A stretch of 64,000 nucleotides of DNA from Iphione sp. A-MEVVRFRX5 (lineage: Eukaryota): NCBI GenBank assembly GCA_976226885.1, contig OZ320313.1:145452001-145516000 (forward strand), written 5' to 3'. Position numbers and translations under genes: made by a program. The notes under the pieces are model-generated. The model was not told the DNA's origin and ran no database searches. It saw nothing but the letters and a program-made list of their open reading frames with translations. This document shows positions 1 through 64,000 of this stretch, in pieces. Positions within the stretch are counted from its first letter, which is position 1, and every line of letters starts with the position of its first letter.

Positions 1-1256
1 ATGGTTAAGGTCTCCCCAGTAAAGGCTTATATTTAAAAGTTACAGTGTCTATTTCCATTGGAGGTAACCGTCTGCCTTTTTCATATATACTTCACCTTAG
101 GTTTGATTGCTGTTAATCTATGCGTATAAAAGTACATGTATTCGATTACTGTTAATCAATACATTTCAGTGTAAGGTTTTACTCTTCGTTAGTTTCTCTT
201 TAGAAGCATTGTTGAAAATCGTTGTCTGCTTCTTTAGCAGTACATTACCTTTGTATTGAATTTCAAACTGTACAGTACTTTCCAAAGGTAGCCCTGTAGT
301 CGACTTTATTTTTAGCCTTTCCACTTTCGTTACGAGTGTTGTCATCAATGCTATGGTAGCACATTTAGAGTTCTATTTCGTTTGCTTATATTTAAAATGA
401 AAAGGAGCACTGTTTAAATAATGCATGTTTCAAATCAACAAAAAAAGCGATAATGTAAGAACTTCAGACAGACGAAATTAAGTTAAGACAGAAAACGCGG
501 TATATATATATGTTTTCCTTACTCCATTTGAATTCTGAAAAATCACATAAGTATATTGGCACACATTGTCGAACTGTGAGTGACACATTTTTCATGAGAT
601 CTTTAATCTAACTCGTGATGCAATGTTGCCACATTGAGGTAATCCTTTAGATTATGTTAACGACATTCAGTTCATGTACATATAGTTTAATCTAAAGGAA
701 CTTGAAATATTCCTCTGTGATGTTCTGAAATTCTTATGGCAGATCTTTTAGGGACTTGCGTTGATTGATAAAAAAACAAGCATGTTAGCACACACGGATT
801 TTTATATTTTCATAAAAAAAAAATTCGAAAAGGTGACTCTGTCGTCTGAATGGTACATAGGTATAACTTTGTCAACGAAGTAGATCTTTCCCTTTATGTA
901 AAACGTGGTTCCATGAAGCTTATTATTTAAATAAGCTATTTTAAATCTTTGAGTTAATCTTTTTATAAATCATGTATTACCAGGACAATATCTTTCTTTA
1001 TCGGAGTCATTTTCTATAGATTCTTATAAATATAGGTCAGTGTAAGCGGCCTTAGGCCCTATATAAGATACATAATGACTGTTTCGTTATAAAGGAATTT
1101 TATCACTCCCAGAGAGCACCTTTTCTACATTATTTCCTTCATGCTCTCATGCTTTGTGTACATTTGTTGCTTGCTGTCGCTGTGGTCGTTGTTGCTTTAG
1201 TCTTGCATGTCCCTGAGCTGCTCTTTGGTGTACAGGTTATGCTGTCCCACTCACAG

Positions 1257-1366
1257 GACGAGCCGCTCGCCACCAGCTCCATTCACCTGCTCTGGATCAT
1301 CGTGTTCCTGGCTGCTAATATCACGGTGCTCTACTACGTCTTTAGAGATCAGCAGCTCTACAATAG
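1257..1366 (+). CDS. RNFT2: RNFT exon (DEPLATSS...DQQLYN)
   Basis: Acceptor cactcacag|gac, with an alternative in-frame tacag|gtt at 1236; donor aatag|gtattt, phase 2. The start is uncertain. Confidence 0.82.
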
Positions 1367-4300
1367 GTATTTAGTCTTGTCTGTTAGTAGCCCTATGATA
1401 ACTGAAGGTTAGAATAACATATTGGCTTTTTAAAAAAAATGTGGTGACTGTATGAACAAGTGTTAGTGAAGTTATATTTCCAGTAGCAAATTGTCTTGGT
1501 ACAAAAGTCATGATAAGCCTTTCATTTCACCAAGTGCTGCCTACATGTGCATATTTATGTAAGTACCACGTTCGATCTGTCCTGAGAAGTGAATTAGTTT
1601 ACATCTACCTGCCCATTGACTTGATTTACCCTGCCCACCCTATCTATTCTCTCTTCCCTGCCTAACCTACTCCTGTCAGCTTTTTCTAACTTTCCCTAAG
1701 AACGAAACTTATCCTGCCCATCTTAACCTACCTACCTACCTACCTCCCAACCTACCTTGCTGCCTGTCTACCCACCTACCTACTACCAACCTACCTACCT
1801 ACCTACCTACCTACCTACCTACCTACCTACCTACCTACCTACCTACATTCCTACCTAATTAACTAACTGACTACCAACTCACACTCAACTACCAACCTGC
1901 CTATTTCCCACTGACTTACCTACCTCTTCTTAAACTACGCAGCCTGTCCTGGATAACTTATGTAGCCTACCAAGCTTTATCTACAAACTTCTTCCTGCTT
2001 GTTTTTAGAAGTAGATTTCCTGTTTGTACTTGTTCCTTTTTTGTACATGTGTTCAGGTACTTTGGCAATTTATGTTATTATCAATCCTGGTTTTTTTTTG
2101 TTTTTTTTTTCAAGTTTGCTCCTACGAATGCCACAAATCAAGCAGGTTGACTTGTGGATGCTGCTCTGGGTTGTGGGCATCACTGACTTCATCATCAAGT
2201 TTGGCGCTATTCTACTCAAAGCCATCGTGGCCTTGGTGCCAAGGGCTCTGCTCCAACACAAAAAGAAAGTGAGTTTTTACTTAGAATTACATGTACTTAC
2301 AGTCAAGACTCTTTATCCGAATGAACCATGTTTCACTTGCCATGTTTACTTCTGTATGTATGGAATTCATATGCTTAGTACCAATCATATCTAAACTAAT
2401 ACATCTTCTTACCCTTGTAATTCCATTGTCAGTTAAGTCTGGCATTTGATGTCTTACAAGTTATTTTAATGGTAAAACCTTGTATTTTATGTTTCCACAA
2501 AAACAGACAATCCAGTGAGCTTTTTCTCTATTTTGATGTATAATTTCCCCGGGGAAAAGTTACTTATCTCCAGATACATTATTTTGATTATAGATTATAT
2601 TGACAAATGCATTCTCTATTAGATTTCAAGGATGCTAGAGAGAAAGATACCACTACTGTAAATAAAATATAAAACATGAAATTAAAGTACTTGCTTAATT
2701 AATGATGCACAAATATGCGGGTAAATCATATCAAATAGACAAGGTTAACATTTGTAGTGCTTCTGGCAGTCAGCTATGGGAGGCTGGTCTTCTACAGCAC
2801 AACTTTTTTAATAAGTTCCTTCATGTTTATGGAGAGCTAACAAAAGTGTGCCTCACTGTTAGACCGTATTTTTAAGGCTGTCATTTACATCATGGCCATG
2901 TCATTGCCTATTAATGGTCTCCTGTAGTAGAGATTCGGTACAACTAAAATGCTTCTGATGTACAGAGAATTACCTGTGGTATCGAGAAAATATTATTTAG
3001 GAGCATATTTACAGGTTAAAAATGAGCTTTTTGTCATTTGTGTCATTTATGTCATGATCCTCAATTTACATATGAGAAATGTAGTGGGAAAATTTTTCTT
3101 TGGTCTGAGTGCTAATTCACTCAAAATATGTTCCACTAGATATCTTTTGGAAAATCAATTTAAAATGTTGAGAACAGAAGTTTGTTTTTTTTCCATTTGC
3201 ATACTGCCAAATGCCAGACTAAACTGAGAATGAGTATGTATTGCTTGATTTAACAGCATAAGTCTACTATGTACTACCCCATTCTTTTCTTACAGGGAAA
3301 ATTTTACATGATAATTGAGCACTTCTCACAGTTTTATCGCTGCTTGGTCCCCATTCCACCTTGGATAGCCTTCTTAAAAGACGATAAGGATGGGGGACAG
3401 TGGCTCGCCTACTTGCTCCTAGTAATTTATATAATTTGTAAGGTAAGGTACCTACATCATTTACTGCTGTACCAATTAAGTGAAATCGTCTGATCAAGTT
3501 GAATCTGTTACATTGCTACACCATTGTTCCAGTTGAGTAGTTGTTAAAACTAGATACTGATCCATGTTATGAAGGCTGATATTATTTGTTGATATATTTT
3601 TCTTTATTTCGCTTGTCTAGGGGCAACATATGTGGCGGCAAGGGAAAGAATTAAGAAAAGCACTAAGTAAATTCCAGGTCGATGTTGTAAGTAAAAATTC
3701 TCTGGTTACATCTACACAATACATGGACACTATAATGTAGTTATGATACAGTGGAAAGCCTCTAAACACGATACCCTTTGTTCTTTTCCAAACTATCCCA
3801 TATTGAAACATGAGAGACTTCTGTTAATATATAGGCAGATACAATACATTTCCCCCAAAATTGTCTTTACAAGAGGCAAGTACAATGTACATATCAGAGA
3901 CGTGTCTCTAAGGTGGCATTCCAATGTGTATGACTCTTCAAATATGCTTCAAAGTTTCTAAGAGGTGCAGTGCTCAGTCATGCAGAACCGAGAGTTGTAA
4001 ACCTAAAGGACTTAAACAAGCCCAGCCAACCACCCAAAAACAAGGTGCCAATCAAGGTGGTTNNNNNNNNNNNNNNNNNNNNNNNNNNNNNNNNNNNNNN
4101 NNNNNNNNNNNNNNNNNNNNNNNNNNNNNNNNNNNNNNNNNNNNNNNNNNNNNNNNNNNNNNNNNNNNNNNNNNNNNNNNNNNNNNNNNNNNNNNNNNNN
4201 NNNNNNNNNNNNNNNNNNNNNAGTTGATGGCAGGGGGGCAATAGACTTCACAGGTGCACACTCTTGTTCATAGATAGAATAGCTTTTTTGTCCCCCACCT

Positions 4301-5669
4301 CATAGAGAGGGGGGGGACCTTAGGAATGCTGCTGGCTGACTGTCTGACCTTTCATCCCACTTTTTTGCGTCTTAAAAGTCTAAAACCCTTCAGTCAAATG
4401 AATGGATTTTGATATATGATACTTATATACATTGGCCCATGACACTGTGTAATTAGGTAGTAACCTTATTCTAAAGGTGAAATATTCATTTTTACTCTTT
4501 TGCTAACATATTCACCAACATACATATCATATTTAGGGATTTCTGGGTCTAACAATGCACTCACATACACACACACTCACTGGTAACCCCCTTCTACCAG
4601 CACCATCAAGCTTCAATCAAGGTAGTTGTAGAAAGAGAGACCCTCCTCCGACCCCTCCAGCCCTGCAAGCAATCAACCATGAAATAGGTAGTTCATGGGA
4701 GGGGAGGGGTCACTAGGCCTCAGTGGTCTACACTCTTGTTCTGCCAGACTTCGGATTCATTACTTTCTATTGACTAGATAACCATTGCCTTTGTTTATTA
4801 CTATTTAGCAAGTCATCTCCGCATTTGCTTCTCAGCAGGCTGAGACTTTCTTTGTCTCCCACCTCACAGAGAGGAGGGAACCTTAGGAATACTGCTGTCT
4901 GTCTTTCTGTCACAGTCTTGTGGGTCGTATAATTTCAAAACCCAGCTCTGTCAAGTAGAACCAATTAGTTTCAATTGATTAAATGGCAGGTGGGATACAA
5001 TAGACCTCATAGCTTCCAGTTCTTGTTCCTCTTTCTGCAGAGCTACGGTTCCTGTCCGAGCAGGGACGACTTATCAACAGCTGATAACTGTTGTCCTATA
5101 TGTCAAGACAAGTTTAACGAACCTGTCAAGCTATCCTGCAAGGTAAGCCAACCAGTGAGAGACATGTTGCAGCTAGTCCGTGGAGAAGGGGAGAGAAATG
5201 GGGAGAAAGGGGATAAAATATCAGCTATTGATTGCTTTCCGAAAACTAGTGACCGCTAATGGAATTCTGGTGGATAACCTTCCCTTCTTCACGGGAGTCT
5301 ATTTAGAGGATTTCCGTAGCACTTATGGAGATAAAAGGGTTGTTAAAAGATTAAAAGAAAGGTCCTAAATATATCTAGACTTCTGTCAGTGTGCTTACGA
5401 CACCCTCTCTATTAGGAAGTGCAGGTAGACTTGTCATATGGCCATTTGCAAAACAACCTAGCTCGACATTTTCTTTGCCTTATTATGAACTAAATATATA
5501 GCGTCAATAGTCTAACTTTGTCACTTTTTTGTTGCAGCACATATTCTGTGAGGATTGTGTATCCATGTGGTTCGACCGCGAGCGAACTTGCCCCATGTGC
5601 CGGGCCAACATTGTTGACAACCCAGTTTGGCGGGATGGCACCACAGCTGGCACTATGCAGCTGTTTTGA
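1257..5669 (+). CDS. RNFT2: RING finger and transmembrane domain-containing E3 ligase (RNFT1/RNFT2 family), 3' part; join(1257..1366,2115..2268,3296..3442,3621..3686,5041..5142,5538..5669); 5' exons lie upstream of the window
   Basis: Six GT-AG exons join in frame to [111 protein letters not shown]...[77 protein letters not shown]. This has TM segments, a C3HC4 RING and the family motifs QQLYNSL, WxVGITDFxxK, KGKFY and WxDGxT, recalled from vertebrate RNFT1/2. It is probably a single co-ortholog of both. Confidence 0.93.
1727..1858. repeat. (CCTA)n microsatellite with degenerate flanks
   Basis: Pure CCTA run at ~1789-1846. Confidence 0.95.
2115..2268 (+). CDS. RNFT2: RNFT exon (SLLLRMP...QHKKK)
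   Basis: Poly-T tract plus caag| acceptor; completes the Ser codon AG+T; donor aaa|gtgagt. Confidence 0.93.
3296..3442 (+). CDS. RNFT2: RNFT exon (GKFYMIIEH...IYIICK)
   Basis: Acceptor ttttcttacag|gga; donor aag|gtaagg; phase 0. Confidence 0.93.
3621..3686 (+). CDS. RNFT2: RNFT small exon ([22 protein letters not shown]), missed by the ORF track
   Basis: Acceptor cttgtctag|ggg; donor gtt|gtaagt; 66 nt, phase 0/0. RKAL matches the corresponding RNFT2 segment. Confidence 0.88.
3749..3889. mobile_element. Degenerate Tc1/pogo-like MITE copy
   Basis: Begins TA|CAGTGGAAAG and shares ttttccaaactatccc-like internal sequence with the copies near 43010 and 51265. Confidence 0.45.
4063..4221. other. 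Assembly gap (159 N) inside an RNFT intron
   Basis: Run of N. The flanking exons join in frame, so no coding exon needs to be in the gap. Confidence 0.99.
4285..4580 (+). repeat. Dispersed repeat family copy with CA-rich tail (also ~4850-4960 and ~54790-55095)
   Basis: Colinear shared blocks: cttaggaatgctgctg, tctaaaacccttcagtcaa, gattttgatata, ctcttttgct.acata, aatgcact.acat.cacacacac. Confidence 0.8.
5041..5142 (+). CDS. RNFT2: RNFT exon, first half of the RING (SYGSC...[17 protein letters not shown])
   Basis: Acceptor ctctttctgcag|agc; donor aag|gtaagc. Confidence 0.94.
5538..5669 (+). CDS. RNFT2: RNFT last coding exon (HIFCEDC...CPMCR...QLF*)
   Basis: Acceptor ttttgttgcag|cac; completes the C3HC4 RING; TGA at 5667-5669. 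Confidence 0.94.
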
Positions 5670-6188
5670 AGTTGAGCATCTACACCATAGCAATGGTGAG
5701 TCCATTTGATATTTCACCCAACATGCAGAAAAAACAGATTATGAAAAATGTTTTGATGTACAGTTGAGGTAATGTTTCTTGACATCGATATGAATGGGTT
5801 ATTTAAAAGACCTGTCGTTGCTTGTGTGGCATATTTCATGGGCAGCCCTTGTTAACCGATTTCTGTATATCGAGGGAAAATATCTGCACTCACTGTTGGT
5901 TAATCAGGGTCAAATGTATAGTATATATAATACGGACATGCATGTAGTATATGGGGAGTTTTATGCGTTCAGCACTCGTACCCTAAAGGTTTCCAGGGAT
6001 TTCTGGATGAAAACGTATTTATATTACGGGTTCAGCTTTGTGATTTATTATGTAGCGTTTATTCATAGAATCGTACAACCTTTTGTTTTCAACAAATATA
6101 CATTGTGTACACTAGCATATTTTCTATTTTTTGAAGGGAGGGTGAGTGTTTCCGATTCGGTTGTAGAAATTGTGAAACCTTATCTCGC

Positions 6189-6453
6189 AATAAAACTATA
6201 CAGCAAAATAGAGGGGGGGGGATGAAAAATGAGTGAAAGCTTAATGATGTACACGTAACATAGCCATATAAATGTATTTATGTATGTTGGCCTGCCCGTA
6301 AAAGACCGTCCTGTGATGTTACGAGAAAGTTAACGTATCAGGCTGGTTAAACTGCAGAGAATGTTAGGGAAGCAATCGCCTAAGAGTAGAGCAGGACTTG
6401 GTGGACCAGTCTGATCAAATGCACCATTTGCCTGAACTGAAATGTTAAATAAA
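6189..6453 (+). terminator. Candidate polyadenylation signals of RNFT (AATAAA at 6189-6194 and 6448-6453)
   Basis: Canonical hexamers 0.5-0.8 kb after the stop codon; which one is used is unknown. Confidence 0.4.
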
Positions 6454-7658
6454 GTGACGTTGATAACAATTACAAATGGTTAGTCTGAAATACATGTACT
6501 GTTTTCTCTCATTGCGAATGGTTATTGATCATAGCGCATTGTGCAATATGTTTCTTTTGTTGGATGTACGACCACCATAGACATATTCCTTGGCCGTTCG
6601 CCACCAAATCAACATACAACTGAATGCTGCATTATGCACGTGCTAGACTGAGCCCAAGGAAAACCCATGGAAGACGTATTTTTAACTGAAATGACTGTGA
6701 ACGTAAATGGGTATCACCAAGCAAGGCCGATAATGCATGAGTTAAAATGACCGATGCCACTATGAGAAATTTAAATATTTAACTCAGGCAGAGGTAATTC
6801 ATAACAAAGTTATACTGGATTTATATCAGTGTACGTGTACTCTCTAATGTGAGAGGGGATGACAAAGTCAGCCACTAGAGTATTAAAATACATCTACATA
6901 TATAGATGTGTGGAAACACATCCAGAAAATAAGTCTTTTTGATAAAGTTGTGATAATTTTTCGATACAAAGTGAAGAAATATAAATCAGTGGGTCATAAG
7001 GAAAAGGACATGGATACTTTACCCACAGGTTTAGGAGCCGAGTGTCCTTTTTTCTCGCTGACCGCCGGCGCAGTACTGCCACCTGTTGAACGGGAAATTA
7101 ACTTCTCAATGGTACCAACAGATGGCGGCAGGTATGTCCTCAGGTCCACGTGCACAGCCCACAATGATACGCCTGCTTGCTATATCCATTTAAAAGTTTC
7201 TTTCCTCTGATATCATATATGCCATAGATACATTAAATTATTAGGGTCACCCCATTTAGTCTTTTGAAAGCATGAGAAATAAGTAACCCGCCTACAACAA
7301 CATAAAATTCTTTTTCAAATCATGTTTGAGACAAAGAATACAATGACTGTCGCTCGCTGTAGGGGAAACGGAAAGTTACAGAGGTGTTATGTTCGGATAA
7401 ACAGCTCCATAACTTAACTATTATATGCATAATCCCTCTTATATCCCCGAAGCCACGTTTGGCATGATGACGTGAATATAGGCGTCAAGGCTTCTAGTCT
7501 TTAGTGCCGGGTAGGTTAAGACAGTCAGGTATCTTGTGATGATGATTCAACAGGTCATGAATATAAGCAGCCGAGGTTTGGTTTGTATATTGTTAGACGT
7601 GGAGGATGGAGCGGCACAAGCACGTGAGATGTAATTGCCGGGGAAGGCTTCCATAATA

Positions 7659-8261
7659 TTAAGAAGACGTGGCAAAATGCTTCAACCAGCTGATGCTACC
7701 TTGATAGAAGTGAAAATGTTCCACTGTAACTGCCGTTGCTATGACAAGTCATGATTCCCATTGTGACATCATTGCTCACTATGGTGCCTCACTAGGTGAT
7801 TAAACAATATCTGTTTTGGTGGCATTTGGCCCATTAATCACTCATGTAGTCAGAATTTGATAATTCTGTTGTCAAGAGAAAGGGTGTTTCTCTTTGTGAG
7901 GTGTTTGTGATCAAGGTTTCGCCATTTGTGGCTCATCAGGCATCTTTTCTTTGTGCTGGTATCAAGGCATACAACAATTGTTGAATTTTGTCCAATGTCT
8001 CTTTTTGGGAGATTGGCAATGTGTTGAGACCTGTCTAGCTTTGGTGTAAATTTACACCTTCAATTTACTCAGATGTAAAGGTGAGTGTCCTCCCAGTATC
8101 CATAAAAATTTTTCATAGAGCCAAATTACTCAGAGACAAAATAGAACGCAATTGGATTCACCGTCTCCGCACACAAATCCCACAGGGATTAAATTTGATA
8201 GACGCCCCAGTTTATCATTGAGCCTCAGATCAACAGGACAAGAGTGTCCTTCCCATTTGCC
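7659..8261. mobile_element. Penelope-like retroelement remnant: GIY-YIG endonuclease C-terminus on + (8051-8221) preceded by an apparently inverted segment
   Basis: + frame reads SDVKVSVL...LRDKIERNWIHRLRTQIPQGLNLID, matching the PLE endonuclease tail RxxxExxWIxxLxTxxPxGLN. A 15-bp direct repeat aaggcttccataata lies at 7644-7658 and 8262-8276. Confidence 0.7.
7917..7939 (-). ncRNA. Hammerhead ribozyme catalytic core (stems I and III not formable; degenerate)
   Basis: Minus strand reads CUGAUGA-GCCA-caaa-UGGC-GAAA, an exact core with a 4-bp stem II, ~130 bp from the PLE endonuclease remnant. Confidence 0.45.
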
Positions 8262-8265
8262 AAGG

Positions 8266-8411
8266 CTTCCATAATAAATGTGTTTGAAAGAGGCCCCAGT
8301 TTAGTTGGAGGGGAGGGGTTCCATATTAAACGTGTTTGAAAGAGGCCCCAGTTTAGTTGGAGGGGAGGGCTTCCATATTAAACGTGTTTGAAAGAGGCCC
8401 CAGTTTAGTTG
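8266..8411. repeat. 52-bp tandem repeat, ~2.8 copies
   Basis: Unit cttccatattaaacgtgtttgaaagaggccccagtttagttggaggggaggg starts at 8266, 8318 and 8370. Confidence 0.95.
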
Positions 8412-10289
8412 TCTGTCTGTTCTTATAGAATAAAGTTAGAAATTTTTCTGTGGACGTGTGTAGGAGACAGTCGTTCTGGTCCTGTCGAAATTTTACGCAT
8501 ACGCTTACCACACACTTTTTCCTTTTTATAGCTCCCACTGGATATTTTCCCCTTGTCTTGTAGTGGGAAGGGAAAGAGGACAACTGCAGTCTGATCCTTC
8601 AGCCCTGTGACTATCCACTCATCCATCCAGAATTTGCAGACATAGTATCATCCTTTCCATATAGAGTAGGGTCACCGTATTTTCAGGGAGTATCGGTCAG
8701 GATTGGTGCTTGCACCAGTACTGTTTTGGAAAATTTAGGAGAAAGCTTAATAGCAGGGATATGAGCCATAGAAAGTTGGTAATCATTGGTTCATTGTGTT
8801 TCATACTGGCTCATTGTTGGTGATTAGAGAACCACAACTGTACTGGTCAGATAGCTTAACTTGGATTTTATCAAACGTTTTTGACAACACTGTGCAAAAG
8901 ATAGATAGTGTTAGATGTTGGGACTGTGCTCCCTTAAATGCTTACCATACCGCTGTCATCAGTAAACTTCATCATATACATTCTACGAAATAGTTACTTC
9001 GTAACCTCAGTGTGTAGAAGGGTATTAGAAGCTCTGGTGAAAAAAGACTGCCTCTAACATTCCTGTTGGGGTGAACCACTTGACATATACTTTACCATAC
9101 GTCTACATTCCTACTTCCTCGTACGTTTTTGTGCTTTTCCCCGTTTTTTGTCCTAGACCGTTAAGGTTTTTCTGAAGTTCGTCAGTTTGCTAGTGTAAGC
9201 AGCCTCGACATCCACCGTTAACCAAACTTTTGCCCCTCTGACATTAGTTGGTAAATACTTTTTCTTTTGTAATTGCAACCCATTGGTTCATATGTGGAAG
9301 TCAGATCCTCCACTGATGGAAGGCTAATGAGGAGTCGACCTCAACAGGTGGGAAATGGTACTCTAACCAAATGAAGCTAACCATCACAGTCCATGTGCAA
9401 CCTTCCTCCCCCGCCCCCTCGCAACTCACACTATTGTCTGGGAACTTCGAGCAGGGATATGTGTGATTCACAGAAAAAAAAAGCATACAGCTGAGCGGGA
9501 ATTGGTTTCTGCGAAGGCTTTTTAGTGAAAGTTTGATTTCGTCTCAGCAGAAAAGTTGTGTTACTTGGAAAGCGCGGATACGTCCGACTTGGTTGAGTCG
9601 GCTTGACTTGACACAACTGAGTGCACATTCCGGTCAACTGACAGAGGCTTGGTTATTTTTGTTCTTATATTTGGTGATATTTTTGGTGCGAAGTTATATG
9701 TTTTCCTTATCCACTCACTTGTTGAAACTATATATGCATATATACATGTACAACACACGTATTAAATGACGTATCACGAGTAGGCTTGAATATTATCTAA
9801 CTTCTCGTCTCTGACTGCTCGTAACACTGAAGCCCTTCTGCATTTCCGTTTCTTAATAAGAGCCTGTAGCTAGGGAATGTTTATCTGCTTCAGGAATCCA
9901 AGGCAACTGAAATTAGGGACTATGCAAGTTTTATAACAATAGGTCTATTATATAAAGGTTAGATTGCTGATGAGTTATAATGGAAAGCATAGAAAACATA
10001 GTATTTAATGAAAAATTATAGGAATCCAAAATGGATAATTTACAAACTCAGCCCATCCCTGATGCTCCATTTGATGGATACCCGTACTTAGACCCGGCTT
10101 CCATGTGTATGGGTTTCCCACCCCCAGACTCCGTGTATGTGTGTATAGGAAAAATGAACAACTGCACAGCAACTGAGGGTATACCTTATCTCCATGTCTA
10201 GAATCTGGATTTCAGAATCCAGAGGTGTCCGTAAATAGAAAACAGGGAATTTTTTTCTAATTTACATATCATTTGAATTAAAAATGCAC

Positions 10290-10370
10290 ACTTTCCACCA
10301 ATATGATTCAGTCTCCACGAAAATCCATATGATTTTCACCGATATGCTTCTATCTCAATGAAAACACAGT
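10290..10370. repeat. Dispersed repeat fragment shared with 50700-50790
   Basis: ttccaccaatatg at 10293, 50706 and in a 42-bp duplicate ending at 50762. Confidence 0.55.
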
Positions 10371-11584
10371 TTCAATCTTCAATCTGCACACACGTACACA
10401 CACTCACGCAAGCAGTCTCTAAAATTGTATAAAGGTTGGAAAATGTATTTTCCCCCTTTTATTTCAAAATATTGTAAAGTTTCGAAAGGTGGTGGGAAGA
10501 GGACGTAGAATAGAATAAGTGAATAGAGGAATTAGCGGCGCTACGTGTGTAGTTATAAGTCACTGCACTGCTTCGAGCTAGTCGTTTGTGCTTGCCCTTG
10601 TTCGCTCACTTTGAGTGGCCGCAGTCTTTCCATTGACACGCGGGGGCTTTTTTTCTGTTGTACCGCAATCACTGACTGCTGCATCTTTAACTGCGGGTTC
10701 TATTCGTGAAGACGATTGATCTCCTTGGACTGGTTCCAAATCTATGTAAAGCAGACGACACTCTGACTCAGAAATGATCTGGTTCCCGCGTCTTACTAGA
10801 ACAGAGGTAATCAGAAATTAAGCCGTAAAGTGCGAGCCTTATGCCTGATATGTAAAGTGGGACTCGCGCCATCTGGTAATGTTTTTGATGAACCCAAGGA
10901 GCACGCATCTCATTAGCATCTAGCATATAGCTCCCCCGGCCGGGATGCCAGATCAAAGGAAAAGATCTGTGACGTAATCTTCCGAAGAACGTGTGCCTCT
11001 TTTGGTTAACCGGAGTATGTAATTACCTCCGAGACTTGCTAAACCGCGCTTCTGTTTGCGCGTCTGACAATCATCGACAGTATGGGAGGATATTTAAAAA
11101 AGAAACTATGTCATCTCAGTGGTTAAATCAGCCACGCCGTAACGGAAATTTGGTTAAATTTATCACGCATCGTTATCGGCGAACTGCTCCTGGCCAATGT
11201 ATTTGTAAATATTCACTGTAAGAATAGTCTGCTCACTTTCCACTTGAGGGCCGGTTTCCATACCTACATGACTTGGCTGCACATGTTGCATTTTTAATCA
11301 ACAATGCATAGTCAATGGAGGCATTTTATGCCTGCTTTGCGTTATTGTGTGTGCGTTGCTGGTTTTTCAAGCAATGCACCTTTAGTTCACACAAACACGT
11401 GCAAACACTCAAGAAGGATATTGCAGATAGGGTTAGAAGCAGGCACATTTTGCTCGCATTTCAGCACATTTGCATACATTTCATGAGCCATTCGTTAATT
11501 TTTGTGCATTATATCTTGAGTTATCTATGCTGCTGTATAGTTTTTCTTCAGTCATTTGCTCTATCTCTAATCTATTTTCCATCT

Positions 11585-11870
11585 CTATTCCCTGGGTCTG
11601 TACAGGCGGATGTTTCTTGGCAGTCATCAAGCTCAGTCTCCAGGCTTCATGGTTTTTGAGGTCAATATTTGACATCTTCCATGCTTTGAGATCATTCTTG
11701 ATGGTTTGCTGCCATGTCTTTTGGGGGATCAAGCTTTTCTGTGACTGTATACTGCTACATCTCTGCACTTGTTGAGCCAACCAGTACTCTTCTCCACATG
11801 CCCATACCAGTGTTTTGCATGTAAAGCTCTGGTACTCTAAGCTTGGAATCTTTAGCATCTCCAGGACGGT
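11585..11870 (-). mobile_element. Frameshifted non-LTR retrotransposon (RTE-like) ORF2 C-terminus
   Basis: Minus strand gives WYGHVEKSTGWLNKCRDVAV in one frame, then PQKTWQQTIKNDLKAWKMSNIDLKNHEAWR. This fits the WxGHVxR...GRPxKTWxxxIxxDL...DRxxWR tail of RTE-type RTs. Confidence 0.75.
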
Positions 11871-12673
11871 ACCTCACCTTATATATAGGATCTTTTTACA
11901 TGACACATCCTTTTTATCAAGGCCTTATCATTCCTCAGTAGTTTAGTCTTATACAGGCGGCTAATGCCCACAGGCATTCCCAGGCGAACGATACCCAATC
12001 CCTCCAAGCAGTCCCATGGAAACGATGGGTGATGCCTCGAGGCATTAAATTACTATCATATTTCATACCATGAATTTCCAAAGATAGAAATATTGATTGG
12101 AAATAAATCAAATTTAGGCAGAACCCATAAGAATAAGGATGCTTCCATTTAAAACAAAAATAAATAATTAAATTACATGGGAACAGACCCTGATAATGGA
12201 AAGTCACATGTATATAGTGATATTTTCGTATGTTTGTATACACAACCAATAACGTACACAGTAAACAACGTACCTGATGCCAGATTCCAAGTGTCAGTCC
12301 TCAATAAATGCATAGTCATATTTCAAAAATAACTCATAAATCTTAATAGACAACTGAAATATCACTGTATAACAAGCACTTAATTACTTGAATCATCAAA
12401 GCGTACATGTTTTGACGTACTTTACAATGCCGCCACCTGCGGGAATATGTTATATCTACATGCCATGCACTAGAATTGGAGTGCATTCATACAAGCAAAA
12501 GGACACCCCTTTGCATTCCTGTCATGTGACCCTCATATCAATTACCCATAAGGCAGTTTTTATAATTTGGTCCAGTCATATATTTTACACTTATTAGGAC
12601 TTGTACTATCTGTTTACCTGGAAAATTATGGTTGATAGAGCCTTTATTTCCGACCTCTCCGATGTGTATGTAA

Positions 12674-12678
<5 letters not shown>

Positions 12679-12712
<34 letters not shown>
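12679..12712. repeat. (TG)n microsatellite
   Basis: About 17 TG units. Confidence 0.97.
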
Positions 12713-12715
<3 letters not shown>

Positions 12716-15700
12716 ATGTCAGTGAATTCCTGTTGAATCTGTGTAGATTCCAAGTTTTTTGTTTAAATATTGTTGAACTCCTGTCGAATTTATATAAATT
12801 GCAAGCCTTTTATGCAAATTATATGCAAAGTATATAAAGAATTTTGTATGCACTAACATATGTAGATTGTTTCTCATCGTTTTTACCTCATCCAAAGTCT
12901 ATCTGCTGTATATTACTGTGCGTTGGTGCGCAAAATTATTGAGAATTGTTCAATAATGAACAATGCAAGGCAACACATACAGATGGTACATGCACATAGA
13001 CACCCTTCATTGAAATCACCGTGCTCACACACAAATTCAGGTAAGGAAACCAGGCCTAATTGGGAAGTGAGACAACAGGCCCTGTGACATTCTGTTTTTG
13101 GAAACAATAGAAGATTCATCTTCGCCTCCCCAATATACATGTCCATGTTTATCCTTTCTTCGGTATTGTCATAGACGACAGTCTATGGCTCAAGTACTGT
13201 ACATGAATAAAAGTGGTGTTTTATAAGTGATATTAAAGTTATGAAAACTCTAATCCTCTGACGATTCTGTTTAAATAGATTAGTTTTCGAACACCGGAAG
13301 TCATTCATGGAATTCTCCTAATAAACATCTGTTGATCATGTTTTAATTTTAAATTAAGTCTTTGAGTTCGAGAGAGTCATTTCTGCAGTACTTGGGTTTT
13401 TATTTAACGACTTAACGACCTGATACATAAAAAAAACCACATAAAACTTTCGCCTGCCTCACTTCCCCCACGCTTCGACGCTTCTGGAAGAGTTCGCACA
13501 CACGCCTGTAATAGCCATGCATGTTCCTGTTTCGCTGTATGTGGTTGACGGTGTTTCCCAAGGCGCCTAACCCTATATCAGCTCGGTAAGCCAATGCGTG
13601 TTAACACGCTCGGTTGTGGGTGCGATGATAAGTGTTTATTGACCGAGAATCCGAAATAAAAGAGCTAGCATGGTTTTGTCACCATTTGTGCCGGTTATTA
13701 AAACAGCTGATAAAAAAAGTGAAAGCAGAAGTACGTAATGCTTGAACTTCGTGCATTGCCATAGTGGATACCGAGCGGTGAACCACTTCTAGAAGATAAA
13801 TGGAAGATGACGATATGTTCAGGTCCCACGATGTATGATGACTCGCACATTAACCGCCAAGTTATCTAATCATTTTCATCTGTGATTGAAAGTGAACAAG
13901 AAACGATACATAATGTAACTGTGCAGAAGCCAAAGGGATAAAAGAAAAATCACTTGTCGGCCTCTGATTAATATATTCATGGATAATCATCATAAAAAAT
14001 ACATGCATAATTTCTTTCGTCCATATTTTACTGCTGCTAGAAATGCCAACGCGAGTTTCTTTGCGATGGAATCGTATTAAGATTTGTCATTTCGGGCGGT
14101 CCTGATCAACCAACAAGTCGTGGAAAATATGGGCGAAGCCAAAGTATGCGACCTATAACACCATGCGAGCATCTTTTTCCGGGATTGCTGGGAGGAATGG
14201 AATGAACTTTTCAAGCAGTCTTTAACATCCGCGTGGCATATTTTGAATGCCTTTGGTCCAGCGTTTTGGCAGGGGAGTAGTTCCGTTTGCCTTGCCATTC
14301 GGCTCTTCTACTGCAGTTCGTGACATCAGCTGATGAGGGTTAAGTTGAGTCGAAACCCGTTGCCACCAGGAGGTGCTGCGTGGTGACAGACACAGACGCC
14401 TACTGTTTACACGCGGGTCATGGCGAGAGTCAGACGTCTTATGAGGTCCTTGGCAACCCCATGTGAAGTATATGTGACCACAGTAGTGGCGCCTGACCAA
14501 TGAGATATCTCCGTGGCCTCAAGCCACCTGTTTTTAGCTCACGTGTCCACTGCAGCGCAGTTTCAGAATATCACACGTTAAGCCCATATTCGGTATAGCA
14601 TCACTGAAGTGATTCATTTAATAGTCCAGACGACTTTTTTTTTTATACAAAGGAGACATTTTCCCCATTCCAGTTGATTCGTATGTTTCCACTGATTTTT
14701 GCCTGGAACTTACATGCCCGGATCTTCGAGGCATGGCCACATTTTGTAGCAGATCAAAAGGACCAGTTGACCCCTAGAGGAGGAGAAGGGGAGGTGTGTG
14801 GGACGTTTGGTACTGTGTACGAGAAAGTATGAGATAATAACCGTAAACTTCTTTAGGCGCGGGTGCCCACCGACCCCTTCCCCGCCCGCCCACCTTGCAT
14901 CCACTACTTTTGTCTTCTACGTTATGAATTCAGCAAAGGTTACATGCACTGAGCTGTTGTTTTTTTCCAGATTCCTTTGTCCTCTAATGCAAGTGCAGCC
15001 GTCGTTTTTTTCCCATTCACCACGAATTGTATCTAGCTTAGAAAGCAGTGAAGGCTGTTTTTCTTAATACCATATGTATTCTTCACGTATTCTAATCTGG
15101 TGAAGTTTTGGCGGGAACTGTACAGGGGATTTTATAGGCTGCGTCATTAATCGAAACATGGTCCGGTCTGAAAGTCCAGGACGCGCTATCGTTCTACCGT
15201 GAGTCTGACATCAGCAGCAGTATGAATGTCGTCTGGTGGTGACCTTATCGGGACGCCGCCATAAGGGGGCAGACCTGTTTTGAACCTCAGGTGTGATTCG
15301 TACACGTTTCTTCCCCATACCACACCCAACCATGCGACGTAGGCCCGGACGTAGGCCAGCACGATCCCTAACCAGCCACTGCAACACACCATCTTCCGTT
15401 GTGGGAGCGAACGACGGTGACAAAGACATTAAACTTGAATTACCGTCATCGTTGATGCGCACCATGGTGATTCAGCCAGTGGTCCACGAACAGCAAAGCG
15501 CACGGGTCACGATCTCAAAGCTGTGGACATGACTGTCTTTACGTGACACTGGCCAAAGTGACCGAAACTTTGTTCGATATAGTTTATCCGAAGTGTTGTG
15601 ACCAGTTATCCGCCGTTTAGTTAAATTCTTTTCTCAGAGGTAAATATCACTTTCAGAATTGCGATTACTTTTGTATCATATCAGTGATTCATGGAAACTC

Positions 15701-18700
15701 AAAAGTAACTGGCCTTGATCTCTTTATATTTATAGTTTAACTCGTTGACCTTGAAATATTGTAAATACATGTACATGTACAATGCACATATGTTATGAAA
15801 GGAAATATCTCAATGAGGAGATTTCAATGGCCGTCTGAGGTAATTAATTACAACCTGTAACTGTCGACCCATTTCTCTCGCCCACTGTGTGCTAAATCGC
15901 CTTAAGTGACCTCGATCACATAACTTCTCATTGGCTTAGCAGGGTATTGCCCTTGCTCCTTAACCGGTAATTGAGCCGCCGAAGAGGTCACCAAAACAAC
16001 AATGATTTCCCAGGAGGTACTTGTTGTACATCTGCATTTTTAAAAAAAGCTGCGGCCACGCGTGATTCCTGTAAGGATCCCTAACAAAAGACGGGATGTT
16101 AGCGAGTCTTATGTGGTGAGACTTTGAGGCCGACCCCGCTGCTTGGCAGTGGGCCAGGCGTGTCGCGGCGCCTTCACTTCGTGAGGTCCGCGGAGTAATC
16201 TTACACTGATCCCTCACCTGGTGGCGGAGGCTGCAACCTCCAAATGCTCACCGGTCGCTGTTCCCGTCACGACATCCTGTCGCGCCACATGATCCTGACC
16301 GAGTGCCTGTTGGCGGTATCCGAAATGAGCTAATTTATTTGCTCGGGAGAGATACCCTGTATAATGATGAGGCATTGGGAATCTTGTCATTTGGCGGTGA
16401 GCATTGTCAGTGGTGAGCCAGCGGTCAGTCAGCTTGCCTATGGTCACATTGTATCCTCGCTTTCTCTGCCAAACCTTCTTTCCGGTATATTATTAGTTCC
16501 ATCCATCCCTCCTCTGTTTCCTTCCTTCCTTCATTCCATCATTCCTTCCATCTTTCCTTCATACCTACCCACCCACATACATACACGTGTACGTAGCTAC
16601 CCACCCACCTGTCTACCCATCCACCTATCTAGCAAACTACTTACCTTCGTTTCTGGCTACTAGTCTTCCTATCTTTCTTCGTCTGCAGTTCCCTCCAAAC
16701 TGGGGTCGCAGTTCGCTACTACCCTCTCATTTCTGCATTTCTCTCCGTTTTATCCATAAACATGGTGTGTGCATATATTGCTCTCTCATTAGGGCCCTTT
16801 TTTGTGTAGTACATTAGTTGGATAGTGCATTGACTAGTATGACGTATTTTACCGCCGTATATATCAACCACATACTGTATGTGTTTTCGGCAGGTCCAGG
16901 AATTGGGTGTTTATTACGGTACCCATAGTGCTAAAAAGAATAACGGTAATGAGGTTGCTGGAGGGGCGTTTGGCGCATGAAATAAACAGGAGGGAAAGAC
17001 AGAGAAATGAGGAGGAGGGTGGCAGAGAGAGATGCGGCCTTCATGGCGTATAGCTGCCTTTGAAACAGGTCAGGATGGTCGGTGGATCGTCAGTCCATCC
17101 GTCATAACCTCCGATCCACCACAGCCTCCCCATCCCCCACCCCTACCACTCCCCACCCCTCTTTGTCAGAGCACATGACCGTGTACACCTGGGTCAAGTT
17201 TATCAACCCCACCCCGCCAGCCACCCCCTATATCTCTCTCTTTCTCTAGCCACCATCTCGAGGCCACTGGGGAGATCTCCCAGGTGGACCGCCGGGGGGG
17301 GGGGCAGTGTAGTCAAGGTAGGCCAGCGATGGGCCAATCAGCAACCGCGTCTTTGTTGTTGTAGCGACGCTGGAGGCGCGTTCTCATACAGACGCAGTAA
17401 TGCACCTCAAGGCGCCATATTTTAACATACCTCCAGATAAGTGTTCCACAAGATGATGTTGCTCTATCGCGGCCACCAATGTATACATAATATACACTTT
17501 GTCTCCTCGTTATTATCTCTTTTTAACAGTATACCAGATTAACACGGTTGACTAGCAGTTGCATGCTTCTGTTTGGCGGCCCTTGATATATGAGAGGGCG
17601 GGAGGGTGTGGAGTTTGTCCTCATCAGAAAATGCCATCAGTCTGCCACTCAACAGTTTGTCTTTTCTGTCTCTTGGCTATAGTGAAAATCGACGTATCGC
17701 CACGGAAAATAAGAAAAAAGAAATGCGAACATTAACTGTAGCTCGGAGATGATGCATCCAGGTATCTACGGGCGGTATTTTTTTATTTTGGCTCCTATTC
17801 CTGGAAAGCCTTCAATGTATTTTTGGACCCATCGAGGGAGAAAGGATGACAAGCACACATGACCCAGTGACTCTATCTCTGCGGCGGAGTTTGAAGTCTT
17901 GTTGAACCAAGAAGTCGCTCGTTTGTGGAGAGAAGCAATGCACGAGCACCTTTTGGAAATGCAGTCTCGAGGTTAATAAATAGGTCGACTATGAAGCCTG
18001 ACCCTATTATCAGATACGAGTAGTTCCTAATCAGATCGCATTCTCACTCAGCTTACAGTTAATAGATCTTGACACCTGACCACAGAAGCTTCGCACGTAC
18101 AGATGCAGTGGCACTTTGCTCGCTTTTCTGTCGGCAATCGGATGCATTTACGGTAAATAAAATTGAGAAAAGGCAGATCGTTAGGACTCTTTGATGTAGG
18201 TGAGTAAAGAAAGGTCATGGGGGTGTTAAGTCAGTTGGGCGGCTTGACGTGTGAGGCGAGCTGGCTGGGATCCAAACGGGCCGCCTATCTTACTTGGCCG
18301 TGTATCCTAAGTCAGAGGTCACGTGAGTGCCCCCCCCCACCCTCAGCGCACCAATTCTTGACTGCGCCAAAACTAGCCAACTAGCCAAAGATAATGCAAA
18401 TCTGCGTAAAACTACCGACTGTGTAGTGTGCCATATGTACGTGTTGTATGAATAAGCGTAACATGTTTAGAAATACATGTATTCTAATTTGCACGGCGCC
18501 GTTCTGTAGGCGGGGTGGAGGGGGGAGTAATCGCAGTAATGGAAACTGGAGCAAACTGCCCTTCTTTAGGGTTGCATCATTTAATCCTCTAGATATAGAT
18601 GAAAGTCTGCAATCAAAATTTCCACAGCTTTGGCTTTAGTGCTCCCTCCTCCCTCTTTGTTTTATCCGCCCGTCAATCAAGGGGGAAAAGACACGTGGCC

Positions 18701-20249
18701 TTTGCACTGAACCACCCACTCTCCCCCTTGCTACAGCTGCCATCCCACACTGTTCTGCGCAACGCTGGCACGACGCGCGGCCCTCACCCCTCTGAGAATA
18801 CAAACACCAACCACCACTACTGGAGTATCGCCGCGAGGGACACTGGCTGCTGCTAAGACGGTTATCTGCGTGACAGGTTGGAACAAGGGGCGTGTAATTC
18901 CCATTAATAGAAAACAATAAAAAGACACCCAAAAGAACCCACGGGGAGAATTATACTGTCTGCTTAGTTTTTAAGCAAAACTCAATTGAAGAAGGTGAGC
19001 TGTACAGTTCGTGCACATGGGGAAGGTATTGTCAACAGTGTTTAACAAGTGAAGAAATCCGTGACAGATGCCCGTGTATATACATGCATGTGTGTATATT
19101 ATGTACATGTCTGTACATGTAAACATACAGTATTATGAAATATAGTTTGACGGATATGCCAACCCAATGGTCTGGATGGTATCGGTGCTGTTAATACGCA
19201 TTTCAAACTTCAAAATTAAAGTTGTAAATGGTATGGCAAAATAAACCATCCCAACCCCACTTCTGTCATCGAATTCGCTCAACAGCATTTTCTTGCACTG
19301 TGCAGCAGTTATGGGATAGATTGAAGTGGGCCAAGTGTCTCGTACGCTCAGTCACAAACAAACTACTTGAGAGGTCAAAAGATCGGTTGCGATCTTCTTG
19401 TGAAGGTCATCTCCATATGCCGTTCAGTGATGACTTGTTAAAACATTTTTTTTTGTATTTGACCAACTTGTCTCCTCTCGCTCCGTCAAGCCGTCAGGAC
19501 ACCCTCCACACTAGTACCTTCCCTCTCCCCACCTTCCCTTCCTTGTTGTCTCCTACCTACCTTTCCTCTCTTCAGTCTCCCTGTACACTAACCTTAGTTA
19601 CACATGGCTTACCTATGACTGTATCTTTGCAATATGTAATGCGTAGACTAATTTTAGTGCAACTATGTTTCGAAAATTTAATTAAAGGAGTAAGTTCGCT
19701 GGGTAATGAGCCATGAGAGAAGTTTATTAGAGCTGAGTTTCATCCTCTCATACTCGGTGAAAATCTATTTTGATTATTGCCGGCAAGCCCCGCCTCATAT
19801 TAAATATTTCAGTAATCGTCACTCAGTCGGAATGATGCCACAGAAGACATAGTATCGGGTCAAAATGCATAAATAAATAGATAAAATTGTTTAGCTTGCT
19901 TAAAGTGAGTCATCACACCCGAGGAGTGAAAAGCGGCCGCTTAATAAATTTCCCCTGTGAAATAGACGTACTGAGATAGCTGCTCCTGCAGACGGACAGA
20001 GTCTGACAGACATAAATGTGGGAAAACAGCGGAAACGGGTCAATAAAGAACGATTAAGCAGACAGACAGACACACAGCCAGTCCCATTTGACGCAGACAG
20101 GCAGGTATATGGCGAACAGACAAACTCATAGACAGGGGGAGGTGAGCCAGACCTGTCGCAGTCGCCTTCTGAGTTTGCAACTGCACTACTCTGGTGCCCC
20201 CCCTTGCCTCAGTAATCCCCCCCCCCCCGATAACCGAGTCACATCAGGC

Positions 20250-20400
20250 TGCTCGGAGGTGGAGGAAGTGTTCAGGCTCGCTCCCGTTCTGCCACCGTCC
20301 TCCGCCCTGCGGCTACGCGCCGCGCCGCTCCTGGAGCGCGCGCTGTCGGTGGTCGGCGCGGCGGCGGCACTAGGAGCAGAAGGGAGGGGAGGGGGGCACA
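20250..20400. promoter_or_regulatory. GC/CpG-rich island, candidate promoter or first exon
   Basis: Very high GC and CpG content (gcgccgcgccgc, ggcgcggcggcggc) against an AT-rich background. Confidence 0.4.
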
Positions 20401-23400
20401 GTGTGCTTATCTGGACTGTCCATTGTGTTCGGCACACGACAAGGACCCCGGTGGGTCACCTCTATTAAAAGCCTCCCACATTATATGCAGGGGCTTTGCA
20501 CAATCGATGGTCATTTATCGTCCGTGTCAAAAAGTTTTACATCGCAGTATGTAGGAACTGCGTTTTCATTGTGTTCCACGGGAATAACTCAACCGAACAG
20601 TATGCATACCTTTATTTAAAAAGAAATGAACATATCCGTGCGTCCTCACTCACATAAGGTATTACAGTTATATAATATATGATCTTTGATCTTGTTTTCG
20701 TTTTTACGTCGGAGAAAAGAATGCCCGCCAAATTGTGTTCAGTTCCGAGTTACACGGAAGGATTTTACTAAGCACTGTTTTGATACGATAAAATTCTGTA
20801 GTTTCCTGTCCTGTACAGTTTTCTCTGTCCGTCCTTATAAATGGTAATATGAATCCTTTATTTTTAGGATATATTTGATATAAATCAATCATTCCAAGAT
20901 GCGCAACTTTCTGTACACATCCATCTCGGTACGCGTGTATATCTCTCCTCTTCATGATGTGATGGTGCTATTTGATAGCATGACAAGTTACTTTGGATGG
21001 CCTCAACCACAATTTCGGTAGTTCTTTTCAATTAGGTCGCATTTGTTTTTTTGTTCCTGAACGTGGCTATAATATCCGTTCATAAGGAGAGAAAAAAAAG
21101 ACGACGTACAAAAACAAAGGTAGAAAGGGCCCGCGTGATGAGTCACTCCCGTGCGGAGCCTGCTCCACCGGAGCCCACCACCCTACCACACCAGACCGAG
21201 TCAAGACCCTCAACGTTTACAGATACAAGCCTCTGGATCCCTCGGCGAAATTACCCGGGAAACTCAAATCTAGGTCTTTTGTTTCGACCTAATTGACGGG
21301 AAAAACACTTTTGCTAAAGAGAGACCGAGCAGAAGTCTTACATCAATATGTCAAAGCAATGGGGTGACCTTTGTAACGAGTTACTTCTGAGCTAATGGCT
21401 CCTGTGATGTCTTCACGGTACGGTTTTTATATCAAAGGTAGCGAGGGGCAGTTAAACGAAATACATATAATTAACCTTATTTTGTCGGTAGATGACATGG
21501 TAGTTCGCGATAGCCTCCGGTTTTACACATTGCCCTATTTTGTTTTTATCAAACTTGTCTTTTAGTGATCAGTCACCTGCACTTTTTGGGCGCTTACGTA
21601 ATCTGGTGACATAATCCTCCTGTTTTTCTGTGTTTTTTGTTTTCCGTCATTTTTTTTCTGGGTCGGGAGCTGGAGTTGTCGGTCGGCGACACGTGGGTTA
21701 GGAGAATAATACACCACATAACACGCTACTCACCCTAACACAGATAGACGGCAATTAACATTTGAACGCCCAGTGCTGAGGGGTCTCGAGTTCAACACAA
21801 GCCATTAATTATATTTTGGAGTAGACATCACCTAACCGCGGAGGTCACACAGGTGGAAGCAAACGGAGAGGAAATCCAAATGAACAGGAATATGACTCGC
21901 AAAGCAACAAATCTGTAGAACAAAGCATTTTTGGTCGTGGCAATTTGCAAACGGACGTGTGCTTGCTTAAGTTTCGTCTTTGCTCCGCGTCTTTTATTGC
22001 CCTCGGCATTGTACTTTTCGTCGGAAATTTGACACTTGTTTTCTGAAGTCGACGCACAAGATGCCATGATAAAATGTGATAACCGACCATGTAAGTGGTT
22101 AAGCGAGGTCTAACATGTTGATAACCGTTCATCAAGCGCATTATGATTGTCGTTGAACTTGAAAGCGGGACATCAGCGATTTAATAAAGCAGCCTTTCCT
22201 GCACTGTCTTAGTTTTATGTCTTTCATTGGAATTAATTTTTGTAGACAGCATTGGAATCAGCGGAATTTTGTGCTTAGTTTTTCAGTGCAATTAAGGGAA
22301 ATACCACGATTTCACGAACAACACCATAGGGACTTTAGAGTGGATAAAATTGGAAAGCGTAAACCTTCTTACAACATAGATGTATATGAAATGGACCCAT
22401 CCTCAGTAAAGTCGATAACAAATGACTTACTTCACTTTTTACTTGATGCGACGGGAACGTTCTTTTTTGTGAACAGCGCGCAATCTGTAAGAATATCGAA
22501 GGGAACTGCTCTTATCCGTGTCGTAGAGAAATCGTCAGTAAAAGGTGCTGTTAATTATGACCCGGTCGCTACTGTCTCCCAGGATCTCCCCAGAGACTGA
22601 CGTCAGCACCATCGTCTCCAAAATTTGCACAATGCGGCCTTGTCATTCCCCTGACAACCAGACTAAAATTGGTAGTACACTATCACACTTCAAGCAGAGG
22701 CCATCAGATAATGGTAGGGGCCTCAGACTCTGTTATTGCTGCATTGTTAACGCTGAGAGCTTCTTTCTGATGGAAAATGTCTTGAAATGATGAGTATATC
22801 GGGCCCGTCCCAAGGAGAATGAAAGTCGCTGAGTTTGATGCCAGTTACTCAGATTATGGAATGAGATTGATATGTTTTCATTTTTGTGTGACATATACTC
22901 TCTTTGGGCGTTGAGCAGAATTAAAATTGAATGATATCAACAGAATCCGTGCACAAATTTAATTCCGTTATTGATGAATCGCACTTTGACCGGCTGTATT
23001 ATGCAATGATTGTCGTAAGACATATGTCTCAGCGTTGGTTACATTTTCCTTTTTTTTCACGGTTTTTCGACGTAGTGGTACATTCGCGATTTCGTTAGGA
23101 GGCTTTTGTAAACTCCGAGTGCAACTGTGTATAAGGAGGAGCCATAAGCTGAACATGCCAGTGCTTGATCTCCGTCTTTTCTCACCCGAAGTTCCTCCTA
23201 ACAACATTCTTTTTATTGAACAATGTTATGATCACAATTGATGTTTTACAGATGAGCTCTTAAGACCAGGGTATACTTTTATTCAAAAACATGGCATCAC
23301 CAAGTCAGGCTTTATTTTCATTGCCAGTGTTTTTCTAACCCGTGCTTAAGGCCCGTATTTCCGTGATTCTTTTCATCTCTTGTTATCAACTGATCCGTAT

Positions 23401-25995
23401 TTCAAATTGGGACTAGCCTAGAAGTACAAGAAGAAGTGATTGAGAAAATCATAGGGATCCTATGGACATTGTAGGAGTGTCCTGGTTTTATGCTTAAACA
23501 AATTGCATAAAATTGCCAAATTTATGGACACATGGCACAGTTTATATGAAATCGGCCCTTTTTAATAAAATTCAGGCACAAATGGCACAAATTACATCAA
23601 ATCCATCCTTTTTCTTCCAAATTTACGGCTATCAGGCATAAATATCACAAAATCCGTACAGTTCGTGGATACTTTCAGAACCGATTTACATACTTGAACC
23701 TACATTTGATCCAATGCAATTGTATAGTGTACAGATCATGCATTAGCATTGCTAAGAAATACAACTATCTTTGCTAAACTTTACGCATATTAAATGCCAG
23801 CCCACTTGTTATCTTCTTTATGCGAAAGCTGTACACATATTTTATGTGCAAAAACCTGACTGGTTGCAATTCCCAAGATTGCACTCAGTTTTAAGCAGGT
23901 ACAGCGGAGCAGCATCCTCCGCCCAGAAGTCAGAATTTTCATCATATCATCGAGTGTGATATAGTCCTCAATTATTTTTCAGTTGTCATCAGTTCTTAGT
24001 TTGTACAAAATATTTTATCCTTGGAGTCTAAAATATTACTTTAGGACATTTAAATATTGGACTTTTGCGTAGAAGAAACAGTAGTTAATCTAATTGGATA
24101 TTTCCTCTGTATAATTTTTTAGTGAGAAGTAAGTCAGTTGTCGGTGCACCAAGGTCTTTGCATGTTTTATTATTTTATTTACTCGGGTGTGCGTTGGTTA
24201 ATCTTGTCAGCCCTATAGGGTGTCAAGAGTGTCCGTTTCGTGCCTTTTATCTAGGAAATAATGACATTGTTGCGAATTGACGTGAACTATGACGCATGTT
24301 ATACTTTGTGAATACGCAGCTAAGGCTACGACGTATACATTTTGACTTAGCCGGCGAACCAAAGGCAGTAATGTCCCCGACCGTCTTTGTCTCTTCCTCC
24401 ATGACAAGAATTGGTGCTATGATCAGTCTAGGCTTTCACATCCCTGTCATGGGTGTGGTCGTATCAGTGTATATTAAACTATTATCTTACCGTGCGGTTC
24501 AGGCGAGCATGTGTACCGTTATAACAAAAAAAATTCAGCTGATAATCTAGTAACCTGCATATTTCTGACCTAAATATCGATTACCACTATGTCTTTGTTC
24601 AAGGTAAGTTTTCAGATAGATGGCACTTTATTTCTGGTAGCTTTATATTTTTTTTAAAGCGTAATGCTGACCTGTGTACAGTACCCAACTTTTCACACTT
24701 ATTTTCTATAGATTAGTCACGAAGATTCCAATTATCATGACCATGTTTTTGTAGACAGTCCCACTTACAGTAGGTGTTGATCTTCATGATAGGCGCGATT
24801 CAAGCCCCTGGTTTTTACCTTTATTTATGACCAGAAGGCACGGGGTCTCATCTATGCCTAGCGTGGTATCTTGATGTGTTTCACACACAACTTTATATTA
24901 CCGCCCTTTCCTCTCTATTTCTCACCTCCATTTCCTAGTTGATCTAACTCTCACTCACGTGGGCCTTCGTGTACGGTGAACAGTGTTCCTCGCGCCGCAT
25001 GTTCAGCCTCTTGCAGTCTCCCTCTCCATAGTTTTACCAAAGAGCGTCTTTACTTGTACTTAACCACAAAGTCATCACGAAGATGGTTTGGCATAAGCAG
25101 CTCAGTGGTTTCGTATACATCTCCCTTTGACATCCTCCCGCGATCACATAAAAAAATAGCCACATCCATTCGATTCCCAGTCTCGGCTCCTCACGGACGA
25201 TCTCTATTGATGATCTTGTAACCGTAGCATCTTGCGGACCTTTCTGTCGTGCATCTCCGAGCCCCCGGGTTGTAAGAAAAAGTTCGACACGCCTTAACAT
25301 TCATTACGAATAAACCTTTATTTAAACCTACTTCACCTGCCGGATTCTCGATGCTTGAGGTAGTGCAGAGGGTGATATCAGCCTGTATCTGTGAAGCCAC
25401 TCGATTATTTCCCTTTTCACATTAGACGCCAGTATACAGTGCAAATACCATGGTGATAAGTCAGGCCGTTTGATGCAGATTTGTAAACGGAAAGAATTAC
25501 TTGAGTTGTGGAGGTATTTCCGTCTTCAGCTCGTTGCTTGATTGCCATCAAGTAGTTGCGGAAAGTCGGATTGTGTTTGCCATCCGCTGCTAGTTATTGT
25601 AGAGTGCCCACTTTAGCGGGGGAAGATCTGTGCGCTGTAGATAAACTTTTTGAGGCTTCCTGTGACACGTTGGCGTCGACCTTCCCGTAACATCGGCCGA
25701 GTCGCAGCTTTGCATCTACATGTAACACGGGAATCTCGTTTCGTGGTTGCCTAAGGCTTCCGAGAGGAGACCGTGGAGATCAGATAAATTGTTGAGAATA
25801 CATCCAACGTGGTCTACACGTTCAAGTAGTGCCTAGAGCACGGCCTCCCAAGTCTTGTTCTGTCAATAATGCGGCATCATATGATCGCTGTGATTGTGGA
25901 CATTCTGTCCGTCGTACCTTGTGCATCAACATTTTAGGTGATTACTGATACTTGGCTTTGTTCATGTGTATGTCTTGCGTTGGCTGGTGCCTAAG

Positions 25996-26148
25996 TTTTT
26001 TTTATTTATGAAGACTTGTTCGGTCATTGGCGAGCTACCACCAGCCAGGGACTGAACCTCAGACCTTTGGCGTGAGAGGCCAACACCCAACCATCTGTGC
26101 TAAAGTGTAAACGTCATTAGCCAAGGGCTAGAGGTTGACCCTCTGGCC
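25996..26148 (-). mobile_element. tRNA-derived SINE
   Basis: Minus strand has an A-box-like TAGCACAGATGG, a B-box-like GGTTCAGTCC at tRNA-like spacing, and ends in a taaataaaaaaaa tail. Confidence 0.65.
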
Positions 26149-26690
26149 TTATTAACTTGACAGTGTTATCAACTATCGTCCATATTTTGGCATGACACGG
26201 GTTTTATAGTATAAATTTCATGCAGTGGAGGGAGGCATATTCTCACCAGATGCTCACGCACGGTACGCAATTTCCAGTACGAGTCATGGCAGGTCTGTCA
26301 AAGAGAGACGGATACATGGGCATCCAGTCATGAGGCCCAAAACCTATGTATGAGATGGTTCATGGACGAGTTCATCAGCCATTAAAGTACATGTTTATTG
26401 CCCCAGCAGGAGGTTAGGTGAGACATATCTCTTGTCTATTTACAACAAAAATTCATTTGAATGATTGTTTTTCATGCATGCAACTTGACGTTCTGACCAT
26501 ATCGGATGACAGACAATGTACACATGAATAGCTAAGAGTACATAACAATGATCACAAATTTTGATGCACAACAGACCATCATCCCATATACAGATTTCAG
26601 CCACATATGTATTGCGGTCTGTAAGAATACAATGTTTCTAAAGCTGTTTATGTCTCACTGCTTTTGTTTTCGGTACCTGATAAGGAGCAT

Positions 26691-26733
26691 GCACTACTGA
26701 TGAAGTCGGCGTCCGACCAGTGAAAGCTTGTGT
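26691..26733 (+). ncRNA. Degenerate minimal type-I hammerhead ribozyme followed by AATAAA (PLE pseudo-LTR-like)
   Basis: gcac-ta-CTGATGA-a-gtcgg-cgt-ccgac-cagt-GAA-AGCT-T-gtgt; palindromic AGCT stem III; AATAAA ~20 nt downstream. Extra bases flank the core. Confidence 0.5.
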
Positions 26734-28719
26734 CTTACGTGTCAGCCTCATAAATAAAACCACCGGTAACCTGGAGTTACCAGCCCTGTTCATTTAGATT
26801 TCTGATTCTGAAGTGTTCTGAAAATGCGCTGCGCGTAATACGTCACTATATTGTGAGGTTGGGTTACCCCCTCACTGACCCCTGTTTGAAACCTGAACAA
26901 CAAGAAACCTCGTCAAGAAAAAGCTAGGCGCTCTGAGAAGCAAACTTGTATAGGTGTGGTAACTAGTCGCTGCATCTAGTCTCTCTTTCACGCATTAGCT
27001 ACCAGTCAATTCGTTAACAACGATGCCCCCCTCCCAAAATGAATCTTTAAATATTTACCCTGCCTGTGCTTTTTTTAAAATAATTTTTGGTAACTCTCTA
27101 AAACAAAGTCATCCAGAGAACCGTTGATAACATTGTCAATGTTATCGAGACGAGCTGAGGTCATCATTTTAGCGTTATTCCATTGACTTTGTTATATCTA
27201 TTTGGTATCAATACCACTTCTGAACCGTTTGACTCCTGGGCGTATTCAAAATATAAGGATCTTAATGAAAGTCAAAATATCTTAGATTTAAACATGTAAA
27301 CAATGAAAAATTATCTTCGTTTTCATCGTTTACTTCCCCAAAACATCCCTCTTTCCCCAAATCACTAGCATTATAAGCATGCACGCGCAGTGAATGTTAT
27401 TGATTAGGTAGCTACGGTTATACACTCGGCTGTGGATAAAGTTCGTGAAGTTATGTTGCAAAGCGGCATCTCGTGATGCATGTATTTCTAGAATCTTCTG
27501 ATTAAAGGAGAGGGCATCGGTCCACGTATCTATAACCGTGGAAAAACCCATATTTTACATGTATTTAATTTTTTTCTTATATGAACACAGCTCAATTAGG
27601 GCCGTTGGAATTGGCGAAACCTAGATTGAAAGCTTCAGCAGTATATCAAAGCTTTGTCGTAAACCAGATATTTACATTATTTGGCAACATGGCTTCACAT
27701 GCATCTGTGAGATTGACATATCTTACAACACCCATAGCCACCACCCAGACAAAGACAGTTGATCTTGAGTCAGCCCGAATAGGTTATTTCTCTGCCAAAT
27801 CAAAGAATTATCTCATACAGTTGAAACCCGCGCAAGAGACCAAGCTTATGACTGACTAATTTTGGTCTCCCACGATTTGGTCTTAGAAATGTTGGTCTCT
27901 CTCCGGTTCGGTGTCCCCTGTGATTTGGTCTTTGACCAGGTCTTCCCTGTATATTTACCACAAAGAGCCCTGGTATATTGCACATGTTGTGCATGTTCTT
28001 TGTATATATGCACATAGAGGATCATCCCATCAAGCCAAAAGAGAAACAGAGAAATTTATAGGAAAATAAAAAACATAGACAGGATCCAGAAAGCATAACC
28101 TCTAGACGTATCTCTCTGACAGTTCAGAATATATTATTCCTATAGTACAAACGTTACCTTTGTCGAACCATTTTGAATTGTGAAAGTGTACACAAACCAG
28201 CGCTGTTTGTGCTGTTTGTCCTCCTTATTACATCTTGAGATTAAAGTCAGTTTATAATCATTTTTTGCTCCTCATGTAGACTTCGTAGAGCTTGTCTGGG
28301 CTTGTTCTGATGAATCATGCAACAAACACAGCATAACCTCATCATATTGGTTTATATCGATCTTTTGTATATATGTATACTTGTACATTGTACATGTGCA
28401 TTTGTTCGTGTGTGTCACTGCACAGTGTGAAAGGTGCTACTCTCACAGATTTTGTAATTTCTTGATGATATTTCAGCACCTGTTACATGTACATTTACAT
28501 GTCGATTTTGATGTTTGAGGGTGCAGTTTTAGAACTGATGACTGGTACATGACTCATTATTCCCCGGCTCAACCAAATAATATACATATTTTTTCATTAT
28601 TTTTAACCAGGAACAAGATATTCAGCCCTTTCAGCTTTTCTTCCATATCCATAAATTATCTATATATAGAGAGCTTTGATGTGGCTACAATTTGAACAAT
28701 CAAGCATAGATGGTTAGCT

Positions 28720-28960
28720 GGAATCCGAGGATACCGAGGCCACTTTGTTAAGCTTCACACTACCACATTTGCGTTGTGTGTTTAATGGAGGTCATATCCA
28801 TGATGTTCGGTACATGTTTGCAGAATGTATGACCTCCATAGTTGAGCTGGATAAAAGGAAGTATTGTGGGAGGGGCTTAGTCTTTGAAGTGTGAGCCTGG
28901 TTGAGAGGTATGGTGGGATAGATCAGATAACAGCTTCTCACGAAGTTCCGTGCTTTACCT
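28720..28960 (-). mobile_element. Decayed LINE (CR1/L2-group-like) reverse transcriptase fragment
   Basis: Minus strand reads HTSKTKPLPQYFLLSSSTMEVIHSA...(DL)xNT...KLNK with stops and shifts. It resembles the post-YADD segment ...LEVVxSAKYLG...DLxWNTH...KxNK. Confidence 0.5.
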
Positions 28961-29219
28961 ATGGGTAATTCAATGCTAAAATATGGTGTGGCCAGAGTTT
29001 GTACTGAGAGGAAGGTTCTTCATTGAGTTGGCAGGTCTTAGTAAGATACAGTGTGATTGAGAGGTGGTCATGGGCTGGGAGGGTAGGTGTGAGTGTTTGA
29101 GTGGCAGCTGGGTAGCAGTGGGTGATGTGGTGGGTGATGGCAGGCATCATGAGGAAAGGAAGGGGGTTTGAGTGGGAGGTAGGGTGGGAGAAGATCGGTG
29201 GTAATGGAAGTCCCTCCCC

Positions 29220-29360
29220 AACCTCTGAGGACCTCCCCCCCCCCCCCGGCCGCTACAGGCGTCCTGAGGCAGCATCGTGGGTCTCCCTCCTCTAAGGACC
29301 CCCCACAGCCACCAAAGGCATCCTGAGACAGCATTGTGGGTCCCCCAATGCTGCCTCTAC
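29220..29360. repeat. ~55-60-bp imperfect tandem duplication containing a 12-bp hairpin
   Basis: gtcctgaggcagcatcgtggg versus atcctgagacagcattgtggg; inverted arms at 29325-29336 and 29346-29357 (11/12 match). Confidence 0.7.
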
Positions 29361-29821
29361 TGCTACTCCTACTCTCATTCATATATGACCTCCATTTGCA
29401 GCATTCGCTGCACCTACAGCTTGTTTCTTTCTTGAAATCCAAACTGTAGCTGTATACAACATATTTACTTTCACACGTGTTCCTGGTTCCACAGTTCCCA
29501 TTTTACCAGCGGAGTATACGTCTGTGACTATTCACAAGGTCTCAGCCTTCCCGAATCAAGAATTGAACACTGAACCTCTTTCTCACTCTATTCAGCAAAG
29601 GTACGTTTTTAATATTTTCCCAGATTGGGAAGTACATGTACATGTGCTGCCTTTACCATACCAAGGTGATACACTCAGCTTTGTAAAGCGTACAAGCGTG
29701 TCCTGTGAAGTACGGTACATGTATCTGTTTCGGCATTGGGCAGTGGCCCAAAGGTGACTGTTGCGTGATCATCTTAACAGAAACGAATACATGTATCTTA
29801 ATATGTTCTAATATCCACTAG

Positions 29822-29964
29822 CCTATCCAATATCCACTATCATTTAGCCTGATGAAGTTCTCGTGAGAGGACGAAACGTTGCTCCCATCATTGCTCCCCT
29901 TTAGTTAATAAAGTCCTAAGTTCCAGAGACTCTGTTGGTTGGGTGTCTTTTGTCCTAAGTTAAC
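29822..29964 (+). mobile_element. ~143-bp hammerhead-bearing mini-element (solo PLE pseudo-LTR or retrozyme-like) with a candidate 9-bp TSD
   Basis: atccactag at 29813-29821 and 29965-29973 flanks the ribozyme and a downstream AATAAA (~29907). Confidence 0.55.
29846..29883 (+). ncRNA. Minimal type-I hammerhead ribozyme (PLE/retrozyme type), predicted to need dimerisation
   Basis: AGC-CUGAUGA-A-GUUCUC-GUGA-GAGGAC-GAA-ACGU-U-GCU. Stem I is AGC/GCU, stem II is 6 bp with a GNRA loop, stem III is the loopless palindrome ACGU, and the triplet is GUU. Confidence 0.8.
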
Positions 29965-31276
29965 ATCCACTAGGTAATCTTCACCTCTCTCATTGATGTC
30001 AAGATTCAAGATTATTGCGCAGAAATGTCATCCTAGCTGGATGATTTTTTAAAAATTATTTTAAAAAATTGTTTTCATAAGTAGATGTTGGTGTTTTGTC
30101 TTGTTTTGGGGGGCCTTTCTTTACACCCTCGTCCGTGGAGTACACCTCATCGTGAGTGTAGATCTACGGTATACATGTACTTTCTGAGTTTCATAGAGAA
30201 GTTAGTGAAACACGTTGCTTACGTCATTTCTTTTTTTATCTAGAAAGCATTAGCTCTCCGGATTCGTGAGTGAGGCCGCCGCAAAGTACGCGCTGGCCTT
30301 CAGCTACCGTGAACTTGTTCTTGACCACCTGTTGTCTGAGGATGCGCTCCTAAAAATACATAATGGCCGATTAAAAACAAAAACAGTGTGGGCTATAGGT
30401 CAGCAGGGTGCACTTGGAGTGAGGGACTTATATTTGTAGCTAGACCTCATCGTTAGGTCTGGTCACTGAGTCAGCTGCTCGGGCTTGTCACCACACCCAC
30501 TGCTGTGGGTAGAAGGCGGCACCATGTATCGTTCAACGATTATCGCCTTTCCCTCCGCCGAATGTTTGACAGAAGTAGTCATCACACCTGTGCCGGTGGG
30601 AATTTCGTAAGCCGCTCTCCCAAAGCATGGCCCAGCTGCACCCGTTTCGCAAGGGTTATTCCAGACTTCCTGGAGTGGTATTGGAATGGGGAGAAAATGT
30701 TGCTTTGCATGTTTTGGTCGGTTTACTGCGACCACCTTCACTTCATCAACGCATTCTTCGAAGAAATGTTGACCCAAACTTCGAACTAAGATTTCTTTGT
30801 TACCATTTCTTTTGTCTCCGATCAGAAGTTTTATTATGGTGGTATCAGAACTAGGAAGTGAAAGCTTGGAACTGTTCTGTAGCCTTCCAACCAAGCCACT
30901 ACGACTTCAATCCGTTCATTTTACTCAGCTTGATGAACAAAAACTTAAGAATGAAAGGGGATCGGTGGCGATACCTGCGTTTGCCATCCGCGTGCGTTTG
31001 TATGCTTTTTGTTAAGCATGTTGGTTTCAATGGAGGGTGTTTCTGACCTGTCTGTGCGTTTGTGTGCATTTGTTCATTATTGGTCTTAGCTCGTTAATTT
31101 AACACTCGGACATCAACGCTAAAAAGTCTAGTGCAGATATCCTTTGACGGAGGGGATGTTTAACATGATTACGGCATTACAGCACTTTACAGCACATTTA
31201 CGTACAACTATGCACAAATTGGGCATTAGGTTGCGTGAAAACAAAAATGCATACCAACACACCCGGGGGTGTAATA

Positions 31277-31452
31277 CAGTAGCAACTCACCTTGAGGGCA
31301 CTGAACTAAGAGGACAACTCAGGAATAAGGGCAATTTTTTTTGTCCCAATGGTACATTTTCTGTAATATAACAACTCAGGTAGGAGGGCAACTCGCAGTT
31401 AAGTGCAATTTTGTCTGGTCCCATAGATGGTCTTAATTCTGAGCTGCTGCTG
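31277..31452. mobile_element. Tc1/mariner (pogo/Tigger-like) MITE with TA TSD
   Basis: TA|CAGTAGCAACTCA...TGAGCTGCTGCTG|TA; terminal inverted repeat matches at 11 of 13 positions. Confidence 0.75.
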
Positions 31453-32339
31453 TACATGTACAGCCGTAACACTGCCGAGTCCAACTCAGTCTTTCCTTTC
31501 CATTTCATCTCCCGCAGTCCACACAGGCTGAGTGCTCATCTTGATCTGATCGTCCACACAAAGACCTTTTAGTACATTGTACTCTCGTTTAGGATCCCGG
31601 GATGCGGGCCGAGAGTTAATTGGAAGCCAGTTCATTGCGAGTCTAGCTGGAACTGTCACAAATTACATACACGCACATAGTTCGGGTGTATCCTCTTCCC
31701 TAGTTAGCAACAGTGGAAAGATATTTTTTCCGTCGTCAAAGTTATGAAAATAGGGTATATGTATCATTCTGAAATGTATATGTATCATTCTGAAATATTA
31801 CATGCAGTGATGGTGGTGGATGTCCTGTTTAACTATTAAGCTGCTGTGGAGTTATGCTGACAGATAAGTCATGTCATCTTTCTGTCCTAGTTTTTGCCTG
31901 AGCAGCCAAGCAGGTTTGGGGAACGCGTGTGAGATTAATAACTGGCATGCCTTTGAGAACGGGGACGGAGTTTGAAGGAGCAGAAGTTGTTGTTCCATGT
32001 GGCCAGTACGTATGACTGTCCGTCACTTCGTCATCTTTAGTGTCCTTGTCGACATGCGGAGTCGGATGTGGAGCTAGATACGGCGGCTCGTAAGCGGCTG
32101 GCAGAGCTCTGGGTGGGGGAGGGGGAGGGGGTGGGCAGCGGGGCTGGAATGTGAGGGAAGTGTTTGCTGCCGGATGGAACCAAAGAGCCTTCAGCACGAG
32201 GCGAAAGGTCAGTGGCAAACATAGCACACTATGTAGCCGACTTGTAACGGGGACGGCCATAGCTGTGTAAAACACCAGGCAACTACCACAGCAGCAGCAG
32301 AGGCGTCGGCGGCGTTGATAATAGTGGCAGGTGCAAAAC

Positions 32340-32480
32340 AGACCCGTCATTGACTGTACTCAATCCGTCCGGACTTGAACCGGGCGCCCGGGCGTCAGCG
32401 GGGTGAAGCGGTGCATCGGGCGCCTCTCACGGTAGGGCGTCACCTGACGCCGTGGGGGTGGGAGGATTGGGGGCGTCAGT
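32340..32480 (-). promoter_or_regulatory. Candidate promoter with five TGACG half-CRE sites, a CCAAT box and a GT/GC box
   Basis: CGTCA at ~32345, 32393 and 32474; inverted pair GGCGTCA-cc-TGACGCC at 32436-32451; ATTGG at 32466-32470; GGGGGTGGGAGG at 32454-32465; adjoins GC-rich UTR-like sequence on the minus strand. Confidence 0.5.
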
Positions 32481-35400
32481 TTGTGTGTCCTAGTAGTATA
32501 GGAAAAAATGGAGACCTGGAATGCTCCAACTCTGGTGTGGGACGACCTACATTGAAGCCTTTACGCGCATGTTACAAAGTCAAGTATCACTGAGGTATTA
32601 ACCATCTAAAATAAGGCCGTGAGTTATGTCCGCATTCCAGAAAGTAAAGTGTGAGAGGGAAGGGTCTCCACAGACAGACAGAGAATAGACAGACAGAATA
32701 AACTGCTTTTCAGCCAGCCAGACAAGGTACCGTAAGCAGAAAGTCGGTGGAAGTCAGATAACGTAAGCATGTTGTCGTGGGAACAGCTGTGTAGTAGGCA
32801 GTTCCGCCGTCCTTGGGTCTGGTGGTGGCCTTTCAGAGCCAGTACATGTACATGTCAGAACTGGCCGAGGTTAACGTGTTTTTTTTAACATGGGCGACAA
32901 TAAAATAGGTTAAAAACTGAACTTTGAAGCCTGCAAGTGAACGCTGGAAACCGCGGTCGGGCAGACCGTTGCCGTTGGTCTTGAACGCCCCATTGCTTCC
33001 CCTAAGTTAAAATACTCGGTACGGATGCGTGTTCAAAGGCGGTGACCCAACGCACCCCCTACCCACCAACCCACCCACCCACCCAGGCATGTTTTATTGG
33101 AGTCCATGTTTAATATCGCTACTTAATTACTTCAAACATGTAACATGCACCCACCTGGCTCGTACCAAAGGTCACGGACCTGAGTAATAGAGCGGGGGCA
33201 TGGTGTCGAGGCGGTTTCATGACCTATGGCGCCCCCTGTCTCCCAACCTCCCTTTACCTCCGTCGTAGTTTTTTCACCGCCCGCGGTCCAAGTAGCCACA
33301 GTAACTTAACCTACCCCTTCACAAAAGTTCACCCTCGTTCAGCCGTAGGGTAGCTTACTGAAGCACTCGGCGCAATCAGTGCTAGAAACCTGAACCCCTG
33401 GTATGACCAGGGCGAACAGCGGCCAACCTACACAGATACCTTTCACCTTATGAAACTATCAACCAGTATAATGTAACTAATCCACCAGTTGGCTGGACAG
33501 TAGATTCCATCTGGACATCGTTGCATCGTCAGCATTATCACATGTTCCTGTTTTTTGTGTTGTTTTGTGTTATGACTTGAGCTTGGAATGTTGGCCCAGC
33601 TGGCAACCTAAAAGAAACCGAAGTACTTCACTCATTTACTTATTAGTCAAGTTAGATTAACTCCAAAGAATGGTCATTCTGTAACCTCCAGAAAGGTGCT
33701 TAAGTTTTAAAAAAGATCCGGATACATGTCGGTCGTATGTACGAAACCAAGTGTTCATATTTTCATTAGAATCTCATTCCAAGTACGGTGACCTAATTTT
33801 TTTGAACAAAACATCTTATTAACCCGGAATAGACATCCGCTGACGAATGAAAATGATTGTTTCCTGGCGGGGAGAAAAAGCATACACTATAAATGAGTAG
33901 GTCCGTGCTTCGAGTAGATCTAAATCCTTGTCATTACAATATTAACCTCATTACTCGCAAGGAAGCACTTAAACAGAGCCACTCGTTGGGGCGAGGGGGG
34001 GAGGGGCTCTGTTGGACTCAGGAGACGGATTATCCCGTTCGATAATCACCCGTGTTAAGTGTGTGGTCTGATCCCTCCTGTATTCCAGGTCATACTAACA
34101 AAACACGTAAGGTATGGCCTACTACAGACAGGTGTAGGTGGATAGGTGCGGAACCAGTGCAGGAAGTTGGATCAGACCCTGGTCTAGGTAAGTTAGTCGG
34201 TCAGGTGGTTGGCAGCGTACCTCTTCAGTGGGCCATTCGGCGGGGGAGGACCAGACGATTAGCTACTCAGTATACATATGTATAAATATAAATATAAGCT
34301 AAATATGTACACTGACCTAACGCTGGTTGCTGTGTGGCGCAACCAGCAGACTCGTCGATTGACCCGTTTTTCAACTTTGGTCTGAGTCACTTCCAGTCCT
34401 GCGTCATGCATGTCGAGCGTACAGGGGCAGGAATATATATGTATACACAGTAAAGTGCTGGAGTTGGTACATAGTTGTGTTAATATGTGTGATGGAGAAA
34501 GACTAAATTATTAAGCATATCAAACTGGCTTGTATGGAATCCTAGCAAGACTTTCATTACGGCATGCATAACTTCTATTCTGTAGAATGTTAATAAATAA
34601 TTTTAAGTTTTAACAATATCAGTGTTGCATACTGTTTTATTTTTTTTGAAGGGGGTGCATAAAACGACACTTTCCTCGTTCCCTATTGCGTGTTTTCTGA
34701 ACGGTAGTGCTTCCCCATCACCGGCCACTTGTGGTAAACGTACACTCATACATGAATATGCACACATCTACATATATATGTATATTCCTTATATGGAGGC
34801 AAATTGTGCCCGCTGTAAAACGACTTTTACGACTCAAAGAAACATTGTATGAATATGTATATAAATGACGTCTTAATGCGGCCAAATCCCGGGAGAGACC
34901 AAAATAAGCCAGTCCGTAGCTTGGTCCCCTACACGGGTCTCGGCTATACTTGAAATTTACCTTTTGAATCATAATTTCCCCTTCGGATAAGGGCAGTGTT
35001 TGTACACCCAGGATTTTCACTTCTTTTGAAAGAATATCTTCGGACACGTATAGTTGCAGGCCATAATCTGTGGACAAGTAGCACGTCAAGGGACAACAAA
35101 GTATTACCTTACTTCTCCTAAGGGGCAACAGAGATATACAATGTATTTTGATGTCACCTAGTCAACAAAATTTTTTTGTTATAATGATATCATAACTACA
35201 GATGCACTCTCCATATAAACCGCTGAGGTAATGTAGTGTGTCCCTGACAACAGAGATCCGTCAACATCAACCTACAACTCATTGCGGTTTGGGAATCATA
35301 GTTGCCTTGTTTTGTTTACATATATATATGTATATATACATGTGTTACCTTGACATGATCATAAGTTATTCATGTACCTCGCATTCCTCTTGGCCGCCCC

Positions 35401-37619
35401 CCCAAAAGGAAAATATTAGTAATGTACCGCAGAAGGATATCATACTTGTACCCTTAACTATAGGTTGAAGGCATCACAACAGTTCCAAAGGAGAAGGTTG
35501 GCTCTATTCTTGAATATGGTACAACTGCTAACTTTCTGCCTGTTGGGGCCTTCATCGGGCAAGTGGATTTTGAGCGTGAAATAACATGCTTATATGCTGG
35601 TTGGTGGGAAAAATCCACACCATGTGGAACTTGATAATGATTGGATGTAACTATGATTCAAATAACAGTGATAAATATAAACGTACTATGAACGTCTCTG
35701 TTGGTCCTGTTAGCTTGAGAAATGTAATATCACAAATAGTTAAGTCAGCCACAAGAATTCTTTCATTGGCAACAGAAAAGAACAGGTAATATCACTTTAA
35801 TAGTCTTGCACATAATACGCACATCTTATATATTGCCGGGAAGTCAGATGTCTCATTTGCTTTGGATAACTAGGTTAATAGCCTCCGGGTTGGGCGCCCC
35901 TTCCCCCCATTGAGTTCTGAACCTCAACATTGAAACAAGTCTAGTGAGCTCTGGATGTAGGTAGTGACCACTACCGGGTTCTTGGACGGCGGCGGGGAGG
36001 GATTGCCCCCCCCCCCCCCCCCGCGAGTAGACGTAAATAGTGCTCATAACCTAAACTCTCGCATTTGGCAGGTTACTTGGCCAGTGCTGCCAGAGCACAC
36101 ACTTATGTTTAGTGATTTAGTTGATGAGAGCAGAGTCGATTGTGAATGTGGGTAAAAGCCCGGACTGGTGGAGGGACAGCCAGTGGTAAAACACTGGGAA
36201 AAGATTTGTAGAAAGACACTATATATGTCTGAAGATAGAATAATGTTTGAGATTCAGGTAAATGCGTGAGGCAGCAATTAGATCCACACAGCAGACAGTT
36301 TTCGTAAATATAGTCGACCATAAAAGCTCTTGGGGGTAATACTTTTCATGCTGTGTTTTTTCTCTCTTTTTTTCAAATAAAGGCACGACCATTATTTGCC
36401 ATCTGCTAGTATTCTTTGTCTCGTTGTGCGTTCTGGTGTAGTACATCTATCCTAGTATACATTTGTGCGTCATGTCTTGGAGAATCCATCAAAAGATCAA
36501 GGCGGAGTCAGGACACTGGAGTTGGTCTAGGGGTGAGGTGGCAATGTAAATAGAGTCGCCTGTGTGTATATACACGTGTAACCTGTGTGTATATGTTAAA
36601 ATGCAGACATCTCTGCACCTGGACCTAGGACTATGTCAGTGTTGCCAGCATGCCAAGCTGCGTGTGTGCTAATAAGGTCAAGGGTCTGGCAGGAGCCCCG
36701 TGCCAAATGATCCAAGTCCAGGAATATTACATGCATAGAGACGGCGCTCTTTGTGTTTACTTGACCATTATTCATTCTCTCACACAATGAGGGATTTGTC
36801 TGTGTAAGTTTAGATTTATAATGCACGTCAACTCTTGTTTGCTTAACCTAGATCCAGACTTCGCGGAATGTTGTAATGTGCCGCTATACTTGGAAACTTG
36901 GTTCCCCATTTGGGACTAATATTTCAGTAATAGAATTTACATGAATTATGAGGCGACAGTGGCATAGCATAGTCTGTAGACGTTATCTAAAGTTTATTTC
37001 CGAACGCGTACCTCTACATTTACTCCATTAAACGAGGTGAAAGTAGTCTGTATAACGCGAAGAAGTTCACTTTATTGACATCGAGTATTACATGAAAGAA
37101 AATATAACATAATTCTTGAAGGGTATCCGAAGAGAAATTCATTTAAACTAGTCATTCTGGGCTACTTGTTATGCTCTTTGATGTGGTTTCTGCTGGCGCC
37201 GGACACTGTGATATAAATTCCCCACAGACGAGCAGCTCGGAGATTGAGAGCTAGCTGTGAGTTTATCATCTGGACTCATCATCATTTACGCCTGTGTTGT
37301 GGTCAGAAACCTGGACGATTCATTGCGTGTGATACAATAATTATTCAAAATCGTCTGTCCCGTTTCCCGTCTTTATTTCTAGACTTCTCTTAAGACGAAT
37401 AGGTCAGATGAATAATTACTGTTTTCCTGATTTACGGGTAAAACACGTCTTTTCCTGTTTTATCACCCATTATGAAAATGTCGGAATAAGAGCGACCTAG
37501 TCCGATGAAGATGTTAATTGCAACACCCACACTTCGCTTGCAAACGGCATCGCTATTGGTCAATGCCACGACTAAGGCTCCATCCAACCTTACAGAAGGT
37601 CGTTAGATCGACTTGTGGT

Positions 37620-37930
37620 TTTCAAGGTCAGCCTAAGGTCGAGCGAGTGGAGACAGTATGGCGCGCGCGCGGATGCGCGTCTGCCGCCGCCGCCCCTCGC
37701 CGCCGCGCCGGGAGCCGCTGAGTCACGCGCGCCGGCCCATCTGGACCGACGGCCGCTTCCTCCGACGGCTCGCCCGGCGTCCCAGGAGGGCCCCTAGAGC
37801 CCTCGGCCACTAATAATCGGCCATGTCTGCTCACCCGGAAGGCGCCAAACCCCTCCATCGTCGTTGGCGGCGCTGTCGTCGCACCGCGCTATTACTATCA
37901 ATCACCGACCCCGTCCTACCCCCGTCCGCG
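37620..37930. promoter_or_regulatory. GC/CpG-rich island, candidate promoter or enhancer
   Basis: (GC)5 at 37661-37671, gccgccgcc runs, AP-1 TGAGTCA at 37719-37725, TCAAGGTCA at 37622-37630. Confidence 0.45.
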
Positions 37931-40900
37931 CCATTGTTTTTCCACCAGTAGGTATCACCCGTGTGTAAACTCGCCAAACTTTCTGGGCTATTTTTTTTTC
38001 TTAGATAAAGTTCGCATCAAGAGACACTAGCACCAATAGAAAGACACCGGTAGCGGAGAGGTGCACTAACATACAAACGATTCAAGGTGACACAATAAAC
38101 CAGCACTGTTTACTACTGCATTTACTTGTATACATGTAAGACACGCTTTTCGGAAATGAAGATGATCCAAACCCATCATTGATTTCTGATTAATGGAATT
38201 TGGGAAAGGTTTAATTAACTTTACGCCCGTCCCCACTTCTAATGAGAACGACGAAGCCATGTGCTCCAAACCAAATTTCATTCAAATTGTGGCCGGACCT
38301 CGGCCCAGCCTTGGATGATGAAAGCTGCAGGCGGCAGCCAATTTGTCCTCAGATCAGTCTAATTGACCTTAAACCGACAGGTCTGATGGTTGACCATTCG
38401 CCAGACAGGAGCCACCTGCCCCCGGGGCCCCCTCTCGCACTTAATCCTCTCTCCTCTCACTCCTCCCTCACCCTTCCCACTGCCTCCCATCTTCATGTGG
38501 AACAAATCACTTTGTCCTCAGGGCGTTCCAAGCGAGGTCACTGTCAAATGTTTCTGGTAGTGTTACGCAATCGTCCCCACTTCTCGTCCTGTCTACGTCT
38601 TTTTTAGGGGTGACGTGACTAACTAGTTGTCGCGGTTCTTTTTTGAATTTACCAAGTTGAGTCAACAAACAGGTCTGCTTTGGAAGGTTTTACGTGGAGC
38701 CGCAATATTTAAAACTTCCTCCTCTCACCTGCTTATTCGGAGGGGCCTCTTCTCCGTTCATGTGCGCTTGTGACGTAAGTCATGACGTCATAATGCCCGA
38801 CACGCCTGAGTAGGACGCAGTGAACCGGGATGTGTCATCTCAAGGCAGATTACTACCTTCCTCTTCCCACTAAACCGCGTGGTTGAGTCCCACCGACAGA
38901 CACAGCAGAGACAAAAAGAAGCTTAAAAAAGTGAAATCAGCAAGACCGCTCGAGTTCCAACAAACGCGGTGTCACTGAAGTAGTGCAGAGAGCAAACGGA
39001 GCTACAGTCTGTATGAACCCTAACCAAAAGAACGGACAGGATTCACGCTCCGATTTTTTCCTCGTGGATGTAGTATGATATCGGGGAAAGAATATCATCA
39101 GTAAAAGAGCTACTGGAATAAACAGACTTCGTCTTCACCCATTAATTTTAAATAAAGCCTACACGTTCCTTCCTCACCTTTTTTTTACCTTTTTCATCTT
39201 AGTGGTCTTTAATAATTATCGATCCAGCTTATCATCACAGCTCATTGATACCGGTAATTACTATTTCACACTCAATCAATTGATTTACCCATGTTAAGAG
39301 ATAACAAGGGAACACATTTAATTAATGCATTGCTATTATTTATGGCGATTCTCCTTTCTGACGATCTTTCCTGAACGTTTCCGTGGTGTTTATAACTATG
39401 AATGATAATTTCCCCGTTATCTATTATTCGTTTGACATGGTCGTTGCGCTACAATTTCCCCGTGTGGTGGAGAGAATTTCCACACATATGGCGAGATTGA
39501 AATAATCGTGAATTCAATAACTTAGTGAGCAAGTACATTGTATCTTATCGCCGATGTCACTGATACTTAGGTTTAGTTTTTCTTTCTAATTGTAAGAGCC
39601 GCAACTAGTGCAGTCGAAACCGTAAGTAAAGTTTCCTCGCTCACGTATCACATTAGCTGTAATATGCGGTAGTCTCTGAGTGTCAACCGTCTTGACATCA
39701 AGTCAGACCTCGCTGCTTTGCATCTCTACTATTGTTGACAGAATTTTATCCGAAGTACTGAATAATCTGAAGCAATGATCATTATATATTGTAAAGGATT
39801 ATGTTACCTCATATGTTCGAAGTGCTGAAAATCCAAAGGTTTAGAGTTTTCAATGTAGCGAAGTCTGACTGTAGATAGAGACCATTCTTTTGTTTGATAT
39901 ACCTTGCCAGAAGAAGGCAAAAATACATTGTACCTGTATGCGCACTTGATAAGCGCACGCGGCAGAATTTGGTTACTGGTTTCTCTAAATCTGGAGAAAA
40001 CACGCGTACACTCTCTTGAAAAAGAGTGAGGTCCAGTCGCAGAAATACCAGCTGTGTCGTACCACATTACATCGCTTGGTTATAATCCGATTAACGGCAA
40101 CAGATTTGACCATTCCGGTGGATATTTCACAACTCCATTTCGGCATTAGGTTAGAACTATATTAGGCCCATCCACACAGGAGTGACACATTTAATAGCTT
40201 GGAGCGGTAACTTGGAGATATACATTTGGTTATTACTAGAGGAACCTTATGGAAGCCACCCTATCCACCCAATAAATATAATGTATTGTATATTATATAG
40301 TCACCGTAAGACATGTTTCACATGTATCCCCTGTTCATGCTAACAGATGCATTTGGGGAATTTTGTAACAACCCAAACCAAGGCTTTTAAGAACTCTCTT
40401 CACATGCTCATGATAGTTACACTAACACATCTGTTAGTATTTCACCAATCAGTCCAGGCTGGGTTTTAGCGTAAATGGATGCGTTATCCCATAGAAAAGC
40501 ATCTCAGGGGTACTTGCCTGAACATCCAGAAACAATTGCATCATGTACTCAGTGGGAGTTTATGCACAATGCACCATTGTGTGTGAGAACCTCAACCGAT
40601 ACATGTGAAGACTGCCTAATGCCAGCGAAAGGACACCACAGATTTCAGATCATGAGCGTGATCAGTACTGATCTTCGAATTTTCGCTTACACATCCCACT
40701 GTTACGTACAGTGTTATTTCTACTTGTAAACATGAACCACAGAAGATGGCACAGGACAAGCCCCGATATGCCGATAGGGCTCCCCGGACTGCGTCGACGA
40801 TAGGTCCTGCTAGCTTAGCTCTTGCCTGACGTCATCGATCAGGTGATTTTCTGGACCATTTCACGGCCTCTTGTCGCTCTGCGTTGGTGTTTTTTTTTTG

Positions 40901-40964
40901 TTATCTGCTTTTGACAGCGGTGCTTCAAATAACTAATATAGTCATTTATAGGGAAACTGATCTG

Positions 40965-40997
40965 CACGCACACACACACACACGCACACACACACAC
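40965..40997. repeat. (CA)n interrupted microsatellite
   Basis: Direct reading. Confidence 0.9.
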
Positions 40998-41284
40998 GTA
41001 TATAGTTGGATGTACCGTGGGGCACAGGGCCAGTAGCAGAGGGATTAATGTGGAGGGTGGTCAGATTAGCGGAGGGTCACTTTGTGCAGGCAGGTCAGTT
41101 AGCAGATGGGTTTAGGAAGGGTATAAATATGTTTTGCGGAGATTCTTTGCAGTTGCATCTGGGTTGTCATGGAATAAACTGTTCAACTTTGCTTCTGAGT
41201 CGAATCATTTATGGCGGAGGCCAACAATATATATACTCGAACTCACAAATCACTGTGGCCATAAATAGGGTCTACACTGTATTT

Positions 41285-41428
41285 GTGACCATTCTCTATA
41301 TGAGACAAACTGAAATGGGAACAAAAATCATAGTTTCCATAGGAATTGTTATCGATTTACGACCAAATTCACCAGTACGACCACTTGAGCTTGGTCCCAA
41401 GTGGTGGTCGTAAATAGACTCTCCACTG
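41285..41428. mobile_element. Tc1/pogo-like MITE copy (right end ...CCACTG|TA)
   Basis: Ends aaatagactctccactg|ta, has internal cgaccac inverted motifs, and a similar end sits just upstream at ~41264-41282. Confidence 0.5.
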
Positions 41429-42653
41429 TATGTTTATACATGTACATATGTACAGTACAATGAGTATACACAAGGACGTACATGTACACACAACGCATAG
41501 CAGGTGTATATACCTTAGGTTGTTAGAAAGTGCTTAATGGTCCTGTGTGAGTCATTTTAATGGTAGTTTTCATTACCACGTGACTTTGTGCTGTTGTGCA
41601 ACTCTGGTTACGTTCTGTCAGATTTACTAGTGCTAATTAGTTTGTCTCCACGCCCACTGTCTACGTAAACGGCGTAAACTAGTTCATATCCCCAACCCTT
41701 GCAGTGATTACTGGAATAACTCGTCATTTGAGTAGGTCAAAAGCCTTTAAAATTATTCCATGAGAGGTTTTCATGCGAGACGTTCATGCCACAAATGTTT
41801 TTCTCTTCACCATAATAACAGGAAGAGAAACTGAATGCTGATAGGGGGATACATGGTGATAGTACAGTGCACAGGTCACTGCGAATTAGTACCGTGACCT
41901 GATGGGGTCCTAGGGTGTGTGGTGCACGGGAATTAGCCTTGGTATTTCAAGACGGTAGTATTCGGGACATGTATTATTAGCTTCTAAACAGAGAAAAGGA
42001 AGTTTTTCTCACAACGTGTTCAAAGTGTAAAATTACTTCCAAATGCTGTTTCTTCTTTCATTTCAACTGTGTATTTGCTCGTCTTCCGCTTGCTGTATGT
42101 AGCAGTAGATTTACCAGTAGTCCACCCTTTAAAAAGGATAGCTGAATTAAAATCTTTTCATATTAATCTATATGCGCATTAAACGTTTTTACGTCTGTTG
42201 TTATTTTGCACATCCCACATGGTGTTCTTGATGAATCTGTGGCTTCTGGTTTGGCAAATTGTTTAACTTTGTCATAGGCCCCCCTGCTCTGTCAACAGGA
42301 TGCCATAATAAAAATGTTGTGTCAAGCATGCCTAGAGCCGGATTCCTTAGAACAGACTATACGGGCTGTGAGTATAATAGATAATATAATGTATGCACAG
42401 CAATGTGTATTTGATACAGTCAGACAAAGCAGAAAACAACACCGGCACATTCAGGATGAAGGTTCGGGACCAAAGTTTACATAACAGATTGCACTGTTTG
42501 GGAGGAGGCACTTCAAAAACGAGGTTTCCAAGGATAATAATACAAATGGAGAACACTACTGATAAAGTTTCGAAATTTCACAAGTGTCGTGAAAAGAAAA
42601 CTTGGTCCGTGTTCAGCACCAAAGAAAGGTCTGATGGGGGTGCCCCTCCCTCA

Positions 42654-42734
<81 letters not shown>

Positions 42735-42746
42735 GTCTGTCTGTCT
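42654..42746. repeat. Compound (TCTG)n(TC)n microsatellite
   Basis: Direct reading; it explains the SVCL and TDRQ repeat ORFs in the track. Confidence 0.97.
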
Positions 42747-43970
42747 TTCTCTTGCTCTCACTGTCTTGCAATGTGCATGTACCTGTGCCTGTACACGAAT
42801 ACTTCTGATCGGTTTGAACTGTGTACAATGTTCGGACCAGCAGCACACATGTACACCTGACCCGGTATATAGTTCTCTCAGAAATATACATCCTACATGC
42901 GTGCACTGGGTGGGAGATCAAGCATGTGCATACTGTGAAAAGCATGTTGTGTATCTTTGCCTAGTCATGTGCACATATAGTAGAAAATCTCTAACCGGGA
43001 CACCCTTGATTCTTTCCAAAACTGTCCCTAATTGAGAAGTGCCCCTATTATAGACCTTTGAATATGAAGCCAGACGTTCCGGTGCATATCCATGGTATCT
43101 GTTCCCCCTTTTTCGTGTACATCTATGCTTTTTGTGGGTTTGTTTGTGTAGTGAAACACACACCTACATCTGCATTGGAACATACGTTAGAGTATCTGTT
43201 TCCTTCTTGCACAAGTCAGCGGAGCTGTTGAATGTTTTTGTGTATATATAACAAAGAAGAGACCCCATATGGTCACGGTTTCATCAATGGAAATGCAACA
43301 CTAACTGGGAACGTAGCATTTTGTCATAAAGTACACCCCAAAAAGTACATGCATACACATAAGGAGTCCCCAGATTACGCTGGGCGGCTTAGGCCAACGC
43401 GAACAATTCAAACGTATGGAATATTCATAATGCTGAAGGCCAGGTACAAAAAGCAACTTGACGCAGTCGCTTCTTGGGAATTATATGGGAACCCTTCTGG
43501 TGATTTGTCTAGTACTCCCCACTCCCACGTGTGCATTGTTTTCTTACACACTTCAGACATGTCTGCCATCAAAGCCCCCCTGCCGTTAATATGATAACAT
43601 TCGAACCTACGTGACCTTAGCGTTCCGGATTATTGAGTTCAGACTTGCCTACCTAGAGAGCTGTAACCTTCAGGACTACAGGGATCTGATGGCATTCGAT
43701 TGGATGCAAAGAATGCACAGCACGTCACTAATTTGTGTCGACCTTGTGGATGCCGAGAACATTTAGGATCAAAGTGTAGGTGCCACAGCTCCCCTGCCGG
43801 CCACGTTGGGAAACGTCCCTTTCTCCAAGGGAGTTAACGTCGGTGATGATCGAGGAGAAGTACACATCCTCCCGGCCAAGCAAGTGACCCGTGACATTGT
43901 ATCACACATCTTATACACATGGAATAATTCGGCTAATTTCATTACAAAACTTACCCCAAGTATGTGTGCC

Positions 43971-43997
43971 GGTGGGTGGGTGGGTGGGTGGGTGGGT
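43971..43997 (+). repeat. (GGGT)n repeat, G-quadruplex-capable
   Basis: Six GGG tracts separated by single T. Confidence 0.9.
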
Positions 43998-46649
43998 GTG
44001 TGAATGGGAGGCAACTGATGTGCCGTTAACCGCTCTCGCAGCAGCCGCAAACCATATTAGACCAATACCGTATTCGCATATTTGAAAAATATGTCGGTCT
44101 AGAAACGTCAGCTTCAGACAATGTCCATTCGTATTTAGAAGTGTCACGCTGTTGTCTGACGAGACAGCAAGTAGGATCTCTATTGTTTACCTAGAGGGTC
44201 GCTCCTTGAACAAGAAAGAACCGTGCATCGGTGATAATTAACACCTTGACACTTCCCCAACGATGGAATGAAAGGAAACATGTCGCCTTGTGCATCTATA
44301 TCCGTGCAAGTGAGCCAGCTCATTGTTCTCAGCACTCCGTCGTATGTAGCCTCAACCAGAATTCTGCTATTCTGTGCTAATCACCCCCCCACCCACCTCC
44401 CCTTGGACGATCGTTCCGAAGACAGTATTTGTAGGTTTAAAAGAAGACTGGTTGGGCAGGTCATGTCAAGTGGAAGAATCTGGAGTCCTGCGTTGATTTG
44501 GTATTGATAATAAAATAATAGTCATGAGTTGTGTTGGTCATCGTGTGATTAATAAGTTTTTTTTATTACTTAATGAACATGAAACAGTAGAGCTTTGACC
44601 GATACATGCTTCAGTAATCTCTATATCACATGTAGCTTGTCCAATTGGAGGATATTTCGGCTCGTGGTCCGTCGAACTTTGGTGAACAAAATTAAGTGAA
44701 AGAATGACAAGAATGTCCGTGATTCTACGCGCAGCAAAAACACGCTTATCAAGAAGCCAGCGACATGAGAGTGCAATTCGATCATCTTTTCTTGTTGAAA
44801 ACAAATGAGTCGCGCGTGCTGTTTCTTATCGGCCTCTCTTGCCTGTCAAACGCTGCGTTTTCCTTCAAGATGAAAGAGAAACCTGGCTTTAGTCTGACGG
44901 CTTCAAAACTCTTCCAGTTTCTCATGTTTACGTGGAAATGTTCCTTTGGGAAAGAAATTCTGGGACATTTTAACCAATCAGAATCACATACAGACCTTTG
45001 CTTTCATTAATGTGTCTTTCTTGAGATACATTTCACTTTTCGGCAGCCACTTCGTTTCTTTTTGAGGGGAGAATGTCATCTTTGTGTCACGATCCATCCA
45101 AGTCACCTTTCCCGCTTTTCTTCCCAAGGAGCGAATGGTTCACGATGACGTTGTCTTTGTCGAACTGGTTAGGCTCCTGGCTGCTCTGGCTGAGGAGCGC
45201 CTTCCAGACAGACGTTGTATTTTTATTGGCCACATTTTCCACGCGCGCGCAAAGGCACGCACAATGCTCTCTTGCCTGGCGTCTCTACAATGGCGAAATT
45301 AGGGGAGCGCTCTGCATTCGCCCATACCTTTAGAAAAGCTCCTGACAGGTTTCTTCGACTGCGTGGGGCCAGGTTCTTTACCAAACTGGAATTTATTTTG
45401 CAGCAAATGGATAGCATAAGTGGTAATTTACTCTTCGGTACAAAGGTCGGCTTGGGAACTTTGGAGAAGAAGATACTAACAAGCTATGGCTTAGGTGACT
45501 TTTTCTGTTAGAAACGGTTTGGATCAGATGTGCGAGTTGTGTCAGTATTACACAATGCCGCGCACGCAGATCTACTACACTGTCATTGACATTCGGGTAA
45601 CTTGATCTACGCTTGTTAGTTCTATGGGAAAGAAATAATGACACATTTCTTTGTGGTGCATTCCCGTGTGTATCAACTGCATATGCTCCCCTTCTCTGCT
45701 CGCTAATGGATTCTTTAAACAAAAGGCCAAAGGACTGTATTCGTGTAATAGATAGGCAAAGTTCCTTTATTCCCGCTATATATTGCAAGTCCTATCCAAT
45801 TTCCCATTGAACATTATGAACTTATCATTTCTTCCTCACATCGGCATGTTGACGGCTGCCACGGCTGCGACTCTCCTCAGGACTGCAGATAACGCGCTCA
45901 GACTATTGTACCCGTTGTTCCATCTAACTACTTGTTTGTGCAGCGCGTGACCTTATCATGAAACCAAATCCCGTGTATCTTCCATACGTTCATATACGTA
46001 AGAGTTCTGGAACAAAAACAGGGAGATTATCCTCATTAGGCATGTTTACATTTAGACCTCTGATTTTATCTTATACTGACGCCAAGTATAATAATACCAG
46101 ACGTTTATGGCGCTGTTTGCCTAGAAGATCAGCCTGGTCATCGTTTGATTGAAAGCAGTCTCTATCACTCCGTCCCACATACATATATACATGCGTTTGC
46201 ATCTACTGAGATATATTATATCCGGTTATATCGGCGCAGTATCTTTGGTATTGGTCTCAAGTTACTTTTTTAAAAAATCATACTGCCTCTGCTCTCTGTC
46301 CCCGGCCTGTTAGTCTTTGTTTTGTATACATGTATCTCTTTTTTCAAAGTTTCATCAAGAAGAAACAACTCACCTCTAGAGAGGTGGCTTATGAAGTGGC
46401 GCCCCAGTATATCATACTTGCTTGTGGAAAGTTGTGAATCTTGTCTTCTTTGTCTCTGTTCGTCTCTAATCTCACTATTCTTGTCTCTGTCTCTCATCCC
46501 TTATTCCCTCTGCGTCCATATTCTTTAAACCCTTATCTGTATCTCATCATTCGCTTTATTCGTATTTGTTTACACTGCCCAGTTTTCATGATCTTCATCC
46601 CTAATATTGTGCCCATCTATCCGCCTCTGGCCTTGCCTCTTGCTGCTTT

Positions 46650-47260
46650 TGGCGATGACGTCAGACTGGTGGCGCAGTAAATGAGTCAGTCCGGAGCATC
46701 TCCGTCTTTTGCGGCTCATCAAGTCACTCACCACAAACGTTTTAAATGACTCAACGATTCATCCCTCCTTTTATTGTATTATATCCAATGTAAGTGCATG
46801 AAGATGTAGCAACTGTTTAAAAAAAGTGACATGTATATGCATTCGGAAGATGGTGAGGACATGCAGAAAGAGCGCACAACTTCCGGTCATGTGGCTGCGT
46901 CTCGCTGCATGTAAGCGAGGACCTGTGTTGCATTGAATGTACCTAAGTGGCGTCTTCAATAGTCCATGAGGATCCACCCACCTGACATTGGCGTTCGTAG
47001 GCGCGGCTGTTTGTCTGCGTGACGTTAGTGCTGGCACGGAGGAGAGTGTCACATGAGTGGCTTCAGCTCGGCTGTTGGGGGAGGGCGGGGGGGAGGGGGG
47101 TGGCGGGGCTAAGCGGGGCGCTAACCTGCACAGCATCGCCATCTGTTGACGCCATGCCAGCACCACCTGTGAACTCACCCCCGCCGTGTACCCCATACGC
47201 AGCGGGCGCCACAAGGCTTGCCTACCAAGGAGCACCCCAGGCACCCGGAGTACTACCCCT
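46650..47260. promoter_or_regulatory. Motif-dense GC-rich candidate promoter or enhancer
   Basis: CRE TGACGTCA at 46656, AP-1 at 46682 and 46747, ETS ACTTCCGGT at 46879-46887, ATTGG at ~46987, GC box and G-tracts at 47076-47120. Confidence 0.45.
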
Positions 47261-48708
47261 CGACGGACCTTTGTGATGGCCACTTCATAACTACACATTT
47301 GCTAGTTCACCAGCCGTCTCCGGCTAAACGGTTCTTGCGGACCCACAACACGGGTATGGTTCATCACGTGCCACGTGGAGATGAACGAGTCATAGAAATT
47401 ACAAGAGAAAATCTCAGCTGGGGCCCGAAAGGTTCACGTTTGATAAATTCACCTCAGAGAGATGCACCTAAGGACGTCTGAAATACTGTTAGAATATTGA
47501 AAATATAGTGGCAAAATCCTTTTTTTTTGCAAGCGCTTTCATGTTTCTGCAAATATTATCGTCAAATCTAAAATCCTGTTTTGATACAGCTTAGTTAATC
47601 ATACTCGGTCTGACTATTCGCCCAAAGGCGACTTTGGAAGGGCTCTCCGCATTCCCTGTCCATCCAAAGCAATCAGTGCAAATGTTCGTCAACTTCTCAA
47701 CAGAAAGAGTTGCCAGTGTATATTGTAATGCTCGTCACCTAGAATGCCCCAAATTTATAATAGATTTCGGCATGTCCAGGATATAGCCTCATCCACTGGC
47801 TCTGGTGAGAAAGTCTACTTACAAAAGAAATAGAAAGCGTAGAAGTGATTGTCAGGGATAGACGTATGAGTTGTTGAATCATTTACGTTAAAACGTAATA
47901 TCTCACACCCTTTTATTTCGTAGTATATTGCAGGCTACTGTGTTAGCTAAACACCTCTATTCAAGGTGTTTATCGCCTTCAGCTTTCTTGTTCAAATAGT
48001 TTTCAATAGGCTACATAATTGTTCGCTTGTTTTTTCGATGTTATTAAATTAGCCTCAAGCATTTGTACTAAGTAAACAACGGTCAACTCTTATTCATTAT
48101 CTTACCAATACATGTGCGCGCATGTACATGTACTGACACCAAGAGGAACGATATAAATAACTTTATATTTCAAGGAAGGAGGGCATCTGCAGGAGATGTG
48201 TCATGTTGCTGAAATGTCACCAGCTGTTCGAAGTCCTCCTGTTGTAATGAGTGACAAGAATTAACACTCTCCTAACTTATACCGCCTCTCGATGCCCTTC
48301 ATTTGTTCAGCCGTCTCATTACCAGCCCAGCGGAAACGTACAAGATGTACTAGCATGCCTCCTGTCACTTGATGGCTGATGTAATGCCCCCCCTCCTCCG
48401 TCACGCACCTTACATACACGCAGGTGACCATGCAGTGATGTGGAATCTGCCCTCGACCTCATTAAAAATGTTCATTATCTGCTTTTCTCGTACACTAGAC
48501 AATAACCACCGAGGCCATCCGTCAGTATATTTTACTGGGACAACTTTTTCTTTCTTTTTTTTTCAGATTTAACGTGAAGATACAGTGGTTTTCTCCGATC
48601 AGTCTGTTCTCCATGTTCATGCCCCTATGGTATCTATCTGTCTGTCTTCTTTCCATCCTGGCTATCCATGTATTGATCATTGGCCAGGTAGCATTTGTTC
48701 AAGTACGC

Positions 48709-48719
48709 GCACACACACA

Positions 48720-48750
<31 letters not shown>
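48709..48750. repeat. (AC)n microsatellite
   Basis: Direct reading. Confidence 0.95.
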
Positions 48751-48752
<2 letters not shown>

Positions 48753-49789
48753 AACGTTTGTATATGTTTCTCGCTGTCATTTGGTTATCGGCGGTTCAGA
48801 GCGCATAAAGAAATGTGCTTTTATAACAGATATAAGAGATTAATCGATTATTTAATCGTTCGTCCAAGTAGCCGACATGTGGATTAAATGACTGATAATC
48901 AACCTGGAAAGGTATATCAGTCTTTACAACTTGGCCTGATTATTGTGACTCATGCTTTACTGTCACCGTAGACATGAAAGGTGAACCCTGTGTGATATTC
49001 TTTCCTTACTAATGGCAGTTCCCAAGTGAAGTGAAAATAGAGGTATACTTTTCCAAGGGAGGTGAAAGTGCAGGCACATATATGTACCTTTCTGCAAGAA
49101 ACCTTCCATAAAAAGAATCTGAAGAGCAGAGTTGAGTTCCTGTACAGCCTAAGGTCACTTTCTCCACATCTGTTATGAAGTAATTACGCCTAAAGCAATT
49201 TGACAAAGATGCATACGTCTCTATAGACAGTCAATCAAACTGAAATTTCGTCCATCTTTATTAGATTTAAGACCAGTTTACGTAATGTTTTCTTTTGATA
49301 TGGTTCTAGCAGACCAGCAGTCAAAGTGAGCTTGATTTGGGCTGGTTTTTTATTAAATGCCAGTAGGATGAAAGTTACAGTCGGCCATTGACTCAGTTAT
49401 CCAAGCTGGAGTGTAAGTTAGCTTATCACTGTAAATACTCTGGTAAAATGGTGTTGTTATCTCACATATTCAATAGAGAGCAGGCCACATTTAGGCTGGC
49501 TTTCCATGTCTATAGAGATCTGGAACCCTTGGCTGCATACTCCGGAAAAAATGACCCTATTGTGTTCAGCATAATTCTTTCAATGTTACAGTTGTCAGGT
49601 GTCCGTGCTCAATGCTCCAGGGCCATCTGGAGATCGAAAGTGGCCCTGGACTGTAAATTTACATATTTTCCAGAATCTGGAGACCAATATGGATGAGCAA
49701 CATACTGAAATAGGTGTTTTAAGTAGAAACTGTGTAACATATGTAGATGATGTGAAATATTTTGCATTTTGCATTTCATTTTTATTAAA

Positions 49790-49935
49790 AAAAGACTCAG
49801 TTTACACAGATTTGGACAGAATTCCTTGAGATCTATGAAAAACTCACTGTTTACACAGAATCGCATAGAATTCTGTAAAATCGACACAAAAAACTCACAG
49901 TTTACACAGATTTAAACGGAATTCCTTGAGATCAG
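49790..49935. repeat. ~50-bp degenerate tandem repeat, 3 copies
   Basis: aaaa.ctca..gtttacacaga recurs at ~49790, 49838 and 49890; gaattccttgagatc occurs twice. Confidence 0.8.
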
Positions 49936-51224
49936 TGTCACCCCACCTGTCACCTGCCTCTCCTCTGTCTCTGTGCTGTCTCTCCCCTGGCTCTCCCAGC
50001 CTATAGCAATACACATGGAAAGCACCTCTCAGAGAGGTGTGGAGAAGTGTGGAAAATCGTCTGATTTTGCAGACACCCATGCAATGCAGAAGAAAACCTG
50101 TACACATGGAAAGCCGGCCTTATAGTTGATTATGAGGAGAAGAGGCTGGTCTTAACTATATGGAGCGACACCTACCACAATTTTTCAGCAGAGACATCCT
50201 GTTATCTTTAAGCAAGTGGACATTTTGCCTAGAACTCCATCTGATAAGACTGGAGAGCTTCACCTGATAATCCTCGAGTTTGCTGAGCCTGCTTGGGACA
50301 GCTTGTGATGCGGGAGAGCACGCATAGGTAGCTCGGGACCATCCTGATTGACACAGGGTCACTGGGAGCGCAGGGGCTCTTGAGGCAAACATGTGTAGAT
50401 AGCTTACAACCGCCCCCTGTATGGCTGGGTGGGCATCATGACTTGAGCATGTTCATGCAGCTCATGATTGACACGAGCCATGCTCTCTGATTGACACCAG
50501 CTTGCTTGGAGGGCAAGGGCGGGGGCCTGCTTAGCCAGCTCACCAGCGCCTAACCAGGCTTGGATTATGAGAATATCTGGTCTGTATCCGTGTTTCACGT
50601 TCGAGACGGAAACACGGAAAAGAAAAGGAACCATGTCTGCACATATTAGTTAATATTACATTATTATCCAAATTACATATCATTTACATAAACAGACTGT
50701 ACAGTTTCCACCAATATGCTCCAATCACCATGAAATAACAGCACAGTTTCCACCAATATGCTTCAATTTCCACGAAAAATGGCATAGTTTCCCAAGGACT
50801 AGGGAGTCCGTACACATGGAAAATGGGCCTAAGTGTGGAATTGGGGTTTCAGCCAGCCATGTGGTAGAAAGCCATGCTACTATAAACAATGAAGTCAAAT
50901 CCCGCTTTCTGACTGAGATCGCCATAGAGTGTCACTGTATTGTCCGATGTCAAAAATGTGACAAAAGAATCCTCATGGAAGCTGTCAACAAGGTGCATGG
51001 AAGTCTATTTTGGACCATAGTTACCACTTTAGTTTCAGATGTGCTGAAAAGTACTAAGAATCTTGAGGGGTGGGGGTGAGGAGGGGGGGGCGGAGGTACC
51101 AACTGCTGTTGACTTAAAATGAATTGCACCCCCTCTGGCTGCAGATTAATGACCCTATGTTACATGCACAAGACGAACAAATATTATATACATACATACA
51201 TGTATATGCATGCACACGTGTCCC

Positions 51225-51332
51225 CATTAGAGACTTCTTTTAATATAGAACAAATAGGATCTGTTCTTTCCAAAAGTGTCTTTATTAGTGATGTCCTTAT
51301 TTGAGACATGTCCATTAGGTGGTTTTCCACTG
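51225..51332. mobile_element. Tc1/pogo-like MITE copy, right half
   Basis: Ends ggttttccactg|ta; internal ttctttccaaaa.tgtc is shared with ~43010 and ~3785. Confidence 0.5.
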
Positions 51333-51439
51333 TATATGTATATTATTTTTATAATTGTGTGCCACAATACGCAGTGCTGTACAAAGGGCATTTTTCACTT
51401 CCTTTGCTTACCACAGCGGGGGAAAAGTTTGCCAGGTTA

Positions 51440-52047
51440 GGCCCGGTTTCCTTACCTGCGGTGGTGTCCGTTGGTATACGTGTGCGTTTCAGTGCGGTAA
51501 ACGCATTGACGGGTGGTAAAGGCCAGTTTCCGCACGGCAACGCAGAGGGGTGTCCCCTACCAGTGCGTAACAATGCGTGCGTTGGTGTGCGTATATGAGC
51601 GGGAAAATACGAAAAACGGCAAAAAAACGCAGAAAACCAGCAAATTCCATGGAAATTGTCCCGAAAATGCATATTTCATGCAAATTTGGCCGAAAACCGG
51701 CAAATTTTATGGAAATCGGCCGAAAAACGGCTTGTTTCATGGAAATTCGGCCGAAAAACGTCAAAAATGTGCGGAAAAATTCGGGAAAAAAACCGCTTTG
51801 TGCGGAAATGTGCGGTATCCACATCCAAAAGTGAGGAAAAATGAGGAAATACCAGTGCGGAGCCCTGCGGGTGCGGTAAATTTACGGGAAGGGTTCGAAA
51901 ACGGGCTCCGCAACGCTACGCACCACAACGCACACGGACGGCAACGCACGTAAGGAACACCCCTGGTTAAAATAAACGTGAGGGTAAAATCGGTGCGTTT
52001 CCCGCACCGCAATGCACGCATGGCTACGCACGTAAGGAAACCGGGCC
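51440..52047. mobile_element. PIF/Harbinger-type MITE, 608 bp, TTA TSD
   Basis: TTA|GGCCCGGTTTCCTTAC(C)TGCG ... CGCA(C)GTAAGGAAACCGGGCC|TTA. The 16-bp TIR is perfect (20/21 extended), the TSD is identical, and there is an internal ~31-bp repeat x4 at 51642-51765. Confidence 0.9.
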
Positions 52048-54789
52048 TTATGGGTATAACCATTGGTACTGCACGAGCTACATCAGCTCGGGCGTGCGTT
52101 ATACGAGGTGTGCAAACCACGGGGGGGGGGGGTGCTTTGTTTTGGGGCCAATAGGCTCCGTCGCCAAATGTCAGCTCTTTCACTCTCCGTGTCAGCGGTG
52201 CCATCCCATTATAATGTTACATTTTTGACGTAGCTCCTAGGTTTAGGAATGATGAACCCAGAATCTTCCCCGTTTGTTTATTTTGGGTGAGGAGGTTTAG
52301 ATCGTGCAACACTGAGGGTGATTTCCCATACCTTACGTCAGGCACAAGTGTTACTATTATCATCTCCTTGACAGTGACAGTGTCGGCAGCACATGGATAA
52401 CCATGTCAGATAGTATATCACCAGCAGCTTATCAGCACGTGATATATACTTGCCCTTTGGAACAAAACACGTTGTTGAGACACCAAAAACCCTGGATGTA
52501 GCTTTTCTCTTGATAATATCCATGATCGGATAGCATACGTCATACTGATTGGCACCACCTAATATGCGCACCATCTTTTCTAGAAGAATTCAAACCCTTC
52601 TACCTCTCCCCAAATCAATTCCCGTTCTTCTGGAATTTAGCGCTAAGGGATTTCCTCCGATGATTTTTTTATATATATTTTTAGCAAGCTATTTTTAGAC
52701 CCTAGCATTGGAGCTTGTGATTTGATAAGGTCTTGAAAATTCCCATCATAGACCTCGTATATGGTAAGTGAGGGCAGGGAAATTCGCGATAAAATACTGT
52801 GTAAATCTTGGTCGCGGTTGACAAATAGGTCTCCAGGTGGATCTGGAGTCATATTCTTCTTTTCTGTGACCGCATCTTGCTGTCTATAAATAGAACGACC
52901 GGGACTGCACGTCTTTCACGAAGTTCATTGTCGTGTGTAATACTGATTCATTTAGTAACTGGGCCGACCCATTCAGTAAAAAAAAATTAAATAAATCACA
53001 CCTCTGATATGATTTTGTCCCTGTTTTGTCCACTCTCAAAATCTGTGTTTAATTTACCTTTAATGTGAGAGAAGCATTTTTACTATGCTGGAGATTCTTA
53101 TGTCTGACATGTTTTCATGCATAAAATTTTGCCCTGGTTTTATCACTAGATCTTGACGTATTTTTTGCCCTCCCACCTCTGGCAGGGGGGGGGGGGGGGG
53201 CATTTTGAAATACCTTAGTCTGACTCTTTCAGACAGTCTGGCTGCTCGTATCAAGTATGACGATCTATCCTTTGTGAGACTTGAACTCAACTTATGTTAA
53301 GGCTGTTGGGCACAGAAACAGAAGAGATATCATTATATTCGATGGAGGTCAGTTGGTATGGAGTGAGATTAGGGAATGTGCCATTTACAAAGAGGAGTAT
53401 TGATAATAGTAATATAAAAGAAAACTTGCACAAGATCTTAAGATATTATTTGATTTCCACCATGTACTTCTAATGCCTGTATTTTCCCACCTACAACTGC
53501 ATCTTTACTGTTTGTTTCGTCTCTCTGACTATTGTTTGAAGTGCGATGATCAGCCTATGTCATACTGGTGCTAGCAGCCAAAATACAAATACATGTTTAT
53601 GCCAATCAACTTGTGTCAGTAGAAATATAAATGAAACATGTAGTGACACCATTTAATGGTTTATCACTCTTTTCAGTGTTTATAACCATGCATACTTTTG
53701 TGGTCTTGCAATATATAACGGCAATATCATCAGTTTATCCGAGGCCCTCCTTTACGTATAACCTTTACTTTGTAGATTCACTGGGGTTTCCCCTGGCTAG
53801 ACATGTTTTGTATATTCATACTTTCATAAAATTGTTTAGGATGTTTGCCCAGCTTCTATAGACACCTACCTGTGATGAAATTTCAGACAGTTAGAACATT
53901 GATGCTAATCACAACTAGTTTATGTTTTTTGTTTCCATTATTACTCATTTTCACGGGTTGCTGATCTTCATTTTGCAAGGCAAACAGGTTCATTGCCTTA
54001 CTGAACCTACACAATATTTTTTTTCCTATAGACAATTCAAACATTGTAATGCTCTATGAATGTACATGTACATCGGATATGACGATGCTATTGTACTGTC
54101 CAAGGTCATTCTGTGAACCGTATAGAAAATTGAGAACCTGACATTCCAAACCTAAACCTTGAATATAGATGGGTTTAAGGCTGAAGACGCTTAAAAACTT
54201 AAACGCTTATTATACAAAATAAACAGACCAGTGTATGGTGTAGTTTGTATACGTTTTCTTATGAAGAAATATCATCAAAAGACGCACAAATATGTTCATA
54301 CTTAATCAAACCTCTTGATCGCTTAAAGGACTGTGTATTACAAGAGTTAACTTAATGTCAAAACCATATCTAATATTCAATACACTTACAATTCACTTCA
54401 CAGTAAACCAAACAAAATATGAGAACTGAATAAGTCTTTCTGCATCTGTCCCATGTTTCCCAACTTCGACTTCCTTGCTTTCTTCCCCCGCTGTCTTCCG
54501 GTAACAGGTTGGAACATATAGGGTCAGTAGGTTGGTGGGTTTTTTTTTTTTTTTTTTTTTTCATCATTAGTGAATCCTAAAACACATGTATTTGTTCAAA
54601 TCCGACAATGCCACTTTCCCTGAACATTTGGATCTGAATAATGCCTATAATATATGAAAGCAAATTATCTAAGAACGTTGTATTGGTGTATTGTATGTGC
54701 CTGTAGTTTTATTCAGTCTGAAGATATTCACAAAACAATAAAAAAAACATTCTATTATGCAAAAAAAATCCGGGTTACTGGAAACATAT

Positions 54790-55065
54790 TTTTGTCCCCT
54801 GCCTCATGGGGGGAGGGGGCTTAGGAATGCTGCTGACTAACTCTCCCACTTTCTGTCACACTCTTGTGGGTCATATAAATCTAAAACCCTTCAGTCAACT
54901 GAACTGATTTTGATATACATGTATAGACCTATGACACCAGTAATTTTGGTAGTAATTTAATTATTCTTAAAGATGAAATCATGCCAATTTTGCTCTTTTG
55001 CTGACATAACCACTAATGTATATACCTTGTTTAGGAATTTCTAGGTCTGACATTGCACTGACATG

Positions 55066-55095
<30 letters not shown>
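54790..55095 (+). repeat. Dispersed repeat copy homologous to 4285-4580, ending in (AC)n
   Basis: Colinear shared blocks with the copy in the RNFT intron. Confidence 0.8.
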
Positions 55096-55096
<1 letters not shown>

Positions 55097-58000
55097 CAAT
55101 AAACAATAAGTCTGTGTTGTCCCTTAATTGACCAGAATATATGTACATATATTTGTATGGTAGCAATCAACTGCACCTGGTAATAACTGCGTTCTGAGTA
55201 AGAAACCCACCAAAATCCATCAGGGTTTCTTAGCCCCCTCATCCTATATACATGTACATGAACAAGTATACTTTCCCTTGCCGTTAACAAGATGAAGTCT
55301 TTTACGTTTTCTAACCAACTTGTCTTATTTCCATCTGTTCCAGAGACTCCTCGTCACCACTGAAGCACCCCACTTCTTCCCGTTGACGAATCTAGGATCT
55401 TGAAAAGTCGCATTGCGGGTCATTCGGCACTCTGTGCTTGCTTCTTGCATGCGCCAAATTGCGGATTCACTCGGTTTTTCTCGTGTATATGTCGCAGTTG
55501 AAATGGCACACTGGGTTGCTACGGGATCGAGACTGGAAGGATCGTTTGCTGGGTGATGTGCAAGAAGATACTGCGTTCTTGAGAAGAAACAAGTGGACTG
55601 ACTTACAAATGACGTATTCCCCGCCCGCAATCAACAACCCGCAAGTCCCTCACCAAACCTTTAGAGGGCCTGTTACCACCTAGGCTAGTCCATTTGTTGT
55701 TGTCTGTAACGCTTCAGGGTGGCAAGCACTGTGATGGCGTCAAGGGTCCCGGTTTAGGGCCCGGGGATGGACACGCACATTGTTGCAGGGGCAAATGTCT
55801 AGGTAGGTTTTTGATTCCGGAATCAAAGCCCAGGAGGGGATTGGGGCTGGGGAAATAGTGGGAGGGAATGTCGAGCCTAAGCCAAAGGTGGATGGTGAAG
55901 ATAAATGGGCCACAGTTTTGTGGTCCGTTGCAGATGAACAGATCTTCAGGGTGTAGGAGCACTGGAACGTGACGACCTTGAGTAGATTATCAAGATACAG
56001 GCTAACAGAACTGAAACGAACCTCAAGAAATAAATATGGATCTTTCCATTACCACCAATTGCCAATGTTTTGAGTAATTAATCAGCGGACCCTGTCGAGT
56101 ATGCCCTGCGCAGACCCAGGCTGAACTGCGTTTCCTCCCCGAAGTGGGCAAAAGCACCATTTCGCGTGAGACATAGGCACACGTAGAACTCAGTGGATCT
56201 AGTGGTGCTAAGCAATTTTTTTTCAATGTCTTTCGAGGTGTACACGTTTTTCCGTTAATTCCAATTGTGAGTTCCGTAAAAGGTGACTCTCATCTGTGAT
56301 TATTTGCCATTGTATATAGTCCCATAATGTTGGCTGTCATTTTTTTTCAATTTTTCCTTGTTGTTCAGTGTCCGCTTTCCACGGGGCTCTCCCAATGTAG
56401 AGGGAATGGTCCCCATTCTCCTTTGTTTATATCCTGTTTGTCATAAAGAAACAATGAACACATGATGGTTTAGCCATAGGGGCCAGTTACAAATATTGAT
56501 CCTGTCTGTGTATGTTGATACATGTACATGCGTACTTAACCGTTTCCCATACTACGCCTCTTCTAAATAAAAGCTGCATTTACTGCGTGTAAGTTTCACG
56601 ATGAACGATTAGACGGACATCTCCTTCAGCTTTCTCTTAAAATTGTTTAATATATTGGATTTGAAAACATGGAAGTCAAACTTTATATCCAAATTAAAAC
56701 CCATATCAGCTGTGAGATAGAATTGGATTGGCGGTGATAAAATCTGTTGATTATGTGGAATCAAAGAAGTATAGGCTCCAGAAATAGCTGTGGCAAGTTA
56801 CCCGAGAAGTGACATGTTCTGTATGGTGGAGTTAAGCTTTCGGTGAATTGTAAGCATAGATTATGATTCGCTTTTCTTTTGTGAATAATTACCAATGAAA
56901 TTAATAAAGGTTGAACTAAAAGGATGTTGCCCTTATTAATTTAGTTTGACTTAAAACAAATATACGTGCGTTGTATGTAGTGAGCCTAGAATACAAACTG
57001 AAGAAAAAAAATTAATTGCCCTTTTGCGATGTGTGGCGCGTCTCCGACCCCCGACCCCCCTTTTTTGCTGTTTCTGTCCCTCCGCCTCTTCCTGTCTGTG
57101 TTTGGTTTTCTCCCCGCCGTAGCTCTCCACCTTCATGTCTGTATTTCTTCATCTGTCTCTATCCCTGTCTTTCTCCTTCGTTTGTAGTTTATATGGCTTA
57201 CATACCTATAACTATACTTAGCCAGGTATCCCTCAGTCTAATGGACAAAGCTGTCTTGGCAACAGCCGCGTTTGCCCGTCAAACTTGATTTGATCTGGTC
57301 ACTGTGAACTTTCCTCAGTTTCCATCAAACAAGGTTGGTCTGTACAATTTTGTTCCCATTTTATCTTACTGCAAGGCGCCAGCTGCAATTTTCCCCTCAA
57401 AGTAACTGGTCGCATGACTAGTGATACAAGAGACGACATAACACCATTTTTACTGAACAGCTAAAGCAGTGCTCCCTGACATCAACGCACTTGCAGCTTG
57501 CTCGCCATATTTACCGCAGAAAACCCTCCCTCCTCCGGGTCCACGATAAGACCAGGCGGATGCACCCTACAGTTTGGATCCCTGGCGATGATTCGAGAGC
57601 CTGACTTGTCCTCGGTGATTTGTCATCAGTTCGATCTGACCGACTCATTCCTAGGCTCGCCCAGCCAGCGACCTCACGTTGTCTGAAATCTCATTCGTCA
57701 CACGGGTCTATAAAATCTTACTTCTTCATCGCCGGTTGAAGCATGCAGCCTTGTGTTACACCAAGTCTTGAATCGTTTTTTTTCCTTGATCTAACCCTGG
57801 AACTAAGAAAATCTCAGCCCGCTTTAAGAGGACCACGTGGGACTTTTTCGCGCGCGCGTGGGATGTTTGTGCGTGCGTGATTGCGTGCGTGTGCATGTGT
57901 GCGCCTGTGGTCCCAGTGACAAGGAGCGCTATTCTATGACATTCAGATATGTTGAGATTTCCTTCCATTTGCACATGCACCAAGCGCGCAGGAAAATGTG

Positions 58001-61000
58001 TCAGTGTGTTTGCGCGTATGTATACGTATGTAAGTGGTACCTGATGGACGTCTAGCCAACCTCTCAAGAGGTGGTGTCCAGAATGTCATTTTCCTCCTAA
58101 ACCCTACTCCACCCCTCCGCACCTTTCGGTTTTCGGTGAAATACACAAAAAAATTCTACAGCAAATACAGAATGTTGCTTGATTTATTGGCCGATTCTGT
58201 GTATCATCTGTTTGTAGGAAAAGACATTCCAGGGACGCCTGTTGTTGCCCCCCCTCCTAATACACACATAGACGCATACACTCCCACCTAAATATCAACG
58301 TACGGAATGAAAATTCGTCCTCAACGTATAAGGATTACCCATTGCCCCTGTCTTAAAACATGCACATGTATATCCCAAACAAACAGTATGTTGTCAGTAT
58401 TCATGCACTGACCGCGATCAATACACGAAGTAGATAATACCCGTTTCCTTCACTTACAGAAATAAATGTACTCATTCAGCATAAACCTCAACAGTACTAA
58501 ATGTACCTGTGTTACCAAATATATTGCGCAGTGAGTCTCTTTCTTCAGATACCTGTCTGTGCTCGAGTTTCTCTTGTAGTTCTGCCAAAGTCACTGAGCG
58601 TTGGCCAGCTGCCCTCGTGGGACCTAAATCAAAGAGAGGGAAAAAAACATTTTCGACGTTCCGGTGACCTCTCATCTGCACTAAAAGATACATGACACGT
58701 TTCAAAATAATGATAGATGAAATGAATACAGAGGTTATCTAAAGGTCAGTGGCTGTTGCGGTACACCACTCAACAAAAGTGCATATTTTCTGTTTGAACT
58801 GTTTTTTATTATTTAAACTGTTTATTGAGAGACATATTCCTCGATATTCATCAAATCTTTGCACACCCCGGTAACGTTTGCATATATAATTTCAATCAAA
58901 ATGTTTCGACACCAGAGACTAGGCCTGCAAATATACATCTGAATAGGGTTTGTTTTAGTTCAAATGGAAACGAGTGCCATTTCAAAAGGGTTTTATTGGT
59001 ATCATTCCGCCAAGCGTACCGGTTAGCTATTCGCTTGGAGAATAGGTGTAACACTAGACATGAGCATCCTTTGATTCCATTACCAAAGTCAACCTGCTGG
59101 CTTCAATTCATCTGATCTGTCGGGTGGTTCGGTCGAACCCTAATGGTATGATCCTCCATGGACTTCGGTTATTAACAGGTCTACATTTATTACCCGCGAA
59201 CCTACGTTCGCGTAAAATATGGCTAATTAAACTTACAATTATGCCCACATCTTGAAGGGGGGGGCGGGAGTTGTCTCGAAGAGTCCCAACAGTAAAGTCC
59301 CCTGGATGTAAGGACCGTATCAAGGACTTCGATATCTACAGAGAACCTTTTCAGCGGAAAATGGGGAACCCATTCTCTCACAATCCCAACCCCGAATTAA
59401 GATGTGGAATTTATAAAAGATCCCCTCCCAGGCTACGGCTATAGATCATTCCTTCATAAACCCGTGTATTTAGAGTGAAGGAAGTGGTAGCGTGACCAAG
59501 GCGTGATCAAGGCCAGTTGGGCATTTTAAAGAACATCGCTACATCACACTCTATAACAGCACGAGGTTATAATGGCCTGATACAACGGGTCGGTGTACAA
59601 ATATCTCAGTTATCCGTCCACCCTCCTATAGGAACAGATGATCCACTCATTTGACATCACATGTCCGACGGCACATTCCTCATCAATGGAAGACAGTCAT
59701 GAGAAAACGCGAACATGAATTTTTAAGTTTTCACACTTTATTACTAGAACAGTCCAACATCTATCAGAGTTGGCCTCACACGGTCAATAACTGCACAGTT
59801 TATTGCGTCTCCAGCACATTGAAGATTACATAAACTTTCAAAGCAAATCATGTGCCCTGGTAACACTATACAAGTATTATTATCTCCTTAAGCTAACTCA
59901 TTTTAGGGGGTGTTCACATGTATCTGTATATTCTATATATGTCTGGACACGTAAATGGATTTTATCTGCCCATAGCAATTTTACTACAGTGTTCATGTGT
60001 CCGTTCAAAACGGATACGGACCCAGCGATGGATTTTCTACGGACTTTCTGTATCTCAGACTTCTATAGTAGAGAAACATCTGGTTAACACATGGAAGCCT
60101 TTAAAATATACCCAGCAGGAGGTGATCCTCATCTCCAGACCTGTAGATGGAGTTTTCATATGAATACATGTGAGCACCCCCTTAGCTGGTACTCGACTAG
60201 AATTTAGAAGAGAAGGAGTTATTAATGTCAGCATTGATCGTCTCTATAGGATGTAGATAAGCTTTATGTAAAACATCGGAAATGGTTGGCGAAGACATCA
60301 CCAGACTTCATAACTGTTCTGTTGGTGATATGATAGTGATACCGTATATATTGCATACCATAGGTTGGTGATGCCGCACAGTGTATCACAGGTAAGTTGT
60401 GATAGCCAACGGCACGGGGCTCGAGTAGCATTGTGAACCGTGGATGGTTGTTTCAGTTTGGGAGCCTCCGCTCCTGATTTCCTGTGGTAGAAAGTCTGTC
60501 GTTAGAGGGATTCATGTTGTCAAAAAAAGGACAAGAGGACAGGTTGCTGGCTGAGCTTCTCCTTATAATCTTGCATTAAGAAGAATGTCCTCGTTTTGTT
60601 CCCGACCAAAATATATGTGCATTATATTCTCACCGCCAAGCGCATTTATTACGACTGACTCAGAGACCGCTATGGGTCATCCAAGTGCAAACATTGAATT
60701 TTTGTTGACACCCCCAGCGCGTTATACCACTGCAATCCTAGCGACATTGTATGAAGTAGATGTAAAGTTTAAAGTTCCAATTGTTTTATGTCTGTTTTTC
60801 ATTTTGCTCACTCATGCTGTGTCTCCTGTCCTGTCTCAACCTCCTATCCTCAATGATGTAGTACGAGACATAGGCCTAACCCAGCTTTTCACACAAATCA
60901 GAAATGCTTTGCCTTTTTAATTGAAGGAACGTCCAAAGAATGAGGAACACGTAGAATAATACTGCAGTAAACACATAGAGAATGGCCGATCACTGCACTG

Positions 61001-64000
61001 AGGTCGGACTGACGATAAACTCGGTGCAAACATGTATTTCCTGGTGCAGAGGGTCATCGAGTACATTCTGGGCATCATGATGGCACGGCCTCATCTGCAT
61101 AACAACTAGAACACACTCTTTAACCTGTGCTTGAACACCCCAGGCACCTTCTATCAGGACGCGCTTAGACCTTTTTTCCTGGAAGATGTTAGAGGTTGGG
61201 AACCCCCTTTTTGTGACTCATTGCTAATAATATCTTAGCATAGTGGAAATATAATTAAATATTGAACGCTTTTTAGATGGATACATCTTTTTATGAATCG
61301 TATTTTACACTCAATACTTAATTGAGCCAATTTTGTTGCTCGATTCCCCTTAATCACAAGAAGTGCGTGAAAGTAAGTGCGTGTTTTAAGCGGGCTTTGA
61401 ACCAAACCTTATTGCATTAAATCCCCTGAGTTTATTTACTGTTGACGTACAAAATAGCTCTTCCTATTTATAGCAATCTTGTAGCATAGTATATAAGAAA
61501 TGGTGTACATGTACATCCTCGAAAGTAAGTACATGTGATAAGAATAACAGTAAACTAAGGATGTTTTTCAATACATTTATTCTGTATCAAAACATATATA
61601 CAATCCTCTGAAATAACTCGTCAGTCATTAAATATTTTAGAATTGCCATATGCGTAGGTTGTAATATGTTTCTCCCTGTGAACAGCGTGTTAAAAATACC
61701 TTCTCTCTGACAAATAATTTCTGCAACATCGATTATCATTTTTTCAACAATGTATACATATCAATATATAAGTCATTATCGCTTCTTTTCTAAAGAGAAA
61801 ACTCATAGCCGTGTTCTCGTCGTCCATAGGGAGTAGTATGGCAAGTTATGCGTAATCCTCGTATTGACTCTCACACTACGACAGTGTGAACTGTGCACAG
61901 ATGGAGCAATGCAAACAATGAAGTTCAACGCCAACCAAATATTTCCAGGAAAAATCATCACCCGCCGAAGCGGGGTGCAACAGACGCTGGTCCCAAGAAC
62001 GCCGCTTCAACTGAAGCTGACGTCATGACATGGAGACTGGCCACCACGAACTGAAGGGCGACCCGACCCGGGAACTTACGACCACATGTTGTACACGCGA
62101 GTAACACGATCAGTCGGGGATCTTACTTTTATATTTGATACATGTTTATATATAGGCCTCCTGCCCACTTAAAAAAACACACACACCCGCAATTATTTTG
62201 GAGATAAGACTTGGAAGGAAAACGAGTCAGGTCCATAGCGCTCATGGTGATTACCGGACATGTGTTGACTAGAACATCTCTTTCCTCACGCCGATCTTTT
62301 ATAGAAGGACAGGGGAAAAGCGGACGATCAAAGATTATAAAAGAAAAGTCAAAATTAACAAATTTAGAGACGGAGGAGGATAGAAAGTGAGGCAGGTGAG
62401 GAGGTGAAGGAAGGGGAGGAGGTAACACGAGACACGTGTCTTGCCCTGTCCTGAGACAGGTCGGAGACAAGAGTTGGCCCGAACGGCAGACTATACACCT
62501 CGGGCTTGGGATCACATGACCTAGCCGGTCCTGACTGTGCGAATCGCCCGTACATCTCGGTACACTTTTCTCCCTATACCAGCGCCCGTCCGTGGACTGA
62601 CAAGCCTTATTACTTTCGGCCTGTACAACTATACGTGGAACAACCTGTAAATGCACGCATGGTGACTAATCCAAGCTTTTACTGAATGAACGAACGTCAG
62701 CACAAGTATCCTGTTCAGTATAATGATATTTGTTTTGAACAGAAGTTACTACAATATAAATAGCATTTTCGGCTGAAGTTTATAACCTCACTTTGTCGTC
62801 TGGATCTTGGGCGGCGTGCCAATCACGGATACTAGCATGCTACCAAGAAACTAAAAATGTCGGACTAGTTGTGGGATGGGACTACACAAGATCAGCACAG
62901 ACGTTAAAAATAACTGAGATCGGGACGATGGGTTGAAGGCTTAATAATAAAATAGAGTCTGTTTTAAATGAGGTGGGCGTAATGATACATGCAGGCAAAA
63001 CAATATATCAACGTCACGGTCAAGTGACTATACCCAAGAAAATAAATAGGACACTTGTCATGGACTTGTATAGAGTAAAAGTCAAAACGCTCGACTTCTT
63101 AGTATCGAACGCTGGTGTTTTGCTTGTGATTTCAATCTGAACAACCACAGGATTTTACGTGATTAAAATCTAAGTTTACACCACTAACAAATATCACCAC
63201 ATATTAAGTACAAAAATGCAACGTTTTATTAGAGAACGTTTCAAGACGTATTCTGAAATATGTATAAAACATTAACGTTCTTTACAAAAGAGATCCCAAT
63301 ATCGAAGCACCAACATTCCTCAACCATATAGAATAAGTCACGCTTGGAATAGTCAATTTTACAAAATATTGAAGCTATTTACATTGTATTGTGCAGCTGA
63401 GTCAGGGATCAAGCTCCATTTTGGATGGAGGATCATACCTGCAACTGCGTCTGGGAGCAAGTCTGCCCATCGACAACAAAAGAATATAGAGAACTAATCA
63501 TCCACATGAGAACAGTCCATGGAATTCAGGTTCCTCACAACCCGTGGAATGTTTCTTGAAGGAAGAGTTACTTACATCAAGAGTGAAGTTCAGGCGAAAA
63601 CGTGTACACATCTGGAAACAGCAAGCGTATAATACGGAAATAACTTAAGTTTTAGGAGTCCGTACAGCGGGTACACCACCATGCTATCACCTCAGTTACA
63701 TGCTCAGCACATGATTGGTAGGCGCGTCCAAGATTTGTAGTCCGAAAATAGTTCTTAGAAAAGTGTCAGTAAATGTGATAATGAATTGGCTGTTTTTGTG
63801 TGCTGTAGACCATCATACGAGCTGGCACTCGACATTGGCCACGGCGATCTGATCTCCAGCGTCGACGTCTAGGGGGGCAACTGGAACTGCTTCGGCCCCA
63901 GTGCAAATGTCCACGTTCTGCATGGATAACAAAGAGCCATGAATTTTGCCAGCGACGTTTTACGTCTAATGATGAGAGTTTGCAATGAAGAGGTCTGGGT

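What the first reader, a model, noticed from the sequence alone, without database searches (positions are those of the whole stretch)
29813..29973. TSD-flanked ~143-bp mini-element carrying an intact dimer-type hammerhead ribozyme
Seen: a complete hammerhead core, a 6-bp stem II capped by a GNRA loop, loopless palindromic ACGU in place of stem III, a GUU cleavage triplet, AATAAA ~25 nt downstream, and a 9-bp direct repeat (atccactag) on both sides. Known: minimal type-I hammerheads with palindromic stem III are associated with Penelope-like pseudo-LTRs and retrozymes and cleave as dimers. Inference: this is a non-autonomous ribozyme-containing retroelement mobilised on its own, with no PLE ORF next to it. 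If transcribed within a desert-spanning RNA it could cleave that RNA. Stem I is only 3 bp, so activity is uncertain.
Basis: partly seen in the sequence, partly recalled or inferred. Interest (0 to 1): 0.72.

Follow-up and report, generated by a model that had tools for sequence, protein, structure and literature searches.

The report
Truncated Penelope retroelement copy with hammerhead
The stretch is a real small hammerhead ribozyme motif, but it sits in a dead 125-base tail-end copy of an ordinary Penelope-like jumping gene that is abundant in this genome, a kind of sequence described since 2014.

Summary
The motif is far from chance: a strict pattern for it matches 368 times in the genome against 2 for the reversed control, and helices I and II covary.

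It is not a separate mini-element family. Window 29840-29964 matches only the last ~125 bp of the 454-496-bp terminal repeat (pLTR) of full-length Penelope-like elements (PLEs) in this genome. Those elements have an RT + GIY-YIG ORF between two 99.5%-identical repeats. The window copy's nearest relatives are longer copies, and short and long copies are interspersed on the tree.

The ribozyme is the published PLE "min-HHR" (Cervera & de la Peña 2014). This copy is solitary, about 24% diverged from its nearest relative, and has no partner for a dimer. Cleavage of a host transcript is unlikely.

One result goes beyond a plain truncated copy. About 47% of 80 sampled ribozyme-bearing copies share the same short form. 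Their target-site duplications place the 5' end 4-14 nt before the CUGA box in 14 of 16 cases. That points to a defined RNA 5' end at a conserved TCATTT block, not random truncation.

The scan reached the same reading before on other DNA of this genome (s1-334836). No RNA runs were listed, so expression could not be tested.

The parts
29811..29822 (+).
   Evidence: It matches 29962-29973 at 11 of 12 positions. Under this reading 18 extra nt (29823-39) lie between the repeat and the family homology.
29832..29839 (+). Inner copy of the repeat (ATCCACTA), directly abutting the start of family homology. This is the more likely left TSD.
   Evidence: It places the 5' end 9 nt before CUGA, inside the -4..-14 cluster seen in 14 of 16 TSD-defined short copies.
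29840..29964 (+). Retroposed 3'-terminal fragment (~125 bp) of a Penelope-like element pLTR
   Evidence: It aligns to the last 119-129 bp of two full-length PLE units at 74-76% identity. nhmmer with a profile of long copies gives E=5.8e-31 and matches only the 3' part of the profile.
29840..29845 (+). TCATTT block, unpaired in the ribozyme model. It resembles an initiator (TCAKTY).
   Evidence: T, C, A and the second T after the A are each at least 90% conserved in 42 long copies. Reading it as a transcription start is inference.
29846..29883 (+). Minimal type-I hammerhead: helix I AGC/GCU, CUGAUGA, bulged A at 29856, 6-bp helix II with GUGA loop, GAA, ACGU, U17. The cut falls between 29880 and 29881.
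   Evidence: Covariation on 78 distinct copies: 84.5% of cells paired against 67.3% in shuffles, and 148 double-change cells against 58, with 0 of 500 shuffles as high.
29907..29912 (+). AATAAA, part of the family-wide conserved block AGTCAATAAAGTCCC
   Evidence: A role as poly(A) signal is inferred only.
29936..29961 (+). Conserved 3'-terminal block (TGGTTGGGTGTCTTTTGTCCTAAGTT), where all family copies end
   Evidence: TSD-defined 3' ends fall 106-124 nt after the C of CUGA. That is 74-92 nt after the cut, close to the 85-92 nt reported for the Anolis PLE (PMC11167929).
29965..29973 (+). Right copy of the direct repeat (ATCCACTAG), the TSD
   Evidence: Among short family copies, repeats of 9 nt or more occur in 16 of 35, against 6 of 600 mismatched control pairs.

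Best explanation
Window 29840-29964 is an old, inert retrocopy of the 3' end of a Penelope-like retrotransposon (PLE). It was made by that element's RT and GIY-YIG endonuclease and is flanked by a target-site duplication.

It carries the family's minimal hammerhead because that ribozyme lies in the last ~125 bp of the pLTR. It is not an independent non-autonomous family.

Shown:
- homology to the pLTR ends of full-length PLEs;
- covariation in the ribozyme's helices;
- the flanking repeat;
- interspersion of short and long copies on the tree.

Inferred: the copy belongs to a discrete short class whose template was a short RNA. That RNA began about 10 nt before the CUGA box and was reverse-transcribed from the usual internal start site about 84 nt past the cut. 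The likeliest origin of that 5' end is a transcription start at the conserved TCATTT inside the pLTR.

The ribozyme here is probably non-functional. It has no dimer partner, a 3-bp helix I, and a competing fold that pairs part of the CUGAUGA box with CAUCA.
For: Copies and the parent element:
- At least 40 genomic hits at 73-80% identity all cover query 28-150.
- Pairs of copies 4.5 kb apart are 99.5%-identical repeats of 454-496 bp.
[quoted passage not shown] The two ORFs are 75% identical to each other.
- The ribozyme segment is the 3' end of that repeat.
- The window matches only that segment, and no RT is found in the window.

Ribozyme:
- 368 pattern matches against 2 for the control.
- Helix II pairs and helix I pair 2.3-1.3 covary.
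- Every feature matches the published PLE min-HHR: long helix II, unpaired nucleotide after A9, short helix I, palindromic 15.2-16.2 (PMC4209133).

Lineage:
- The window groups with the long copies L053 and L063.
- The short/long label is not clustered on the tree.

Short class:
- 38 of 80 sampled copies have 59 nt or less of homology before CUGA.
- TSDs of 9 nt or more occur in 16 of 35 short copies, against 1% in the null. They put the start at -4..-14 in 14 of 16.
- L091 carries a template-jump duplication whose two segments both end at -9/-10.
- In L057, internal ORF sequence is joined directly to position -9.

Fold: the minimum-free-energy fold of the window copy pairs part of the CUGAUGA box with the downstream CAUCA.
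Against: - No RNA data could be obtained, so neither the proposed RNA 5' end nor the copy's silence is shown.
- No empty-site allele or paralogous empty site exists in the assembly.
- The left junction is ambiguous: the repeat occurs three times.
- In my sample, full-length elements always carry about 330-370 nt of pLTR before the ribozyme, and none starts at -9. A start at TCATTT therefore cannot be the only 5' end of template RNA.
- For 19 of 35 'short' copies the boundary rests on loss of BLAST homology only.
Confidence: 0.85

Rival explanations
1. One reading: a separate non-autonomous, ribozyme-bearing retroelement family (retrozyme- or SINE-like) that propagates from its own master copies.
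For: - The short form is discrete in size and makes up about 47% of sampled ribozyme-bearing copies.
- One well-supported clade of 8 sampled copies contains only short forms.
- A 2026 preprint argues that animal retrozymes derive from PLE pLTRs (10.64898/2026.07.22.740005).
Against: - Short and long copies are interspersed across subfamilies: 24 changes against a shuffled mean of 27.
- The window's nearest relatives are long copies.
- Even the short-only clade has two relatives 4.7 kb apart on one strand, the spacing of pLTR pairs in full elements.
- There is no tandem array at the window copy.
- Short copies lack the conserved pLTR sequence upstream of TCATTT.
Confidence: 0.08
2. Plain random 5' truncation. 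The reverse transcriptase simply fell off, and the clustering of 5' ends next to the ribozyme is a sampling artefact.
For: - PLEs are known for heavy 5' truncation (PMC8557442).
- My sample required an intact core, so shorter copies were invisible.
- BLAST end points are noisy.
Against: - The density of 5' ends drops more than tenfold beyond about 20 nt upstream.
- A query made only of the part after the cut found 9 of 11 copies reaching through the ribozyme and only 2 shorter. A steep exponential fall-off would give the opposite.
- Two chimeric copies have their junction at the same -9/-10 position.
Confidence: 0.2
3. A domesticated or host-relevant ribozyme that cleaves a long transcript crossing this gene-poor region.
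For: The catalytic core is intact in this copy.
Against: - At about 24% divergence from its nearest relative, an intact core can survive by chance.
- No second family ribozyme lies in the window for dimer formation.
- Published single min-HHRs did not cleave, and dimers cleaved only weakly (PMC4209133).
- No RNA run was listed for the region.
- There is no ORF of 180 aa or more in the window.
Confidence: 0.03
4. A chance match to the hammerhead consensus.
For: Rfam models give no hit. A loose core pattern finds one unique, unstructured match elsewhere in the window, at 14330.
Against: 368 matches against 2 for the control, covariation, and membership of a repeat family.
Confidence: 0.01

Closest known systems
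Minimal hammerhead ribozymes (min-HHR) in the pLTRs of metazoan Penelope-like elements (Cervera & de la Peña 2014, PMC4209133)
   Same: - Type-I topology.
- No helix III hairpin; a palindromic ACGU instead.
- 6-bp helix II with a G10.1-C11.1 pair.
- An unpaired nucleotide between A9 and G10.1.
- A 3-4-bp helix I.
- Location in the pLTR.
- Hundreds of variable copies with compensatory changes, most of them solitary in truncated elements.
   Different: Nothing essential. Helix I in this copy is at the short end (3 bp). Activity was not tested.
5'-truncated PLE insertions, with internal initiation of reverse transcription (Frangieh et al. 2024, PMC11167929; Craig et al. 2021, PMC8557442)
   Same: - A sharp 3' end 74-92 nt after the ribozyme cut site (85-92 nt in the Anolis element).
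- Variable-length TSDs.
- Heavy 5' truncation.
- A parent with RT + C-terminal GIY-YIG between pLTRs.
   Different: - Here nearly half of the sampled copies stop within about 10 nt just before the ribozyme. I did not find this pile-up described in the papers I read.
- The parent elements carry an extra conserved C2H2 zinc-finger ORF.
Drosophila virilis Penelope promoter (Schostak et al. 2008, PMC2377424)
   Same: The transcription start lies inside the pLTR. The promoter is TATA-less and internal, of the Inr + DPE type. In the window family TCATTT fits TCAKTY. In subfamilies whose helix II begins GUC, GGACG lies at +28..+32 from its A.
   Different: - In Penelope the start is about 120 nt before the ribozyme, with a 75-bp intron between them. 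Here the inferred 5' end abuts the ribozyme.
- The DPE-like match is absent from subfamilies whose helix II begins GCC.
- No start site has been mapped here.
Animal non-LTR retrozymes (Cervera & de la Peña 2020, PMC7229834; Li et al. 2026 preprint)
   Same: A small non-coding unit with a type-I hammerhead related to PLE pLTRs, presumably mobilised by PLE proteins.
   Different: Retrozymes are tandem repeats of about 170-400 bp that yield circular RNAs. This copy is solitary, 125 bp long, and has no sign of a lineage of its own.

Membership tests
Hammerhead ribozyme, PLE min-HHR subtype | Catalytic core C3-U4-G5-A6-N7-G8-A9 ... G12-A13-A14 ... U16.1-H17 | tested here: met
   CUGAUGA 29849-55, GAA 29873-75, A15.1 at 29876, U16.1 at 29879, U17 at 29880.
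Hammerhead ribozyme, PLE min-HHR subtype | Helix II with a G10.1-C11.1 pair, supported by compensatory changes | tested here: met
   Three pairs have 31-42 double changes among 78 copies. G-C at the first pair in 66 of 78 copies.
Hammerhead ribozyme, PLE min-HHR subtype | An unpaired nucleotide between A9 and G10.1 | tested here: met
   A at 29856. It was fixed by the search pattern in the 80-copy sample, but it is also present in the BLAST-found copies with a recognisable core.
Hammerhead ribozyme, PLE min-HHR subtype | Short helix I (published as 4-5 bp) that pairs the flanks of the core | tested here: met
   3 bp in the window. The pair 2.3-1.3 covaries (UA 40, AU 15, GU 6, GC 2). A fourth pair forms in about 55% of copies.
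Hammerhead ribozyme, PLE min-HHR subtype | A palindromic 15.2-16.2 in place of a helix III hairpin (dimer-type) | tested here: met
   ACGU 29876-79. In-silico cofolding forms an intermolecular AACGUU duplex.
Hammerhead ribozyme, PLE min-HHR subtype | Self-cleavage | not testable with these tools
   No RNA runs were listed. Published min-HHRs cleave weakly, and only as dimers or with the element's protein (PMC4209133, PMC11167929).
Rfam hammerhead families (covariance models) | Score at or above the gathering threshold | tested here: not met
   No hit at gathering score or at E<=10. This is consistent with the absent helix III hairpin. It lowers membership of those curated models, not the hammerhead reading.
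Penelope-like element (as a truncated copy) | A parent with an RT and GIY-YIG endonuclease ORF between direct pseudo-LTRs | tested here: met
   L031, L032 and L033 carry repeats of 454-496 bp at 99.3-99.6% identity. L031 and L032 carry RVT_1 + GIY-YIG ORFs; L033's ORFs were listed but not scanned. The window itself has no ORF.
Penelope-like element (as a truncated copy) | Colinear homology to the element's 3' end, with a TSD | tested here: met
Non-LTR retrozyme | Tandem head-to-tail repeats, each carrying a hammerhead | tested here: not met
   No tandem repeat at the locus. No second family ribozyme in the window.
Non-LTR retrozyme | Circular RNA products | not testable with these tools
   No RNA runs were listed. 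Read laying was therefore unusable.

The most novel reading that the evidence does not exclude
The PLE pLTR in this animal fires a transcription start 7-10 nt before the ribozyme's CUGA box, at the conserved TCATTT. The min-HHR would then be the extreme 5' end of the element's RNAs.

The downstream pLTR would produce a ~125-nt 'ribozyme-only' RNA that the PLE machinery retroposes in large numbers, giving nearly half of all ribozyme-bearing insertions. That would be a defined, recurrent by-product class, and a plausible stepping stone from PLE pLTRs to animal retrozymes.
Probability: 0.3. Interest if true: 0.45.

Novelty: new member of a known kind. Interest (0 to 1): 0.2.

Why it matters
On its own the locus is ordinary: one of hundreds of truncated Penelope copies carrying the small hammerhead that has been known in these elements since 2014. 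It should not be counted as a new mobile-element type or as a host ribozyme.

The modest added value lies at family level. The 5' ends of short copies pile up just before the ribozyme, and two chimeric junctions fall at the same point. This suggests a defined RNA end there. If confirmed by 5'-end mapping, it would place the ribozyme at the very start of PLE transcripts. That bears on the still-open question of what these ribozymes do, and on how retrozymes arose from PLEs.

Tried and rejected
1. Rfam scans gave no hammerhead hit.
3. Empty site: the left flank is unique, and the right flank holds only an unrelated ~55-nt repeat. There is no paralogous or haplotig empty site.
4. An alternative type-III-like ribozyme. 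Here the conserved upstream GCAAC(A)GUU/GCCAAG would supply helix III, the cleavage site and helix I. Helix III is 88% paired but invariant. Helix I pair 1.3-2.3 pairs in only 12 of 37 copies, against 33 of 41 for the min-HHR helix I. Rejected.
5. The upstream palindrome as an RNA hairpin: covariation is no better than in shuffles.
6. DPE-like GGACG at +28..+32 from the A of TCATTT: it fits only subfamilies whose helix II begins GUC, so it is kept as weak speculation.
7. A splice acceptor before TCATTT: AG is present in only about half of long copies. Rejected.
8. The short-only clade as an autonomous mini-family: it has relatives 4.7 kb apart on one strand.
9. Copies of the form [125 bp]-ORFs-[pLTR], expected if TCATTT were the only start, were not found. 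L100, L057 and L083 were extended and none is such an element.
10. The large protein searches were not used, because Pfam already settled the ORF.

No full-length or ORF consensus of the element was built. I used only a profile of a ~335-nt non-coding repeat segment for boundary mapping, and printed a conservation line for a 240-nt non-coding stretch.

Full report
**Observation**

- CUGAUGA lies at 29849-55, followed by an extra A at 29856.
- Helix II is GUUCUC/GAGGAC with a GUGA loop (29857-72).
- GAA lies at 29873-75, ACGU at 29876-79 and U17 at 29880. The predicted cut is between 29880 and 29881.
- Helix I is only 3 bp (AGC 29846-48 with GCU 29881-83).
- AATAAA lies at 29907-12.
- atccactag occurs at 29814-22 and at 29965-73.

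Rfam does not call the motif, at gathering score over the whole window or at E<=10 on 401 nt. The curated models expect a helix III hairpin, and this motif has none.

The motif is still far from chance. The pattern CTGANGAA-N14-18-GAAACGTYGC matches 368 times in the 1.18-Gb genome, against 2 for the reversed control.

**What it belongs to**

BLAST of 29813-29973 against the window's own genome gave at least 40 hits at 73-80% identity. Nearly all cover query 28-150, which is window 29840-29962. The recognisable copies keep the core while helix II changes by compensatory substitutions.

Three pairs of hits lie 4.5-6 kb apart on one strand. In each pair the hits are the 3' ends of direct repeats of 454-496 bp at 99.3-99.6% identity. 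[quoted passage not shown] The two ORFs are 75% identical.

That is the defining architecture of Penelope-like elements. The window matches only the last 119-129 bp of these units. A translated search with the RT-EN protein finds nothing in the 64 kb. A profile built from long copies aligns to window 29828-29966 (E=5.8e-31) and uses only its 3' third.

**The ribozyme**

I aligned 80 copies: the window plus 79 taken in listing order from the pattern hits on two chromosomes.
- 84.5% of helix cells pair, against 67.3% in shuffles.
- There are 148 double-change cells, against 58 in shuffles (0 of 500 shuffles as high).
- Sliding the partners by one to three columns destroys the signal.
- Helix II pairs 2, 4 and 5 covary heavily. 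So does helix I pair 2.3-1.3 (UA 40, AU 15, GU 6, GC 2).

The architecture matches point by point the 'min-HHR' that Cervera & de la Peña described in metazoan PLE pLTRs. The shared features are a long helix II, an unpaired base between A9 and G10.1, a short helix I and a palindromic 15.2-16.2. Those authors found most copies solitary and 'probably related to truncated PLEs'. Single motifs showed no detectable cleavage, and dimers were weakly active (PMC4209133).

In the Anolis element the ribozyme needs the element's protein, and it is dispensable for insertion in vitro (PMC11167929).

**Is it a separate mini-element?**

No. On a tree of the shared 127 nt, the window copy groups with L053 and L063, which extend further upstream. 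The short/long label needs 24 changes, against a shuffled mean of 27, so short copies arise all over the family.

One well-supported clade of eight copies is short-only. A search with one of its members still finds two relatives 4.7 kb apart on one strand, which is the spacing of pLTR pairs in full elements.

There is no tandem array at the locus. No second ribozyme of this family lies in the window.

**Boundaries and TSD**

The repeat occurs three times:
- aatATCCACTAG at 29811-22;
- aatATCCACTA at 29829-39;
- aacATCCACTAG at 29962-73.

Family homology starts at TCATTT (29840), directly after the inner copy. The simpler reading is therefore a 125-bp insert with an 8-bp TSD in a target that already held a near-duplicate. 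No empty site exists in the assembly to decide between them.

**The short class**

Of 80 sampled copies, 38 show 59 nt or less of homology before CUGA. A second group stops at about 300-400 nt, which is the pLTR start.

Among 35 short copies, 16 have flanking direct repeats of 9 nt or more, against 6 of 600 mismatched control pairs. In 14 of those 16 the repeat puts the element's first base 4-14 nt before CUGA, often as (g)gTCATTT. The 3' ends lie 106-124 nt after the C of CUGA. That is 74-92 nt after the cut, as against 85-92 nt in Anolis.

A query made only of the post-cleavage part recovered 9 of 11 copies that run through the ribozyme and 2 that are shorter. A steep random fall-off does not explain the pile-up.

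Two chimeric copies point to the same spot:
- L091 has a partial ribozyme segment followed by a full one, and both begin at -9/-10.
- In L057, RT-coding sequence is joined directly to -9.

One further copy, L116, starts exactly at the cleavage site and has a 14-bp TSD.

**How it most likely arose**

Three steps are shown: retroposition of a PLE 3' end; a 3' boundary consistent with internal initiation of reverse transcription; and a non-random 5' boundary.

Two steps are inferred. First, the template was a short RNA with a real 5' end at about -10. Second, that end is most simply a transcription start at the TCATTT block.

The case for a start site:
- TCATTT is at least 90% conserved in 42 long copies, although it is unpaired in the ribozyme.
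- It fits the insect initiator consensus TCAKTY.
- D. virilis Penelope has its start site and an Inr/DPE internal promoter inside the pLTR (PMC2377424).

The case against it as the only start: no full-length element in my sample begins there. In addition, the DPE-like GGACG fits only some subfamilies.

**Function of this copy**

It is probably inert.
- It is about 24% diverged from its nearest relative.
- It is solitary, and helix I has 3 bp.
- Its lowest-energy fold pairs part of the CUGAUGA box with the downstream CAUCA.
- No ORF of 180 aa or more lies in the window.

**Alternatives tested**

A type-III-like fold using a conserved upstream palindrome was rejected on pair counts. The palindrome itself shows no covariation above shuffles.

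**Earlier scan notes**

The scan already reached the same reading for a 123-bp insert elsewhere in this genome (s1-334836). It had also noted the extra zinc-finger ORF and split hammerheads in other PLE lineages. I confirmed the first independently on this copy. I saw the other two in passing.

**Verdict**

The locus is a new member of a well-known kind and of low interest. The family-level pile-up of 5' ends is a modest lead.

Noticed in passing
window 7690-7990, minus strand: A second, different hammerhead of the 'split' kind.
- The core is CUGAUGA-GCCA-CAAA-UGGC-GAAAC at 7939-7916.
- An 8-bp helix III pairs ACCUUGAU (7917-7910) with AUCAAGGU (7705-7698), 217 nt further on.
- Next comes A17, with the cut between 7697 and 7696.
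- GCAUC then pairs with the GAUGC just before the core.
- The core region belongs to a repeat family with at least 206 candidate copies, including a pair 5 kb apart.
   Followed up: partly
L031:4104-5165 (-) and L032:6672-7310 (+): The full-length PLEs carry a conserved second ORF after the endonuclease. It encodes a C2H2 zinc-finger protein, 52% identical over 160 aa between two subfamilies. In L031 it runs into the 5' part of the pLTR. Canonical PLEs are described with one ORF.
   Followed up: partly
Alignment A2 columns 32-50, about 50-70 nt before the ribozyme in long copies (for example L035:747-765): A strongly conserved palindrome, AGCAAC-n-GTTGCYAAG, in the pLTR. Its 3' half repeats the GUUGC of the cleavage site. 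Covariation is no better than in shuffles, so it may be a sequence-level (DNA or protein-binding) signal.
   Followed up: yes
L116 (G000:C13:88601737-88601801, minus strand): A family copy with a 14-bp TSD (cagaaaaaagattg). Its first base coincides with the predicted hammerhead cleavage site. This is the product expected if a cleaved RNA had been copied to its end.
   Followed up: partly
L091 (G000:C1:145312483-145313567) and L127 (G000:C1:63679500-63686300, minus strand): Two chimeric copies. L091 has a 34-nt partial ribozyme segment followed by a complete one, and both start at -9/-10. In L127, RT-coding sequence is joined directly to position -9 of the ribozyme segment. Both look like template jumps from an RNA 5' end.
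   Followed up: partly
L049 (G000:C1:47662273 and 47662366): Two ribozyme cores of one subfamily lie only 93 nt apart, head to tail. This short tandem could allow dimer formation.
   Followed up: no
window 14330-14361 (+): A CUGAUGA...GAAAC match without a credible helix II. The surrounding 161 nt are unique in the genome. It is taken as chance; about one such loose match per window is expected.
   Followed up: yes
window 29999-30053 (+): A ~55-nt stretch just right of the insert has four other copies in the genome at 86-88% identity. It is an unrelated small repeat.
   Followed up: no
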